A stretch of 64,000 bases of DNA from Candidatus Poribacteria bacterium. Lineage in GTDB: Bacteria > Poribacteria > WGA-4E > WGA-3G. The translations under genes were made by a program, and so were the position numbers. Positions 1 through 64,000 of the stretch are shown here, one piece after another (the stretch's first letter is position 1; every line of letters begins with the position of its first letter). The notes below the pieces were generated by a model that had not been told where the DNA came from, ran no database searches, and worked only from the letters and a program-made list of their open reading frames with translations. The stretch lies in NCBI GenBank assembly GCA_965205015.1, contig OZ242029.1, positions 3,168,001 to 3,232,000 on the forward strand, in the 5' to 3' direction.

Positions 1-119
1 GACATGTCAGAAAAAAAGGATAGTGAAAAGTACGTTTTTCCGTAAAAAGAACGGAGCGAGGGAAAGGAAAAGGTGTTCAACCGCCTTTCCAAGACGTAGG
101 GAGTCAGGGGTTCGGTATC

Positions 120-142
120 GGGCGAGGGGACCTCGCCCCTAC
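120..142 (-). repeat. GTAG-type REP hairpin
   Basis: Minus strand reads GTAG-GGGCGAGG-TCC-CCTCGCCC: a GTAG tetranucleotide followed by a perfect 8-bp palindrome, just past a gene end. Confidence 0.75.
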
Positions 143-148
143 GACATG

Positions 149-625
149 TTATGAGGTGGGTCTGTAGAGCATCACCAAACAGCCACCGAGTGCGGCGAGC
201 AGGATACCTGCGACAAACTGCCATCGGACTGCCCCCCAGCCACCTGGTGGTGGATGCGATAGCGTCGCAACGATGGCGTTTACGATGGGTGCCCCCGCAA
301 AGACGATGGACATGACGACGGCAGGTCGACCGCCTGCGCCGAAGGCGAGTAGTACGCCGAATGCGCCAATTGCACCCACCAGTCCGGCGATAAACGACCA
401 GGAGACCCCCGAACCTGTAAATTGCCAATTGGATCCGTTAAGGATGAGCATCAAGGCGGAACCGATGACAGCCGCCAAAAGATACGCGAGTCCCACAAAG
501 AGGAACGCTTTATAGCGTCCATGCACGGGATCCGCCATAGAGACCTGCCCTTGATGTAGAAAAACACCGTAAAGTCCCCATGACGAAACGGTCATGAAAA
601 CAAAAATGAGCCATGTTTTAGACAT
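149..625 (-). CDS. Small integral membrane protein, DMT/EamA-like
   Basis: About five hydrophobic helices, with SWGLYG and VMSIVFAGAPIVNA motifs. Start moved to MSKTW (ATG at 625, GGAAG upstream). Confidence 0.7.
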   Translation of the reverse strand: MSKTWLIFVFMTVSSWGLYGVFLHQGQVSMADPVHGRYKAFLFVGLAYLLAAVIGSALMLILNGSNWQFTGSGVSWSFIAGLVGAIGAFGVLLAFGAGGRPAVVMSIVFAGAPIVNAIVATLSHPPPGGWGAVRWQFVAGILLAALGGCLVMLYRPTS

Positions 626-694
626 AATCCACTTCCTTCTTGATTGTTGGGGCGAAAGCACTTCCAGCGCGCGCCAGCAATTGAAACATTAGGT

Positions 695-814
695 AGGACT
701 TGCGCAAATTGGGTAGACCCACTGACTTTGAGGTGGTTTTAGCGATGGAAGCGCAATGAATTGCGCTACTACAAACCAATGACCTCACGAAAACGCGTAA
801 ACTGTGTAAGTCCT
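695..814. mobile_element. 120-bp MITE-like element with 12-bp terminal inverted repeats and an internal REP hairpin
   Basis: AGGACTTGCGCA (695-706) and TGTGTAAGTCCT (803-814) match 10/12 as inverted repeats. The internal GCGCAATGAATTGCGC-TACTAC has a close variant at about 31060. Confidence 0.55.
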
Positions 815-816
815 GG

Positions 817-2106
817 TTAGGTATACTTTTCAAACACCTTCAAAAGTTGTTCTGCGATGATTGTATCGTTAAACTTCTGATGCACATTGATTTTTCCGGT
901 TTCTCCGAGGTGTTCACGCCGCTCGGTATCGTTAAGGAGTTCGATGATGCCTGCCGCTACTGATTCAGGGGATTCCGGTTCAACGAGGATACCACCGTCA
1001 GTCGCCGCAATCATCTCAGGAAACGCGCCGTGTCGCGGTTGGACGACCGGTACACCATTGGCGAGCGACTCTATAATTGACAACCCTTTGGATTCACGGT
1101 AAACGGTGGGAACGGAAAAGACATGGAGACGATTGAGGAACTCAATTTTTTGCGTCCGCGTCACCTCACCGTGATGCACGAAACTGTCTGACAAATTCCA
1201 TGCCTGAATCTGGTTCACGAGTTCCTCAAGATAGGGTTCGTCTTTCTTACCGAGGTAACCGGCAACATGCAATTGAACCGTATCCGCCCCTAACGCGTCC
1301 GCTACCAGACGGAAAGCGTCCACCAAGATGTGTAGCCCCTTTTCAGGACAGATGCGCGCTAAGTAGCCAATAATAAAGGGCGGTGGTTCCGGTTTTTCGA
1401 CCGGCACGCCGTGTCCCTCCATGTTCAATCCCAGCGGGACAACATCAATCTTATCAGTAGATATGTTAAGGTAGGTATCTGCCATAAACTGCGCGTAATA
1501 GTCACAAGGTGCCACGAAGCCGTCTGGATCTATGGCACGTTCTCGAAGAAGCGTTAATGCCTCTGATTTGTATGGCTCGATAAGATCTTGCAGGAAAATA
1601 TCTTCACCTTGGAGGGCACAGATAACTGGGACATCTAACGCCTTTTTAATTTCTCTTGTGAAACCGACAAGCATGGAATTGGTGAGATAGACAATATCTG
1701 GTTTGTTCTCTTCAGCGAGCCATTTGACTAATTTCGCTAATTCTTTGCTTTGATGCCCCTGCTCTGCGCTGAGCATAGAAACTGTAAGTTGTCCAAGGTC
1801 TCGCGCGGCTGTTGAACTACTAAATCGCGCCAATCCGTTCAGTAGTGTCGGATTGTCGAGGAGTTTGTCTAAGGTCCACGGCGTGTGTCGAAAAAGGGAG
1901 AGTTTCTGTTGCAGATAGACGTTAATCCCACCGAAAAAGACGCGGTTCAGGCTCACATTTGCCTCATCTGTCCGAGTCGGGGTATACGTTGGAATCAGTG
2001 AAACGTTATGTCCCTGTTTTTTCAGGACCGTGGCTACCATGTTATCGTGGATACAGGTTCCGCAGTACATGCCAGCGGCGCCTGCGGTAATATAAGCAAC
2101 TTTCAT
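817..2106 (-). CDS. Glycosyltransferase family 4 (GT-B fold)
   Basis: IGYLARICPEKG and ESKGLSIIESLANGVPVV GT4 motifs; N-terminal GMYCGTC. Confidence 0.9.
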   Translation of the reverse strand: MKVAYITAGAAGMYCGTCIHDNMVATVLKKQGHNVSLIPTYTPTRTDEANVSLNRVFFGGINVYLQQKLSLFRHTPWTLDKLLDNPTLLNGLARFSSSTAARDLGQLTVSMLSAEQGHQSKELAKLVKWLAEENKPDIVYLTNSMLVGFTREIKKALDVPVICALQGEDIFLQDLIEPYKSEALTLLRERAIDPDGFVAPCDYYAQFMADTYLNISTDKIDVVPLGLNMEGHGVPVEKPEPPPFIIGYLARICPEKGLHILVDAFRLVADALGADTVQLHVAGYLGKKDEPYLEELVNQIQAWNLSDSFVHHGEVTRTQKIEFLNRLHVFSVPTVYRESKGLSIIESLANGVPVVQPRHGAFPEMIAATDGGILVEPESPESVAAGIIELLNDTERREHLGETGKINVHQKFNDTIIAEQLLKVFEKYT

Positions 2107-2220
2107 GTTTTCTCAAATGCACAGTGGGAGTATGGAGGCTTAAATCTTGGAATTATAGTATATCAGACTCACCCAAAAAAGTCATATCTATTTTTTTACC
2201 GATTAGCGGTCAGTAAGTAT

Positions 2221-2364
2221 CGCGAGCACAGTTCGCGCCTACACTAAAGCGTCAAGGTGATTTCGTTTTCGATTTCCCGTTTAGTTTTAGTTCCCTTCTG
2301 TGAAGAAAAAATATATAAAACGTAAGCGTTACACCTGTTACGACACACGGCGTGTGCCTACTAC
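2221..2364 (-). repeat. Two GTAG REP hairpins (2221-2242 and 2342-2364)
   Basis: Minus strand GTAGGCGCGAACTGTGCTCGCG and GTAGTAGGCACACGCCGTGTGTC; the second closely resembles 32283-32307. Confidence 0.65.
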
Positions 2365-2403
2365 TTTTAAAACTAAATAGCGCTGACTAAAGCGTAAAGA
2401 AAT

Positions 2404-2432
2404 TTGCATTTCCACTGCAATTGTGGTATCAT
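2404..2432 (+). promoter_or_regulatory. Sigma70-type promoter of rpmB
   Basis: TTGCAT-N17-TATCAT with an extended -10 TG. Confidence 0.65.
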
Positions 2433-2486
2433 TAATGTTTAGGTTTCACCAACACTTTAGAGAGAAAGAAGGAAGGAGACAGCACA

Positions 2487-2699
2487 ATGTCACGAGTCTG
2501 TACTATCTGTAGCAAACGTCCGATGACAGGCAACCGGATTAGTAAATCCCGTCGGCATACAAAACGGCGTTGGTTGCCGAATCTTCAACGGGTCAGGATT
2601 GAAACTGCGGACGGACCGAGACGGGTTCGCGTTTGCACGAATTGTCTACGGAGCGGAAGGATCGCCAAAGTTATTTCAAGGATGCCGGCACCGGTGTAG
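2487..2699 (+). CDS. rpmB: 50S ribosomal protein L28 (Zn-binding C+ form)
   Basis: MSRVCTIC...GNRISKS...TKRRWLPNLQ...VCTNCLRSG; strong SD GGAAGGAG. Confidence 0.97.
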   Translation: MSRVCTICSKRPMTGNRISKSRRHTKRRWLPNLQRVRIETADGPRRVRVCTNCLRSGRIAKVISRMPAPV

Positions 2700-2743
2700 A
2701 AGAGAAGCGTGATTTGGAGGTTGCTCTTACCGCGGGAATGCGT

Positions 2744-4951
2744 TTACGACTCGCGGGTGACACGCTGTACGCCTTTTAAGCGGCGAATCGCTTGCATGAC
2801 GTCATCGAGTTGTTCGGCACCTGTCACGTCTAAAGTCAGATTATCAGAGGCTTCGGCATCATAATCGACATCGGAGGATTCAAAGTTTCCGCGGCGGATA
2901 TTCACCTTGTATTGTGCGATGGCAGTTGTGATTTCACTGAGCATACCGGGCCGGTCGTTGCACTCAACGAGAATTTTGACGGGATAGATGGAAGGTGGGT
3001 GGTTTCCGTTTTCGGAGACTGGTTTTTCGCTCCACTGGACGGTTAAAAGGCGTTCGGGTTCGTCAAGGATACGGATGCACCCCGATCTATGGACAGACAC
3101 ACCGCGCCCGCGTGTGAGATAACCGACGACTTGGTCCCCAGGAATCGGGTTACAGCACTTCATAATTCGTATCATACCTAAGTCTATGTCGTTTTCAAGC
3201 TGAACAGCCGGGGGTGATTCGGGTTTTCCCCTTCCGTTAATATCTTCAGGAGATTCGGCTTCTGATTTCGGCACCTCAGGTTTCAGTAAATTAACGACTT
3301 GTGTCGCAGATTCATCGCCATTGCCAATCCGTACGAAAAGTTCCTCAAGATTTTTGAGTTTCAGTTGCTGTGCGATGTCATGGAGTTTCGGGGAATTGAG
3401 ATAATCCCGGGAATTAAGATAGGAAACCCGTAATTCCGCTGCGAGAAATTTCTTACCTAACTCCAATGCCTCAGCCCTATCCTTTTCACGAAACCAGTGA
3501 TTGATCTTCGTCCGTGCGGTGGCGGTTTTGACGTAGGACAACCAGCTCCGGCTTGGTCTCCCGTTGGGTTGTGTCCGAATATTGACCTGATCTCCGTTCT
3601 CAAGTACACGTCGGATGGGTGCGACAGCCCCGTTAATCTCTGCTCCGACACATGTGTTTCCAACATCGGTATGAATTTTATAGGCAAAATCAATCGCGGT
3701 CGCGCCGGCGGGTAACCTAAACAGTTCACCTTTCGGTGAAAAGACATAGACTTCGTCTTGGAAGAGTTCCAGTTTCATGGATTCCACGAAATGATGCGGG
3801 CTATCTTGTGCCTCTTGTATGTCCTCAAGTATCTGCTTATAGCTGGCGAAAATGGAACGTCCTTGTTGGCTCCTCGGTAATCCTTCCTTGTAGCTCCAAT
3901 GTGCGGCAATGCCATCTTCAGCAATCCTATGCATCTGATATGTGCGAATCTGTATTTCAACAGGTCTGCCGTCATCAAGAATCGTGGTGTGGAGTGACTG
4001 ATACCCGTTTTTCTTCGGCTGCCCGATCCAATCTCGAAGTCGATCTGGATGATAATTCCATTTGTGATGGAGTGCCCCGAGCGCGATGTAGCAATCCGCT
4101 TCGGTTTTGACGAGGATGCGAAGACCGATTAAGTCTCGGATTTCACTGAAGGGGGTCTTCTTCTGTTGCATCTTCTGATGGATACTATAGATATGCTTCG
4201 TTCTACCGTGGACATCGGCGAAAACATTCCGTTTTTCGAGTTCTCCGCGAATCTGCTTGACCATCTTTTCACAGTATGCCTCTCGCTCCGTGAGTTTCTG
4301 GTTCAGCAGTTCGGCAATTTTTCGGTATTCGATGGGATAGAGATGCTTAAATGCCAAGTCTTCCAAGCGGCCCATGATCCGCCAAAGTCCCAATCGATGT
4401 GCGATCGGGGCATAAATTTCCAAGGTTTCCTTGGCAACGCGTTGGCATTTCTCACTTGGGAGGAACTCCAGCGTTTCCATGTTATGCAGTCGATCGGCGA
4501 GTTTAATGAGGATGACTCGCATGTCAGCAGCGGTTGCTAACAGGAGTTTCCGGTAGGTTTCGGCTTGGCGTTTCCGATGGACTCGCTGTTCAACGGTGTT
4601 TTTAGCAGCCGGGGCTTGGGAAGCGATACCGAGTTTATACTGACCGATCTTTGTGACGCCTTCGACGAGATTCGTGATATTGGCACCGAACCGAATTTTC
4701 ATCTCTTCACGCGTGATGCTCGTATCTTCGAGGACATCGTGCATGAGTCCGGCACAGATCGTGTGTGTATCGAGTCGGAGCTCGGCGAGTATCTCAGCGG
4801 TTTTAACGCAATGCGTGAAATAGGGTTCCCCGGATTTTCGCTGTTGCCCGTCATGTGCTTCTTGGGAAAAACGGTAACAACGCGCCAGCAGTTCAACCTC
4901 TGCATCGGGATTATAGGCTTGAATTTGGCTCACTAAGGATTTGATACTCAT
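2744..4951 (-). CDS. rel: Bifunctional (p)ppGpp synthetase/hydrolase (long RSH)
   Basis: RKSGEPY, HDVLED (intact HD motif), KLADRLHNM, GYQSLHTT, EIQIRT, TGS domain (AIDFAY), CCNPIPGD and a C-terminal ACT domain. Confidence 0.97.
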   Translation of the reverse strand: MSIKSLVSQIQAYNPDAEVELLARCYRFSQEAHDGQQRKSGEPYFTHCVKTAEILAELRLDTHTICAGLMHDVLEDTSITREEMKIRFGANITNLVEGVTKIGQYKLGIASQAPAAKNTVEQRVHRKRQAETYRKLLLATAADMRVILIKLADRLHNMETLEFLPSEKCQRVAKETLEIYAPIAHRLGLWRIMGRLEDLAFKHLYPIEYRKIAELLNQKLTEREAYCEKMVKQIRGELEKRNVFADVHGRTKHIYSIHQKMQQKKTPFSEIRDLIGLRILVKTEADCYIALGALHHKWNYHPDRLRDWIGQPKKNGYQSLHTTILDDGRPVEIQIRTYQMHRIAEDGIAAHWSYKEGLPRSQQGRSIFASYKQILEDIQEAQDSPHHFVESMKLELFQDEVYVFSPKGELFRLPAGATAIDFAYKIHTDVGNTCVGAEINGAVAPIRRVLENGDQVNIRTQPNGRPSRSWLSYVKTATARTKINHWFREKDRAEALELGKKFLAAELRVSYLNSRDYLNSPKLHDIAQQLKLKNLEELFVRIGNGDESATQVVNLLKPEVPKSEAESPEDINGRGKPESPPAVQLENDIDLGMIRIMKCCNPIPGDQVVGYLTRGRGVSVHRSGCIRILDEPERLLTVQWSEKPVSENGNHPPSIYPVKILVECNDRPGMLSEITTAIAQYKVNIRRGNFESSDVDYDAEASDNLTLDVTGAEQLDDVMQAIRRLKGVQRVTRES

Positions 4952-7487
4952 GTGCTATGCGCTCCCACATAGATACGATGTTTTCGTTTAATTGAAACTC
5001 TATGAAAGCAGGACTCGTCTGCTTAATCCATTCCCCTCTCAGATAGGTCGGTGAACGAGACAAGTCGCTTTTCTCACCCGATAGGAGTTTTACAAGTCTG
5101 CGACCCGGTTTCCCCTGCCGTTCAATAAACTGTAGTTCCTCAAAGATAGAGAGTCCAGTGTGAAGTGCTGACGGGGTCCCAAATCCGCCTTTTAGGATTT
5201 CTGCTTCAGGGTAACCCTCTGTGCCATTGGATTGTATAACCGCTCGTATGTGTCCATACAAGCGCCGCAATTCGTCACCTGTCGGATATTTTTCGGAAAC
5301 CCAATTGTGCATCTCCGCTTCATCTGTATTGTTATAGATGAGATGCAGATAGGAGGTTTCGGCAGTCGCGAAAGCGGGGTCACACCGTTTAAAAAAGAGG
5401 TCTTGGTTCGATGCGAGGTGACAAAAGGCGATGTGTTTAACAAAAGGAAATGCTTGCAGACGAGAAAAAGTACGACTCGATGCGATTGTCCGCAGTTCAC
5501 CGGTTTCCAATTGTTTCAATAACGCCGTTTCCTCTGTTTCTGATGTCGCTTCAGTGTGCCGCGCGATTCCGTCGATGCTCTCCGGTAAAAGTTTTGTAAG
5601 CAGGAGATCTAACATCTCTTCGTCTCGTACATAAATTATACAAGATTCCTCTCGCGCAAGCAAGTTTAAAAGATAATTCTTTTTATTAACGTTCCGTTTG
5701 TCAACAAGTTTTACAGCAGATTCATCACTGAGTTTCGGAAATACATTCCAGTTCGTGTCTCTGCCTTCGGTGTGGACCTCCCAATCTTCAAGAATCAGTT
5801 GGACGGAACGGGTGCCTTGCCACTCATTGATTTGGGGTGAAAAGGCGATATTGAGCGACATGTTGGGACGTCTGAAAGTGATAAGTTTGTCCCCTGCTCC
5901 CCAGTCAATCGCGCATCGTTTGACCGTGTGATCGCTAACAAACATTCGCAGATGGTTTTTCTCTTTTCCGATTTGGGTCGGCACCCCATTTACTTTAACA
6001 CGGCGTGTACCGAAATGCGGTTTCGGATTATCCTTTCCGAAGGGTTCAAATTGTTCGAGTTCCTTTAGGGTCTCTAACGTTAGAAGTGAGAGACGCGTTT
6101 CAAACTCAAGTTCAAGTTTCGGTTGCAATGCTTCTTCTGTGAGATGTTCACAAGCGTATTCGTTGAAAGCCTTCCTGAATTTGGAAATATTTTTCTTTTT
6201 CAGTGTTAACCCCGCCGCTGCTGCGTGTCCACCGTGTTTTACAAGCAATTCGGTGCAGGCAACAAAACTATCAGCAAGGTTCATTCCGTCGATACACCGT
6301 CCAGATCCAGTGGCTTCATCGCCGTTAATGGCGAGGACAACGGTGGGCTTGTAGAAGGTTTCCTTCAGACGGGCGGCAACGATACCGACTACCCCTTGTG
6401 CCTTTTCTTTCCATTTGTCACTGGCAACAACAATTCCGAGAGTATCCTCATCTATCTCTTTTTCAATGATTTCCAATGCTTCGTCTTGAATCTGCTTTCC
6501 GAGTTCTTGTCGCTTCTGATTTGCTTGGTTGAGTTCAGAGGCGATCCGAGTTGCGACATCCTCGGCATCGGTGGTGAGGAGTTCAACCACTTTGCCTGCG
6601 GTATCGATGCGTCCAGCGGCATTGATCCGGGGTCCCAACTTAAAAGAGATTGCTTGTCCGTCAAGCGGTGTGTCAATTTGATGACCCGCTGCTTCGCACA
6701 AGGCATGAACCCCTGGTCGTTCGCGTTTGTCGAGTTCTGCTAATCCCAAGCGGCTCAAAATGCGATTCTCCCCGGTCAGCGATGCAATATCTGCGACGGT
6801 CCCCAATGCGACCAGATCAAGGAGTGACTCCAGAAACGCCGTATCGTCTGTTAACCCTTGTGCCACTTTGAAGGCTAAACCGACACCCGCGAGTTCGGTG
6901 TAAGGGTATTCGTTCCCCGGGATCTTCGGTGAGATCAGGGCGTATGCGGGTGGCTGTTCCGTCTCTGGCTGGTGGTGGTCGGTGACGATAACATCGATAC
7001 CGAGTTGGTTCGCCAACGCGACCTCTTTCACCGAAGTGATGCCACAGTCGACCGTAATTAGTAACTTTGCCTTGGTTTTCTGATGAATCTTCTCTACGGT
7101 AGCTTCGCTAAGTCCGTAACCGTCTCCAAACCGATTCGGGATATAGTAGTCAACGGGGACATCCATCTGGCGGAACGTATTGAGGAGCAGTGCAGTCGCG
7201 GTTGTACCATCGACATCGTAATCGCCATAGACACAGATTTTCTCACCGCGAGCGATCGCTTGGTGTATCCGTTCTACGGCTTTGTCCATATCTGCTAACT
7301 TAAAGGGGGAGTGCAGTTCATCAAGCGTTGGGTAGAGGTAGGATCGTGCTTCGGTGGCTGTTTTTATGCCTCGATTGACGAGCAGTTGTGCAGCGAACGG
7401 GGAGATCCCTATTTCGGATGCCAATGTTAGGCTGCTATCAAAATCTGAATTTTTGAATCGCCACTTTTTGCGAGGGGGTTTTTTCAT
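4911..7487 (-). CDS. recJ: ssDNA-specific exonuclease RecJ with long C-terminal extension
   Basis: GDYDVDG, TVDCG, TDHH, GTVAD, PRINAAGR and GGHAAAAG motifs. Start taken at MKKPP (7487); overlaps rel by 41 bp. Confidence 0.95.
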   Translation of the reverse strand: MKKPPRKKWRFKNSDFDSSLTLASEIGISPFAAQLLVNRGIKTATEARSYLYPTLDELHSPFKLADMDKAVERIHQAIARGEKICVYGDYDVDGTTATALLLNTFRQMDVPVDYYIPNRFGDGYGLSEATVEKIHQKTKAKLLITVDCGITSVKEVALANQLGIDVIVTDHHQPETEQPPAYALISPKIPGNEYPYTELAGVGLAFKVAQGLTDDTAFLESLLDLVALGTVADIASLTGENRILSRLGLAELDKRERPGVHALCEAAGHQIDTPLDGQAISFKLGPRINAAGRIDTAGKVVELLTTDAEDVATRIASELNQANQKRQELGKQIQDEALEIIEKEIDEDTLGIVVASDKWKEKAQGVVGIVAARLKETFYKPTVVLAINGDEATGSGRCIDGMNLADSFVACTELLVKHGGHAAAAGLTLKKKNISKFRKAFNEYACEHLTEEALQPKLELEFETRLSLLTLETLKELEQFEPFGKDNPKPHFGTRRVKVNGVPTQIGKEKNHLRMFVSDHTVKRCAIDWGAGDKLITFRRPNMSLNIAFSPQINEWQGTRSVQLILEDWEVHTEGRDTNWNVFPKLSDESAVKLVDKRNVNKKNYLLNLLAREESCIIYVRDEEMLDLLLTKLLPESIDGIARHTEATSETEETALLKQLETGELRTIASSRTFSRLQAFPFVKHIAFCHLASNQDLFFKRCDPAFATAETSYLHLIYNNTDEAEMHNWVSEKYPTGDELRRLYGHIRAVIQSNGTEGYPEAEILKGGFGTPSALHTGLSIFEELQFIERQGKPGRRLVKLLSGEKSDLSRSPTYLRGEWIKQTSPAFIEFQLNENIVSMWERIAHEYQILSEPNSSL

Positions 7488-7571
7488 GACACGCCTTCTA
7501 TTCCTGTTAAGATGGAAGACCTGCACTTTGCAATACAGGGGCTTGCGAACGATACTTTTTCAACTATGGAT

Positions 7572-7600
7572 ATGGTACCATAAAAATTTGGAATTGTCAA
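7572..7600 (-). promoter_or_regulatory. Sigma70-type promoter of recJ-rel
   Basis: Minus strand TTGACA-N17-TACCAT with TG extension. Confidence 0.65.
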
Positions 7601-7669
7601 TTTTTTCTATACTGAAATCGCTGCCAGTTGTTGCTGAAAACTGGGGGTTTCTGCGGTTGTAAATATAAC

Positions 7670-7698
7670 TTGACAAAATTAATTACATGTGGTATTAT
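7670..7698 (+). promoter_or_regulatory. Sigma70-type promoter of the ferredoxin gene
   Basis: TTGACA-N17-TATTAT with TG extension, leaving a leader of about 160 nt. Confidence 0.75.
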
Positions 7699-7866
7699 TA
7701 TAGTGTCCTGATCGCAACTCAGCAGACAATATACAAAATGCCACATACGACGATACTTTTGTAACGCCTTCATCAAATAGGGACTAACCTCGTCCGTTCA
7801 ATGAAGTTACCCCACGTGTGATATGGAGGCTCTTATTGTAAATCAAGCCGAAAGGAGTTTTCTGAT

Positions 7867-8124
7867 ATGACGTATGTGATTTGTGAACCGTGTATCGACG
7901 TTAAAGACAGTGCATGCGTTGATGTATGCCCAGTAGACTGCATTCATCCGCTACCGGATGCCGACGAGTTTGAGGAAACGAATCAGCTCTACATCGACCC
8001 GGAAGAATGCATCGATTGTGGTGTATGCGAACCCGAGTGTCCCGTCGAAGCCATCTTTATGGAGGAAGATGTTCCCGAAGAATGGGAAGAGTTCATTGAT
8101 ATCAATGCGGAGTACTTTGAATAA
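7867..8124 (+). CDS. fdxA: Dicluster 4Fe-4S/3Fe-4S ferredoxin (FdxA type)
   Basis: YVICEPCIDVKDSACVDVCPVDCI and CIDCGVCEPECPVEAI; SD AAAGGAG. Confidence 0.93.
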   Translation: MTYVICEPCIDVKDSACVDVCPVDCIHPLPDADEFEETNQLYIDPEECIDCGVCEPECPVEAIFMEEDVPEEWEEFIDINAEYFE

Positions 8125-8161
8125 CGGATAGTAGGAATAATCCTTCAATCACAACGCGTTG

Positions 8162-8218
8162 AACGGTTGTTGATCTGTGCGACACGCTTCAGTCCCACGA
8201 TCAGCAGCCGTTTTTTTT
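8162..8218 (+). terminator. Intrinsic terminator after ferredoxin
   Basis: AACGGTTGTTGATC pairs with GATCAGCAGCCGTT and is followed by a T-tract. Confidence 0.65.
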
Positions 8219-8251
8219 CTAAATGGAAAGCATCTTTTTTGAGAAGGCATC

Positions 8252-8569
8252 ATGCAAAAATTCCAACCGACTCGCATTGAAAGAGGCAGTACAAGTTTAG
8301 AAATCCAATGGAAAGATTCACATCACAGTGAGTTGTCCTACCGCTTCCTCCGACAAAAATGTCCATGTGCCCGTTGCGAGGCAACACGTTCCGGAAAAGA
8401 TCCTTTTCGCATTCTACCCTCTGATGATTTTTTTGAAAACCTACGGCTTGTGGACATTCAACGCGTCGGACGCTATGCCGTGAGATTGATATGGAACGAT
8501 GGACACCGCACCGGAATTTATACGTTCCAATTTTTGCGTGAGTTGCGTGAAAACACACCTGAAACTTAG
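8252..8569 (+). CDS. DUF971 / gamma-butyrobetaine hydroxylase-like N-terminal domain protein
   Basis: LEIQWKDSH, LRQKCPCARC and VGRYAVRLIWNDGHRTGIYTFQFLR. Confidence 0.88.
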   Translation: MQKFQPTRIERGSTSLEIQWKDSHHSELSYRFLRQKCPCARCEATRSGKDPFRILPSDDFFENLRLVDIQRVGRYAVRLIWNDGHRTGIYTFQFLRELRENTPET

Positions 8570-8655
8570 GTTTCATTTGCGGCGTGTTGTGAATTTAAAA
8601 AAAGAGGTGAGGTCCAACCTCGCTAACGAGAGAACCCTAAGAGCTCTGTTTTGCG

Positions 8656-9225
8656 TCATTCTGATAATAATCGCGAGACGAGATAGCAGTTGGGGGTCTT
8701 CTGGGTAGCTCCCAGCTCTGTGCTAAGATTCTGACACACTTTCCAATAGCGATCGTAACTGAGTGGACGGAAGCGGCGACGTTTTCCAATGAAGGTTTTG
8801 TGACAACAGGCTAATTCATTGCTGCTATGAATCGGATATCCCCAGACACGACAGATGACGGGACGGTGTTCGTAAACACTACAGACCCCACCGATTAACA
8901 TGGGACATTCACCTTCAGGTGTGCCTTTTATGGCGCCAATGGCTTCCATGCCAGCATCGGGCATTATATTTTGAGCATCATAGCCGTGCGCCTTCAATTT
9001 TCTGATGCTCTGTTCCGCTTTTCGGCGAATGTGTGAACGGATTTCAGCAGGAAGTGCTTCCAATCCGACCTTTAAGTCGCGAGCCTCGACCTCACTTATC
9101 GCCATAGTTGCGGTGTTTTGACAGCAGGAAAAGCAGGTAGATGGGCAGGGCACACCCCCCGATTCTTCACGCAAACGTTCGATGTCGCGCTGAATCTCAT
9201 CAAGGAGTTCATGGTATGCTTTCAT
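8656..9225 (-). CDS. YkgJ/FliB-family cysteine-cluster (Fe-S/Zn) protein
   Basis: CPSTCFSCC, CPML...CSVYEHRPVICRVWG. Confidence 0.88.
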   Translation of the reverse strand: MKAYHELLDEIQRDIERLREESGGVPCPSTCFSCCQNTATMAISEVEARDLKVGLEALPAEIRSHIRRKAEQSIRKLKAHGYDAQNIMPDAGMEAIGAIKGTPEGECPMLIGGVCSVYEHRPVICRVWGYPIHSSNELACCHKTFIGKRRRFRPLSYDRYWKVCQNLSTELGATQKTPNCYLVSRLLSE

Positions 9226-9233
9226 TGTAGCAC

Positions 9234-10196
9234 CTAATCTATCGTAAAACTATACACAGCATGCCTAAAAATAACAACTTTGGCACCGTTAGCTAAAATG
9301 AGCTTAATCTCATAAGGACTGACCCAATCTATACTGCCCCGAAAGACCTCTCCCTCACGGAGTGTAATCTCAATTGACGTTCCATTTTTTCGGGCGAGTC
9401 GAGCCGCTTTGGTATCAAGTTCAGGGGCTTGAACGTCAGCGGTGAGTTGTGTCAATTCCTGTGCCTTCACGGCAGCATCGATCTCAACGGATGCCTGAAC
9501 CCTCTCTGCATCAATGTCTTTATAGCAGTATTTAACATCCGTTTTGGCGATGTGCTGTTCGCGCCCGTTGCTATTGAGGGTCAAACTGGAGAGCGTCATT
9601 TCAAGGACAGTAGCGGGCAGTTGTACATGATTATACAACGCAAAAAACATGGATGTTTCAAAATTAATCTGTTTAAGGATATAGAGATCACCAAAGCTGA
9701 GTTGCTTTGAAGCGGAGTCCTGCGTCTCTTGTGTTGGTACTGCCGAAGCGTTAAGATCCGTCGTCAAAGCACGTTGATTGCGGGGTGGTTTTGCTGCCGG
9801 TCTCAGCGGTGCTACGGATGCATCATGGTCTCGGCGATTCCGATTCGGCTTTGGTTTGTCGGCATCATGATCAGACACAGCCCCCGTCTCATCACTGATA
9901 AATTGGCCCTGTCCCTGCCCTGGAAACCCGGCGTAACCGCGCGGAATAATTGCCTTCCCTTGCCGTAGCCATCGGCGTTCCGTCGGTGTCAACAAGACTT
10001 CGACATTTTGGGCAACGAGCCCCTTTTCACCTTCAACAATGCTGTACTTTACGCGCTGTCCGACACGGAGTTCCTCGTATTCGGGTTGCTTAATAGCAGA
10101 ACTATGTAAAAAGACATCCGCGTCACTGCTATCTTGCGCGATGAATCCGAAGCCTTTATCGAAATTGTAGTACTTAATCCGTCCTGTAGGCATCAT
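9234..10196 (-). CDS. Cold-shock domain fused to two Hfq/Sm-like domains
   Basis: aa 3-67 form a CSD (GRIKYYNFDKGFGFI, DVFLHSS). aa ~260-320 are Hfq-like (ARKNGTSIEITLREGEVFRGSIDWVSPYEIKL...VIFRHAV). aa ~166-226 are a more degenerate Hfq-like copy. Confidence 0.75.
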   Translation of the reverse strand: MMPTGRIKYYNFDKGFGFIAQDSSDADVFLHSSAIKQPEYEELRVGQRVKYSIVEGEKGLVAQNVEVLLTPTERRWLRQGKAIIPRGYAGFPGQGQGQFISDETGAVSDHDADKPKPNRNRRDHDASVAPLRPAAKPPRNQRALTTDLNASAVPTQETQDSASKQLSFGDLYILKQINFETSMFFALYNHVQLPATVLEMTLSSLTLNSNGREQHIAKTDVKYCYKDIDAERVQASVEIDAAVKAQELTQLTADVQAPELDTKAARLARKNGTSIEITLREGEVFRGSIDWVSPYEIKLILANGAKVVIFRHAVYSFTID

Positions 10197-10475
10197 ATGC
10201 TCCTGTGGTCTGGTCCCTTTTCAGGAAGAGGACGTTAACCCTTCGCGTTCCTATGCGAGCATTCCTTATTTACGGTTTTTCTTGACACAACATCTCTATC
10301 CTGTATACAATAGAACGGGTCTCATCTTTTTTCGAAACCAATTCCATCCGACAACAGTGAGAAGAGAGATAGATTGCCAAGGTATTTGTATATTAAATCA
10401 TAATTCGACACATTTGTCAAGTATCAACTATGCGGCTACGGATAGTCTGCTCGCAGCCTTTAAAGGAGACCTTGT

Positions 10476-11765
10476 ATGGAAACCACCGATCTGACCCATC
10501 ACATTCAATCTATTCGCCTTGTTGATACACACGAACACATGAGGCGTGAAGCAGAATGGGTTGAAAACGGACCTGATATCCTCCAAGACCTATTCGGAAA
10601 TTATGTGCCTGCCGACCTGGTAACAGCCGGTGCCTCCCCAGAAGCGATGCACAACCTGATGGACGCTTCTCAGGGCATCGCATCACGGTTTGAAGGGATT
10701 CGAGACGCGTGGGAAGCGACACAGTTTACTGGGTATGGCGAGGCAGTCAGCCTCATCGCAAAACACATCTATGGACTTGACGAACTAACAGGCGATGGGC
10801 TTGCCGGTACCGATTCTCTAAAGACGCTTCGCGCGCCCGGCAAACGTTATCACATTTTACACGACATCGCGAACCTTGACCATATTCAAACGGATGATTT
10901 CAGTTGGCAATGTACCCCGGACACATCCGGTCCCGATTTTTTCCTTTATGATCTCTCATGGGCAACATTCTGTAACGGACAGGTTGATCCGAGTGCTATC
11001 CATGCAGAGACGGGTATTGCGGTCAACGACCTTGCGACCCTCAAAACGGCTATGGCAGCGATTTTCGCCAAGCACGCCCCTTGTGCTATCGCTGTAAAAT
11101 CGCAACACGCTTATAATCGAACGCTCGATTGGATTGAAAGGAGCGATGCTGAGGCGTCTACTGCGCTCAATGCTGTGCTCACAAAACCGGCTGCAGCAGT
11201 TGATGAAGCCACGAGGCTCTGTCTTGGCGATTGGTGTTGGGCGCGAGGCGTTGAACTCACGATTGAACACAATCTCCCTTTCAAGATTCACACCGGTTAT
11301 TATGCGGGCAACGATCGGATGCCGGTGCGACGCATCCCTGCTGGCAACATGTGTGCGCTCTTCGCTCGTTATCTTGACGCGAAGTTTGTATTGATGCACA
11401 TCGCATACCCTTATAACGACGAGTTGGTCGCACTTGCCAAGCATTATCGTAATATTTGGGTTGACTTCTGCTGGGCGTGGAGCATCGATCCGTATAGTTC
11501 GCGTGATTTCCTCCGTCGGTGCATCCATGCGGTCCCGTCAAATAAATTGTTCGCCTTCGGCGGCGATACAGGGTGGCCCACGAGTGCGATGGCGTATGCG
11601 ATTCAAGCGCGAAACGAAATTCGACGCGCCCTTGAAGCCGAGATTGCGGACGGTTACCTCACTGAAAAACAGGCAATGGCGTTCGCGACCCGAATTATGA
11701 ATACGAACCAGTATGACTGTTTCGATATAAGCGGTACGCGCTCGAACATCGCGAAAGCGGCCTGA
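10476..11765 (+). CDS. Amidohydrolase-superfamily metal-dependent hydrolase
   Basis: VDTHEH, KIHTG, LMHIAYPY and FGGD motifs; SD AAGGAG. Confidence 0.88.
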   Translation: METTDLTHHIQSIRLVDTHEHMRREAEWVENGPDILQDLFGNYVPADLVTAGASPEAMHNLMDASQGIASRFEGIRDAWEATQFTGYGEAVSLIAKHIYGLDELTGDGLAGTDSLKTLRAPGKRYHILHDIANLDHIQTDDFSWQCTPDTSGPDFFLYDLSWATFCNGQVDPSAIHAETGIAVNDLATLKTAMAAIFAKHAPCAIAVKSQHAYNRTLDWIERSDAEASTALNAVLTKPAAAVDEATRLCLGDWCWARGVELTIEHNLPFKIHTGYYAGNDRMPVRRIPAGNMCALFARYLDAKFVLMHIAYPYNDELVALAKHYRNIWVDFCWAWSIDPYSSRDFLRRCIHAVPSNKLFAFGGDTGWPTSAMAYAIQARNEIRRALEAEIADGYLTEKQAMAFATRIMNTNQYDCFDISGTRSNIAKAA

Positions 11766-11774
11766 CCTGAAGAT

Positions 11775-12821
11775 TTACGCTGATGCGTCTCTTAAAGCCT
11801 TCAAATTCTCCGTATAAGGGGCACGCGCCACGCCTTTCTCAGTAATAATCGCTGTGACTAACGCCGCGGGCGTGACATCAAACGCGGGACTATAGACCTT
11901 GACCCCTTCGGGGGCAGTCAGTTTCCCGAAGCCTTCTGTCACCTCTTCCGCCGCCCGTTGCTCAATCGGGATTTCTGCTCCGGTTTCCAGGGCAAAGTCT
12001 AAGGTTGACGTCGGTGCAGCGACGTAAAAGGGGATGCCGTGTGCCTCGGCGAGGATAGCGACATTATAGGTGCCGATCTTGTTCGCAGTGTCGCCGTTTG
12101 CGGCGATCCGGTCGGCACCGACAATGACACATTGGATTTTGCCCTCTTTCATGACCTGCGCCGCCATGTTATCACAGATGAGCGTTACATCAATGCCCGC
12201 TTGCATGAGTTCCCAAGTGGTGAGACGTGCGCCTTGTAAAAGGGGCCGCGTCTCATCAGCGTAAACTTGGATATTCTTACCAGCCTCGTGTGCACTGAAC
12301 ATAACAGCTAACGCTGTTCCGTAGTCGGATGTTGCTAATCCACCAGCGTTGCAATGCGTCAGAATCGTGTCGTTTTCCTTGAGCAACGCCATACCGTGCT
12401 GTCCAATGGCACGGCACATCGCTTTATCCTCATCGATAATCTCCAAAGCCTCAGCAAGCAACACCTCTTTGAGTTTAGGGATCTGAAGATGGCGGTTCTC
12501 TTGCGCTGTTCGGGTCATTCTATCGAGTGCCCAAAACAGATTAACGGCTGTGGGTCGCGAGGTCGCCAAATAATCGGTAGCGGATTTAAGTTCTGCGGCA
12601 AAAGCGTCGTAGGTTTTCGCAGTGGAATCCCATATTCCGAGCACAGCCCCCAAAGCCCCGGCGATACCGATCGCGGGGGCACCACGTACACGCAAGGATT
12701 TGATGGCTTCCCAGACCGATGGGAGATCATCGCAATAGATCTGCTTGAATTCGTTGGGTAACAGCGTCTGGTCAATCATCCGAATTCTGCCATCTACCCA
12801 CTCAATTGTTGAAACTGCCAT
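11775..12821 (-). CDS. mtnA: S-methyl-5-thioribose-1-phosphate isomerase
   Basis: VRGAPAIG, RPTAVNL, THCNAGGLAT, DETRPLLQGARLT and NGDTANKIGT. Confidence 0.97.
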   Translation of the reverse strand: MAVSTIEWVDGRIRMIDQTLLPNEFKQIYCDDLPSVWEAIKSLRVRGAPAIGIAGALGAVLGIWDSTAKTYDAFAAELKSATDYLATSRPTAVNLFWALDRMTRTAQENRHLQIPKLKEVLLAEALEIIDEDKAMCRAIGQHGMALLKENDTILTHCNAGGLATSDYGTALAVMFSAHEAGKNIQVYADETRPLLQGARLTTWELMQAGIDVTLICDNMAAQVMKEGKIQCVIVGADRIAANGDTANKIGTYNVAILAEAHGIPFYVAAPTSTLDFALETGAEIPIEQRAAEEVTEGFGKLTAPEGVKVYSPAFDVTPAALVTAIITEKGVARAPYTENLKALRDASA

Positions 12822-12904
12822 TTTATGATGCAGGAACCTCCTCTAAAAAAACGAAGCACATCCCGAAGTAAATAGACTAAAGACTAAAACCGGCGTTTAT
12901 AAAG

Positions 12905-12933
12905 ATAATAGCATTTTCTATGTCACAGTGCAA
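12905..12933 (-). promoter_or_regulatory. Sigma70-type promoter of mtnA
   Basis: Minus strand TTGCAC-N17-TATTAT with TG extension. Confidence 0.6.
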
Positions 12934-12946
12934 TCAAAATCTACCA

Positions 12947-12981
12947 GTGATTTATGTGATTTCCTGTGATTTATGTGATTT
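12947..12981. repeat. Four direct repeats of GTGATTT (period 9-10 bp)
   Basis: Copies start at 12947, 12956, 12966 and 12975. Confidence 0.8.
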
Positions 12982-13071
12982 ACCACTCATCCGGGTAATG
13001 CTTCAATCCGTTAAACCGTAGTTCAGACGTTATTCACTGAAAACCGAAATTCGGACTCACGTTAATGTTCC

Positions 13072-14709
13072 TTAAATTGGACATGTCAGGTGTCCAAGTT
13101 CGTTGGTTAGGCGTAAGTTTTCGGCATAATCAACGGGGCAATCAATTACTGAAGGAACTTTCTGACTGAACGCGTCTTCAAGTATAGGCACCAATTCGTC
13201 ACTGCTTTCGACTCTATAGCCTTTGGCACCGAAGGCTTCGGCATATTTGACGAAATCGGGGTTTGTGAAGTCGATGTGGGCAGGTCTACCAAACCCGTTC
13301 ATCTGCTTCCACTCGATAAGCCCGTAAGCCTCGTCATTGAAGATAAGCGTGACGAAGGGTACCCCGAGGCGCGTCGCTGTTTCAAGTTCCTGGGAGTTCA
13401 TCAGGAAGCCGCCGTCACCACAGATTGCTAAACATTTACGTTCTGGATGGATAAGTTTAGCAACAAAAGCCCCGGGTAGTGCTATGCCCATAGCGGCGAA
13501 ACCGTTGGAGATGATGCACGTATTCGGTTGGTAACATGGATACATCCGTGCGATCCACATTTTGTGGGCACCGACGTCGGAAATAAGGATGTCGTCTTCA
13601 GCGAGGACGGAGCGGACATCACTCAAGATTTTTTGAGGCTTTATGGGAAACCCAGCGTCATCGCGGTGTTCGTCGAGTTGATCGAGTATAATTTTTCGCA
13701 GGGTATTTGAGGCATATTCCGAATCTTTAGGATAGATTTCTTGTGCCATCAGGTGTCTGAGGCTCTGCCGGATGTTGCCTACCATCTCGACATCAGTGAC
13801 GTAAGCGGCATCGCTTTCGCTCGGTTCTGTATCAATATGAATGAGTTTCTTGTTCCGATCAGGGTTCCAGAGACGCGGATGGTATTCGACGATATCGTAA
13901 CCGATTGCAATGACGAGGTCTGCCCTATCAAATCCACAGGAGACGAAATCATTTGCCTGTAATCCGACACTCAGGAGAGAGAGTCGATGCGTCCAAGGGA
14001 TGCTACCTTTGCCCATAAAGGTGTGTGCAACGGGAATATTCGTCATTTCGGCGAATTGGGTTAGAATCCGGGAGGCACCTTGACGGACAACGCCATTTCC
14101 TGCGAGGATGATCGGTTGCTTAGCGTCGTTAATAAGTTGCGCGGCACGTAGCAAACAGGAGGCGATGGGTTCTGCTTCGCTGGGAAAGTCATGCGGCATA
14201 GGTTCCGCGTTGACTTCCATTTTGGCGACATCTTCTGGAAAATCGATGTGTGTAGCTCCAGGTTTTTCTCCGGTCGCTGTTTTAAAAGCTTTACTTATCG
14301 ATTCGGGTATGATTTCCGGGAGGTGGAGGAGTGTATTCCATTTGGTCATCGGTTTGAAGACGGAAACGACATCCATATATTGATGAGATTCTTTGTGCAT
14401 TCTGTCTAAACTTGCTTGTCCGGTGATCGCGACGAGGGGTGCCCTATCCATATTCGCATCAGCAACCCCTGTGACGAGGTTCATCGCTCCGGGACCTAAA
14501 GTTGCGAGACAGACGCCGGCGCGTCCGGTGAGACGACCGTAGACATCCGCCATGAAGGCGGCACCGCGTTCATCGCGTGTTTGAATAAATTGGATGTTGG
14601 ATTCCAGCAGTGCGTCCATCAAATCCAGATTTTCTTCACCCGGTATTCCAAATATATAATCAACCTTTTCGTTTTCCAGACATTTAACGATCAATTCTGA
14701 GGCTTTCAT
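13072..14709 (-). CDS. Acetolactate synthase-like ThDP enzyme (stand-alone paralog)
   Basis: FGIPGEENL, TLGPGAMNL and the ThDP motif GDGGFLMNSQELET...FND; no adjacent small subunit. Confidence 0.9.
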   Translation of the reverse strand: MKASELIVKCLENEKVDYIFGIPGEENLDLMDALLESNIQFIQTRDERGAAFMADVYGRLTGRAGVCLATLGPGAMNLVTGVADANMDRAPLVAITGQASLDRMHKESHQYMDVVSVFKPMTKWNTLLHLPEIIPESISKAFKTATGEKPGATHIDFPEDVAKMEVNAEPMPHDFPSEAEPIASCLLRAAQLINDAKQPIILAGNGVVRQGASRILTQFAEMTNIPVAHTFMGKGSIPWTHRLSLLSVGLQANDFVSCGFDRADLVIAIGYDIVEYHPRLWNPDRNKKLIHIDTEPSESDAAYVTDVEMVGNIRQSLRHLMAQEIYPKDSEYASNTLRKIILDQLDEHRDDAGFPIKPQKILSDVRSVLAEDDILISDVGAHKMWIARMYPCYQPNTCIISNGFAAMGIALPGAFVAKLIHPERKCLAICGDGGFLMNSQELETATRLGVPFVTLIFNDEAYGLIEWKQMNGFGRPAHIDFTNPDFVKYAEAFGAKGYRVESSDELVPILEDAFSQKVPSVIDCPVDYAENLRLTNELGHLTCPI

Positions 14710-14864
14710 AATTTACATTTCCTTATTTGTTGAAGTGGACGAAAAATTTGTTTTTTCGCTCTGAATCACCTATCATTAATATATCAGATAGAGAGAGAAA
14801 ATTGCAATTTTAAGAGAAAGTATTAAATACACAAAGTATTTTGTCCAGCGATAGAGAAAAAATT

Positions 14865-17800
14865 ATGATTAAAAAACCTATCTATTTTTGCCTATTCCTG
14901 TTATTTGTAAATTCGCAATTCGTTTTTGCCCAAAGCAATTCAGACCATTTTCCTCATATCACTGACACACCGGGAGAACTGATCGTTCGTTTACAGCCGA
15001 ATGCGTCCGGTAAGCAGCTTGAAAGATTAAGTAGACACCTCGGGGCGGTATCTGTTCTTCCAGTTTTTCCCGCTACTACGCCTGGCGGGCAACACCCTCG
15101 GCTCCGTCGTATCTATCTGATTCGATTTCCAAGGCGTTGGGAATTGGAACCCTTACGGCGACGGTATGAACGACACGCCGCAATTGAAGCGGTTGAGATG
15201 AATCGTCTCAGCCAGCCGTGTGCGGCGATAGAGCCGAACGACCCCAATTATGCGGATCAGTGGAACCTATCTGTTCTAAATATGCCACAAGCGTGGGGTA
15301 TCGAACAGGGAAAACCACAAGTAACGGTAGCGGTTGTTGATAGCGGTATCGCGGCCCGACACCCTGAATTTCATTCGCAGCTGTGGGAAAACGTCGGTGA
15401 GATTCCGAGAAACGGCATTGACGATGACGGAAACGGCTATATTGATGACAAAAACGGATGGGATTTTAGCGATGCCCCGACCCTTCCCGGCAGTGGCGAT
15501 TGGACAGTCCGCGATAACGATCCCGAGGATGAAACTGGGCATGGGACACACGTCTCCGGTATCATTGCTGCGAAAGCGAACAACGGACGTGGCATTGCCG
15601 GGATCGCGCCGTATTGCCGTTTGATGCCCCTTAGAGCCGGTTTCAAGTATGGAGGGGGTGCTTATCTCCAGAACGACGACCTCGCCGCTGCTATTGTCTA
15701 TGCTGCCGACAATGGCGCACGTGTGATTAATATGAGTTGGGGAGATACGGTGCGTGCCTTTATCATAGAAGATGCTGTAGAATACGCACATCATCGTGGA
15801 TGTGTCCTCGTTGGTGCCGCGGGCAATTCGGCGGCAGTCGGTTCTTACTATCCTGCTGCTCTTAGACCGGTTATCTCCGTTGCGGGACTTGGGCGGGAAA
15901 AGCAGTTGTATGACGGTTCTAATTTCGGGGCGACAATTGACATCGCCGCGCCCGGTGAAGAAATTCTCAGCACGGCACTGAATGGAGAATATCGGAAGAG
16001 ATCCGGGACATCCATGGCAGCGGCACATGTTTCTGGCGTTGCAGGCTTGGTCATCGCTGTGTTCCCCGATTATAACAGTGTAGAGATTCAAGAGACCCTC
16101 ATTGCTACTGCCGAACCCCTATTTATCAATGCGCTCGTTGGTGCAGGGGTACTTGATGCATACGATGCGGTGCTCGAGGCTCGCGAGGCGCGCGGGGTTG
16201 CTCTATCCATAGAGACACCGTTCGAGGGCATAGGTGCCGATCTTCCGATTCCAAGAGCTTTCATCGCGCAAATTGATGCACATCGAATAGTCCCGCAGGT
16301 TGCAGGAACCGATAATATTAGCCATATCGAGATCATCGGCAGCGCGGGCGGTGCTGGATTTTCTGAATACTGGCTGGCGTATGGCATCGGTGAAGTGCCT
16401 GATTTATGGTATCCGTTGGGAACTGCGCAAACTGAACCGAAATTTAGTGCGTGCCTATACAAGTGGGATACCTCTGATTTTGCGGAGGGCAGGTATACGC
16501 TGCGGCTGAGTGTTAAATCTGAAAATGGAGACATCAAGAGAGCCAAGGTAGTTGTTGATGTGGCGCACGAGGCACCTCTTATTCTAAAGCATGAAGCACA
16601 ACCGTGGCTTGCGGGAAACGAATTCAATTCAGTAGTGATGTGGCAAACGGAAGCGTTAACCACGGGCGAAATCCAAATTGTTGAGGCAAACGGCACTATC
16701 GATAGAACTGTCCATTCAGACGCGGAGAATCTGCTGCATTTCGTCAATATATCCGATTTAGGCGTGCCTTCCGGGACTTATTTGTACCGATTGGCGGTGA
16801 AAAATCGCGTCGGGGTGCTGCACATCGCTGATAACAACGACGGGTTATATCAGCTTGAAGTGGACGATACGCTGATTGGTATGTCGCATCTCTCGCAAGT
16901 CGCATCCATCGACAGCGGATTGCACGCTATCGCCTCCCCGGTAGATATAAACAGAAACGGGAAGTTGGAACTCTTTGTCGTTGAAATGGAGACTGGCACG
17001 GCACAAATTCTTGAGATAGCGGATAATGGAACATACGCGCAGATTTTTTCATTTCCTGAATCAGTGTGGCCCTGGGCATCAGCGGATACAGACAACGATG
17101 GACTTATAGAGATATTGTGCAATGCTTCGGGCGTGACATTTTTGCTGGAGCAACCTGCGCAAGATGAACTTCCAACGGAACGCATCTGGGAGGCACGCGG
17201 GCAGTGGAGTAGAACGATCGCAGATGTGGATGCAGACGGCATCCCTGAGATCTTCGCTCGTGATGATGTCACGAACACCATTTCGGTATACGAGGCGGTC
17301 GAAAATAACGGTTATCGAATTGTAGCGACCCTTGAAAACCCGATGTGGGGAAACACTGGAATTAGTGCGAATTTCGCCACGGGCGATTTTGACGGTGATG
17401 GACGGACAGAGATTTTAGCGGGGGACAACAGTGGGAGAGTGTTCATACACGAGGCGGCTGGAAATGACGAATACAGACAAACTTGGATACACACGCTTCC
17501 TGAAGGAATCCCACAACTCTTTGCCGCTGGGGATATGGACGGCGATGGAAACCCCGAGTTTGCTATCTGTGCCAAAACGGGTACCCAAGTCGGCACTACA
17601 CAACTTGATATTCGTTATCATCACTGGCTTTTAACGATTTTCAAATCAGAGGGTGATGATATCTATCGTGCGGTGTGGACGCAACGCATCCGTGACGTAT
17701 GGGATGGCGGAAATGGGATGACGATTGCGGACGCGAATAACGATGGACGCAATGAACTTTGCATCGCTGTTCAGCCGAACTTCTATCTCGTGCGGTATGA

Positions 17801-18563
17801 CGGCATAGGCTATCGACCTATCTGGCACCATACCGCGACAAGCACTTTCAATCCGATTGTGGCTGACCTGAATGGGAATGGAACAAAGGCACTGCTGTTT
17901 AACAGTAATAATGCCTTGACCGTTTTTGAGACTTTTGAAACGGTTTCGTCCATTCCACCATCCACATCAGTATCTGTTGTACCAACACAGCGACCACGCT
18001 TGCATGCCGCGGTGCATTCGCCACCGAATCAGCTCTTATTGGCGTTTGACAAACCGATGGGTGTCTCTGCGACGGACGCTGGACGTTACCGTCTGCACAA
18101 GCAGGGAAACTTGGAAAGCGGTTTGGAACGTTACACGCCGCGCTCGGCGATCCTTGACCAAGCAGGCGAGCGGGTTGTCCTGACGTTCTCTCCAAAAGTC
18201 TTTCGCACAGGCAATCGTTATCAGATTGAGGCATTTCAACTTTCGGATATATACGGTGCGGATCTCGCAGAGGATGCCAGAATGCTGACGATACTGCTCC
18301 CGACACCAACGCTTGCAGAGGTGATTGTCTATCCCAATCCAGTGGCAGCGTGTAATGAGGTTACCTTCGATAAACTACCGGCGGGAACTAACATTGATAT
18401 CTATGATGTCAGTGGGAACTGTATTGCAGTATTTCCTCGGACGGAACATGGAAGGAACAGAAGAATTTGGGAGCTTTCTGGTAGTGTTAGCAGCGGGGTC
18501 TATATCTATGTCCTTTCGTCTGAGGAGCAGCGGCGCGTTGGTAAACTCTCTGTCATCCGCTGA
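14865..18563 (+). CDS. Secreted S8 (subtilisin) serine peptidase with FG-GAP repeats and a T9SS-like C-terminal domain
   Basis: Signal peptide; catalytic triad VVDSG / GHGTHVSG / SGTSMA; several DxDGDG repeats; C-terminal VYPNP...IYDVSG...SGVYIY...GKLSVIR. Confidence 0.9.
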   Translation: MIKKPIYFCLFLLFVNSQFVFAQSNSDHFPHITDTPGELIVRLQPNASGKQLERLSRHLGAVSVLPVFPATTPGGQHPRLRRIYLIRFPRRWELEPLRRRYERHAAIEAVEMNRLSQPCAAIEPNDPNYADQWNLSVLNMPQAWGIEQGKPQVTVAVVDSGIAARHPEFHSQLWENVGEIPRNGIDDDGNGYIDDKNGWDFSDAPTLPGSGDWTVRDNDPEDETGHGTHVSGIIAAKANNGRGIAGIAPYCRLMPLRAGFKYGGGAYLQNDDLAAAIVYAADNGARVINMSWGDTVRAFIIEDAVEYAHHRGCVLVGAAGNSAAVGSYYPAALRPVISVAGLGREKQLYDGSNFGATIDIAAPGEEILSTALNGEYRKRSGTSMAAAHVSGVAGLVIAVFPDYNSVEIQETLIATAEPLFINALVGAGVLDAYDAVLEAREARGVALSIETPFEGIGADLPIPRAFIAQIDAHRIVPQVAGTDNISHIEIIGSAGGAGFSEYWLAYGIGEVPDLWYPLGTAQTEPKFSACLYKWDTSDFAEGRYTLRLSVKSENGDIKRAKVVVDVAHEAPLILKHEAQPWLAGNEFNSVVMWQTEALTTGEIQIVEANGTIDRTVHSDAENLLHFVNISDLGVPSGTYLYRLAVKNRVGVLHIADNNDGLYQLEVDDTLIGMSHLSQVASIDSGLHAIASPVDINRNGKLELFVVEMETGTAQILEIADNGTYAQIFSFPESVWPWASADTDNDGLIEILCNASGVTFLLEQPAQDELPTERIWEARGQWSRTIADVDADGIPEIFARDDVTNTISVYEAVENNGYRIVATLENPMWGNTGISANFATGDFDGDGRTEILAGDNSGRVFIHEAAGNDEYRQTWIHTLPEGIPQLFAAGDMDGDGNPEFAICAKTGTQVGTTQLDIRYHHWLLTIFKSEGDDIYRAVWTQRIRDVWDGGNGMTIADANNDGRNELCIAVQPNFYLVRYDGIGYRPIWHHTATSTFNPIVADLNGNGTKALLFNSNNALTVFETFETVSSIPPSTSVSVVPTQRPRLHAAVHSPPNQLLLAFDKPMGVSATDAGRYRLHKQGNLESGLERYTPRSAILDQAGERVVLTFSPKVFRTGNRYQIEAFQLSDIYGADLAEDARMLTILLPTPTLAEVIVYPNPVAACNEVTFDKLPAGTNIDIYDVSGNCIAVFPRTEHGRNRRIWELSGSVSSGVYIYVLSSEEQRRVGKLSVIR

Positions 18564-18596
18564 TTTTTTCTATTGGTGTTATGTGGAGAGACACGT

Positions 18597-18891
18597 TGGT
18601 TAGGCAAAATACCTGTCCCTACATTTGATGCTATGGGGTCAGGCACAAGACCTGCCCCTACATTTGATGCTATGGGGTCAGGCACAAGACCTGCCCCTAC
18701 ACTTGATGCTATGGGTCCGGTAGGAGACCTGTCCCTACATTTGATGCTATGGGTCCGGTAGAAGACCTGTCCCTACACTTGATGCTATGGGGTCAGGCAC
18801 AAGACCTGCCCCTACATTTGATGCTATAGGTCCGGTAGGAGACCTGTCCCTACATTTGATGCTATGGGTCCGGTAGAAGACCTGCCTCTAC
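18597..18891 (-). repeat. Tandem array of 8 GTAG REP hairpins (38-39 bp period)
   Basis: CTAC ends at 18622, 18661, 18700, 18738, 18776, 18815, 18853 and 18891, with a near-constant ATTTGATGCTAT linker. Confidence 0.92.
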
Positions 18892-18897
18892 AATTCG

Positions 18898-20955
18898 CTA
18901 TTTGGGTGTATTATTGAGCGATACAAAGGCCGGATTGAGTTTGAACACATTTCGGATCGCTTTTATTGCTTTCTCCCGTTCGTTGGCTTTTAGCGCAACC
19001 TGCGCGAGATGATAATGAGGCTCGATAGCATCGCGCTGTAGATCGATGGCACGTTCCAAAGTTTTCATTCCTTTGTTGACTTGCCCTCGCCTTGATAAAA
19101 TCCAACCGAGGGTATCGTGATAAGCGGCAACATCCGGCGTCAATGTTACAGCTGTATAGGCTAACGCTTCAGCGAGTCGTAGATTGGACGAAGTCGGCAA
19201 AACGGAGTTCGCGGACGATGGGTGTGAACCTTGTGGATTGTTAATATTCACAGGTAAATGATCCTGATAATTATCCGCATAGAGGCGTGCAAGATTATTG
19301 TATGCCTCACCATATTTTGGTGCAAGGTGTATCGCCTTTTCATAGGCGCGTTGCGCCTCCAGGACACGCCCGGTTTTCATATACGCTGTCCCAAGGATAT
19401 TGTAGGTTTCATAGTCGCGAGTCGTCCCTTCTCCTACCGACGTGAGCGGGTAAACGCCGACGAGTGAGGCTTCGGCGGCGAATATGTCCGGGTTCTCATT
19501 CCCTTTTGCCTCTAAAAACAGTTCATACGCTTCAATGGCGAGCGCGTACTGACTCTCCTTAAAGTACGCAAATCCGAGTTTCCTATAGAAACTAATTGGG
19601 AGGGCACCGAGCCCTCTGCTCAACTCATACGAGTTAATGGCTTTTCTATAATATCCCTCTTGAATGTAGAAATCACCTTCCGCCAAAGAGCGTTTTACCA
19701 ACTCCGGTAGTTCGCTGATAGAAAGCCCGAAGCGAGATAGGGGACTTAATTCCATTTTTGTGTGTTTCTGATACTGCGTGAAAGCGATCGTAACGATGAC
19801 GAGAACAGCCCATAATATCAGATAGACGCGCGTTCGCTGCACCCATTGCTTGGAAAGATATCTGCCGGGGTGTATTAGCGTTAGGAAGAAGTTCGTCTGT
19901 GCGGATTCAAGCGCAGTGTCCTGCGAATCATACGGGACAGTCGTAGCATTAGGTGCTAACATCGGAAGATTAACCGACGAACCGGCAAGACGAGAGGATC
20001 GAGCGATAGATTCCGCTAAATCGTTTATCTCTTGATCTTCTTTTTCTCGTTGTGATTCCGTATCGGTTGTAAAAGTATCTGTAGTTTCGGTTTCATCTAT
20101 AGATTCAACCGGTTCATCGTCAAACTGCCCAGAATCCGGTATAGCTGCTCCTTCATCTGTAGGTTCAGTTTCCTCTATAACATCGCCCGGTTCATCGGAG
20201 AACTGTGTATGATCCGGAATATCGGTTATTTCTTCTGGAACTGCTACAGTGCTTTCACCTGAATCAACAGAAGGATTTGTGAATATTCCTTCAAATTCCG
20301 TCGACTGTTTCTCACCAGATTCGGTTGTTGAGACTTCATCTGCCGCTACATCTTCCATTTGTTCTATAAACGGATTCTCGGACGTAGCCGTTTGAAAACC
20401 TTCCGTGTTGTGAGGATGAACATTCGGTTCTGGTTCTGCTCTGTTTTGTTCTGGAATAGTTTGTGAATCTGTGAGATCTGTTGTCGCTGACGGTTCCTGT
20501 GTTTCTATCCGCTCACGAGACAGTTCGGGGTTAGACGCTTCCGGGGATGTTGAAGTGCCTCCATTGGCATAACGCGTCTCAATCCGAGCCATGCTTTTCT
20601 TCACTTCGATCCGTGTGAGCATCGAACCGGCAGTGCGGAGCGATTCGAGCGTCGAAAGCGCATCAGGCGTTGCCAACTCACCAATGGCTTCAAGCATTGT
20701 CCAAAGCGTTAAATCGTTTGACTCGACCTGTAACGCTTCAAGCAACGGCTGCGCAGCTCGAGTCGCGTTCATTTGGTGAAGTCCCATCGCGGCTTCGCGC
20801 CGGACCATTGAATCTGAATCAGCGAGCACCTCAATTAGGGGATCTATTCCGTGTGAGTTATCCTGCGAGACAAGATTCACAATAGCATTACACCGAGCGA
20901 TGCTGGGTTGCCTTGTGTCTGTTAAATTCTGGATGAGTTGTTCAAAAGATAACAT
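18898..20955 (-). CDS. HEAT-repeat / acidic linker / transmembrane / TPR protein
   Basis: N-terminal HEAT_2 repeats (DSMVRREAA), a ~190-aa D/E/T/S-rich linker, one TM helix (YLILWAVLVIVTIAF) and C-terminal TPRs (AYNNLA, YHDTLGW). Confidence 0.85.
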   Translation of the reverse strand: MLSFEQLIQNLTDTRQPSIARCNAIVNLVSQDNSHGIDPLIEVLADSDSMVRREAAMGLHQMNATRAAQPLLEALQVESNDLTLWTMLEAIGELATPDALSTLESLRTAGSMLTRIEVKKSMARIETRYANGGTSTSPEASNPELSRERIETQEPSATTDLTDSQTIPEQNRAEPEPNVHPHNTEGFQTATSENPFIEQMEDVAADEVSTTESGEKQSTEFEGIFTNPSVDSGESTVAVPEEITDIPDHTQFSDEPGDVIEETEPTDEGAAIPDSGQFDDEPVESIDETETTDTFTTDTESQREKEDQEINDLAESIARSSRLAGSSVNLPMLAPNATTVPYDSQDTALESAQTNFFLTLIHPGRYLSKQWVQRTRVYLILWAVLVIVTIAFTQYQKHTKMELSPLSRFGLSISELPELVKRSLAEGDFYIQEGYYRKAINSYELSRGLGALPISFYRKLGFAYFKESQYALAIEAYELFLEAKGNENPDIFAAEASLVGVYPLTSVGEGTTRDYETYNILGTAYMKTGRVLEAQRAYEKAIHLAPKYGEAYNNLARLYADNYQDHLPVNINNPQGSHPSSANSVLPTSSNLRLAEALAYTAVTLTPDVAAYHDTLGWILSRRGQVNKGMKTLERAIDLQRDAIEPHYHLAQVALKANEREKAIKAIRNVFKLNPAFVSLNNTPK

Positions 20956-21079
20956 AATTCCTCAGGCGACTCTAAAATTGCGCCACTATTTTTAAGACAT
21001 TACTCCAATTAACAAAACGATTTTTAACGAAAAAGGTTTCAAACCTAATATTGGGGGTTATCAGTAGCCCGAAAACCAT

Positions 21080-21108
21080 TTGACATTTTGCGGAAAACGC
21101 CGTATCAT
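21080..21108 (+). promoter_or_regulatory. Sigma70-type promoter
   Basis: TTGACA-N17-TATCAT upstream of the SBP gene. Confidence 0.75.
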
Positions 21109-21143
21109 AAAACGTATATTTTTTCTAAATATCGGAGAAATTT

Positions 21144-22736
21144 ATGAAACACGGTTTTTTTACAAGAATTCTCTTATGCACCCTTCTAATATCGTTACTT
21201 GCCGGGTTCTTACCGGTCCTTGCCGATTCACATCTCAAACGCGGTGGCACCTTAATTTTTGGGCGCGGTGGAGACTCCATTGGATTAGATCCTGCGCATG
21301 AAATAGATGGAGAATCCTTCAAAGTCTGCAACAACATCTACGACACGCTCGTTCAATATAAGGATGAAAGCACAGCCCTCGAACCGGCGCTTGCTGAAAG
21401 TTGGGAAAGTTCAGAAGACGGGCTGACCTGGACTTTTCACCTTCGGCAAGGTGTAACCTTCCATGACGGAACCCCTTTCAACGCCGAAGCGGTTCTCTTT
21501 TCCCTGAACCGACAGCATGATGCTACACATCCGTTCCATAAGATTGGGGGTGCCTATAACTACTGGATAGACACCGGTTTGGCAGAGGTTGTGGATACAA
21601 TTGCTGCGGTTGATGAATTTACGGTTCAAATCCACCTTAAAACGGCTTATGCGCCGTTCCTCTACACCCTTACCATCCATGCTTTCTCAATTGTGAGTCC
21701 GACGGCACTGCAAAAATGGGGTGAAGATTTTACGAATAACCCCGTCGGGACGGGTCCCTTCAAGTTCGTACGATGGGATCGCAACGATAAGATCGTGCTT
21801 GAGGCGAACGATACATACTGGGGAGGTAGACCGCCTTTAGATAGGATTATCTTCCAATCCATTCCTGATAATTCCGTCCGGCTCATCAAACTTCAGGAGG
21901 GAAGTCTCCATGCCATGGAGTTCCCGAACCCGGATGACTTGCAACAGATCCGAGATGATACTATGCTGGCGTTGATTGCGCAACCCGGCATGAACATTGG
22001 GTATTTGGCAATGAATATGGACAAAGAACCCTTTGATAATCTGAAGGTGCGACGTGCCATCAACCACGCCATCAACAAGACTGCAATTGTCGAACATCTC
22101 TATCAGGGTATGGGTATCCCTGCCAAGAATCCGATTCCACCGACACTCTGGAGTTATGACGATTCGATTGAGGATTACGACTATGACCCAGAGTTGGCGA
22201 AGCGGTTGCTGACGGAGGCGGGCTATGCGAATGGATTTGAAACAACACTTTGGGCACTCCCCGTTCCGCGTCCCTATATCCCCGATGGACGGGCACTCGC
22301 GGAGGTGCTGCAATCCGAGCTCCGCAATATTGGGATTGCGGCAAAAATCGTGACATTTGACTGGGGTACCTATCTTGAGAAAACGAAAAATGGTGAGCAT
22401 GACATCGCAATGTTGGGGTGGTTTGCGGACATAGGCGATCCGGACAACTTCCTCTACTACCTTTTGAGTAAGTCAGCGGCAAAAAAACCTGCGGGGAATA
22501 TCGCATTTTACCGAAGCGATGCGATGCAAGATGTACTCGAGCAGGCGAGGGCAAGTACGAATCAGAACGAACGCGTTTTGCTCTACCAACAAGCACAACG
22601 CATTTTCCATGAGGATGTCCCGTGGGTGCCCTTGGCGCATGCCCAGCAGATTTTAGTTATAAACCGGAAGGTGAAGAATCTCAAACTTCATCCACTGTCG
22701 TGGAAATACTTCCGCCAAATTTGGATCGAGGAATAA
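21144..22736 (+). CDS. dppA: ABC peptide/nickel-type substrate-binding protein (SBP family 5, DppA-like)
   Basis: LAESWE...WTFHLRQGVTFHDG, PVGTGPF, VRRAINHAIN and PVPRPYIP; signal peptide. Confidence 0.9.
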   Translation: MKHGFFTRILLCTLLISLLAGFLPVLADSHLKRGGTLIFGRGGDSIGLDPAHEIDGESFKVCNNIYDTLVQYKDESTALEPALAESWESSEDGLTWTFHLRQGVTFHDGTPFNAEAVLFSLNRQHDATHPFHKIGGAYNYWIDTGLAEVVDTIAAVDEFTVQIHLKTAYAPFLYTLTIHAFSIVSPTALQKWGEDFTNNPVGTGPFKFVRWDRNDKIVLEANDTYWGGRPPLDRIIFQSIPDNSVRLIKLQEGSLHAMEFPNPDDLQQIRDDTMLALIAQPGMNIGYLAMNMDKEPFDNLKVRRAINHAINKTAIVEHLYQGMGIPAKNPIPPTLWSYDDSIEDYDYDPELAKRLLTEAGYANGFETTLWALPVPRPYIPDGRALAEVLQSELRNIGIAAKIVTFDWGTYLEKTKNGEHDIAMLGWFADIGDPDNFLYYLLSKSAAKKPAGNIAFYRSDAMQDVLEQARASTNQNERVLLYQQAQRIFHEDVPWVPLAHAQQILVINRKVKNLKLHPLSWKYFRQIWIEE

Positions 22737-22737
22737 T

Positions 22738-23763
22738 ATGAACAAATCCGTATTTCGCGTAGGTGTCACACGCGACTTCTTAGGACCCGATGGCACCTGC
22801 GATTTAGATGACATTGCCGATCCGCTTTTTGACGAAGCGGGTCTGCACTGGGAATATATTGCAGAGAATACACCTGTGTTACAAGCCGCACAGGTGCAGG
22901 ATTATGACGCGCTCTTAGTATTGGGCGCGGGGATCACGGCGGAAACATTCACAGACGCTGACAGGTTGGCTGTTATCGCTCGTTTCGGCGTCGGATATGA
23001 TAAGGTGGATGTGGCGGCTTGTACCGAAAACGGTGTGTTGCTAACGATTGCCCCTGATGGTGTTCGGCGTCCCGTTGCCACTTCCATCATGACCTTGGTC
23101 CTATCGTTGAGCCACCAGTTGTTGATAAAGGATAGACTCATCCGTGCGGGCGGCTGGAGAAACACACAGAACTATAGAGGGATGGGGTTAGTCGGCAGAA
23201 CGTTGGGGCTTGTCGGTATGGGGAATATCGGGAAAGAAGCTTTTAAACTGGCAAAACCTTTCGGGATGCGTCATATCACTTACGACCCGTACATCACACC
23301 CGCTGATGCGGCAGAAGTCGATGTAGAGCCCGTTGATCTGGACACCTTGATGCGAACGGCTGATTTTGTGTGTGTCTGCTGTCCATTAAACGAAGAGACG
23401 CGCGGACTCATCGACGCGAAACGTATCGGGCAGATGAAACCGACGGCTTATCTGATTAACACCGCACGCGGTCCAATTGTTGACCAAAAGGCACTCACGG
23501 AGGCACTTCAGGATCGACGGATTCAAGGAGCAGGACTCGATGTCTTTGAACAGGAGCCAATTGACGATGACGATCCGCTCTTAAGTCTGGACAACGTTAT
23601 TGTGACTCCGCACAGTATCTGTTGGACGGATGAATGCTTTGAAGGCAACGCCAAGAGTGCGTGCGGGAGTATCATTAACGTGGCTTCTGGGAAAATGCCA
23701 CCATATATTGTAAATCGAGAGGTTATAGATAGCCCGAGATTACAACAGAAGTTGGCGCGTTGA
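22738..23763 (+). CDS. D-isomer-specific 2-hydroxyacid dehydrogenase
   Basis: RFGVGYD, GLVGMGNIG, INTARGPIVD, LDVFEQEP and VTPH. Confidence 0.92.
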   Translation: MNKSVFRVGVTRDFLGPDGTCDLDDIADPLFDEAGLHWEYIAENTPVLQAAQVQDYDALLVLGAGITAETFTDADRLAVIARFGVGYDKVDVAACTENGVLLTIAPDGVRRPVATSIMTLVLSLSHQLLIKDRLIRAGGWRNTQNYRGMGLVGRTLGLVGMGNIGKEAFKLAKPFGMRHITYDPYITPADAAEVDVEPVDLDTLMRTADFVCVCCPLNEETRGLIDAKRIGQMKPTAYLINTARGPIVDQKALTEALQDRRIQGAGLDVFEQEPIDDDDPLLSLDNVIVTPHSICWTDECFEGNAKSACGSIINVASGKMPPYIVNREVIDSPRLQQKLAR

Positions 23764-23779
23764 AACGCGGAGGAACATC

Positions 23780-24574
23780 ATGCTTACAGAACAGCAAGTC
23801 AAGCATTTTCAGACATTGGGATTTCTCGTTTTTCGGCAGGTGTTCAACCAAGAGGAACTGAACACAATACAAGAGGAGTTTGAAGCGGCGATGGCATCTG
23901 CGTATCGTCATGCGCCCTTTGATGGAACGCACCGACATTGGCTACCCATGATGGGACCCGAGACACCCTTCTTCGCGAACCTGCCGGAAGACTCGCGGTT
24001 CTGCGAGGTGGCAGAGCAACTCTACGGCGACGATGTGTTTTTCGTCGTTTCGGATGCGAACCGTTATGTGGGCAATACAGGTTGGCACCCGGATCATAAC
24101 GTTGATCCAATCAAGGATTGCTACGGGGTGAAATTCGCGTATTATCTTGAACCCGTTGATGCCGAAAGCGGGGCGTTACGGCTGATCCCCGGCTCTCACA
24201 AAAATCCGCTGCACACCGACCTGCGGGAGAATTTGAACGAGTTGGGGCTGGAGATTTGTGACGTTCCGGGGTATGTTTGCCAATCGGAACCGGGGGATGT
24301 GGTCGCTTTCGATATGCGGTGCTGGCATGCCAGTTGGGGGGGCAGCGCTGACCGTCGGATGTGCACTATCGTTTACTATAACAATCCAAGGACTCCTGTC
24401 GAAGATGCTGCCACGCGTAACCGCGCACGAAGCAACGCGAGGAGTCCGGAACAATTTAATCGACCGGGCGAGCCGCTCTACGATCCACACTGGGTCGCAA
24501 ATCCAGCGGGCAGTGAAAAACGGCAGCAATGGATTGATCGGTTGCGTGAGTTAGGATTTTTGGATACGGTTTAA
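23780..24574 (+). CDS. Phytanoyl-CoA dioxygenase (PhyH) family Fe/2OG oxygenase
   Basis: WHPD...LIPGSH...PGDVVAFD...WHAS...RR. Confidence 0.9.
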   Translation: MLTEQQVKHFQTLGFLVFRQVFNQEELNTIQEEFEAAMASAYRHAPFDGTHRHWLPMMGPETPFFANLPEDSRFCEVAEQLYGDDVFFVVSDANRYVGNTGWHPDHNVDPIKDCYGVKFAYYLEPVDAESGALRLIPGSHKNPLHTDLRENLNELGLEICDVPGYVCQSEPGDVVAFDMRCWHASWGGSADRRMCTIVYYNNPRTPVEDAATRNRARSNARSPEQFNRPGEPLYDPHWVANPAGSEKRQQWIDRLRELGFLDTV

Positions 24575-24644
24575 ACGGACGAAATTTTATAGGAGTGGGC
24601 TTTCCTCCCACGTTTGAAGATTTCGGAGGAAAGCTCAAAGATGC

Positions 24645-25196
24645 ATGAGAAAGAAAAAACAGACACGGATTGACAAGCGGATACTAAAAACGGAGTACAT
24701 GCGAATTATTCCAGACGACTCCGCACCCCTTTTTCAAGAGGAAATGCACGAGAACTTCGACTTTCGCATAGGATTTATCCACCAAGGCGTTGTTGCGCAT
24801 GTCTACGAAATCGGTATACCTGAAGAATTGGGTGCGCACGATACCGTCAAAGATATTTCTATCCCTCGCGTGTCCTGTTTTATTGTGCTTGTAACACAAG
24901 TCGTACTGCACCATATCAACCGCCTGCCAACTCTGTTCAAGCATGCAGTCTGGGAAACTATTGACGCTATCATTGATGAGGATGCCGAAGTTCCCGATAT
25001 CCTTTTGGTTATTATTGCCGACTGCATACAGAGAGCGATAGCGGAAATCAACTACAACCAATTGAAGAATGAAAGCGTCTTAAATCGGTTATGGAATAGT
25101 ATCAAGTCCGCTTATGGGGAGAAATACGCGCCAAGTGATGTTGAGATTTTCGACGATTTCTACGAATTTGAAGAGGATCCCGACGAAACAGAATAG
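24645..25196 (+). CDS. Hypothetical protein with acidic C-terminus
   Basis: 183-aa ORF filling the gap; no family recognised. Confidence 0.6.
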   Translation: MRKKKQTRIDKRILKTEYMRIIPDDSAPLFQEEMHENFDFRIGFIHQGVVAHVYEIGIPEELGAHDTVKDISIPRVSCFIVLVTQVVLHHINRLPTLFKHAVWETIDAIIDEDAEVPDILLVIIADCIQRAIAEINYNQLKNESVLNRLWNSIKSAYGEKYAPSDVEIFDDFYEFEEDPDETE

Positions 25197-25224
25197 CAGA
25201 ATAGTTATTGGGACGGTTTGCTAC

Positions 25225-25304
25225 GCAAACCTTTCGGTTATCGGTCTTCGGTTAAAAGAGGGTTTTGTTAAACGAAAGATTCTTAACCGATAACTGACAA
25301 CCGA
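25225..25304. repeat. Imperfect inverted repeat built from heptamer-like units
   Basis: TCGGTTATCGGTCTTCGGTTAA pairs with TTAACCGATAACTGACAACCGA. Confidence 0.55.
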
Positions 25305-25394
25305 TGCCATAAAACTGGTAACACTACCCTCTTTTTCCCAGATAATTGACCATGTTTTCCGTGAAACGTATCTATCCGCCGACTTGCAGAATTA

Positions 25395-25421
25395 TGCAAC
25401 CTTCTCCCTTCGATTCGCGTC
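25395..25421 (+). promoter_or_regulatory. Candidate ECF-type autoregulatory promoter
   Basis: TGCAAC-N17-CGTC matches the generic ECF AAC/CGT pattern, about 120 bp upstream of the ECF gene. Confidence 0.45.
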
Positions 25422-25539
25422 ACTACATCAAAATATAGTCAAGTACCCCACCCTCCCCTAAAGAGTGAGGAGGGAACGCCGAAGATTTTGATGAATACCA
25501 AGGACCGAGATTCCAACCTATCCGTACCAATAGGAGAGA

Positions 25540-26808
25540 TTGATGAGAAACGATGATGTCGCATTGGTTCACCGCGCCCTTACAGGTGACGAGACAGCCT
25601 TCTCGATGTTGGTGGAGAAGTACCAAAAACAGGTTCACGCGATCGCGTGGCGAACAACTAAGGATTTCCACGTTGCTGAGGACATCGTCCAAGAAACCTT
25701 TCTGAAGGTCCATCAGAAACTTGCGACCCTAAAGGATCCACAGCGATTTTCTGGTTGGATTAACGCTATTGCTACGCGGTGTTGTCTTGCGTGGTTTCGT
25801 GAGAAACGCTTGAATTCCGAACTTGCTGAGAATATAAACATCGCCATGAGACACGATGATCCATATTCTGGGTATCTGGCACGGGAGCAAGCTAAAGACG
25901 CATCACAAGAATTGCACGAAATTATTAAAAAGTGGCTCGCGAAGCTGCGGGAAAGTGACCGCATTGTCGTTACCCTCCACTATTTCGATGGAATGTCGTG
26001 TGAAGAAATCGCCGCTTTCTTAGGCATCCCTACAAACACCATAAAAAGTCGGCTCAACCGCGCGCGGAATCGGTTAAAAAAGAATGAATCTCTGGTGCAA
26101 TCTACTCCTGACGCTTTTCAAACTTTTGCGAAACTCAGCGAGGTCGTTAAAATGGAACGGAATATAAAGGTAAGTTTTAATGCCGCCACCGAAAGTGGCA
26201 ATCAATCAGGACATGGAAGTGTCTCCTTAATAAGAAACGATGCACTTTTGCGCTTTAAAAGTCTTAATTGCGGTTGGGAAGGAGACAGTCGATTTGAGTG
26301 TGTGCTAACAGCTTTGCTCGGAACGGCTATTACGCCTTCCGTTCTCAGATTTCCCGTCGTTGTAGGCGATACTTGGACGCAGGAAGGATTTTGGAATTCG
26401 CAAGTAGAGACAATCTTGGATGGTTACGAACAGATCGAAGTTCCTGCTGGTATTTTTCCTGCGTGTCTCCAGCATAAAAGTGTCCTTACGGACATCACTT
26501 CGCACTCACAGAACAACCTGACTATCATTACTAACGACAAACGCTATGAACCAGGTGACAGACAGATGAGCCCGTTTGTTAACGGGGTACGCCATTTGTG
26601 GTTTGCTAAAGGGGTTGGGCTCGTGAAAACGCGTTATGAGCATGCCAACGGTATCACAACAGAGATAGAACTAATGGAATATAGAACACCCGGCAAGACA
26701 GAAGAATATCTTCCTCTACAGATTGGTTCTACGTACACATATAAATCGCGTAGCGCCTATCTTGGTGAAACGCTTACTGAAACGTGGCGCGTCACTGAAA
26801 ATTTTTGA
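25540..26808 (+). CDS. ECF sigma-70 factor with ~230-aa C-terminal extension
   Basis: AEDIVQETFL, FSGWINAIA and GMSCEEIAAFLGIPTNTIKSRLNRAR; extension contains VPAGIF and WFAKGVGLVK. Confidence 0.92.
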   Translation: MMRNDDVALVHRALTGDETAFSMLVEKYQKQVHAIAWRTTKDFHVAEDIVQETFLKVHQKLATLKDPQRFSGWINAIATRCCLAWFREKRLNSELAENINIAMRHDDPYSGYLAREQAKDASQELHEIIKKWLAKLRESDRIVVTLHYFDGMSCEEIAAFLGIPTNTIKSRLNRARNRLKKNESLVQSTPDAFQTFAKLSEVVKMERNIKVSFNAATESGNQSGHGSVSLIRNDALLRFKSLNCGWEGDSRFECVLTALLGTAITPSVLRFPVVVGDTWTQEGFWNSQVETILDGYEQIEVPAGIFPACLQHKSVLTDITSHSQNNLTIITNDKRYEPGDRQMSPFVNGVRHLWFAKGVGLVKTRYEHANGITTEIELMEYRTPGKTEEYLPLQIGSTYTYKSRSAYLGETLTETWRVTENF

Positions 26809-26883
26809 CCCTGATCGGTATCTATTGAGAGTGAGCAGACGTAGACGTGAAAATTATCTATTGCTATTGTAACTGGAGATAAC

Positions 26884-28386
26884 GTGGTGCTTTGGACAAT
26901 TGTTAGAAGAGAAATCACAGCAAATATCTTGAGTCTCAGATTCTTCATGGGGTTACTCATCTATTTTTCTCTGATTGTGACAAATCTCTTTGTTTTGACC
27001 AGAGGTTACGAGGATAGACTGCAAAGCTACCAAACGGCTCTCCGAGAAAATGAAGATGAGATAAGACAGGTCAAAAAATACTCTGAATTCGGGCAAATCG
27101 GGCAAACCCGTAGACTCAAGTGTCATCGGAAACCGAAACTGTTGAGCATCTTCAACGAAGGCATGGATAAAAGGAAGGGCAACTCGGTAGCGGTCGCACA
27201 CGGATCTGTGCCTGCTGTTGCCGAACAACACGGCTCTGATAACCCCTATTTGAACATTTTTTCCTCTATTGACTTCACGGTCATTTGCCAAGTGGTGATG
27301 AGTCTACTCGCCCTGCTTTTCTCCTACGACACGATATCGCGAGAGAAGGAGGCGGGGACCTTGGGATTAACACTCTCTTGCGCGGTTTCGAGACCGATGC
27401 TGCTTTTGGGAAAATATATTGCTGGGATGGCATCTATCTCTCTTCCCCTTATTGCGAGTTTTGTGGCAGGCTTGTTGGTGATACAATCTTTTCCTTATGT
27501 TTCCTTCAGTAGTTCGGATTGGATACGGATCGCGCTCATCTTCCTCGTATCCATGCTTTATGTGTCTCTCTTTTTTCTCATTGGACTGTTCCTCTCCGCT
27601 CGGACACACCGATCCTCTATCACCTTAATGTTCTCAATGTGCGTCTGGGTGTTTTTCGTGCTGATCGTTCCAAATTTAACGGTTTTATTGGTGGAACATG
27701 TAAGTCCAATTCAATCGGAGCAATCACCGAAAGCACAGGCGGATGAACTGTGGACGGAATTTGAGACCAAAGTTGCAAAGTATTTGAAGGAACGCGGTGT
27801 TGAAAATCCTTGGGATCCTGCCAAACCCGGGGGGCTTGGCTTAAGCGCAGACAGAAGTTCTTATGGCAGCGGCGAAACCATAGGGATGAGCCGTTTTGCA
27901 AACGAGGACGGTATACCGTTTATCCAAGAATTTTATGGGTTCAAGGAAAATCTGCGGGCACAATACGCCGACAGGATATGGCAAGTCCGTAAGGAATATC
28001 TCGACGAGAATCCGAACCGACAGTCTCTATTGGCACTGAATATATCCCGTATATCTCCAGCACCCGTTTACTACAATGCCGCTGCGATTCTTGCGGAGAC
28101 AGACTTAGGAAGTTTCTATCAGTTTATGGAACAGACTCGACAATATCGCCGAGAGTGGGTTGAGTATCTGAGGGATGAAGAAATATTCTCCTCACGGAGA
28201 TGGTTTACAGAGGATGGGGCTCAAGGGGCTCTTGATCTCAGCGGCATGCCCAGATTTAAAGAACAGAGCGAAGGCATCGGGGGCAGCCTCCAACGCGCAG
28301 TCCCAGATATCATGATACTCGCGGTATTAAACATATTGTTCTTTATGGGAGCATTTGTCTCATTCCTGCGCTACGACGTGATATAG
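26884..28386 (+). CDS. ABC-2 type transporter permease with large extracytoplasmic loops
   Basis: WTIVRREI and FSYDTISREKEAGTLGLTLS...LLGKY; multiple TM helices. Confidence 0.88.
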   Translation: MVLWTIVRREITANILSLRFFMGLLIYFSLIVTNLFVLTRGYEDRLQSYQTALRENEDEIRQVKKYSEFGQIGQTRRLKCHRKPKLLSIFNEGMDKRKGNSVAVAHGSVPAVAEQHGSDNPYLNIFSSIDFTVICQVVMSLLALLFSYDTISREKEAGTLGLTLSCAVSRPMLLLGKYIAGMASISLPLIASFVAGLLVIQSFPYVSFSSSDWIRIALIFLVSMLYVSLFFLIGLFLSARTHRSSITLMFSMCVWVFFVLIVPNLTVLLVEHVSPIQSEQSPKAQADELWTEFETKVAKYLKERGVENPWDPAKPGGLGLSADRSSYGSGETIGMSRFANEDGIPFIQEFYGFKENLRAQYADRIWQVRKEYLDENPNRQSLLALNISRISPAPVYYNAAAILAETDLGSFYQFMEQTRQYRREWVEYLRDEEIFSSRRWFTEDGAQGALDLSGMPRFKEQSEGIGGSLQRAVPDIMILAVLNILFFMGAFVSFLRYDVI

Positions 28387-28464
28387 GGGATGAATCTGGA
28401 TCGTTTGTGGTAGGAAACCCAGTTATTTCCCGCTGTTCAGTTGATATGACCAAAAGAGGGTAAC

Positions 28465-29922
28465 ATGATCTGGCACATAGCAAAACGCGAAATTCTTGAT
28501 AATCTGACCCGTTTTCGGTTCGTACTCACGGTGATTCTGGTAATGGTACTGATGCTGATGAATGCCGTGCTATTTGTGAGTCGTCAATATCCGCGAAGAA
28601 TCGCACAGTATTCCCAAGACGTCAACGCCGCGACAGAATCAATGAAGGAACGAAGTGCCAGTTTAGGTGAGTTAGCCGTATCGGGTCCCGGAGATCTCTA
28701 TAAGCAGCCAAGTCCATTGGGATTTATCGCCACGGGGGCGGACGCGAAACTACCGAAGCGGGTCACCGCGAATGCCTCTTCCGGCAGCAATTGGACGACG
28801 ACCAATTTTCACTACTCGCATTCAAACAATTGGTGGCTTGAATATTCACAAGATGTCTTTCGCAAAAATGATGCTTTGCCAAATTTCACGGAATTGGATT
28901 GGACGTTCATCATCGGGTTGGTTATGAGTTTCATGGCGATTCTATTCACTTACGATGCAGTCTCTGGAGAGCGTGAGACAGGGACGTTAAGCCTGCTCAT
29001 GTCTAATTCTGTATCACGTGCCACTGTGCTTCTGGGAAAATTCATGGGGGCGTTCCTCACACTCCTACTTCCTCTGTTTATCGGGATATTGCTGAACTTA
29101 ATGATCATCAGTGCATCGAAATTAGTGGTGCTGAGTGGAAACGAATGGGCAAGGGTTGGGATAATTTTCGTTACTTCCGCCATCTACATCTCAATATTTC
29201 TATGGCTCGGATTGTTTATTTCAAGCCAATTTTCCAATTCGTCGAGCAGCTTACTGGTCCTCCTTCTAATTTGGGTTGTATTTGTGGTGCTTATTCCGAA
29301 CACAATGGGGGTATTGGCAAGCGGTTTCCGGCAGGTTCCCTCAAGGAGTGAAGCTTTTCGGTTAAAGCAGGCAAAATTGGATGAAATCCATGAGCGATAC
29401 TGGGCAGATAGCAAGCTCTTCCAATTCGGCTCCCCTTCTGACACTCCTCCCAACATTGAAGCACTCAGAACGTGGGCTGGCTATCTCACTGAACGGGCGG
29501 ATGCGAGGAGTCGGTTTGACGATGAACATCTGGATAAGCAGTTCGCACAGGTTGGGTTTACGCAACAAATTACGCGATTATCACCGGCAGCCATCTACAA
29601 ATATACCTTAGAATCCCTGTCTGGGACAGGATTTGCCAGACATAAAAGGTTTATTCAACACGCGCGTCGCTACAGACAACAGTTCGTTGATTTCATCCAA
29701 TCAGAAGACAGAGCGGACAACAAAAGTTACCATGTTTATCTCGTAAAGGAGGGATTATCCCAGAAACCTGTTGCCTTTAGTAGCATTCCCAAGTTCTCCG
29801 AAAAACTGACTGTGGGTATCACTTTCAAAGGGGCGTTGTTGGACCTGATGTTGTTAGTTTTACTCGCGCTGCTCCTGTTTATGGCGGCTGTCTTGGGGTT
29901 TATGACCAGCGACGTTAAGTGA
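28465..29922 (+). CDS. ABC-2 type transporter permease (paralog)
   Basis: WHIAKREI and TYDAVSGERETGTLSLLMSN...LLGKF. Confidence 0.88.
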   Translation: MIWHIAKREILDNLTRFRFVLTVILVMVLMLMNAVLFVSRQYPRRIAQYSQDVNAATESMKERSASLGELAVSGPGDLYKQPSPLGFIATGADAKLPKRVTANASSGSNWTTTNFHYSHSNNWWLEYSQDVFRKNDALPNFTELDWTFIIGLVMSFMAILFTYDAVSGERETGTLSLLMSNSVSRATVLLGKFMGAFLTLLLPLFIGILLNLMIISASKLVVLSGNEWARVGIIFVTSAIYISIFLWLGLFISSQFSNSSSSLLVLLLIWVVFVVLIPNTMGVLASGFRQVPSRSEAFRLKQAKLDEIHERYWADSKLFQFGSPSDTPPNIEALRTWAGYLTERADARSRFDDEHLDKQFAQVGFTQQITRLSPAAIYKYTLESLSGTGFARHKRFIQHARRYRQQFVDFIQSEDRADNKSYHVYLVKEGLSQKPVAFSSIPKFSEKLTVGITFKGALLDLMLLVLLALLLFMAAVLGFMTSDVK

Positions 29923-29934
29923 GGTGAGAAGAAG

Positions 29935-29989
29935 CCGTGATTCGGAGATCACGCCTACAGAAGAATCGCGACTGGGAGATCGCTCCTAC
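29935..29989 (-). repeat. Two tandem GTAG REP hairpins
   Basis: Minus strand GTAGGAGCGATCTCCCAGTCGCGA and GTAGGCGTGATCTCCGAATCACGG; related copy at 46032-46056. Confidence 0.7.
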
Positions 29990-30010
29990 ACTTACTGCAG
30001 AAGATCCTTT

Positions 30011-30039
30011 TTGACTGTTTCCCACTAATGTAGTATAAT
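30011..30039 (+). promoter_or_regulatory. Near-consensus sigma70 promoter facing the 3' end of the minus-strand phyH gene
   Basis: TTGACT-N17-TATAAT. Confidence 0.6.
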
Positions 30040-30089
30040 TTTAAGATAAAGAAAACGCTCGGTTGTGTACAATTTCCGTCTCTGTTGGA

Positions 30090-30938
30090 CTAATCAACAG
30101 CTGGACGTGGTGGGTTTCCCCAATGGCCACTTCTATCCTCTCCGCTCACGACGACACCTTCTCTATCCCAGCGGTAGAAGGCGTGGACATCGGCACTACA
30201 GTATCGCAGCGTGAGACCGCACCGCCGTTTCGGCGAGGGATTGGCGTTTGAGCCGTGTAGCAACAAGTCGGTGTGGATGGAAATTTCACCCGCTTTCAGT
30301 TCAACATCCACGGGTTTACCGTACTGCTCGGCATCTTCAACGATTTGACCCAATACACTGTTTTCGTCGGGTGTGCTGTATCGAGCCGTCAAGTGTCCCG
30401 AGTGATGTGAACCTGCGATGAATCGCATCGCGCCGTTCTCAGCGGTGGCATCGTCAATCGCGAGCCAGACGGTAGCAGTTTTTGAGGGGGTCAGGGGCCA
30501 GTATCCCGCATCTTGATGCCAGCCGACGATTTTTGAGTCGTGCGGCATTTTGCAGAAGTAGTGTGCACCCCAGCCGATAACATCCTCACCGATCAGGTCT
30601 TTCACACAGGCGACGATCCGTGGGTGTGTGAGAAGGTCATACACCTTCCCGTATTTCATGTGTGCGGAGATAATCGAATAACTGCTTCCGCCTTCTGCCA
30701 GGACGCTTGCCAATAGGGTATCGAAGTATTGACGGTGTTCACCGATTTCGGCATCATCGAAAATCGGGATACCTTTGATATAACCGGTGCTATTAAAATC
30801 AGCCAACTGCGCTTGGGTTAGTACCTTCGGATGTTCGGTGACGCTTGGGTAAAACTGGAGGTCGCGTCCCATTTCAGCGAGTTGCTCCCATGTCGGCATG
30901 ATTTTGTCGGTTTTGTAGGTTACGCCTTGGTTTGACAT
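30090..30938 (-). CDS. PhyH-family dioxygenase
   Basis: GWHQDAGYW, WLAIDDA...NGAMRFIAGSH and HGSNAN...RRCG. Start taken at MSNQG (GGTGGAG SD). Confidence 0.9.
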   Translation of the reverse strand: MSNQGVTYKTDKIMPTWEQLAEMGRDLQFYPSVTEHPKVLTQAQLADFNSTGYIKGIPIFDDAEIGEHRQYFDTLLASVLAEGGSSYSIISAHMKYGKVYDLLTHPRIVACVKDLIGEDVIGWGAHYFCKMPHDSKIVGWHQDAGYWPLTPSKTATVWLAIDDATAENGAMRFIAGSHHSGHLTARYSTPDENSVLGQIVEDAEQYGKPVDVELKAGEISIHTDLLLHGSNANPSPKRRCGLTLRYCSADVHAFYRWDREGVVVSGEDRSGHWGNPPRPAVD

Positions 30939-31058
30939 TGTTACTCCACCTTCTGTAAATTCTGATTGCATTTTACCATAAACGTAAAGAAGATGGAATA
31001 ACATTCGACTTTTGTAGCGGAATCTGCATGAAGTTTAAAAAAATAATTCGGTAATTGA

Positions 31059-31121
31059 GGCGCAATGAATTGGGCGACTACGAACCGGTCTGGTTGTAGT
31101 TGTGCGATTCATCGGACGTCT
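31059..31121. repeat. Inverted pair of REP units (REPIN-like)
   Basis: GCGCAATGAATTGGGCGA-CTAC-GAACC...GGTT-GTAG-TTGTGCGATTCATCGGACG. Confidence 0.6.
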
Positions 31122-31139
31122 CGAAATTGAGGTCAATGA

Positions 31140-32276
31140 ATGGCGCATGCATATACCCCCGGTCTTAAGGTTACCGAGGAAATGACAATTCAGAAAGAAC
31201 GGCGGCTTCCGCTCCGAGGCGAGGTGCTCGTCGAAACCGGGGCAACAGTCCAGGCAGAGGACGTTGTCGCGAAGGCGGATCTGCCGGGCAACGTCCAATT
31301 GCTGAACGTTGCCAACCTCCTCAGTGTCCCCGCGGAAGAAGTCACGGAATACATGCTCAAACCCATCGGCGAAATTATTACTAAAGATGAGATTATCGCT
31401 ACAACCAAAGGACTTTTTGGGCTTTTCAAATCGCAGGCACGTTCACCGATTGACGGCACCATCGAAGCCGTGTCCGATATCACAGGGCAGGTTATCCTCC
31501 GTGAACCTCCTGTTCCTGTGGAGGTCAAGGCTTATACAGATGGCACAGTAACGGAGATCGCCCCAGATGAAGGTGTCACAGTCGAGACGTACGGGACCTA
31601 CATCCAAGGCATCTTCGGGGTTAGCGGTGAAACAGTAGGGAATTTAGCTGTTGCTGTCTCTTCCCCAAGTGACGAACTTTCTGCGGAACAGATTCTGTCC
31701 GAACATCGGGACCGTATTTTGGTCGGCGGTTCGCTGGTCACAACCGATGCGATTCAGAAAGCGATCCAGCACGGCGTAAAAGGCATCATTGCCGGTGGAA
31801 TTGACGACGCGGATCTGCGGGAGCTTCTCGGCTATGAGCTCGGCGTTGCGATTACAGGGTCGGAGGAGATCGGAATTACACTCGTTATTACGGAAGGGTT
31901 CGGAAGCATCGCGATGGCGGAACAGACATTTGCACTCTTGAAAGCGCGGGAAGGCATGAAAACCTCTATCAACGGGGCAACGCAAATTCGTGCCGGGGTC
32001 GTCCGTCCGGAGATCGTGATCCCCTTGGTATCAGACGCGGCAGAAACGGTGGAAGCGGCGAAGGATGGAAGCGTGGAAGGCGTTTTGGAGGTTGGCAGCT
32101 CGGTGCGTATCATTCGGGAACCGTATTTCGGCAAATTGGGACGCGTCACGGAGTTGCCAGTAGAACTTCAGAATTTAGAAACAGAAGCGCAGGTGCGGGT
32201 GTTGCGCGTCGAACTTGAAAATGGTGAACAAACCACTTTACCACGTGCCAATGTTGAGGCGATTGAAGGGGGTTAG
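31140..32276 (+). CDS. Conserved hypothetical protein with barrel-sandwich-hybrid repeats and a C-terminal KOW-like motif
   Basis: RRLPLRGEVLV..G..V...DVVA, SPIDGTI, ITEGFG and VGSSVRIIREPYFGKLG. Confidence 0.75.
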   Translation: MAHAYTPGLKVTEEMTIQKERRLPLRGEVLVETGATVQAEDVVAKADLPGNVQLLNVANLLSVPAEEVTEYMLKPIGEIITKDEIIATTKGLFGLFKSQARSPIDGTIEAVSDITGQVILREPPVPVEVKAYTDGTVTEIAPDEGVTVETYGTYIQGIFGVSGETVGNLAVAVSSPSDELSAEQILSEHRDRILVGGSLVTTDAIQKAIQHGVKGIIAGGIDDADLRELLGYELGVAITGSEEIGITLVITEGFGSIAMAEQTFALLKAREGMKTSINGATQIRAGVVRPEIVIPLVSDAAETVEAAKDGSVEGVLEVGSSVRIIREPYFGKLGRVTELPVELQNLETEAQVRVLRVELENGEQTTLPRANVEAIEGG

Positions 32277-32282
32277 TTTGGA

Positions 32283-32307
32283 CGGCACGCGGAGCGTGCC
32301 TACTACT
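32283..32307 (-). repeat. GTAG REP hairpin between convergent genes
   Basis: Minus strand GTAGTAGGCACGCTCCGCGTGCCG. Confidence 0.7.
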
Positions 32308-32320
32308 TTAGGGAGATTTT

Positions 32321-33466
32321 TCAACTGGATTGATTTTCATACCACTTAACGTTGCCGGTGCTGAGACCGCTGGCGACGATGTCCAATCTCCCGTTTCCGT
32401 TCATGTCGAGGACGTGCATCTGTCCGACCCCTAAGCCGCCATTGTCAATTGTTTCTTTGCGCCATCGATTTTGTACCAGATCCTCTGGCCGGTAGAGATG
32501 CAGACTTGTGCCTTCGCCGTTGTAACCACAGATAATCTCAAGGACCCCATCATCGTCAACATCAACCGCAGCGAGGGAGTGTCCTCGGTTGAGCGTGTCG
32601 TCGATGAGATAGCGGTGCCATGGATCCGTTCGCGGATCGCCAGTAGCTTTATACCAGACGAGATTGTTCCCGTGCCACGGCTCAATCGCTAAAATTTCGT
32701 TGATACCGTCGCCATCAATGTCAGCGGCGAATGTGTCGCTACACTCTCGGTCGCTAATGACGCATTTGCCCCAATCGTCCGTCATTGGTGATGTAGGTGG
32801 TTCGTACCAGATCAATCCTTCCGAGCAACTGATCAGGACATCATCACGTCCATCTTGGTCAACATCGTTGATACTCAAGCCGTGATTGATGTGGAGGGAA
32901 TCGTCAAGGAGGCGGGAGTGCCAAGAGGCTGCTTCTCGCGGGGTATCCGACAATTCATAGCACCAGAGGGAGCCGGGGCTGTGCCATTCGCCGGGTTTAC
33001 CGTCCTCGCCGCGAATGGATGCAACAATGAGAAACGGAGCTGATGTTGAGGCATTCTCGGAGAGGTTTGCGAGTCCTATACGGTGGATAAAGGGGACATC
33101 GGCGATGCGGTAACTTTTCCAATTCTGGCCGTCTTGTGCTGGCGCCTCAAGCCATTGGAGGTATCCCTCCGCGGCGTTGACCCCACGATTGAAACCGCTC
33201 CCGACAATGAGATCAGGCGTGCCGTTACCGGTGAGATCGTAAGGTGCGATGGTGATATGTCCGCTGTCCTGATCCGTCACAAGGTGTCTCTTCCAATCGG
33301 GTGCCTCGTACCAAGCAATAATGGGTTCGCCTGTAGAGCCAGCGATGATGTCAAGTTGCCCGTCTCCGTTTATATCAGCGACGGCGAGCCCATAAACACT
33401 TTTGAAGGTGTTGTCCAGTAGGTGTCCTCTGAATTTCACGGTTAATCTCCTCGTATGATCGCACAC
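32321..33466 (-). CDS. FG-GAP/VCBS-repeat beta-propeller protein (no signal peptide)
   Basis: Repeated DINGDGQLD, DVDQDGRDD, DIDGDG and DMNGNG; IEPWHGN resembles the aldos-2-ulose dehydratase propeller. The start may be the GTG at 33439. Confidence 0.8.
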   Translation of the reverse strand: MCDHTRRLTVKFRGHLLDNTFKSVYGLAVADINGDGQLDIIAGSTGEPIIAWYEAPDWKRHLVTDQDSGHITIAPYDLTGNGTPDLIVGSGFNRGVNAAEGYLQWLEAPAQDGQNWKSYRIADVPFIHRIGLANLSENASTSAPFLIVASIRGEDGKPGEWHSPGSLWCYELSDTPREAASWHSRLLDDSLHINHGLSINDVDQDGRDDVLISCSEGLIWYEPPTSPMTDDWGKCVISDRECSDTFAADIDGDGINEILAIEPWHGNNLVWYKATGDPRTDPWHRYLIDDTLNRGHSLAAVDVDDDGVLEIICGYNGEGTSLHLYRPEDLVQNRWRKETIDNGGLGVGQMHVLDMNGNGRLDIVASGLSTGNVKWYENQSS

Positions 33467-33478
33467 GATGTGTTTTAT

Positions 33479-33913
33479 CTAAGGGTTGAGAAAAAATCGG
33501 ATAATCCCAGGCTCTATCTCATACCCAACGCTCGACCAGAATGCGCTCGCCCACGGATATTTCTCTTCTACGAGTGCTGTGATGCGTTTAACGCCGTGTT
33601 TTGCTAAGTATTTCTCGCCTTCCTTGACTAAAGCCCGTCCAATTCCCCGCCGTCGGTAGTCAGGATGCACTGCGAGTCGATACATGTTCCCGCGCCATCC
33701 ATCGAAAGTGGCTATTAAGGAGCCGACGATCCGTTGATCTACCTCAGCGACCAGCACCGTCGCGATGCTTTTTATTGCGCCCTGAATGTCTGCGATAGTA
33801 TCTGTGATGCTCGGGGATGTTCCAGCAGCCTGCCACAATGTGAAAAGTGCTTCTGCCTCTTCTAATCGACATTCTCGGATTAAGAAAGTATCCATTTTGT
33901 CCGATGAATTCAT
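33479..33913 (-). CDS. GNAT-family acetyltransferase
   Basis: FDGWRGNMYRLAVHPDYRRRGIG. Confidence 0.9.
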   Translation of the reverse strand: MNSSDKMDTFLIRECRLEEAEALFTLWQAAGTSPSITDTIADIQGAIKSIATVLVAEVDQRIVGSLIATFDGWRGNMYRLAVHPDYRRRGIGRALVKEGEKYLAKHGVKRITALVEEKYPWASAFWSSVGYEIEPGIIRFFLNP

Positions 33914-34026
33914 ATCTTTGAAACGGGAACGAGGGATGCCAGCAAATAGATTGGCACCTACGGAAGGCGAGGTTAGAAACCTCGCCAGCGAGGGATACTT
34001 ACGGTATACTTACAAGAGAAGAAGAT

Positions 34027-35019
34027 TTACTCGTCAAGCCAGCTCATCATGCTGCGCAGGTTTTTGCCGACTTTTTCGATTTCCAATTCCGCTTCCTGTC
34101 GACGGAGCGCACCGAGTACGGGTTGATTCGCTTCATTTTCCAAGACCCACTCTCGTGCGAAGACACCTTCCTGCACGTCCTTCAAAATTTGGCGCATTTT
34201 GTCTCGAATGCTGTCGTCAATGATCCGCGGACCCCGCGTGAGGTCCCCGAATTCAGCAGTATTGCTAATGTCATTTCGCATTTTGCTCAATCCGCCGGCG
34301 TAAATTAAATCGACAATCAACTTGAGTTCGTGGAGACATTCAAAGTAAGCCATCTCAGGTTGGTACCCCGCTTCAACAAGTGTGTCAAAAGCGGCTTTGA
34401 TGAGTGCCGCGGTCCCGCCACACAGGACGGCTTGTTCGCCAAAGAGATCCGTTTCGGTTTCCTCACGGAAGGTTGTTTCGATGACACCTGAGCGCGTGCC
34501 ACCGATGCCTCTGGCATAAGCGAGCGCGACATCGCGTGCAAGTCCTGTGGTATCTTGATGGATAGCAACAAGGCAAGGCACGCCACCACCGCCTTCAAAT
34601 ACCTCGCGGACAAGGGATCCGGGTCCCTTCGGTGCAATCATTGCGACATCAATGTCACTGGCAGGCACAATCTGTCCAAAATGGACGCTGAACCCGTGTG
34701 AGACGAGGAGCATGTTTCCCGGTTCCATGTTTGGGGCAATCTGATCGCGGTAGACGGCTGCATGCCGTTCGTCAGGGATGAGAACCTGGACGATGTCTGC
34801 CATTGCGGTGGCTTCTTCAACGGTTTTGACGGTTAAGCCTTCGGCTTCCGCTCGCGCTTTTGAACGGCTGCCTTCATATAATCCGACGACAACATTCGCG
34901 CCACTGTCCTTGAGGTTGAGTGACTGGGCACGTCCCTGTGCACCGTAACCCACAACAGCGACGGTGCGCTCTTTCAGTAAATCAAAATTGGCATCACTGT
35001 CGTAATAAATCGTTGCCAT
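34027..35019 (-). CDS. ilvC: Ketol-acid reductoisomerase
   Basis: [28 protein letters not shown] and [14 protein letters not shown]. Confidence 0.98.
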
Positions 35020-35108
35020 TTTTCTAATTTTCCTTGCGGTTCGTTTCGGAAGGTTTGCGTATGAGTGCCCCTTCCGTCTATCTAGGGGAAATACCCTATC
35101 AAAAACCC
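35020..35108 (-). repeat. Dispersed intergenic element, copy 1 (ends at the ilvC start)
   Basis: Core TAATTTTCCTTGCGGTTCG at 35025-35043; also shares GAAATACcCTATCAAAAAC with the copy at 54919-55053. Confidence 0.8.
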
Positions 35109-35228
35109 TGCGTGTTTTTGCGAATCAACGCTGAATGCGCGTGTGGCATTCAGCGGGGTATTTCTGCGTATTGTTGCAGGCTACAATTTAGGGTTAATGG
35201 AGCGGGGCGCAGCCCAGAGGTACATCAA

Positions 35229-35729
35229 TTAAAATTCGGAGCCGCGGAGCATTGCTATTTTGCCGGTGCGTGCTAACTCAAGGATGCCGTAGGTATTGAA
35301 AATATCAATCGCTGCTCTCAATTTACCCTCATCCCCTGTAATTTCAAGGACAAGTGAGGTAGGCTTCATATCAATGACCCGTCCACGGAAGACTTCCGCG
35401 ACTTGTAGCACCTCAGTACGTTTTTGAGGATCGTCGGTGGCGACCTTGATAAGAACAAGTTCTCGCTCAACATGCGTCCCAGCCGTGGAAAGGTCTGTTA
35501 CCTCAATAACGTCAATAAGTCTGTTGAGATGATGATAGATCTGTTCAATAATTTGGGCATCGCCGTGCGTGACAAGCGTTATCTGCGAAATACTCCTGTC
35601 ATGCGTTTCGGCAACGTTAAGGCTATCGATATTAAAGCCGCGTCCGCTGAAGAGTCCCGCAACACGTGCGAGGACTCCAAATCGGTTTTCGACCAAAACG
35701 GAAAAAATGTGTCGTTCTTCAGGATTCAT
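35229..35729 (-). CDS. ilvN: Acetolactate synthase small (regulatory) subunit
   Basis: SVLVENRFGVLARVAGLFSGRGFNIDSL, ERELVLIKV and ELARTG. Confidence 0.97.
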   Translation of the reverse strand: MNPEERHIFSVLVENRFGVLARVAGLFSGRGFNIDSLNVAETHDRSISQITLVTHGDAQIIEQIYHHLNRLIDVIEVTDLSTAGTHVERELVLIKVATDDPQKRTEVLQVAEVFRGRVIDMKPTSLVLEITGDEGKLRAAIDIFNTYGILELARTGKIAMLRGSEF

Positions 35730-35743
35730 TCTTTAATTTTACC

Positions 35744-37420
35744 TTAAGATAAGCCGCGGATAACATCTCCGAGTCCGGCACCCGCTGGTACCATCGGGAA
35801 CACATTTTCTTCTTCATCAACGATAAAGTCGATGACGACCGGACCGTCAGTAATCCCTTTTGCCTTTTGAAGTGCTGGCACAACATCTTCAGTGTGTTCA
35901 ACCCGTAAGCCTGTGGCACCGAATGCTTGTGCGAGTAAAGCGAAATCTGGGTTGTCGTGGTAATCGACAGCGGAATAGCGTTTACCGTGGAACAATTCCT
36001 GCCATTGGCGAACCATTCCCAAGTACATATTGTTGATGATGAAAATCTTAAGCGGCAGTTTCATCGTAACCGCTGGCACCAATTCTTGGATTGTCATGAT
36101 ATAGGAGCCATCGCCATTGATGTTGACGACGGTTTTGTCCGGACATCCAAGTTGCGCACCGATTGCGGCGGGGAGACTGAAGCCCATCGTCCCGAGACCA
36201 CCGGAGTTGAGCCATTGACGGGGTTCAGTGAATTTGAAGTATTGCGCCGCCCACATCTGATGCTGTCCGACATCCGCGACGACAATCGCATCGCTGTAAT
36301 GTTCATAAATCTGCTCAATGACGTATTGCGGCATTACCTTATCGGCTTTTTGCTCGTATTCAAATGGGTACTTCTGCTTCCATTCCTGAATCTGGTCGCG
36401 CCAGGGATCAATATCCGCTATGCCAACCTGTTTGTTGAGTTCAGTGAGGACGTTCTTCGCATCACCAACGATAGGAACATCTACCGGTACATTTTTCCCG
36501 ATACAGGAGGCGTCAATATCAATGTGGATTTTTTTGGCGTTCGGTGCAAATTTATTGAGATCACCGGTAACGCGGTCGTCGAACCTTGCCCCGATAGCAA
36601 TAACAAGGTCTGCGTCCGTAAAAGCGTAATTTGCGCAACAAGAGCCGTGCATTCCGGGCATCTCCATCGCCAAAGGATGCGTTTCGGGAAAAGCACCGAG
36701 CCCCATCAGTGTAACAGTAATCGGGATCTGGGTTTTGAGCGTGAATTGTCGTAGCTCTTCACTGGCATTGGCGAGGACGACGCCACCGCCGGCATACAGC
36801 ATTGGACGTTTCGCTTCCTTAATCAATGCCGCGGCCTTCCCGATTTGCACCGGATCCCCGTGAACTTGCGGTTTGTAACTGCGAATGTCAACCGTTTCTG
36901 GATATTGAAACAGTGCTTCGTGCAGCTGCGCGTCTTTGGCAATGTCAATAACAACAGGCCCGGGTTTCCCAGTCTTCGCGAGGTGAAACGCTTCGGCGAC
37001 GACATCTGCGACTTCGTCGCAATTTTTGATTAAATAACTATGCTTACAGATCGGACGCGTTACACCGATAACGTCACATTCTTGGAAAGCATCGCTGCCG
37101 ATATAATGGGTGAAGACCTGTCCAGTAATCGCGACCATCGGAATCGAATCCATGTAAGCGGTTGCGATACCGGTAACGAGGTTGGTTGCGCCGGGGCCGG
37201 AGGTTGCGAGCGCGACGCCGACATCGCCTGTGGCGCGTGCGTAGCCATCAGCGGCGTGGGAAGCCCCTTGTTCATGCCGCATCGGAATCAATTTGATTTC
37301 CGTCTCACTATACAGGGCATCGAAAATCGGCATCGCCGCGCCACCGTTCACACCAAAGATATATTCGACACCTTCCCGCTTGAGACTGTCAACAAGGATT
37401 TGCGCTCCTGAAAGTTCCAT
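35744..37420 (-). CDS. ilvB: Biosynthetic acetolactate synthase large subunit
   Basis: RHEQGA, TSGPGATN, GARFDDRVTG, GQHQMWAAQ and GMVRQWQ. Start at MELSGA with SD GAGGA. Confidence 0.97.
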   Translation of the reverse strand: MELSGAQILVDSLKREGVEYIFGVNGGAAMPIFDALYSETEIKLIPMRHEQGASHAADGYARATGDVGVALATSGPGATNLVTGIATAYMDSIPMVAITGQVFTHYIGSDAFQECDVIGVTRPICKHSYLIKNCDEVADVVAEAFHLAKTGKPGPVVIDIAKDAQLHEALFQYPETVDIRSYKPQVHGDPVQIGKAAALIKEAKRPMLYAGGGVVLANASEELRQFTLKTQIPITVTLMGLGAFPETHPLAMEMPGMHGSCCANYAFTDADLVIAIGARFDDRVTGDLNKFAPNAKKIHIDIDASCIGKNVPVDVPIVGDAKNVLTELNKQVGIADIDPWRDQIQEWKQKYPFEYEQKADKVMPQYVIEQIYEHYSDAIVVADVGQHQMWAAQYFKFTEPRQWLNSGGLGTMGFSLPAAIGAQLGCPDKTVVNINGDGSYIMTIQELVPAVTMKLPLKIFIINNMYLGMVRQWQELFHGKRYSAVDYHDNPDFALLAQAFGATGLRVEHTEDVVPALQKAKGITDGPVVIDFIVDEEENVFPMVPAGAGLGDVIRGLS

Positions 37421-37525
37421 GCCAATTTTCCTCATAAGCTGCAGGGGTGAGGGATATAGTTCCCTGTTCCCTGCGCGGAGTCGTTGAATTTTCGGTGCAG
37501 CTTGCAAACCGAAAACTTGCTCTAC

Positions 37526-37840
37526 AAAAGAAAAAGCCTCCTCGTTCCGAACATGGAGACGAGAAGGGCATTCACACTGACCTTACCGTGGTACCACTCC
37601 AATTCTCTTTCTCACTTTCATTCAAGATATTGGGTTTACAAAACCCACCTATAATGAGAGAGAGCACTCTTTGGGATGCGATAACGGGCATCACACCGAC
37701 CCATCCTACTGAGGTTTATAGACTGTTCAGATGCGCAGCTCCAGGGCGACCTTCAGTCGTGGGAACTTGTGGAGACCTTTCAGCCTATGAGTCTCCTTCT
37801 CTGGCAAGTCGGGACGACTTACTCCTCCCCTTCAACGCTT
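37526..37840 (-). ncRNA. T-box riboswitch (transcriptional), specifier GUC (Val)
   Basis: Stem I GCGTTGAAGGGGAGGAGTA...AGAGA...GCTGAAAG...GAA-G-GTC-G-CCCT; CCCGTTATC..AGAGTG; T-box GGAGTGGTACCACG pairing with CGTCTCC; alternative terminator CTTCTCGT...ACGAGGAGGC-TTTTTCTTTT. Confidence 0.93.
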
Positions 37841-37928
37841 TTATAGGTAATCTATTTAATTGTTAATTACGCACGCTGTTTTAATGAAGTTTCATAGGCG
37901 CGCTAAAAAAACTATATGTTATGTCTTA

Positions 37929-37957
37929 AGTATAACACATCTGAACAGAAATGTCAA
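37929..37957 (-). promoter_or_regulatory. Sigma70 promoter of the T-box-ilvBNC operon
   Basis: Minus strand TTGACA-N17-TATACT with TG extension. Confidence 0.8.
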
Positions 37958-38050
37958 GAAAAATTTAATCGCGCCCCGGCAATAGGAATTATATTTCGCG
38001 TGGTAAGAAGTCAGTGGAAATATAGGGGCGTGTGTCCGTTACTTTAGGAA

Positions 38051-38091
38051 GTAGAGGGTAGGTTTGAAACACACTTCGCTCCTACCCCTAC
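38051..38091. repeat. GTAG-ended inverted repeat downstream of sodA
   Basis: GTAGAGGGTAGG pairs with CCTACCCCTAC. Confidence 0.6.
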
Positions 38092-38116
38092 CAACATGTA
38101 AACGTGTTACGGAATG

Positions 38117-38722
38117 TTAGGCGTTTGCTATGTAGAGTTCATTGACCCGAGTCCAGTTGATGACGTTTGTCCACGCCTCAACGTAATCTGGACGGCGATT
38201 CTGGTAATTCAAATAATAGGCGTGTTCCCAGACATCGATACCCAGAAGCGGGGTATGTCCCTGCATAATTGGACTGTCCTGATTCGCCGTGGAGTAGATT
38301 TCCAAGCCACTGTCGCCGAGGACGAGCCATGCCCAACCAGAACCGAAGCGTGTGGTTGCGGCAGTAACAAATTGTTCTTTTGCTGCCTCCAGTGATCCGA
38401 AGGTAGAGGTGATCGCAGCTGCGATTTCTCCACCGGGTTCACCCCCATTAGGACCCATGATGGACCAAAAGAGGGAATGATTGGCGTGTCCGCCGCCGTT
38501 GTTGATGACAGCTTGGCGTTTGTCTTCCGGCACCTGATCGAGGTTACCGAGTAGGTCGTGAATATCCATATCGGCGACAGCACCGAGACCCTCTAAAGCG
38601 GTATTGAGGTTGGTGATATAGGCTTGATGGTGTTTGCCGTGATGGATTTCCATCGTTTGGACATCAATATAAGGTTCCAAAGCATCATGCGCGTAAGGCA
38701 ATGCTGGTAATGTATGTGCCAT
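38117..38722 (-). CDS. sodA: Mn/Fe superoxide dismutase (Mn-type signature)
   Basis: [26 protein letters not shown] and DVWEHAYY. Confidence 0.96.
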
Positions 38723-38877
38723 TTTTAAAAATAGCCTCCTATTTTATTTTTTCACTTGCGCTTGCGAGTCTGCGCGCTAAGGGACGTGCAAGCAATATGC
38801 TTTAAAAATCAAAAAGAGTATAACAGATTTGGTAGAAGTGTGCAAGTTTTTTCTGAGTGGAAACGAAAAACGGAATG

Positions 38878-41800
38878 TTAATCTTCGGACTGAGGGGTTT
38901 CAGAGATTGCACCGACACGGCAGACCCGCTTGTAACGACAGTAGTTGCAGGGTTCTGTTTTATTTCTCGGGGTGATTGGTGTATCGCCTTCTTCTTCGGA
39001 ATCTACGAATGTTTCAACGCGTGTGATGAGCGGGAAGGTGCCTTGAGATATACTGTCAACGTACTGTTGAACGTAGCCGCTCACGCGCGCGAGTCGATCA
39101 TTGAAGGTTTCATCTTCTAACAACTGACTGTTTCTTGAACTCACCGATTTCCAGGCCTTACCATTGTAATTGCTGTAGGCACCGCCGTTTTCGGATTCTG
39201 TTCCGATACCGAGTTCAACTTTACATTGATCCAATCTGACTTTATAGTAGAGACCTGCTGCAGGCTCTAATCCTGCTTCTGTTTGCCCATTCAGCAATTT
39301 TGCGGCGATTTGGAGGTAAACTGGGAGTTGAAGGCTCCGTCCCTCAAGAATATCGCGCATTCCGATGGTGGAGCTACCCGTTTTATAGTCAATAATATTA
39401 AAGGAGTCAGTGCCGATATCAATGCGGTCGATTTTGCCAGTCATACGCACGTCGCCGATAGCAATGGGTTCAGTGCAGCTAAGTTCCGGATCTCTCGGTT
39501 CACGTTTCTGTCCAAAACTCACCTCAAAATAGCGTGGCAAAACAGGTAAACCGTAGGTTCGTTCTGCTTCGAGCCATTTACGAAGGGCAACACGAAGTTT
39601 CTCTATATCGATTTGCCAAAAGAGATTGTTTTCGCCAATAAACTTCTCCTTCCGGTCGTTGCGCTGTTCCGTAGCTTGATGATTGAGCAATTCATTTAGG
39701 TGCGTTTCTGCGTCTTTAAAGGCTTCCTCGTCACATTGTCCGATAGGCGGTCTTTTTGCGTTGTGGCGGTTGTTGTAAAATTCAAAGATAACATTATGGA
39801 GTAATGCTCCCTTTTCAAGACCGGATAACTCATCTTCCGTTTCGTCCTCTTCAATACGGAACTTCAAAACTGTATTGACAAAATACTGAAATGGACATTT
39901 GGCATAAGTTTCCAGTTCTGTGACGGAATAAGTCCGCTGCCGCCGATTTTCCAAACGCGTCTGGCTTGCTGGAGAAAGCGTTTTCGCCGTTAGAATCCCT
40001 TCATAAGCCAAATGCGCGTGGGTCTTTTCGCGACTTTTTTCTACCTTAACGACGTGGTTTATGAGGGGACGCATGCCTGCGATTTCAGCAGGGAATTCTT
40101 TGGTAGAGGGTTCAGAGGATGTCCATACGTGATCGCCGTACCTACTGAGGAAACCGGTTACACTCCCGCGCGAGGGATTCGGAACCTCCATCTCCTCAAC
40201 AGTGGCAATCGCCTTTAATGGACCGAGAAAAGGGGAGGGGATTAGGTTCGCTTCTCCTTCACGTTTTGGGGTCAGAAGATAGAGTCGTTCCCGAAAAGAC
40301 TTGAGTACCCCATAGAACATGAGCCGATTATTGTAGAGTTGTTCTTCTTCAGTACGGTAGGGATGGTCTGGCAGCAGTGGATCGGGTCGATAATTTGCTG
40401 GAAAACTGCCTTCCACAAAATCACATAAAAAGACGGTATTAAACTCCAAACTTCTCAGTTCACTGAGTTTTGTAACTTTGACGGTTTCTTCTTCGGTCGT
40501 TGCTCTGTTTTGGTAATTCGTATGCTTTGCAATGTGGTGTAATTTCTCGATATACTCATTAAGGGAACACGCTTCGACGCCATCCGATTTTAAAACACTA
40601 CAGAGTTCTTTAACAATCTCCTTGAATCGGCGATACGCCTCAATCTCGCCTTCGACGACCTCTCGGTTTTTTCTGAGCATCGGATTTAGAATACGCTGAA
40701 TGACCCCGCCATCTGTGAGTAGGTCATTGACATACCGCTGAAACTCGTCAGGGTGGAATGGGCGTGTGTGTGAGGCAGGCTCGACCTCAGAGAAATAGGT
40801 ATCGTCTAACGGCACTTGACGCGATGAAAGACGAGAAAATATTGCTTTGACGACTTCTGACCTTGTCAAAGGTAGACTTTTGACAAGTGAGTAGTGGATA
40901 CCGTAAGTCGGAAAAATCTCAGCGATGCGTTGTTCATATTGTTCTATATTGGAACAGGCAACGCAGATATCACTGAACTTACAGTGCTTCTCCGAGACAT
41001 GTTTTTGGATCAGGTGTGCAATCTGTACCACTTCTTCGGAACGATCGGCTGGTTCCAACACTTTAATGTGAGGCACCGCAATTGGGGTTACGCAAGGATT
41101 ATCCGTTTGGAACAGGTTATTGGCGTAGTGTTGATGAAGTTCAGGTTCCCGCTCGTAGTCGGCATCAATATTTACACCTACCGCTTCAAATTGTCTGACG
41201 AGATCAGCGATATTGCTGTAAAGGTTTTCATTTCCTTCAACATAGTCGGTCCGGAACCACATCTCTATTTGAGGTATCTTAGCAATGTGGGTCAAGATTT
41301 GGATGTCAACTTTAGAAAGGAGGGTAAATCCTTCAACAACAACAAGATTGATTCTTGGAAATGCCCCGATTATGAGAGAACCCAAATTAGTAGCGTTAGC
41401 AAGGTACAGACGCTTGCTTTGTTCATCTATCCAACGGTCTTTAAGTTTGGTTTCATAGTCGTTATAAATGCGAACGAAGTCATCCTCGGTTGGATTTTGT
41501 GATTCGCTATTTCCGATATTTAGCGTGTCCTCCCCGTATTCTTTAAGACGGTTAATTGTGTCAGCGATGACGGAGAGCGTGCTATCCGGCACAGCAATGT
41601 TTTGGCTGGGTCGAAATGTGTTATAAGGGTAGGCATCAGGGGTGTCGGATTGGGGATTCGCGGTTTCATGCAGCCAGAGGTTTTGGAGGCCTTGCGAGAT
41701 GTGTTGTCTTGATGGAAGGACTTGGTTGTATAGGCTTTGAATGAAACTTCCGAGTGTATGGACGCGCAAATTAGTAACTGCTCGGTTCGGGTGATAACCG

Positions 41801-41913
41801 ACCAATTCGCGCTGACGTTTCAAACGCGCGGAATCGGTCGGTACAATAATAACGAAGGCGTTTGCTGTATCGTTCTGAATGCGGGTTTTAAGAATATTTT
41901 CTATATCTTGCAT
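38878..41913 (-). CDS. AddB/RexB-like PD-(D/E)XK nuclease with Fe-S staple
   Basis: SVTELETYAKCPFQYF, GKIDRID...IIDYKTG...QLPVY and CNYCRYKRVC; degenerate helicase-like N-terminus. Confidence 0.85.
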   Translation of the reverse strand: MQDIENILKTRIQNDTANAFVIIVPTDSARLKRQRELVGYHPNRAVTNLRVHTLGSFIQSLYNQVLPSRQHISQGLQNLWLHETANPQSDTPDAYPYNTFRPSQNIAVPDSTLSVIADTINRLKEYGEDTLNIGNSESQNPTEDDFVRIYNDYETKLKDRWIDEQSKRLYLANATNLGSLIIGAFPRINLVVVEGFTLLSKVDIQILTHIAKIPQIEMWFRTDYVEGNENLYSNIADLVRQFEAVGVNIDADYEREPELHQHYANNLFQTDNPCVTPIAVPHIKVLEPADRSEEVVQIAHLIQKHVSEKHCKFSDICVACSNIEQYEQRIAEIFPTYGIHYSLVKSLPLTRSEVVKAIFSRLSSRQVPLDDTYFSEVEPASHTRPFHPDEFQRYVNDLLTDGGVIQRILNPMLRKNREVVEGEIEAYRRFKEIVKELCSVLKSDGVEACSLNEYIEKLHHIAKHTNYQNRATTEEETVKVTKLSELRSLEFNTVFLCDFVEGSFPANYRPDPLLPDHPYRTEEEQLYNNRLMFYGVLKSFRERLYLLTPKREGEANLIPSPFLGPLKAIATVEEMEVPNPSRGSVTGFLSRYGDHVWTSSEPSTKEFPAEIAGMRPLINHVVKVEKSREKTHAHLAYEGILTAKTLSPASQTRLENRRQRTYSVTELETYAKCPFQYFVNTVLKFRIEEDETEDELSGLEKGALLHNVIFEFYNNRHNAKRPPIGQCDEEAFKDAETHLNELLNHQATEQRNDRKEKFIGENNLFWQIDIEKLRVALRKWLEAERTYGLPVLPRYFEVSFGQKREPRDPELSCTEPIAIGDVRMTGKIDRIDIGTDSFNIIDYKTGSSTIGMRDILEGRSLQLPVYLQIAAKLLNGQTEAGLEPAAGLYYKVRLDQCKVELGIGTESENGGAYSNYNGKAWKSVSSRNSQLLEDETFNDRLARVSGYVQQYVDSISQGTFPLITRVETFVDSEEEGDTPITPRNKTEPCNYCRYKRVCRVGAISETPQSED

Positions 41914-41973
41914 CTGTTTCGCATCAAGGTGTTTTGCTTGGATATTTTCCAGAAACCCCTCCCACTGTAACGA

Positions 41974-43869
41974 CTACCTGACCTGTGTACCGAGGGGCAT
42001 TTCTGTTTCAAGGGTTGCCAAAACGACAGCGTCACCACTCCCTGCGAGAATCATACCGTGTGATTCAACACCCCGAATTGTCGCCGGTTCTAAATTCGCG
42101 ACGACGATCACCTGTTTACCTACCAGGACGCCAGGTTTATAGTGTTCGGCAATTCCAGCGACCAACTGTCGTTTTTCAGTGCCGAGGTCTACCTGCAATT
42201 TGAGGAGTCGGTCTGCCCCTTCAATCGGTTCGGCACTGAGGATACGCGCCACTCGCAGATCCAATTTTTGGAAATCAGCGAAGGCAACAAGACTTGACGT
42301 TTGCTTTTGCTTTTTCTGTTTGGGTTGTGTGGTTTCTTTCGGCTGCGTCTGTTTCTGTTTTTTGACATCGACGCGGGGGAAGATAGGTTCCCCTCTACTG
42401 ACTGTCAGTCCTACGGGTAAGCGTCCCCACGCTGCGATGGCATCAAATTCCGCTAAACCGATCTGTTTCTGAATCTTCTCAGCCGTATCTGGAACAAAAG
42501 GTGAGATCAGGACAGAGATGAATCGCAGTGCCTCTAAACTATTGTAGAGGATTGTGCCCATTCTCGGTTTCGTCTCAGGTTTCGCGAGCGTCCAGACTTG
42601 CGTTTGTTGGACATACCGATTGATGCGTCTAACAAATTCCCAGATGGTTTCCAATGCCGTGTCAAACGCGAAAGCGTTGATGTGCGCGTCTAACTTCTCT
42701 GCCGTCGTCTGCGCCATCGTCGTAATTTCGTTGTCAAATTCACCAGGAGTCGTGGGTTCCGGAATCCCTTCAAAGTTCTTGTTGACTAAGCCGAGCACAC
42801 GATTGAGCAGGTTACCGAGGTCGTTCGCGAGGTCTGCGTTGTAGCGGGCGTGTAAACGAGCGGGACGGTAATCGCCATCGTTTCCGAAACTAAATTCGCG
42901 TAGGAGGTAATAACGGAACGCATCCAGTCCGTATTTCGCGATGTCTGCATCCAGATCAACGAAAATACCTCGCGTTTTACTCAACGCTTCGCCATCTTTT
43001 GTCAAAAAACCGTGTGCGATGATCTGCTTGGGCAGTGGTAAATCAACAGCCATCAACATTGCGGGCCAGATCAGTGCATGGAAGCGGGTGATGTCCTTCC
43101 CCATCATGTGGATGTCAGCGGGCCAAAAGGTGCGATACTGTTCACTATCGGTTTCATAACCGAGTGCCGTCATGTAGTTCATTAATGCCTCGATCCAGAC
43201 ATAGACGATATGCTCAGGATCGAACGGTAAAGAAATGCCCCACGAGACGGAGGAACGGGATATACTTATATCCTCCAATCCAGACTCGAGGACGTTCAGA
43301 AGTTCATTACGCCGAGCTGTGGGGTAGACAAAGTCTGGATTCTCGCGAAAATGGGCAAGTAAGCGATCTTGGTACTTGGAGAGTCTAAAGAAATAGTTAT
43401 CTTCCTCAAGCCACTCCAGGGGCAATTTATGAATCGGGCAGATCTTTTCGTCTGTCAATTCTTTTTCTGGAACAAACCGCTCGCAGTGAAGGCAGTAGTA
43501 TCCTTCATAAGTCCCTTTGTAGACATCCTCACTGGCGTAGAGGGCGGTGAGGAATTTCTTCGCCCCGCGCTTGTGCATATCGCTCGTTGTCCGCATGAAG
43601 ATGTCGTGCGAGATATTCAGTCGTTTCCAAAATTTGATAAATGTAGGTGCTATTTTATCGCAATAATCTTGTGGGGATAGGCCTGCATCCTGAGCGGCTT
43701 TATGTATCTTTGCGCCGTGTTCATCAACGCCGGTCAAAAAGAACACCTCATCGCCTTTGAGGCGATGATAGCGCGCCAAAGTATCTGCGACAATGGTAGT
43801 ATAACCGTGTCCTGCATGCGGTTCGTCGTTGACGTAGTAGATAGGTGTGGTGATGTAAAATGCGCTCAT
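41974..43869 (-). CDS. metG: Methionine-tRNA ligase with C-terminal tRNA-binding domain
   Basis: FYITTPIYYVN, HAGH, GVDEHG, YVWIEAL, GKDITRFH and ALSKT (KMSKS variant). Confidence 0.97.
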   Translation of the reverse strand: MSAFYITTPIYYVNDEPHAGHGYTTIVADTLARYHRLKGDEVFFLTGVDEHGAKIHKAAQDAGLSPQDYCDKIAPTFIKFWKRLNISHDIFMRTTSDMHKRGAKKFLTALYASEDVYKGTYEGYYCLHCERFVPEKELTDEKICPIHKLPLEWLEEDNYFFRLSKYQDRLLAHFRENPDFVYPTARRNELLNVLESGLEDISISRSSVSWGISLPFDPEHIVYVWIEALMNYMTALGYETDSEQYRTFWPADIHMMGKDITRFHALIWPAMLMAVDLPLPKQIIAHGFLTKDGEALSKTRGIFVDLDADIAKYGLDAFRYYLLREFSFGNDGDYRPARLHARYNADLANDLGNLLNRVLGLVNKNFEGIPEPTTPGEFDNEITTMAQTTAEKLDAHINAFAFDTALETIWEFVRRINRYVQQTQVWTLAKPETKPRMGTILYNSLEALRFISVLISPFVPDTAEKIQKQIGLAEFDAIAAWGRLPVGLTVSRGEPIFPRVDVKKQKQTQPKETTQPKQKKQKQTSSLVAFADFQKLDLRVARILSAEPIEGADRLLKLQVDLGTEKRQLVAGIAEHYKPGVLVGKQVIVVANLEPATIRGVESHGMILAGSGDAVVLATLETEMPLGTQVR

Positions 43870-44174
43870 TGTATTTCCTTTTTCTTTTCGGTACCTGGTT
43901 TTCCTTCTAACGGCACAATGCGGATTCTAAGATCTTTGCCCAGAAATTTAACAATACGAACGAGCATCAAAAAAGCGTTGCCTGGGTATGACGACTCCTC
44001 AAGAGCCTTAATAACGTTTTCCTCTAAACAGACAAACTGGGCAAATTCGGTTCGAGTTCCTCCTGTTGATCTGCGTAAATTAGAGACGATGTGTGCAATC
44101 TCTGGCTTCACCTTTTCTTGTGCCGATTGTGCGAGTGTTGCGGCATTTGTTGTCTGTTTCGGTTGCATCGTCAA
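43866..44174 (-). CDS. XRE/HigA-like HTH protein (paralog of the upstream antitoxin)
   Basis: EIAHIVSNLRR...TRTEFAQFV...VIKALEESSYPG aligns with EIAQAVYDLRQ...THTQFAEKV...VIEDLEESAYEG. Confidence 0.75.
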   Translation of the reverse strand: MTMQPKQTTNAATLAQSAQEKVKPEIAHIVSNLRRSTGGTRTEFAQFVCLEENVIKALEESSYPGNAFLMLVRIVKFLGKDLRIRIVPLEGKPGTEKKKEIQ

Positions 44175-44572
44175 TCTCCTATATGGATTGAAATGGATTC
44201 CTCAGTGTTCCTGTTCGACCGCGCTGCGAGTTCTTGTTCCTGTTCGGGTTCAACATATTTCTCCGGCAACACCGTAATAATGCGAAGTTCAAGGTCTCTG
44301 CCGAGGACCTCAGCGATATGTGCAAGGATCCCAAAAGAATCCCCTTCATAAGCGGATTCTTCAAGGTCTTCAATAACGCTTTCTTGAACCCCAACTTTCT
44401 CAGCAAACTGTGTGTGTGTGAGCGATGTCCATTGCCGTAAATCGTAAACGGCTTGCGCGATTTCCAATTGGATTTCGTCTTCCGCTAACATTGCCATCAT
44501 TTCGGGCCTTCCCTTAATAAAAAGAAGGTCCATAATCTCAATAGCGTCCGTTATTGTTTGTTTTTCAGACAT
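44171..44572 (-). CDS. HigA-like HTH antitoxin
   Basis: TDAIEI...IAQAVYDLR...LTHTQFAEKVG...LE; SD CAGGAG; overlaps the toxin stop. Confidence 0.82.
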   Translation of the reverse strand: MSEKQTITDAIEIMDLLFIKGRPEMMAMLAEDEIQLEIAQAVYDLRQWTSLTHTQFAEKVGVQESVIEDLEESAYEGDSFGILAHIAEVLGRDLELRIITVLPEKYVEPEQEQELAARSNRNTEESISIHIGD

Positions 44573-44945
44573 TGACAATCTCCTGTGTGTGCCTGGACGG
44601 ATTATTCTCAAATTGAGATTTTCGCCTCTGTGCTATCTCTATTTCTCTGGATGGGACAGCCGATGTTTTTTTGATAATTCCATGTGTAATAACAGCAATA
44701 TTTCCACGATAGAAGAAGTAGAATATCCGGTATCTGAGCCTGCCAAACCTCACCCGCAGTTCATGAATTCCATCGATCAAATAGCGTGTATGGGGAAACT
44801 GGAGTCTATCCTCTTCCGATGCTAATCGCCTCATCAATCCCATACATTTTGTTTGGTGCCTTGCTGGTAAACTGTCAAGTCACCGAAGCACTGGAATTCG
44901 CCCGCTTCGTTCGCGATAAAAGACAACTCGCCTTTGTTGTGGGAG
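44565..44945 (-). pseudogene. RelE/HigB (Gp49-like) toxin, probably disrupted
   Basis: Frame reads RVVFYRERSGRIPVLR*LDSLP...GIHELRVRFGRLRYRIFYFF...THGIIKKT. There is an in-frame TGA at 44880-44882 and no start codon before the VFY motif. The residual ORF is 44565-44843. Confidence 0.75.
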
Positions 44946-44971
44946 TGGTGCTTGAGAGAACGTACTATTAG

Positions 44972-45000
44972 ATTTTACCATAGAAATTCCCAGTTGTCAA
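44972..45000 (-). promoter_or_regulatory. Sigma70 promoter of the TA-metG unit
   Basis: Minus strand TTGACA-N17-TAAAAT with TG extension. Confidence 0.75.
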
Positions 45001-45043
45001 CTTTTTCGGCGAGAAGGCATGCTGTCTTGATGGCCGCTATTAC

Positions 45044-46027
45044 CTATTGGAGTAATTTTAAGCACATTACCTCTAAAGCCAAGGTGGCATTCGTGTTTGT
45101 GTTCTCAAGGAGGGATTTGGTATCAAAAATGGTTTGGATGGCTTGTTGTATACGCAGGCGCGAATAGTAGGGAACAATGGCTCGGAGTTCCTCAAGGGAG
45201 TAAATGTGCGTTATCAATTCGCTGGGCGCGCCTTGTTGTAAAAAGAGGAGGTCCCGGTACCATGTAACTAACTCGCCCAAAGTTTCGGGGTTATTTTTAA
45301 AGTCTTCGGCAAGTCTGAAAGCGGCTAATCGATCCGTCTCTCTGAGGATTTCCGGTACTTTTTCGGTGAGGGGATCACCTTTTTCAATCTGCGTGAGTGC
45401 TTTTCCGATGGAGCCTCCCGATGCGATTGCGAGTGCTGTTGCCTGCTTTGGCACGACTGAAAACCTATCCACTAAGATATCTGCTAATTCTTGTGTTGAC
45501 ATCGGATGAAACTGGAGGATTTGGCATCGGGACCGTGTCGTCGGAAGCAGTGCTTGGGCGTTTGCGGTGATTAAAATTAAAACAGATGCCGCGGGGGGTT
45601 CTTCCAGCGTCTTGAGTAGGCAGTTTTCAGCCTCTGGATTCATCCGATCCGCGTCTGTCAAAATGTAGATTTTCCGACTCGCTTCGAGGGGTTCATAGAT
45701 AACCTGCCTTTGCAACTCTCGAATCTGTCCGATTTTCAGGAGACTCCCGTCGGGCCGAATGAACTGTAGGTCAGGATGGTTTCCCGAATCTATCTTTCGA
45801 CAGGCGAGGCATGTGCCGCACACCAGTCCCTTCTCAGTAACGGACGGAGACTCTGGAGGTTGCGATTCTTGTTGACAGAAGATTAATTGCGCGAAATAAC
45901 GGGCGACTGTCTCCTTTCCGACGCCCGCTGGTCCGACGAAAAGATATGCCCCAGCAATACGTCCCGATGCCACGGTTCGCTGGAGTTGCTCGACAATCTG
46001 CTGATGTCCAACGATTGGATTTTGCAT
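45044..46027 (-). CDS. holB: DNA polymerase III delta' subunit
   Basis: AYLFVGPAGVGK, CGTCLAC...HPD, NCLLKTLEEP and TTRSRC; follows tmk. Confidence 0.93.
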   Translation of the reverse strand: MQNPIVGHQQIVEQLQRTVASGRIAGAYLFVGPAGVGKETVARYFAQLIFCQQESQPPESPSVTEKGLVCGTCLACRKIDSGNHPDLQFIRPDGSLLKIGQIRELQRQVIYEPLEASRKIYILTDADRMNPEAENCLLKTLEEPPAASVLILITANAQALLPTTRSRCQILQFHPMSTQELADILVDRFSVVPKQATALAIASGGSIGKALTQIEKGDPLTEKVPEILRETDRLAAFRLAEDFKNNPETLGELVTWYRDLLFLQQGAPSELITHIYSLEELRAIVPYYSRLRIQQAIQTIFDTKSLLENTNTNATLALEVMCLKLLQ

Positions 46028-46117
46028 TTTTCCTCCCAATCGGAGATCGCTCCTACATGGACAGTTAGAAACCTTTAACTGTCAGTTATGTGAACGGACA
46101 CCGTTCAGAAACCTCGC

Positions 46118-46732
46118 TTACCATGAATAATCTTGATATTCGGCTAAGACTGCGGCGTGAATAACATCTGGAGACTGTGTAGCGTCTATCAGTTTGATAC
46201 GATGTGGATTCGCCTTTGCGACAGATAGGTATCCCTCGCGAACCTTGCGATGCGATTCTAACGACTCTCTGTCCAGACGGTCGCGATGGACCCCACCTTG
46301 CTGTTGGCGTGATAGTCCGATCTCTGGGGACAGGTCGAGGATAAAGGTAATGTCAGGGGTCAATCCACCCGTAGCAATGTGATTTAATTGGTGGATAAAC
46401 GCAAGGTCAATGCCGCCGCGATACCCTTGATAAGCCACAGTGGCATCAATAAACCTATCACAGATAACGGTTCGGCGTGCCTGTAACGCCGGACGTATCT
46501 GTTCGTTGACGTGTTGTGCGCGTGCAGCAGCTATCAGCAATAGCTCTGTCATCGGTGTTATACCCTCAGATGTTAGGAAGATGTGGCGAATCTGTTCGGA
46601 AATGTGTGTGCCGCCGGGTTCACGGGTGAGGACGGCATCCGGTCCGAGGGCAGCTGCCAAGCGTTGTGATTGCGTCGTCTTACCCGACCCTTCTATACCT
46701 TCAAATGTAATGAAAATTCCGCGTCGTGCCAT
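46118..46732 (-). CDS. tmk: Thymidylate kinase
   Basis: FITFEGIEGSGKTT, TREPGGT and CDRFIDATVAYQG; start at MARRG. Confidence 0.96.
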   Translation of the reverse strand: MARRGIFITFEGIEGSGKTTQSQRLAAALGPDAVLTREPGGTHISEQIRHIFLTSEGITPMTELLLIAAARAQHVNEQIRPALQARRTVICDRFIDATVAYQGYRGGIDLAFIHQLNHIATGGLTPDITFILDLSPEIGLSRQQQGGVHRDRLDRESLESHRKVREGYLSVAKANPHRIKLIDATQSPDVIHAAVLAEYQDYSW

Positions 46733-46742
46733 ATTTCTCGTG

Positions 46743-47756
46743 TTAAAGAAAAAGAACCCACATTGGGCTTTCCCCGACTGTATAGTTACCAATCGGTGCC
46801 AACGCTCCACTTTCCCGATTGATGCGATAGGTAGCGAGTTTGCCTGACCCTTGACCCCCGACAAAGAGCAGGGTGCCGGTTGCGTCAATATTGAAAACGC
46901 GCGGCGTCGGTTCGGTTAACTGATGCCCGACAACACTGAGTTTCCCACTCTCTGCGTCGATTGCGAATGCTGCGATACTGTCATGTCCTCGATTGGAAAC
47001 ATAGAGAAATGTTCCCTGTGGATCGATGTGAATCTGAGCACAGGTATTATCCGCATCAAAATCCGCGGGAAGTGTAGACAAATCTTCCTGTAAATCCACC
47101 AAGATTCCTGGATGTTCTCCTTCCTCAAGGGTGTATGCGGAGACGCTTGATCCTTGTTCATTTGAGGCATAAAGGATCGGTTTGCTCGGATGAAAGCAGA
47201 CGTGTCGTGGTCCAATGGGAGCACCCGGGTTGAGGTTTCCTACCGGATTTTGTGTGAGTGTGCCTGTTCCCTCATCGAATTGAAACTGATAGATGGCGTT
47301 TCGAGGCACGGTATGCGGCACGAAGGCGAACCGATTTGAGGCATCCGTTTCGATGCAGTGTGCGTGTATATCCGTTTCAACAGTCTGGAGCGGCTCACCT
47401 TGCACGGTCTTATCGTCGCCGATGGTGTGTACCGTAACCTTGCCAGCACCGTAATAGGCGGACAGCAAGAAATTTCCGGTTTTGTCAGTCGCAATATAAC
47501 ACGTGTCCGCGTCCAGCTGTACTGTTCGCAAATGGGTGAGATGTTTTGTCTTTTCATCAATGCGGAAGCTTGCGATTTCTCGACTGGATCGGAGCCCAGC
47601 ATAGAGATAGTTACCACATAGTGAGCGTGCTAACGGACCGGGGGAACCGCTGACACCAATGTTTTCCTGAAATTCAATGTCGCCGCTGGAGACATCCAGT
47701 GTGTAAATGGCGATTCTGTTTTCTCCTGCGATGGAGAGATAAACGTGCGTTTGCAT
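46743..47756 (-). CDS. pgl: 6-phosphogluconolactonase-like lactonase (7-bladed propeller)
   Basis: HAHCI, GPRHVCFHP, LYVSNRGHDSIA and PRVFNID. Confidence 0.85.
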   Translation of the reverse strand: MQTHVYLSIAGENRIAIYTLDVSSGDIEFQENIGVSGSPGPLARSLCGNYLYAGLRSSREIASFRIDEKTKHLTHLRTVQLDADTCYIATDKTGNFLLSAYYGAGKVTVHTIGDDKTVQGEPLQTVETDIHAHCIETDASNRFAFVPHTVPRNAIYQFQFDEGTGTLTQNPVGNLNPGAPIGPRHVCFHPSKPILYASNEQGSSVSAYTLEEGEHPGILVDLQEDLSTLPADFDADNTCAQIHIDPQGTFLYVSNRGHDSIAAFAIDAESGKLSVVGHQLTEPTPRVFNIDATGTLLFVGGQGSGKLATYRINRESGALAPIGNYTVGESPMWVLFL

Positions 47757-47845
47757 ATTTTAATTTTTCCTTGCGGTTCGGTGAGGTGGGTTTGAATCTT
47801 TGATGTTATTTCCCGTATACCCGCCCTCCATTACATTACGGGCTA
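47757..47845 (-). repeat. Dispersed intergenic element, copy 2 (ends at the pgl start)
   Basis: TAATTTTTCCTTGCGGTTCG at 47761-47780; CCATTACATTACGGGCT is shared with 55033-55049. Confidence 0.8.
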
Positions 47846-47945
47846 ATGGTTGCGTATTAAAGGAGGTCCAGACTTCCGTATCCGGTCGCGTCCGAATCAA
47901 GAACCTACGCGTAAGCATAGCGGAGCGCAGTCAAGGGCCCATAGA

Positions 47946-49130
47946 TTAAAAATTGAAAATGCCAGCGGCACCCATACCTCCGCCGATACACATTGTTACC
48001 ATGCCGTATCTGTGATTTTGCCGCCGCATTTCGTTAATCAAACTTACGGTGAGTTTGGCACCTGTGCAACCGAGCGGATGTCCTAAGGCGACTGCACCGC
48101 CATTGACGTTCACCTTTTCGGGTGGTAATTGCGCCTCTTGGATCACGGCGAGGGCTTGTACGGCAAATGCTTCATTTAGCTCTATAACATCTATATCTGC
48201 TAAAGTTAACTCGGCAGTTGCGAGTGCCTTCGGGATCGCGGGAACCGGTCCGATCCCCATGATTTCGGGAGAAACGCCTGCTGTCGCGTAACTAACGAAA
48301 CGGGCTAAGGGGTCGTAACCTTCAGCGTTCGCGCGTGTCTCAGACATGAGAACAGCAGCAGCAGCACCATCGCTCATTTGGGAAGCGTTACCAGCGGTTA
48401 CAGTCCCATCTACATGGAAAACAGGTTTCAGGGATGCCAATGCTTCTGGCGATGTATCCCGGCGGGGACCTTCATCCGTATCAAAAACAGAACAGGTAGT
48501 TTCAGATATTGTATTTTCCGAATTGAAATGCGTTTCTTCTATTGTCAGCGGCACGATTTCTTCTTTGAATTTGCCTGCATCGATCGCTGCGATCGCCTTG
48601 TAGTGGCTTTCATAAGCATAAGCGTCTTGGGCGCTGCGAGATATATTGTATTTTCGCGATAGGTTTTCAGCCGTCAACCCCATGCTGAGGTAGGCATCCG
48701 GGGCGTGTTCTATGAGCGTCGGGTTCGGTGAGAGATTGACCCCAAACGGCACTTGGCTCATACTCTCCACACCCCCAGCAACGACGACTTCGGCGCGACT
48801 GGATAGGATCTGTTCCGCGCCCATCGCTATTGTCTCCAAACCAGAGGCGCAGAATCGGTTGATTGTCAGAGCAGGGACGGAGACAGGAAAGCCAGCGCGT
48901 AAACTGGCGATACGCGCGAGGTTGTACCCCTGCGGTCCCTCATGTGTGGCACATCCGATGATGATATCGTCTATGGCCTCGAGATCAAACTGTGGAAGTT
49001 TATCGATCACACCACGGAGGGCAGCCGCAGCGAGTTCATCTGGACGTGTGTTTTTGAGTGTCCCTCTCCCCGCTCTGCCTACGGCTGTCCGTGCTGCAGA
49101 GACGATAACCACGTTTGGTGTCGTTTGCAT
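47946..49130 (-). CDS. fadA: Acetyl-CoA C-acyltransferase (thiolase)
   Basis: NRFCASG, NEAFA, GHPLG and MCIGGGMG. Confidence 0.95.
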   Translation of the reverse strand: MQTTPNVVIVSAARTAVGRAGRGTLKNTRPDELAAAALRGVIDKLPQFDLEAIDDIIIGCATHEGPQGYNLARIASLRAGFPVSVPALTINRFCASGLETIAMGAEQILSSRAEVVVAGGVESMSQVPFGVNLSPNPTLIEHAPDAYLSMGLTAENLSRKYNISRSAQDAYAYESHYKAIAAIDAGKFKEEIVPLTIEETHFNSENTISETTCSVFDTDEGPRRDTSPEALASLKPVFHVDGTVTAGNASQMSDGAAAAVLMSETRANAEGYDPLARFVSYATAGVSPEIMGIGPVPAIPKALATAELTLADIDVIELNEAFAVQALAVIQEAQLPPEKVNVNGGAVALGHPLGCTGAKLTVSLINEMRRQNHRYGMVTMCIGGGMGAAGIFNF

Positions 49131-50104
49131 TATTTTTTACCCTTCTGGAGCGTCGCCTCTATCCTTGCATGGGTTTCCTGCTGCCCACAAAGACTGAGGA
49201 ATGTCTCGTGCTCCAGGTCAAGCAGATATTGTTCGGTGACGAATTGTGGGGTTGAGAGCGTGCCACCGCAGAGAACGAACGCCAATTTATTATCGAGGTA
49301 CTGCGTGTAATCGTCGATGAGCCCCGCCTGTCGAAGCAGGTGTGTTTGTAGGTTGAGCTGGGCGATTCCCTCCTCACCAAGCACAAGTATCTGTGGGGGT
49401 TCGGGTGGACGATAATCAGTTTCGGACAGTGAGAGCACAAGATGCTTGGCATCCGCAAGATGTGACGCTTGATCTAATGAAACCGCATCAGTGCGACGAA
49501 GGTAACCGAGTTCCCCTGCGTCCGTGGCGTTCTGTGAGACCTTCGATTCACGAAGCGTATCAAAAGTCGTATTCACATAGGGAAACAGTGTCTGAACCGG
49601 TGTGGTTGGAGACTGCCCTTCCAGACATCGAAACGCCATCTCTTTCGTACCACCACCACCTGGAATGAGTCCCACGCGGAGTTCAACGAGACCGAGATAA
49701 CTCTCAGTGAAGGCTTGCACGGCATCAGCACCGAATGCGAGTTCGCAACCTCCGCCGAGTGCCATACCAGCTGTCGCCGCGACGACAGGTTTTGATGCCG
49801 TCCGAAGCCGTGTGCAGACGGCTTGTAGATTCCGGAGTGTTGCCGAAATAGCGTCCCAATTTTTGCTCTTGGCGCGCTCCAACAGGAGAATCAGGTTGAG
49901 TCCCACCGAAAAATTCTTCGCTTCTGTGGCGACAATCATACCTCTCCAATTGGTGTCTACCTCATCCAACGCGGCATCAAACATCTCCAGCATTCCGTCC
50001 CCTATGATGTTCAACTTGCTATGCAGTTCAAGCCGGGCGATGCCATCACCGATGTCTATCAGGCTGGCGTCTGTATTGGAAATGATAGGTTTAGGGGTTG
50101 TCAT
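49130..50104 (-). CDS. Enoyl-CoA hydratase-like protein, equivalent to the C-terminal half of FadN
   Basis: ASLIDIGDG...HSKLN, ALGGGCE, YLGLVE..VGLIPGGGG and EQYLLDLE...FLSL; lacks the dehydrogenase half. Confidence 0.85.
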   Translation of the reverse strand: MTTPKPIISNTDASLIDIGDGIARLELHSKLNIIGDGMLEMFDAALDEVDTNWRGMIVATEAKNFSVGLNLILLLERAKSKNWDAISATLRNLQAVCTRLRTASKPVVAATAGMALGGGCELAFGADAVQAFTESYLGLVELRVGLIPGGGGTKEMAFRCLEGQSPTTPVQTLFPYVNTTFDTLRESKVSQNATDAGELGYLRRTDAVSLDQASHLADAKHLVLSLSETDYRPPEPPQILVLGEEGIAQLNLQTHLLRQAGLIDDYTQYLDNKLAFVLCGGTLSTPQFVTEQYLLDLEHETFLSLCGQQETHARIEATLQKGKK

Positions 50105-50171
50105 TTTTTTTAAGGTTGACCTCTCAATAATTTACTTTAGAAGAGTTCTGAAACTGCCTGCCAACTGAAGG

Positions 50172-50570
50172 CTACGCATCGAAATGGTAGACGATTTCGT
50201 CAAACCGGTCTGCTGCGAAGGTGAATAGAAAGACAAGATTCTCTGTGCTGGTACAACGAAGCGAATGTTTCGCATTAGCGGGTATAAAGACGGATGCCCC
50301 CGGACTAAGTGATGCTTCCTTATCATCTATTGTCACATGCCCGTAGCCGCTGATGACATAGTATGTCTCTTCGGGTTCGTGGTGGTGGAGCGGGAGTAGG
50401 GTCCCCGGAGCCATCTCTGCTATTCCATTGGTAAGTCGACCACTGGGTCCGCGTTCGCCCGATATGAGGATTTTCCAACGCACTGGACTCTTGGCAGCGA
50501 GGACTGGATCGTCCCAGGTTTCCCAATCAAGTTCTGCTTGGTTGAGGATAATGGGTTCTTGTTTATTCAT
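50172..50570 (-). CDS. Cupin, DddK/DddW-like (candidate DMSP lyase)
   Basis: VRWKILI, LHHHEPEETYYV, IPANAKHSL and FAADRFDEIVY. Confidence 0.7.
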   Translation of the reverse strand: MNKQEPIILNQAELDWETWDDPVLAAKSPVRWKILISGERGPSGRLTNGIAEMAPGTLLPLHHHEPEETYYVISGYGHVTIDDKEASLSPGASVFIPANAKHSLRCTSTENLVFLFTFAADRFDEIVYHFDA

Positions 50571-50576
50571 AAGGAT

Positions 50577-50605
50577 ATTCTAACAGATCTGGGGAGATTT
50601 TACAA
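50577..50605 (-). promoter_or_regulatory. Promoter predicting a leaderless cupin mRNA
   Basis: TTGTAA-N17-TAGAAT (TG extension), then 6 nt, then ATG; no SD. Confidence 0.6.
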
Positions 50606-50644
50606 TATTTTTTGAGACGAAATGGACACGGCGCCAAGTCATAT

Positions 50645-50678
50645 AAAAAGAAAAGGGGCAGGCATAAAAACCTGCCCT
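50645..50678 (-). terminator. Intrinsic terminator after ilvD
   Basis: Minus strand GGGCAGG-TTTTTATG-CCTGCCC-CTTTTCTTTTT. Confidence 0.8.
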
Positions 50679-50702
50679 TATGGATAGGAAATAAAATCGT
50701 TT

Positions 50703-52382
50703 CTATCCCGTCACAGCACCTTCAGAGGCAGAAGAAACCGAATTAGCATATTTCGCCATCACCCCACGAGCATAGCGCGGCTCAGGTGGTGTCCACTGCT
50801 CAAAGCGCTCTTGGATTTCAACATCGGAGAGATTAACGTCGAGTCGTCGTTCTTTTGCATCAATCACGATTTCGTCCCCCTCTTGGAGGATGGCGATGGG
50901 ACCGCCTTTTGCGGCTTCAGGGGCGACGTGACAGATCATGAACCCGTGTGTCGCACCAGAGAACCTACCGTCGGTTAAGAGGGCGACATCTTCACTTAAG
51001 CCTGCCCCTACGATGGCGGCTGTTACACCTAACATCTCACGCATACCGGGACCACCGGTGGGGCCCTCGTAACGGATAACGACGACATCCCCAGGCTGGA
51101 TCTGTCCGCCTTTGATGGCGGCAAAAGTGTCTTCCTCACGCTCAAAAATACGGGCGGGACCGCGATGGAGCGTTTTATCCTGACCGGCTAACTTGATAAC
51201 ACACCCATCCGGCGCGAGATTACCTCTCAAGATGGCGAAGCCGCCCGTCGGTTTGAGGGGTGCGTCGGCAGGTCTGACCACCTGCTGTCCCTCAGTTTCA
51301 GTCGCTGCGTTCGCCTCTTCTCCAATAGATTTACCAGTGACGGTGAGTTCATCGGTGTGGAGCAAGCCTGCCTCTGCCAAGCGTTTCGCCAAGAACGAAA
51401 TGCCGCCTGCCTCATAGAGGTCGGTCGCAACGAACTGTCCGCCGGGCTTCAGATCTGCCAGTACGGGTGTTCTTTGACTAATGGCATGAAAGTCTTCAAG
51501 CGTCAAGGGAATCTGTGCCTCGTGTGCGATAGCGAGGAGATGGAGAACACCGTTGGTAGAGCCACCGGTCGCGGCGACGGAGGTAATCGCATTCTCAAGC
51601 GACTTGCGAGTGATAATTTGGCTCGGTCTCCGGTCAGCGGCGAGCATGTCCATAACGAGTTGTCCTGCTCTGTATGCCTCTTGGTCCTTGCCCTCTACGA
51701 CAGCGGGAACACTCCCACTTCCCATCGGAGCAATACCTAACATTTCAACGGCTGTTGCCATGGTATTGGCAGTAAATTGGCCGCCGCATGCCCCGGGCCC
51801 TGGGCATCCTTTACTAATCAGGTCATCCAGTTCTTCGACAGTTATTGTCCCCTCCGCGTGCTGTCCGACGGCTTCAAACACGTCTTGGATAGTGACATCT
51901 CGTCCTTGGAATTTGCCCGGCATGATCGATCCACCGTAGAGCGTCAGTGAGGGAATATCTAACCGTGCGAGTGCCATGACGGTGCCGGGGACGGTCTTAT
52001 CGCATCCACAGAGCGCAACAACAGCATCAAACATGTTACCGATGGAAACTAACTCGATCGAGTCAGCGATGATTTCCCGACTGATAAGCGAGGTTTTCAT
52101 GCCCTCGGTGCCCATAGTGATGCCGTCAGAGATACTGACGGTGTTGAATTCAAGGGGTGTTCCACCTGCTTCGCGAATCCCCTCTTTGACCTTGGCGGCG
52201 AGCCGTCTCAGATGAAAGTTGCAAGGACCTATTTCGATCCAAGTATTCGCAACCCCGATAATTGGTTTATCAAGATCTTCAGGTGATAACCCACCATCGC
52301 CGAACATGAGCATCGTGCGTGCGGCGGCGCGATCGGGTCCGTCGGTAATCGCATAACTTCGGGGTTTCAACGTATTGGACAT
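50703..52382 (-). CDS. ilvD: Dihydroxy-acid dehydratase
   Basis: PCNFHL, SDGITMG, GCDKTVPG, CGGQFTANTM, GGSTN and TDGRFSG. Confidence 0.97.
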   Translation of the reverse strand: MSNTLKPRSYAITDGPDRAAARTMLMFGDGGLSPEDLDKPIIGVANTWIEIGPCNFHLRRLAAKVKEGIREAGGTPLEFNTVSISDGITMGTEGMKTSLISREIIADSIELVSIGNMFDAVVALCGCDKTVPGTVMALARLDIPSLTLYGGSIMPGKFQGRDVTIQDVFEAVGQHAEGTITVEELDDLISKGCPGPGACGGQFTANTMATAVEMLGIAPMGSGSVPAVVEGKDQEAYRAGQLVMDMLAADRRPSQIITRKSLENAITSVAATGGSTNGVLHLLAIAHEAQIPLTLEDFHAISQRTPVLADLKPGGQFVATDLYEAGGISFLAKRLAEAGLLHTDELTVTGKSIGEEANAATETEGQQVVRPADAPLKPTGGFAILRGNLAPDGCVIKLAGQDKTLHRGPARIFEREEDTFAAIKGGQIQPGDVVVIRYEGPTGGPGMREMLGVTAAIVGAGLSEDVALLTDGRFSGATHGFMICHVAPEAAKGGPIAILQEGDEIVIDAKERRLDVNLSDVEIQERFEQWTPPEPRYARGVMAKYANSVSSASEGAVTG

Positions 52383-52560
52383 TTTTCTCTGTTCTCCTAC
52401 AAAAGGATTTTAATTTATTGAATCTGGGCACTGCTCCATTTCATTACGCAGTGGTTTTTTGGTTAATTCCAACCCGCTTTAGGTACTGAAAGATTTTCTG
52501 ACCTTGCTGGATACTATCGTGGAACGATGCTCAGAACGCCCTCGCGCGCTGACTATTTCC

Positions 52561-54918
52561 CTATATCCCCAACCAATTGCTAAGGACACCGCCGTATTTC
52601 GCGATGAGACCGGCAAATACGACGGACACCATAGACATCAACTTAATCAGAATGTTAAGCGAGGGACCGGAGGTATCTTTGAAGGGATCTCCGACGGTAT
52701 CACCGACGACGGTGGCTTTGTGCGGTTCTGAGCCTTTTTCACCGTATTCGTTTTTGTGTTTGCCTTCCTCAATGAACTTCTTAGCGTTATCCCATGCACC
52801 ACCGGCATTTGCCATCATAATTGCGAGAACGAAACCCGTCGCTAAGCCGCCTGCCAGCAACCCTAATACACCCGCAACATCGAAAATCAAACCGACTGCG
52901 ACAGGGACAACGATAGCAATCAGCGATGGAAATATCATCTCTCGTTGCGCCCCAACCGTTGAAATTTCGACACATCGTGCGTAATCCGGTTTCTCCTCGC
53001 CTTTCATGATACCGGGTCTCTCCCGAAATTGGCGGCGGACTTCTTCTACCATAGCCCCGGCAGCGCGCCCAACCGCTTTCATCGTCAAGGCACAAAAATA
53101 GAACGCCATTACTGCCCCGATGAACAATCCGATAAGGACTTGTGGGTTCATCAGGGTAACGTTGTAGTAATTCATGAATTGATTGACTGTGACCTTGAGC
53201 GTATCAATATTCCCCTCGCCGGGTATGAGGAGTTCCTCCTTGTGTGCTAAATGGACTAATCCGTACCGGATTTCTTCCAGATAGGCTGCCAAAAGTGCGA
53301 GCGCTGTCAGTGCTGCCGATCCGATGGCAAACCCCTTACCCGTCGCCGCTGTCGTGTTGCCGAGTGCATCTAACTGATCGGTACGTTCTCGGACACTTTT
53401 ATCAAGTTCCGCCATTTCGGCGTTTCCACCGGCGTTATCTGCAATAGGTCCGTAGGCATCTGTGGCGAGGGTGATGCCAAGCGTCGCCAACATACCGACA
53501 GCGGCAATGCCGACCCCGTAAAGTCCCATCAATGGTTCGGTTGCTCCGCCGGGGAGGTAGTAGCTAATCGCAACTGCGGCGACAATGGTTATGACCGGAA
53601 TTGCCGTTGATTCCATACCGACAGCAATACCTTCAATAATGACTGTTGCGGGTCCGGTCTGTGCCTGCTTCGCAATGGCACGGGTTGGTGAATAATCGTG
53701 AGAGGTAAAAATCTCAGTGACCTTTCCAATAATCAAACCTGCTACCAGTCCGGCGATAATTGCGCCCCAAATCTGCCACATGTTAGGGAGTCCGAGATAG
53801 ATAAGGACAGGAAGTGAGACAATCGCGATGCCGACGGCACTTCCATTGATGCCGAGGTTCAGGGAGCCCATTAGTTGTTTCATCGTCGCGCCTTCTTTCG
53901 TCCGCACCATATAGATACCTAAAATGGAAAGAATCACGCCGATGCCGGCAATAATCATAGGGGCTGAAAGGTACTTGAGCTGAAGGGCAAGGTTATCGTG
54001 GTCTCTGGCAGCAACAGCAGCGACTCCAAGGGCGGCTGTGGCTAAGATGGAGCCTGCATAGGATTCGTAGAGGTCGGCTCCCATGCCAGCGACATCGCCA
54101 ACGTTATCGCCGACATTATCTGCGATGACTGCTGGGTTACGTGGGTCATCCTCTGAAAGTCCTGCTTCAACTTTCCCGACCAGATCCGCGCCGACATCCG
54201 CTGCTTTGGTATAGATGCCACCGCCAACACGAGCGAAGAGTGCCTGTGTTGAAGCCCCCATGCCGAAACTAAGCATAATCACAGTAATCTGTGGGAGCGG
54301 GTTTACTTCTAAGAATCCGGGTAATATCTTGGGAAATAGGTAATAGAGGATAAGAAACCATGCGGTGATATCAAGAAGGGCGAATCCGACAACTATCAAT
54401 CCCATGACTGCACCGGCGCGGAACGAAACCTTCAAGCCTGCATTAAGACCTTGCATGGCAGCACTTGTCGTGCGTGCGGAAGCGTTGGTCGCGGTCTTCA
54501 TGCCGAGGAAACCGCAGAGTCCTGAGAAGAAGCCCCCCGTGAGAAAGGCAAACGGTATGACTCTGTTTTGGGCATTAAGGACGAAAGCCATGAATATGAA
54601 GATGAGACAGAGTACGGCAAAAACGATGCCCACGACTTTGTACTGTTGTCTGATATATGCCATCGCACCTTCACGCACGGATTGTGCGATGTCGCGCATC
54701 GTTTCGTTTCCTTCATCCTGTTTCATTACAGCGCGGTAGAAGTGGTAGGCAAAACCTAAAGCGATGAGGGCACCGACTGGAGCAATCCACCACACCGGTG
54801 GCACAGTCGGGACGGCGTCTGTTTGGGCAAAAGCTACGGTGGCTAAATTTAGAGCGGGGAGGGCTATCAGAAATGTCTTCCAATTTAGCCACCGTCGCTT
54901 GCAAGCAATGTCATGCAT
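52561..54918 (-). CDS. hppA: Membrane-bound K+-dependent ion-pumping pyrophosphatase
   Basis: GGGIYTKAADVGADLVGKVE, DNVGDNVGD, GNTTAA and GDTVGDPFKD; start at MHDIA. Confidence 0.95.
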   Translation of the reverse strand: MHDIACKRRWLNWKTFLIALPALNLATVAFAQTDAVPTVPPVWWIAPVGALIALGFAYHFYRAVMKQDEGNETMRDIAQSVREGAMAYIRQQYKVVGIVFAVLCLIFIFMAFVLNAQNRVIPFAFLTGGFFSGLCGFLGMKTATNASARTTSAAMQGLNAGLKVSFRAGAVMGLIVVGFALLDITAWFLILYYLFPKILPGFLEVNPLPQITVIMLSFGMGASTQALFARVGGGIYTKAADVGADLVGKVEAGLSEDDPRNPAVIADNVGDNVGDVAGMGADLYESYAGSILATAALGVAAVAARDHDNLALQLKYLSAPMIIAGIGVILSILGIYMVRTKEGATMKQLMGSLNLGINGSAVGIAIVSLPVLIYLGLPNMWQIWGAIIAGLVAGLIIGKVTEIFTSHDYSPTRAIAKQAQTGPATVIIEGIAVGMESTAIPVITIVAAVAISYYLPGGATEPLMGLYGVGIAAVGMLATLGITLATDAYGPIADNAGGNAEMAELDKSVRERTDQLDALGNTTAATGKGFAIGSAALTALALLAAYLEEIRYGLVHLAHKEELLIPGEGNIDTLKVTVNQFMNYYNVTLMNPQVLIGLFIGAVMAFYFCALTMKAVGRAAGAMVEEVRRQFRERPGIMKGEEKPDYARCVEISTVGAQREMIFPSLIAIVVPVAVGLIFDVAGVLGLLAGGLATGFVLAIMMANAGGAWDNAKKFIEEGKHKNEYGEKGSEPHKATVVGDTVGDPFKDTSGPSLNILIKLMSMVSVVFAGLIAKYGGVLSNWLGI

Positions 54919-55053
54919 TTTTTTAATTTTCCTTGCGGTTCGATGAAATGGGTTTGAGCATTGAAGTTCCTTTCCGTAGAGTTGAAGAAATACCCAAGCA
55001 ATACGCAGAAATACGCTATCAAAAACACCCCACCATTTCATTACGGGCTTACG
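54919..55053 (-). repeat. Dispersed intergenic element, copy 3 (ends at the hppA start)
   Basis: TAATTTTCCTTGCGGTTCG at 54924-54942, extending through CCATTTCATTACGGGCTTAC. Confidence 0.82.
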
Positions 55054-55080
55054 ATCTTTCGCTAAGAAAGCGGAATTCCA

Positions 55081-55113
55081 ATTTTTTTAATTTTCCTTGT
55101 GGTTCAATGAAAT
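55081..55113 (-). repeat. Partial copy 4 of the dispersed element, forming the folC 3' end
   Basis: TTTTTTTAATTTTCCTTGTGGTTCAATGAAAT compared with TTTTTTTAATTTTCCTTGCGGTTCGATGAAAT at 54918-54949. Confidence 0.78.
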
Positions 55114-56490
55114 AGATCTGAATATTTCAAGTGCCTGACCGACGAGATAGAGCGAACCTGTAACGCAGATTAAATCTGTCGGTGATGCGTCGGATAAAGC
55201 CTTTGTGATTGCTTCTTCCGGCGTTGGACACGCCGTAATTTTCTCACACACATTCTCCCAAGCATTCTGTAACACTTCAGCAGACATCACGCGCGGATTG
55301 TCGGGAATTTGTGTGGCAATCACGACGTCTGCCATCTGTGAGACAACAGTGCCAATTGCTGTAAGATTTTTGTCTTTCATTAAACTAACGATAAAAGTCA
55401 CCCGACTGTAACGAAAACTCTGACGGAGCGTGCGGCAAAGTGCCTCCATTGAGGCGGGAGAATGCGCGCCATCAAGAACAACGATTGGCGAGGATCTAAT
55501 TCGTTGGATTCGACCGTGCCACTGCACGTTCTTAAATCCGGCATAAACACTCTCTTTCGGAACACTGTATCCTTCCTGTTTCAGACACTCAATCGCTGCA
55601 ACAGCAGTTGTTGCGTTTATAAACTGATGGTGTCCAAGGAGCGGCGTGGTGAGTTGCGGATAACGGTCCGAATCCGTTTCCACGTCAAATTCCTGTGCGA
55701 TAGGCAAACCATCAGCATTTTGGATGAGACGTGGGGCTGATACGCACGAATCTTGTACTGTCTCTTGAAGGATTGGTTTACAAGTTGTCTCGAAGCCCTT
55801 GACTTCAACAATCCGTGCGTTGCGGTCGCTTGCCACCTTCTCAAATACCGCTCGCGCTTCCGGGTGTTGTGGGGCAAGTGCTAAAGGACATTTCTGTTTA
55901 ATGATTTCCGCTTTCTCGCCTGCTATTTCGGTATATGTTTCCCCTAATATCGCCGTGTGTTCTAAACCGATCGGTGTGATAACAGTCACGATTGGCGTAA
56001 CAACGTTCGTCGCATCGAGTCTTCCACCCAAGCCGACCTCAATAACAGCGAAGTCTGTTCCCTTGTCGGCGAAGTAGGAAAAAGCAAGCGCGGTATATAT
56101 TTCAAAAAACGAAACACGTCCAAACTCAGAGGCGGAAACAGTCTCGATTGCGGGCTTGAGTTTCTGAATATAAAAAGCAACGTCTGATTTTGAAATGAAC
56201 TCACCATCAATACGGCACCGTTCCCTCGGCGTGATGAGATGCGGGGATGTAAACAACCCCGTTTTATACCCTGCATGCGTAAGCACTGATGCTATGAGTG
56301 CGGCAGTGGAGCCTTTGCCCTTGCTTCCTGCGATATGGACAACCTGCAGTCTATCGTGTGGATTTCCGAGCAACGCCAGCACCTGGGAGATCCGGTCTAA
56401 GTTGTAGAGCCGCGCCTGCCGTGAAAAATCAGGACTCCTTTCGTAGTCAATAAACCCTTCGATATAGGCGAGTGCCGCTTTGTAGTCCAT
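55087..56490 (-). CDS. folC: Folylpolyglutamate synthase/dihydrofolate synthase
   Basis: HIAGSKGKGS, FTSPHL, EVGLGGRLDATN, DGAH and TGSLYLVG. Confidence 0.96.
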   Translation of the reverse strand: MDYKAALAYIEGFIDYERSPDFSRQARLYNLDRISQVLALLGNPHDRLQVVHIAGSKGKGSTAALIASVLTHAGYKTGLFTSPHLITPRERCRIDGEFISKSDVAFYIQKLKPAIETVSASEFGRVSFFEIYTALAFSYFADKGTDFAVIEVGLGGRLDATNVVTPIVTVITPIGLEHTAILGETYTEIAGEKAEIIKQKCPLALAPQHPEARAVFEKVASDRNARIVEVKGFETTCKPILQETVQDSCVSAPRLIQNADGLPIAQEFDVETDSDRYPQLTTPLLGHHQFINATTAVAAIECLKQEGYSVPKESVYAGFKNVQWHGRIQRIRSSPIVVLDGAHSPASMEALCRTLRQSFRYSRVTFIVSLMKDKNLTAIGTVVSQMADVVIATQIPDNPRVMSAEVLQNAWENVCEKITACPTPEEAITKALSDASPTDLICVTGSLYLVGQALEIFRSISLNHKEN

Positions 56491-56499
56491 AACCGATAA

Positions 56500-57762
56500 C
56501 TATTTTAGGTACTCATAAATTGGGAATTGCGCACAGAGTTCCTTGACTTTCCCTCGGATTTGCCGTTTGATAGAGGCTTTCTGTCTATTTTCGAGTGTCT
56601 CTGCGATGAAATCAGCGACGAGAACCATCTCATTCTCTTTCATCCCGCGTGTTGTAAGCATCGGTGTCCCGAGACGTAAACCGCTTGTCGTTCTCGGTTT
56701 TCTTTTGTCGTAAGGAATCGTATTTTTATTCACAATAATTCCGGCATCTTCCAAATGATCGGCGGCTTGTCGTCCACTAAGTTTCTCATATTTGGAGGTG
56801 AGATCTATCAGCATGAGGTGATTGTCGGTACCACCGCTCACCAATCGGAACCCGTTTTCAATCAACCGTGCAGCGAGTGCCTTCGCATTTTTAACGATCT
56901 GTGCCTGATATGTTTTAAAATCGGGTTCGCTTGCTTCTTTGAAGGCAACCGCTCTGGCAGCGATTGTATGGAGGAACGGTCCGCCTTGTAAGCCGGGAAA
57001 TACAGCGCGATCGATCTTCTCCGCATATTCGGCTTTACACATAATCATAGCACCGCGGGGACCGCGTAGCGTCTTGTGTGTTGTTGTGGTAATTACATCA
57101 CTGTAAGGAACTGGGTCGGGATGTGCGTCCCCAGCGATAAGCCCTGCAATATGGGCTATATCGGCGAGTAGGTACGCCCCTACGGAATTAGCGACATGCC
57201 GCCATGCTGCAAAGTCGAAGTGCCGGGGATAGGCGGTTGCCCCGACGACGATGAGTTTCGGACGATGCTCTTTGGCAAGCCGTGCGATTTCTTCCATATC
57301 GATCCGCTCGGTCTCGGCATCCACACCATAAGGAACAATATTGTAATGGTTTCCGGAGAAATTGACGCCAGCGCCATGCGTGAGATGTCCACCTTGACTG
57401 AGAGACATACCCAGAATCGTGTCGCCTGGTTCGAGCAAGGCGTGATAGACTGCCATGTTGGCTTGGGAACCGGCATGGGGTTGGACATTGACGTGCTCGG
57501 CGCCGAAGAGTGCTTTTGCGCGTTCAATGGCGAGCGATTCAACATCGTCCATAAATTGGCATCCGTTATAGTAGCGCTCACCGGGGTAGCCCTCAGCGTA
57601 TTTATTGGCGAGGATGCTGCTCTGTGCTTCCATGACAGCGCGACTTGCGTAATTTTCGGACGGGATCAGCATGAGAGCGTCTTGCTGGCGTCTTAAGTCT
57701 TTAGCGGCGATTTCAACGATCTGTGGGTCGACTTCACCTAATTTAGATTCTAATGTGTTCAT
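56500..57762 (-). CDS. glyA: Serine hydroxymethyltransferase
   Basis: [33 protein letters not shown] and GGTDNHL. Confidence 0.98.
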
Positions 57763-57888
57763 CAAAGTTTACCGATTGTAATTAAAATATGACATAGTAT
57801 CCTGCTTGTAGAAGTTAAATTTTAACACAGATTTGCCACAAATTCAAATTTTTCCTGATTTTTGTGTGAACCGCCATTTGTCAATTTG

Positions 57889-64000: not shown

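What the first reader, a model, noticed from the sequence alone, without database searches (positions are those of the whole stretch)
9234..10196. Cold-shock domain fused to two tandem Hfq/Sm-like domains: candidate new composite RNA chaperone
Seen: an N-terminal CSD with RNP1/RNP2 (KGFGFI, VFLH), a ~95-aa low-complexity basic/Pro linker, then two ~60-aa units. The C-terminal unit (ARKNGTSIEITLREGEVFRGSIDWVSPYEIKL...VIFRHAV) follows the Hfq pattern, including the Sm1 glycines and the Sm2 [YF]KHAI-like motif. The first unit (SFGDLYILKQINFETSMFFALYNHVQLPATV...QHIAKTDVKY) has the same spacing but is degenerate. Known: Hfq is normally a single-domain homohexamer, and Csp proteins are separate RNA-melting monomers. 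Inference: a trimer could form an alternating pseudo-hexameric ring carrying three tethered CSDs, coupling RNA melting to annealing. I know of no description of this architecture.
Basis: partly seen in the sequence, partly recalled or inferred. Interest (0 to 1): 0.88.

Follow-up and report, generated by a model that had tools for sequence, protein, structure and literature searches.

The report
Cold-shock domain fused to tandem Hfq-like domains
A conserved gene of sponge-associated Poribacteria joins a cold-shock RNA-binding domain, through a floppy linker, to two Hfq-type Sm domains in one chain, which may stand in for the ordinary Hfq RNA chaperone that these genomes appear to lack.

Summary
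Window 9234..10196 (minus strand) is a real 320-aa ORF. It has a cold-shock domain (Pfam E 7.8e-20) and a nearly invariant 30-aa segment. A disordered linker of about 76 aa follows, then a 155-aa module of two alpha-beta5 Sm units (AlphaFold2 pLDDT 94.6, pTM 0.89).

- **C-terminal unit:** an Hfq homologue by sequence (module profile against Caulobacter Hfq, E 2.3e-8).
- **N-terminal unit:** no sequence match, but it superposes on whole Hfq chains (Z 7.8, rmsd 1.2 A, 63 of 63 residues). Hfq takes the top 7 of 48,161 chains.
- **Conservation:** this unit is the better conserved of the two, not a decaying one.
- **Distribution:** orthologues occur in 65 Poribacteria species genomes. The module occurs in 80 of 81 sampled genomes of the phylum. 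It is also found alone and inside nuclease, helicase and ATPase proteins.
- **Canonical hfq:** short single-domain hfq frames were found mainly in two genomes that lack the tandem module.

The trimer or pseudo-hexamer idea remains untested. My literature searches found no description. I rate it a new variant of a known kind: most likely an RNA chaperone or regulator, with no biochemistry yet.

The parts
9234..10196 (-). Whole ORF, 320 aa including the stop at 9234-9236. The probable true start is the second ATG at 10193, which gives 319 aa.
   Evidence: ORF list and translation. AGGAG at 10200-10204 lies 6 nt before the second ATG. The 100%-identical database protein is 319 aa.
9996..10187 (-). 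Cold-shock domain (aa 4-67), with the motifs KGFGFI and VFLH.
   Evidence: Pfam CSD E 7.8e-20, 71 bits against cut-off 27. CspA and CspB structures match at E 2.8e-13 and below. Five strands, pLDDT above 90 over most of the domain. Majority frequency 0.95 across 66 sequences.
9900..9992 (-). Nearly invariant post-CSD segment (aa 69-99): a short helix at 71-78 and then a Gly/Pro/aromatic motif. Its role is unknown.
   Evidence: Majority frequency 0.99 for aa 69-86; the per-residue view stays high to about aa 99. Helix 71-78 in the full-length model. A similar segment appears in distant CSD-bearing relatives P0122, P0126, P0127 and P0128.
9711..9899 (-). Variable, disordered linker (aa 100-162): Pro-rich and polar, net neutral.
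   Evidence: pLDDT under 50 for aa 87-162. Majority frequency 0.55 for aa 87-165. For aa 87-162: K+R 9, D+E 10, P 8, pI 6.1.
9519..9695 (-). Sm unit 1 (aa 168-226): helix plus five strands. It has the Hfq fold but lacks the Hfq sequence motifs. It keeps an invariant Lys (K218) where unit 2 has R311.
   Evidence: AlphaFold2 H9-19 and E24-67 in module numbering. Hfq chains align to model residues 4-70 at Z 7.0-7.8. Hfq takes the top 7 of 48,161 chains. hhalign against unit 2: probability 71%, E 3.7e-5. Conservation 0.90.
9414..9518 (-). Connector between the units (aa 227-261): two short helices and a loop.
   Evidence: H68-77 and H82-86 in the module model; lowest block pLDDT 83. Conservation 0.70.
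9240..9413 (-). Sm unit 2 (aa 262-319): an Hfq-family domain. G282 and G287 are the Sm1 glycines. Y295 sits at the pocket aromatic position. F310-R311-H312-A313-V314 is the Sm2 motif.
   Evidence: Pfam Hfq_1 E 3.3e-4 and Hfq E 0.0098 on this sequence. 21 of 31 relatives hit Pfam Hfq. Module profile against Caulobacter Hfq 6gwk E 2.3e-8; 39 of 47 PDB hits are Hfq or Hfq-like. Invariant and nearly invariant columns.
8656..9225 (-). Downstream gene 8 nt after the stop, same strand: a CxxCxxCC (PF03692) protein of 189 aa. It is a probable operon partner within Poribacteria only.
   Evidence: Pfam E 1.2e-4, 23.1 bits against cut-off 23. Directly downstream in 65 of 66 loci; the 66th locus is cut off inside the gene. 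Absent next to all 9 distant family members examined. One RNA-library contig spans both genes.
8604..8621 (-). Terminator-like hairpin with a T run, after the second gene.
   Evidence: Consensus scan only, so weak.

Best explanation
The ORF encodes a core, conserved Poribacteria protein that binds single-stranded nucleic acid, most likely RNA, through two different kinds of domain held on one chain.

Layout:
- At the N-terminus is a canonical cold-shock domain (an OB fold that holds single strands open).
- Next comes a nearly invariant 30-residue segment, then a flexible linker of about 60-76 residues.
- At the C-terminus is a rigid 155-residue module made of two Sm (Hfq-fold) units that arose by duplication.

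The two units:
- Unit 2 keeps most Hfq hallmarks: both Sm1 glycines, an aromatic at the pocket position (Y295), and an F-R-H-A-V motif at the place of Y-K-H-A-I.
- By alignment to Caulobacter Hfq, together with my recalled knowledge of E. coli Hfq, unit 2 keeps most of the uridine-binding 'proximal' pocket and part of the basic rim. It does not keep the adenine-binding 'distal' residues.
- Unit 1 keeps the fold and one pocket lysine (K218) but has its own, strongly conserved surface.

Shown here: the domains, the folds (as predictions), the conservation, and the scarcity of ordinary single-domain hfq in these genomes.

Inferred:
- The protein acts as the phylum's Hfq-like RNA chaperone or regulator.
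- The cold-shock domain captures or melts RNA and hands it to the Sm module.
- The module assembles into a ring, a trimer giving six Sm units, as Hfq family members do. I put the ring at about 45%.
For: - Real gene: orthologues at 55-86% identity in 65 species genomes at one syntenic place. Domains are conserved at 0.83-0.99 against 0.55 for the linker.
- Cold-shock domain: Pfam E 7.8e-20; CspA and CspB structures match at E 2.8e-13 and below.
- Module fold: pLDDT 94.6, pTM 0.89, twice helix plus five strands.
- Foldseek: the best 6 rows are Hfq and most rows shown are Hfq, at E about 3e-4 and target TM 0.75-0.92; row 7 is a Pyrobaculum virus protein.
- Unit 1 against Hfq: Z 7.8, rmsd 1.2 A, 63 of 63 residues. 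All 50 rows shown are Hfq. In a search that does not lean on Foldseek, the top 7 of 48,161 chains are Hfq.
- Unit 2 against Hfq by sequence: E 2.3e-8; 39 of 47 PDB hits are Hfq or Hfq-like.
- Pfam Hfq matches 21 of 31, 9 of 10 and 13 of 14 family members.
- Duplication: hhalign of unit 1 against unit 2, probability 71%, E 3.7e-5, in register.
- Canonical hfq: in 5 Poribacteria genomes every Pfam Hfq match at E up to 0.003 lies in the CSD fusion or in a 159-180-aa tandem paralogue.
- In 81 genomes of the phylum, hits over the cut-off in frames of 80-104 aa lie in 4 genomes (G007, G009, G073, G078); one more lies in a 128-aa frame with an internal TGA (G014). G007 and G009 have only weak module matches, E about 1e-6. 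That is a complementary pattern, but n = 2.
- Pairing with other single-strand binders recurs: module then CSD in a GmrSD_N protein, and module then three S1 domains in a UvrD protein.
- Contigs from two metatranscriptome libraries cover close relatives of the gene. This is weak, because DNA carry-over is not excluded.
Against: - No experiment exists, and oligomeric state and RNA binding are untested.
- The window protein on its own does not reach Pfam's Hfq cut-offs: 15.9 and 21.2 bits against 27.
- Structural Z scores of 7-8 are in the range that the tool itself calls middling for small domains.
- The fold is a prediction from only 36 aligned sequences.
- Unit 1 lacks both Sm1 glycines and the His of the Sm2 motif.
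- In this lineage unit 1 has Ser (S203) at the position that,'s register, matches unit 2's pocket aromatic Y295. One search lists that column (Y203) as nearly invariant in the wider family.
- By the alignment, the residue matching the pocket glutamine of Hfq is Asp (D261), and the distal-face positions are not conserved. RNA specificity, if any, need not resemble Hfq's.
- The module also sits inside large nuclease, helicase and ATPase proteins, and 4 of 31 relatives carry a C-terminal HTH_3 domain. Its ligand could therefore be DNA, and it need not form a ring.
- The full-length model shows no docking of the cold-shock domain on the module (pTM 0.54).
Confidence: 0.7

Rival explanations
1. The two Sm units form a compact monomeric double barrel that does not make a ring, in the manner of tandem Tudor, KOW or WYL barrels. 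It would serve simply as a portable nucleic-acid-binding or ligand-sensing module. The 320-aa protein would then be a beads-on-a-string binder with no Hfq-like annealing platform.
For: - pTM 0.89 for the single chain means the two units are predicted to pack against each other in a fixed way without partners.
- The module is embedded at the N-terminus, or internally, in proteins of 930-1402 aa: TmtA-like/SACS, GmrSD_N and UvrD. A closed homo-oligomeric ring is less obviously needed there.
- WYL-domain sensors (DriD, BrxR, CapW, PafBC) appear among the fold matches at Z 4.3-5.0.
Against: - Unit 2 is an Hfq homologue by sequence, not merely by fold, and solved Hfq proteins are rings.
- Hfq chains outrank all WYL chains in the fold searches (Z 7.1-7.8 against 5.0 or less).
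- A fixed unit-to-unit packing is also what neighbouring subunits of a ring would show.
Confidence: 0.3
2. The protein works mainly on DNA, as a nucleoid-associated or transcription-linked factor, rather than on RNA.
For: - 4 of 31 family members carry a C-terminal HTH_3 DNA-binding domain.
- The module is fused to DNA enzymes: GmrSD_N, and UvrD with GIY-YIG.
- Cold-shock domains bind single-stranded DNA, and Hfq binds DNA: an E. coli Hfq-dsDNA structure, 5uk7, is among the fold hits.
Against: - The window protein itself has no HTH.
- The conserved unit 2 residues are those of the Hfq pocket that binds uridine. The residue roles are recalled, not tested here.
- The UvrD fusion pairs the module with three S1 RNA-binding domains.
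Confidence: 0.15
3. The gene is part of an anti-phage defence system, for example a cold-shock-domain effector or sensor.
For: - The cold-shock domain matches the PADLOC model CSD_V (E 1e-9), and the module occurs in TmtA-like and type IV restriction-like proteins.
- NCBIfam lists a retron Se72 effector model among the weak CSD matches (34.8 bits against cut-off 82).
Against: - The gene sits at one conserved chromosomal place in all 65 full-length loci. Its neighbours there include IF-2B family, amidohydrolase, ferredoxin, GBBH-like_N and RecJ genes, in 59, 60, 53, 59 and 28 of the 66 loci. It is not in a variable island.
- No PADLOC model other than the generic CSD one matches it.
- There is no match in the plasmid or phage collections.
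Confidence: 0.05

Closest known systems
Bacterial Hfq (Pfam PF17209; e.g. Caulobacter Hfq 6gwk, S. aureus Hfq 1kq1/1kq2)
   Same: - Unit 2 aligns over the whole Hfq core (helix plus five strands), with both Sm1 glycines, the pocket aromatic and an F-R-H-A-V motif at the place of Y-K-H-A-I.
- Unit 1 superposes on complete Hfq chains at rmsd about 1 A.
   Different: - Two Sm units sit in one chain instead of one.
- Unit 1 has lost the Hfq motifs.
- The pocket Gln position is Asp, and the distal-face positions are not kept. These are read from the alignment, with residue roles recalled.
- A cold-shock domain and a long linker are attached at the N-terminus instead of a C-terminal tail.
- The ring state is unknown.
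Archaeal Hfq-like protein MJ1435 (2qtx, 5dy9) and Pfam Hfq_1 (PF21979) / NCBIfam Hfq_rel_Cyano
   Same: These are the best single-sequence matches to unit 2: E 0.0015-0.002, Hfq_1 E 3.3e-4 and NF047718 E 4.4e-4. Many orthologues carry a precomputed PF21979 call.
   Different: Those are single-domain proteins of about 60-70 aa. The window protein scores below the curated cut-offs of all three models.
CspA/CspB/CspD/CspE family cold-shock proteins
   Same: The N-terminal 67 residues are a full cold-shock domain with both RNP motifs.
   Different: - Csp proteins are free-standing proteins of about 70 aa.
- The scores here are far below every NCBIfam equivalog cut-off (for example CspD 68 bits against 115). 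It is therefore not an orthologue of any named Csp.
Sm or Hfq domains fused to other modules: zinc-finger-Hfq of Thermococcus plasmids, and Pyrobaculum SmAP3 (Sm plus a C-terminal domain)
   Same: They set a precedent that Sm/Hfq domains are modular and can carry an N- or C-terminal nucleic-acid-binding partner (passages of the review PMC3710371 read).
   Different: The partner here is a cold-shock domain, and the Sm part is duplicated. The passages of that review that I read mention neither a CSD fusion nor a tandem Hfq.
Tandem Hfq repeats reported in a few Alphaproteobacteria (Sun, Zhulin and Wartell 2002, Nucleic Acids Res 30:3662)
   Same: As I recall, that survey noted Hfq motifs occurring twice in one polypeptide in a few species.
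   Different: This is recalled only. The paper is not held and I could not check it. As far as I recall there was no cold-shock domain and no follow-up biochemistry.
FljA, repressor of phase-1 flagellin (Pfam PF03614)
   Same: - The language-model look-alike search puts PF03614 clusters of 158-179 aa nearest to the module and to a stand-alone relative (scores 0.90 and 0.94).
- 2 of 14 stand-alone relatives hit PF03614 weakly, best E 0.017.
- From recall, FljA acts on fliC mRNA; no paper on this was read beyond the listing.
   Different: - The one alignment seen puts unit 2 (P0193 aa 78-119) on PF03614 positions 19-60 of 170, so it is not in two-unit register.
- PF03614 gave only two chance-level matches (E 0.4-0.5) in 5 Poribacteria genomes.
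- This is a lead, not a membership.

Membership tests
Cold-shock domain (PF00313) | Profile score above Pfam's gathering cut-off | tested here: met
   71 bits against 27, E 7.8e-20, aa 4-66.
Cold-shock domain (PF00313) | RNP1 (K-G-F-G-F-I) and RNP2 (V-F-x-H) motifs on adjacent strands of a five-stranded barrel | tested here: met
   KGFGFI at aa 14-19 and VFLH at aa 28-31. Strands E4-11, E16-21, E27-31, E48-55 and E60-67 in the model.
Named Csp orthologues (CspA/C/D/E/G, NCBIfam equivalogs) | Score above the equivalog cut-off | tested here: not met
   Best scores are 68 bits against cut-offs of 115-152.
Hfq (PF17209 / PF21979 / TIGR02383) | Profile score above the curated cut-off, for this protein | tested here: not met
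   PF17209 15.9 bits and PF21979 21.2 bits against 27. TIGR02383 14.7 against 61.7.
Hfq (PF17209 / PF21979 / TIGR02383) | Homology to Hfq at family (profile) level, unit 2 | tested here: met
   Module profile against solved Hfq chains E 2.3e-8; 39 of 47 hits are Hfq or Hfq-like. 21 of 31 relatives hit PF17209, best E 3.5e-8, and some exceed the cut-off (33.4 bits).
Hfq (PF17209 / PF21979 / TIGR02383) | Sm fold: N-terminal helix followed by five bent strands | tested here: met
   Both units have it in the AlphaFold2 model (pLDDT 94.6). Hfq chains are the top fold matches. This is a prediction, not a solved structure.
Hfq (PF17209 / PF21979 / TIGR02383) | Sm1 glycines and the Sm2 [YF]-K-H-A-[IV] motif | tested here: met
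   Unit 2 has G282 (invariant), G287 (nearly invariant) and F-R-H-A-V with Lys replaced by Arg. Unit 1 does NOT meet this: H190 and A195 stand at the glycine positions, and A-K-T-D-V at the motif (register).
Hfq (PF17209 / PF21979 / TIGR02383) | Closed homo-oligomeric ring (a hexamer in solved bacterial Hfq) | not testable with these tools
   No usable result was obtained; it needs multimer modelling or SEC-MALS/cryo-EM.
Hfq (PF17209 / PF21979 / TIGR02383) | Binds RNA and accelerates RNA-RNA pairing | not testable with these tools
   Needs biochemistry.
FljA / Flag1_repress (PF03614) | Profile score above the cut-off (24 bits) | tested here: not met
   No hit for the window protein at E up to 1. 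1 of 10 and 2 of 14 relatives hit at E 0.069 and 0.017. No match above 12.1 bits in 5 Poribacteria genomes.
WYL domain (Sm-like ligand sensor) | Fold and sequence match to WYL proteins | tested here: inconclusive
   The fold matches at Z 4.3-5.0 rank below Hfq. No WYL family appeared in the Pfam scans.

The most novel reading that the evidence does not exclude
Sponge-associated Poribacteria have replaced the single-domain Hfq by a duplicated, single-chain 'double Hfq'. It would assemble as a trimer into a six-unit ring with two alternating, differently specialised faces or pockets. In its core housekeeping form it carries three tethered cold-shock domains, so that RNA melting and RNA matching happen on one particle. 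The same double-Sm module would have been recruited in this phylum as the nucleic-acid-sensing head of defence-type enzymes (Tiamat TmtA-like, GmrSD-like and UvrD-like proteins).
Probability: 0.3. Interest if true: 0.82.

Novelty: new variant of a known kind. Interest (0 to 1): 0.62.

Why it matters
Hfq and cold-shock proteins are the two best-known general RNA chaperones of bacteria, and they are normally separate small proteins.

- **A natural fusion.** This protein joins them. Its Hfq part is duplicated and asymmetric, and it is conserved across a whole uncultivated phylum that seems to lack ordinary hfq. If it forms a ring, it would be a bacterial counterpart of the move from homomeric to heteromeric Sm rings known from eukaryotes.
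- **A test case.** It would allow a direct test of whether strand melting and strand annealing are coupled on one particle.
- **A wider module.** The two-unit module is a so far unnamed, widely reused nucleic-acid-binding building block, found alone and in nuclease, helicase and ATPase giants. This is useful for annotating Poribacteria and metagenomic proteins that are currently labelled only 'cold shock domain-containing' or 'hypothetical'.

All functional statements still need biochemistry.

Tried and rejected
**Trimer model.** One job with 3 copies of the module (aa 160-320, alignment A2). One search did not complete because the machine was busy. The same request was repeated and collected. 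The verdict was 'no answer' (score 0.00, mark 0.42, controls not run). It says nothing for or against a ring.

**Window's own genome.** It is not held, so the canonical-hfq check was done on relatives.

**Loci searches with broad alignments.** The search for related loci failed with alignments A2 and A5 because no stretch was conserved enough. I then used the single protein and a narrower alignment, A6.

**Taxonomy of the non-Poribacteria relatives.**
- The word-index search with stand-alone members gave only 19 unnamed metagenome proteins.
- The search with A3 was swamped by Poribacteria orthologues.
- Their phyla therefore remain unknown.

**FljA lead.**
- PF03614 gave only two chance-level matches (E 0.4-0.5, about 12 bits) in 5 genomes.
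- Only 1 of 10 and 2 of 14 relatives hit it weakly, and not in two-unit register.
- I could not obtain FljA sequences for a profile-profile test. One accession recalled from memory was not in the plasmid collection.

**Conserved neighbour as a functional clue.** The CxxCxxCC gene is adjacent in 65 of 66 Poribacteria loci. It is adjacent in 0 of 9 distant loci, so I treat the linkage as lineage synteny only.

**Other negative results.**
- Plasmids and phages: no tblastn match to the module.
- RNA elements: no Rfam family in 8500-10600. Promoter and terminator scans gave only consensus-level sites.
- A second module in the window: none.

**Expression.**
- RNA-library runs held only 5% of the sampled words.
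- Laid at 85% likeness, they gave contigs of related strains over the gene.
- Contigs cannot show level, strand or ends, and DNA carry-over is not excluded.
- Parts without cover in run X1 mean nothing.

**Literature.**
- Searches gave no description of a CSD-Hfq fusion or of this tandem module. For those searches I saw listings and abstract starts only.
- I read passages of PMC3710371, PMC11607428 and PMC6561178 (reference list only).
- Sun et al. 2002 is not held.
- Supplementary files were not consulted. Supplements of Poribacteria genome papers could list this gene.
Full report
**What is in the sequence**

Window 9234..10196 holds a 320-aa ORF on the minus strand. An AGGAG lies at 10200-10204. 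It is 3 nt before the first ATG and 6 nt before the second. The 100%-identical database protein is 319 aa, so the second ATG (10193) is the likelier start.

Pfam finds a cold-shock domain at aa 4-66 (71 bits against cut-off 27, E 7.8e-20). At aa 268-318 there are only subthreshold matches: Hfq_1 at 21.2 bits and Hfq at 15.9 bits, against a cut-off of 27. Against the sequences of solved structures, the N-terminus matches CspA and CspB (E 2.8e-13 and below). Residues 268-315 match the archaeal Hfq-like protein MJ1435 (E 0.0015-0.002). NCBIfam agrees, but every model stays below its cut-off.

**Relatives**

The word-index search found 393 proteins. The 120 listed are 312-323 aa long and 74-100% identical. 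Where they have a name, they are labelled Candidatus Poribacteria, apart from one record filed under the sponge Geodia barretti.

The exhaustive search of 50%-identity representatives gave the key result. At least 31 of the 150 listed hits match the query's C-terminal part (from about aa 108-193 to about 320). Many of them have no cold-shock domain: these are stand-alone proteins of 152-204 aa such as P0152, P0156, P0159, P0167 and P0215. Others carry different extras. Across 31 aligned members, Pfam finds:

| Pfam family | Members hit (of 31) |
|---|---|
| Hfq | 21 (best E 3.5e-8) |
| Hfq_1 | 15 |
| CSD | 12 |
| C-terminal HTH_3 | 4 |
| HEAT | 1 |
| DnaJ_C | 1 |

So aa 163-320 is a conserved two-part module with a life of its own.

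**Fold of the module**

AlphaFold2 on aa 160-320 with 36 aligned sequences gave pLDDT 94.6 and pTM 0.89. The model contains the same element pattern twice (module numbering):
- Unit 1: helix 9-19 and strands 24-28, 33-41, 45-50, 53-58, 62-67.
- Unit 2: helix 103-112 and strands 116-120, 124-133, 137-142, 147-151, 155-160.

Three fold searches point to Hfq:
- **Foldseek against the PDB.** The best 6 rows are Hfq structures (1kq2, 4nl3, 3hfo, 4noy, 4nl2) at E about 3e-4 and target TM 0.75-0.92. Row 7 is a Pyrobaculum virus protein aligned poorly (rmsd 13.5).
- **VIA-align second look.** Whole Hfq chains fall on model residues 4-70, which is the FIRST unit, at Z 7.0-7.8. An example is 6gwk with 63 of 63 residues at rmsd 1.2 A. 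All 50 rows shown are Hfq.
- **VIA-align wide search.** This search does not depend on Foldseek. Hfq took the top 7 of 48,161 representative chains. Unit 2 (residues 99-161) aligned to Sm proteins such as SmAP3 1m5q (Z 5.1) and Gemin6 (Z 4.5).

The tool warns that Z under 8 is middling. The argument therefore rests on rank, full-domain coverage and rmsd near 1 A, not on Z alone. No solved chain covered both units.

**Sequence homology of each unit**

A profile of 10 module sequences hit 47 PDB sequences at E up to 10. Of these, 39 are Hfq or Hfq-like, led by Caulobacter Hfq at E 2.3e-8. The other 8 are NusA at E 0.035-0.086. All of them align to unit 2. Unit 1 gave no sequence hit.

Profile-profile comparison of unit 1 with unit 2 gave probability 71% and E 3.7e-5 over 50 columns, in structural register. 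This is modest support for an internal duplication.

Reading the alignment against Caulobacter Hfq, and using my recalled knowledge of which E. coli Hfq residues do what, unit 2 looks like this:
- **Kept:** the two Sm1 glycines (G282, G287), the pocket aromatic (Y295), and the Tyr-Lys-His triad as F310-R311-H312.
- **Partly kept:** the basic rim (R269, K270).
- **Changed:** Asp (D261) stands at the pocket Gln position, and the distal-face positions do not match.

In the register, unit 1 has K218 opposite R311. K218 is nearly invariant. Unit 1 lacks the glycines and the His. At the position that one search's register sets opposite Y295, it has Ser (S203) in the window protein; one search lists that column (Y203) as nearly invariant in the wider family.

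**Full-length picture and conservation**

The full-length model (42 sequences; pLDDT 79, pTM 0.54) shows:
- the cold-shock barrel;
- a helix at 71-78;
- disorder (pLDDT under 50) from 87 to 162;
- the module.

There is no confident docking between the ends.

Sixty-five Poribacteria species genomes carry a full-length orthologue at 55-86% identity. Majority-residue frequency across 66 sequences:

| Region | Majority frequency |
|---|---|
| Cold-shock domain | 0.95 |
| aa 69-86 | 0.99 |
| aa 87-165 | 0.55 |
| Unit 1 | 0.90 |
| Connector | 0.70 |
| Unit 2 | 0.83 |

Unit 1 is the better conserved unit. And the 'linker' begins with a nearly invariant segment of unknown role. The disordered part is net neutral (K+R 9, D+E 10, pI 6.1). 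Many distant relatives instead have strongly basic pre-module regions, with pI 10-12.

**Context**

The next gene lies 8 nt downstream on the same strand and encodes a CxxCxxCC (PF03692) protein. It follows the orthologue in 65 of 66 loci; the 66th locus is cut off. It follows none of 9 distant family members from metagenomes. I therefore read the linkage as synteny within the lineage.

Other neighbours in the window are RecJ, a ferredoxin, a GBBH-like_N protein, an amidohydrolase and an IF-2B-family protein. Each recurs in part of the 66 loci: 28, 53, 59, 60 and 59 respectively. This looks like a core chromosomal region.

A terminator-like hairpin follows the second gene. No Rfam family lies in the region. 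Contigs from two metatranscriptome libraries cover close relatives of the gene, and one 2131-nt contig spans both genes. This is compatible with expression but does not prove it.

**Is there an ordinary hfq?**

The window's own genome is not held.

In 5 Poribacteria genomes reached through the loci, every Pfam Hfq match at E up to 0.003 falls either in the cold-shock fusion or in stand-alone two-unit paralogues of 159 and 180 aa. Four weaker matches (E 0.02-0.95) were not examined. The control genomes were detected.

In 81 genomes sampled from the phylum:
- The module profile matched 80 of them, with 1-6 matches each.
- Pfam Hfq matches over the cut-off in frames of 80-104 aa occurred in 4 genomes: G007, G009, G073 and G078. 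One more lay in a 128-aa frame with an internal TGA (G014).
- G007 and G009 are two of the three genomes without a strong module match (best E about 1e-6); G011 has no match at all.

That complementary pattern fits replacement of Hfq by the tandem form, but it rests on two genomes.

**The module elsewhere**

In the same phylum the two-unit module lies inside very long open frames. Five were fetched and scanned:
- Three proteins of 1255-1402 aa carry the module at the N-terminus, followed by a SACS/HATPase region. Two of these were scanned with PADLOC and match TmtA models (E down to 2.9e-62). Each of the three has a 1027-1053-aa ORF next to it on the same strand. The two that were scanned match DrmD-like SNF2 helicase models (E about 1e-113 to 1e-115).
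- One 930-aa protein has GmrSD_N, then the module, then a cold-shock domain. This is the same two partners in reverse order.
- One 1363-aa protein has UvrD helicase, GIY-YIG, GrpE, the module and three S1 domains.

The repeated pairing with OB-fold single-strand binders supports a nucleic-acid-binding role. The enzyme fusions leave open whether the ligand is RNA or DNA and whether a ring is always formed. The module has no tblastn match in the plasmid or phage collections. It occurs only once in the window.

**Mechanism**

Shown: a conserved gene; a canonical cold-shock domain; two predicted Hfq-fold units, one of them an Hfq homologue by sequence; a flexible tether; scarcity of ordinary hfq in these genomes.

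Inferred: the protein is an RNA chaperone or regulator. In this reading the cold-shock domain captures or keeps single strands open near an Sm platform that binds RNA through unit 2's Hfq-like pocket and a lineage-specific unit 1 surface.

A trimeric six-unit ring is plausible by analogy with Hfq but untested; I put it at about 45%. The main rival is a compact, non-ring double barrel used as a portable binding or sensing module (30%).

**Comparison with what is known, and novelty**

The closest families are Hfq and the Csp proteins.
- Membership of the Hfq superfamily is met at profile level for unit 2, and at predicted-fold level for both units.
- The window protein alone is below Pfam's cut-offs, unit 1 fails the motif tests, and ring formation and RNA binding could not be tested.
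- Modular Sm fusions are known, such as zinc-finger-Hfq and SmAP3 (passages of PMC3710371).
- I recall a 2002 note of tandem Hfq repeats in a few Alphaproteobacteria, but could not read it.
- A language-model search puts FljA-family clusters nearest. Profile tests do not support membership.
- Literature searches found no description of a cold-shock-Hfq fusion or of this module. Databases label the orthologues only 'cold shock domain-containing' or 'hypothetical'.

**Verdict**

This is a new variant of a known kind. It is real, conserved and architecturally unusual, but its function is not demonstrated. Interest 0.62.

Noticed in passing
L067:1468-2010 (-), L072:1180-1659 (+), L068:1465-1944 (-): Poribacteria genomes carry stand-alone paralogues of the two-unit module, 180 aa and 159 aa long, without a cold-shock domain. 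Their second unit reaches or nears the Pfam Hfq cut-off (28.6 and 25.3 bits). They could form mixed assemblies with the fusion protein.
   Followed up: partly
L089:685-4665 (-), L090:3934-7701 (+), L091:524-4732 (-), and the ORFs next to them (L089:4733-7834, L090:984-4067, L091:4773-7934): Giant proteins of 1255-1402 aa have the two-unit module at the N-terminus, followed by a SACS/HATPase region. L089 and L091 match PADLOC TmtA (Tiamat) models. Each sits beside an ORF of about 1030-1050 aa on the same strand, and the two scanned match DrmD-like SNF2 helicase models. This looks like a defence-type gene pair with a double-Sm head.
   Followed up: partly
L092:1697-4489 (+): A 930-aa protein has GmrSD_N (aa 8-256), the two-unit module (about aa 712-860) and a C-terminal cold-shock domain (aa 863-926). 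The module and CSD pairing therefore recurs in the reverse order inside a type IV restriction-like protein.
   Followed up: partly
L093:1666-5757 (+): A 1363-aa protein combines a UvrD helicase, GIY-YIG nuclease, a GrpE domain, the two-unit module (about aa 909-1043) and three S1 domains.
   Followed up: partly
Alignment A1; ORFs in L081, L084, L085, L086: Many family members without a cold-shock domain start with a short conserved Trp motif of the form (T/Q)-x-(V/I/L)-W-(T/R)-P, followed by a strongly basic, Pro-rich disordered stretch (pI 10-12). P0127 and P0128 have this motif after their cold-shock domain. Its role is unknown.
   Followed up: no
window 9900-9992 (-), aa 69-99: The segment after the cold-shock domain (helix 71-78, then a Gly/Pro/aromatic motif) is the most conserved part of the protein: 0.99 across 66 sequences for aa 69-86. 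It has no assigned function. It might be a docking or autoregulatory peptide.
   Followed up: partly
G007 and G009: Two genomes of the phylum sample lack a strong tandem-module match but have short (92-135 aa) frames matching Pfam Hfq: three in G007 and two in G009. This is the reverse of the pattern in the other genomes.
   Followed up: no
window 8656-9225 (-): A CxxCxxCC (PF03692, putative zinc- or iron-chelating) gene lies 8 nt downstream of the fusion gene. It is adjacent in 65 of 66 Poribacteria loci, but not next to any of 9 distant family members.
   Followed up: yes
P0193 aa 78-119; The Hfq-like unit aligns weakly to positions 19-60 of Pfam Flag1_repress (FljA), and the language-model search puts FljA clusters nearest to the module. 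This hints that the N-terminal part of FljA may itself be Hfq-like.
   Followed up: partly
window 10282-10311 (+): The best promoter-like site in the region (TTGACA, 18 nt, TACAAT; 11 of 12) lies in the divergent intergenic space and points towards the amidohydrolase gene at 10476, not towards the fusion gene.
   Followed up: no
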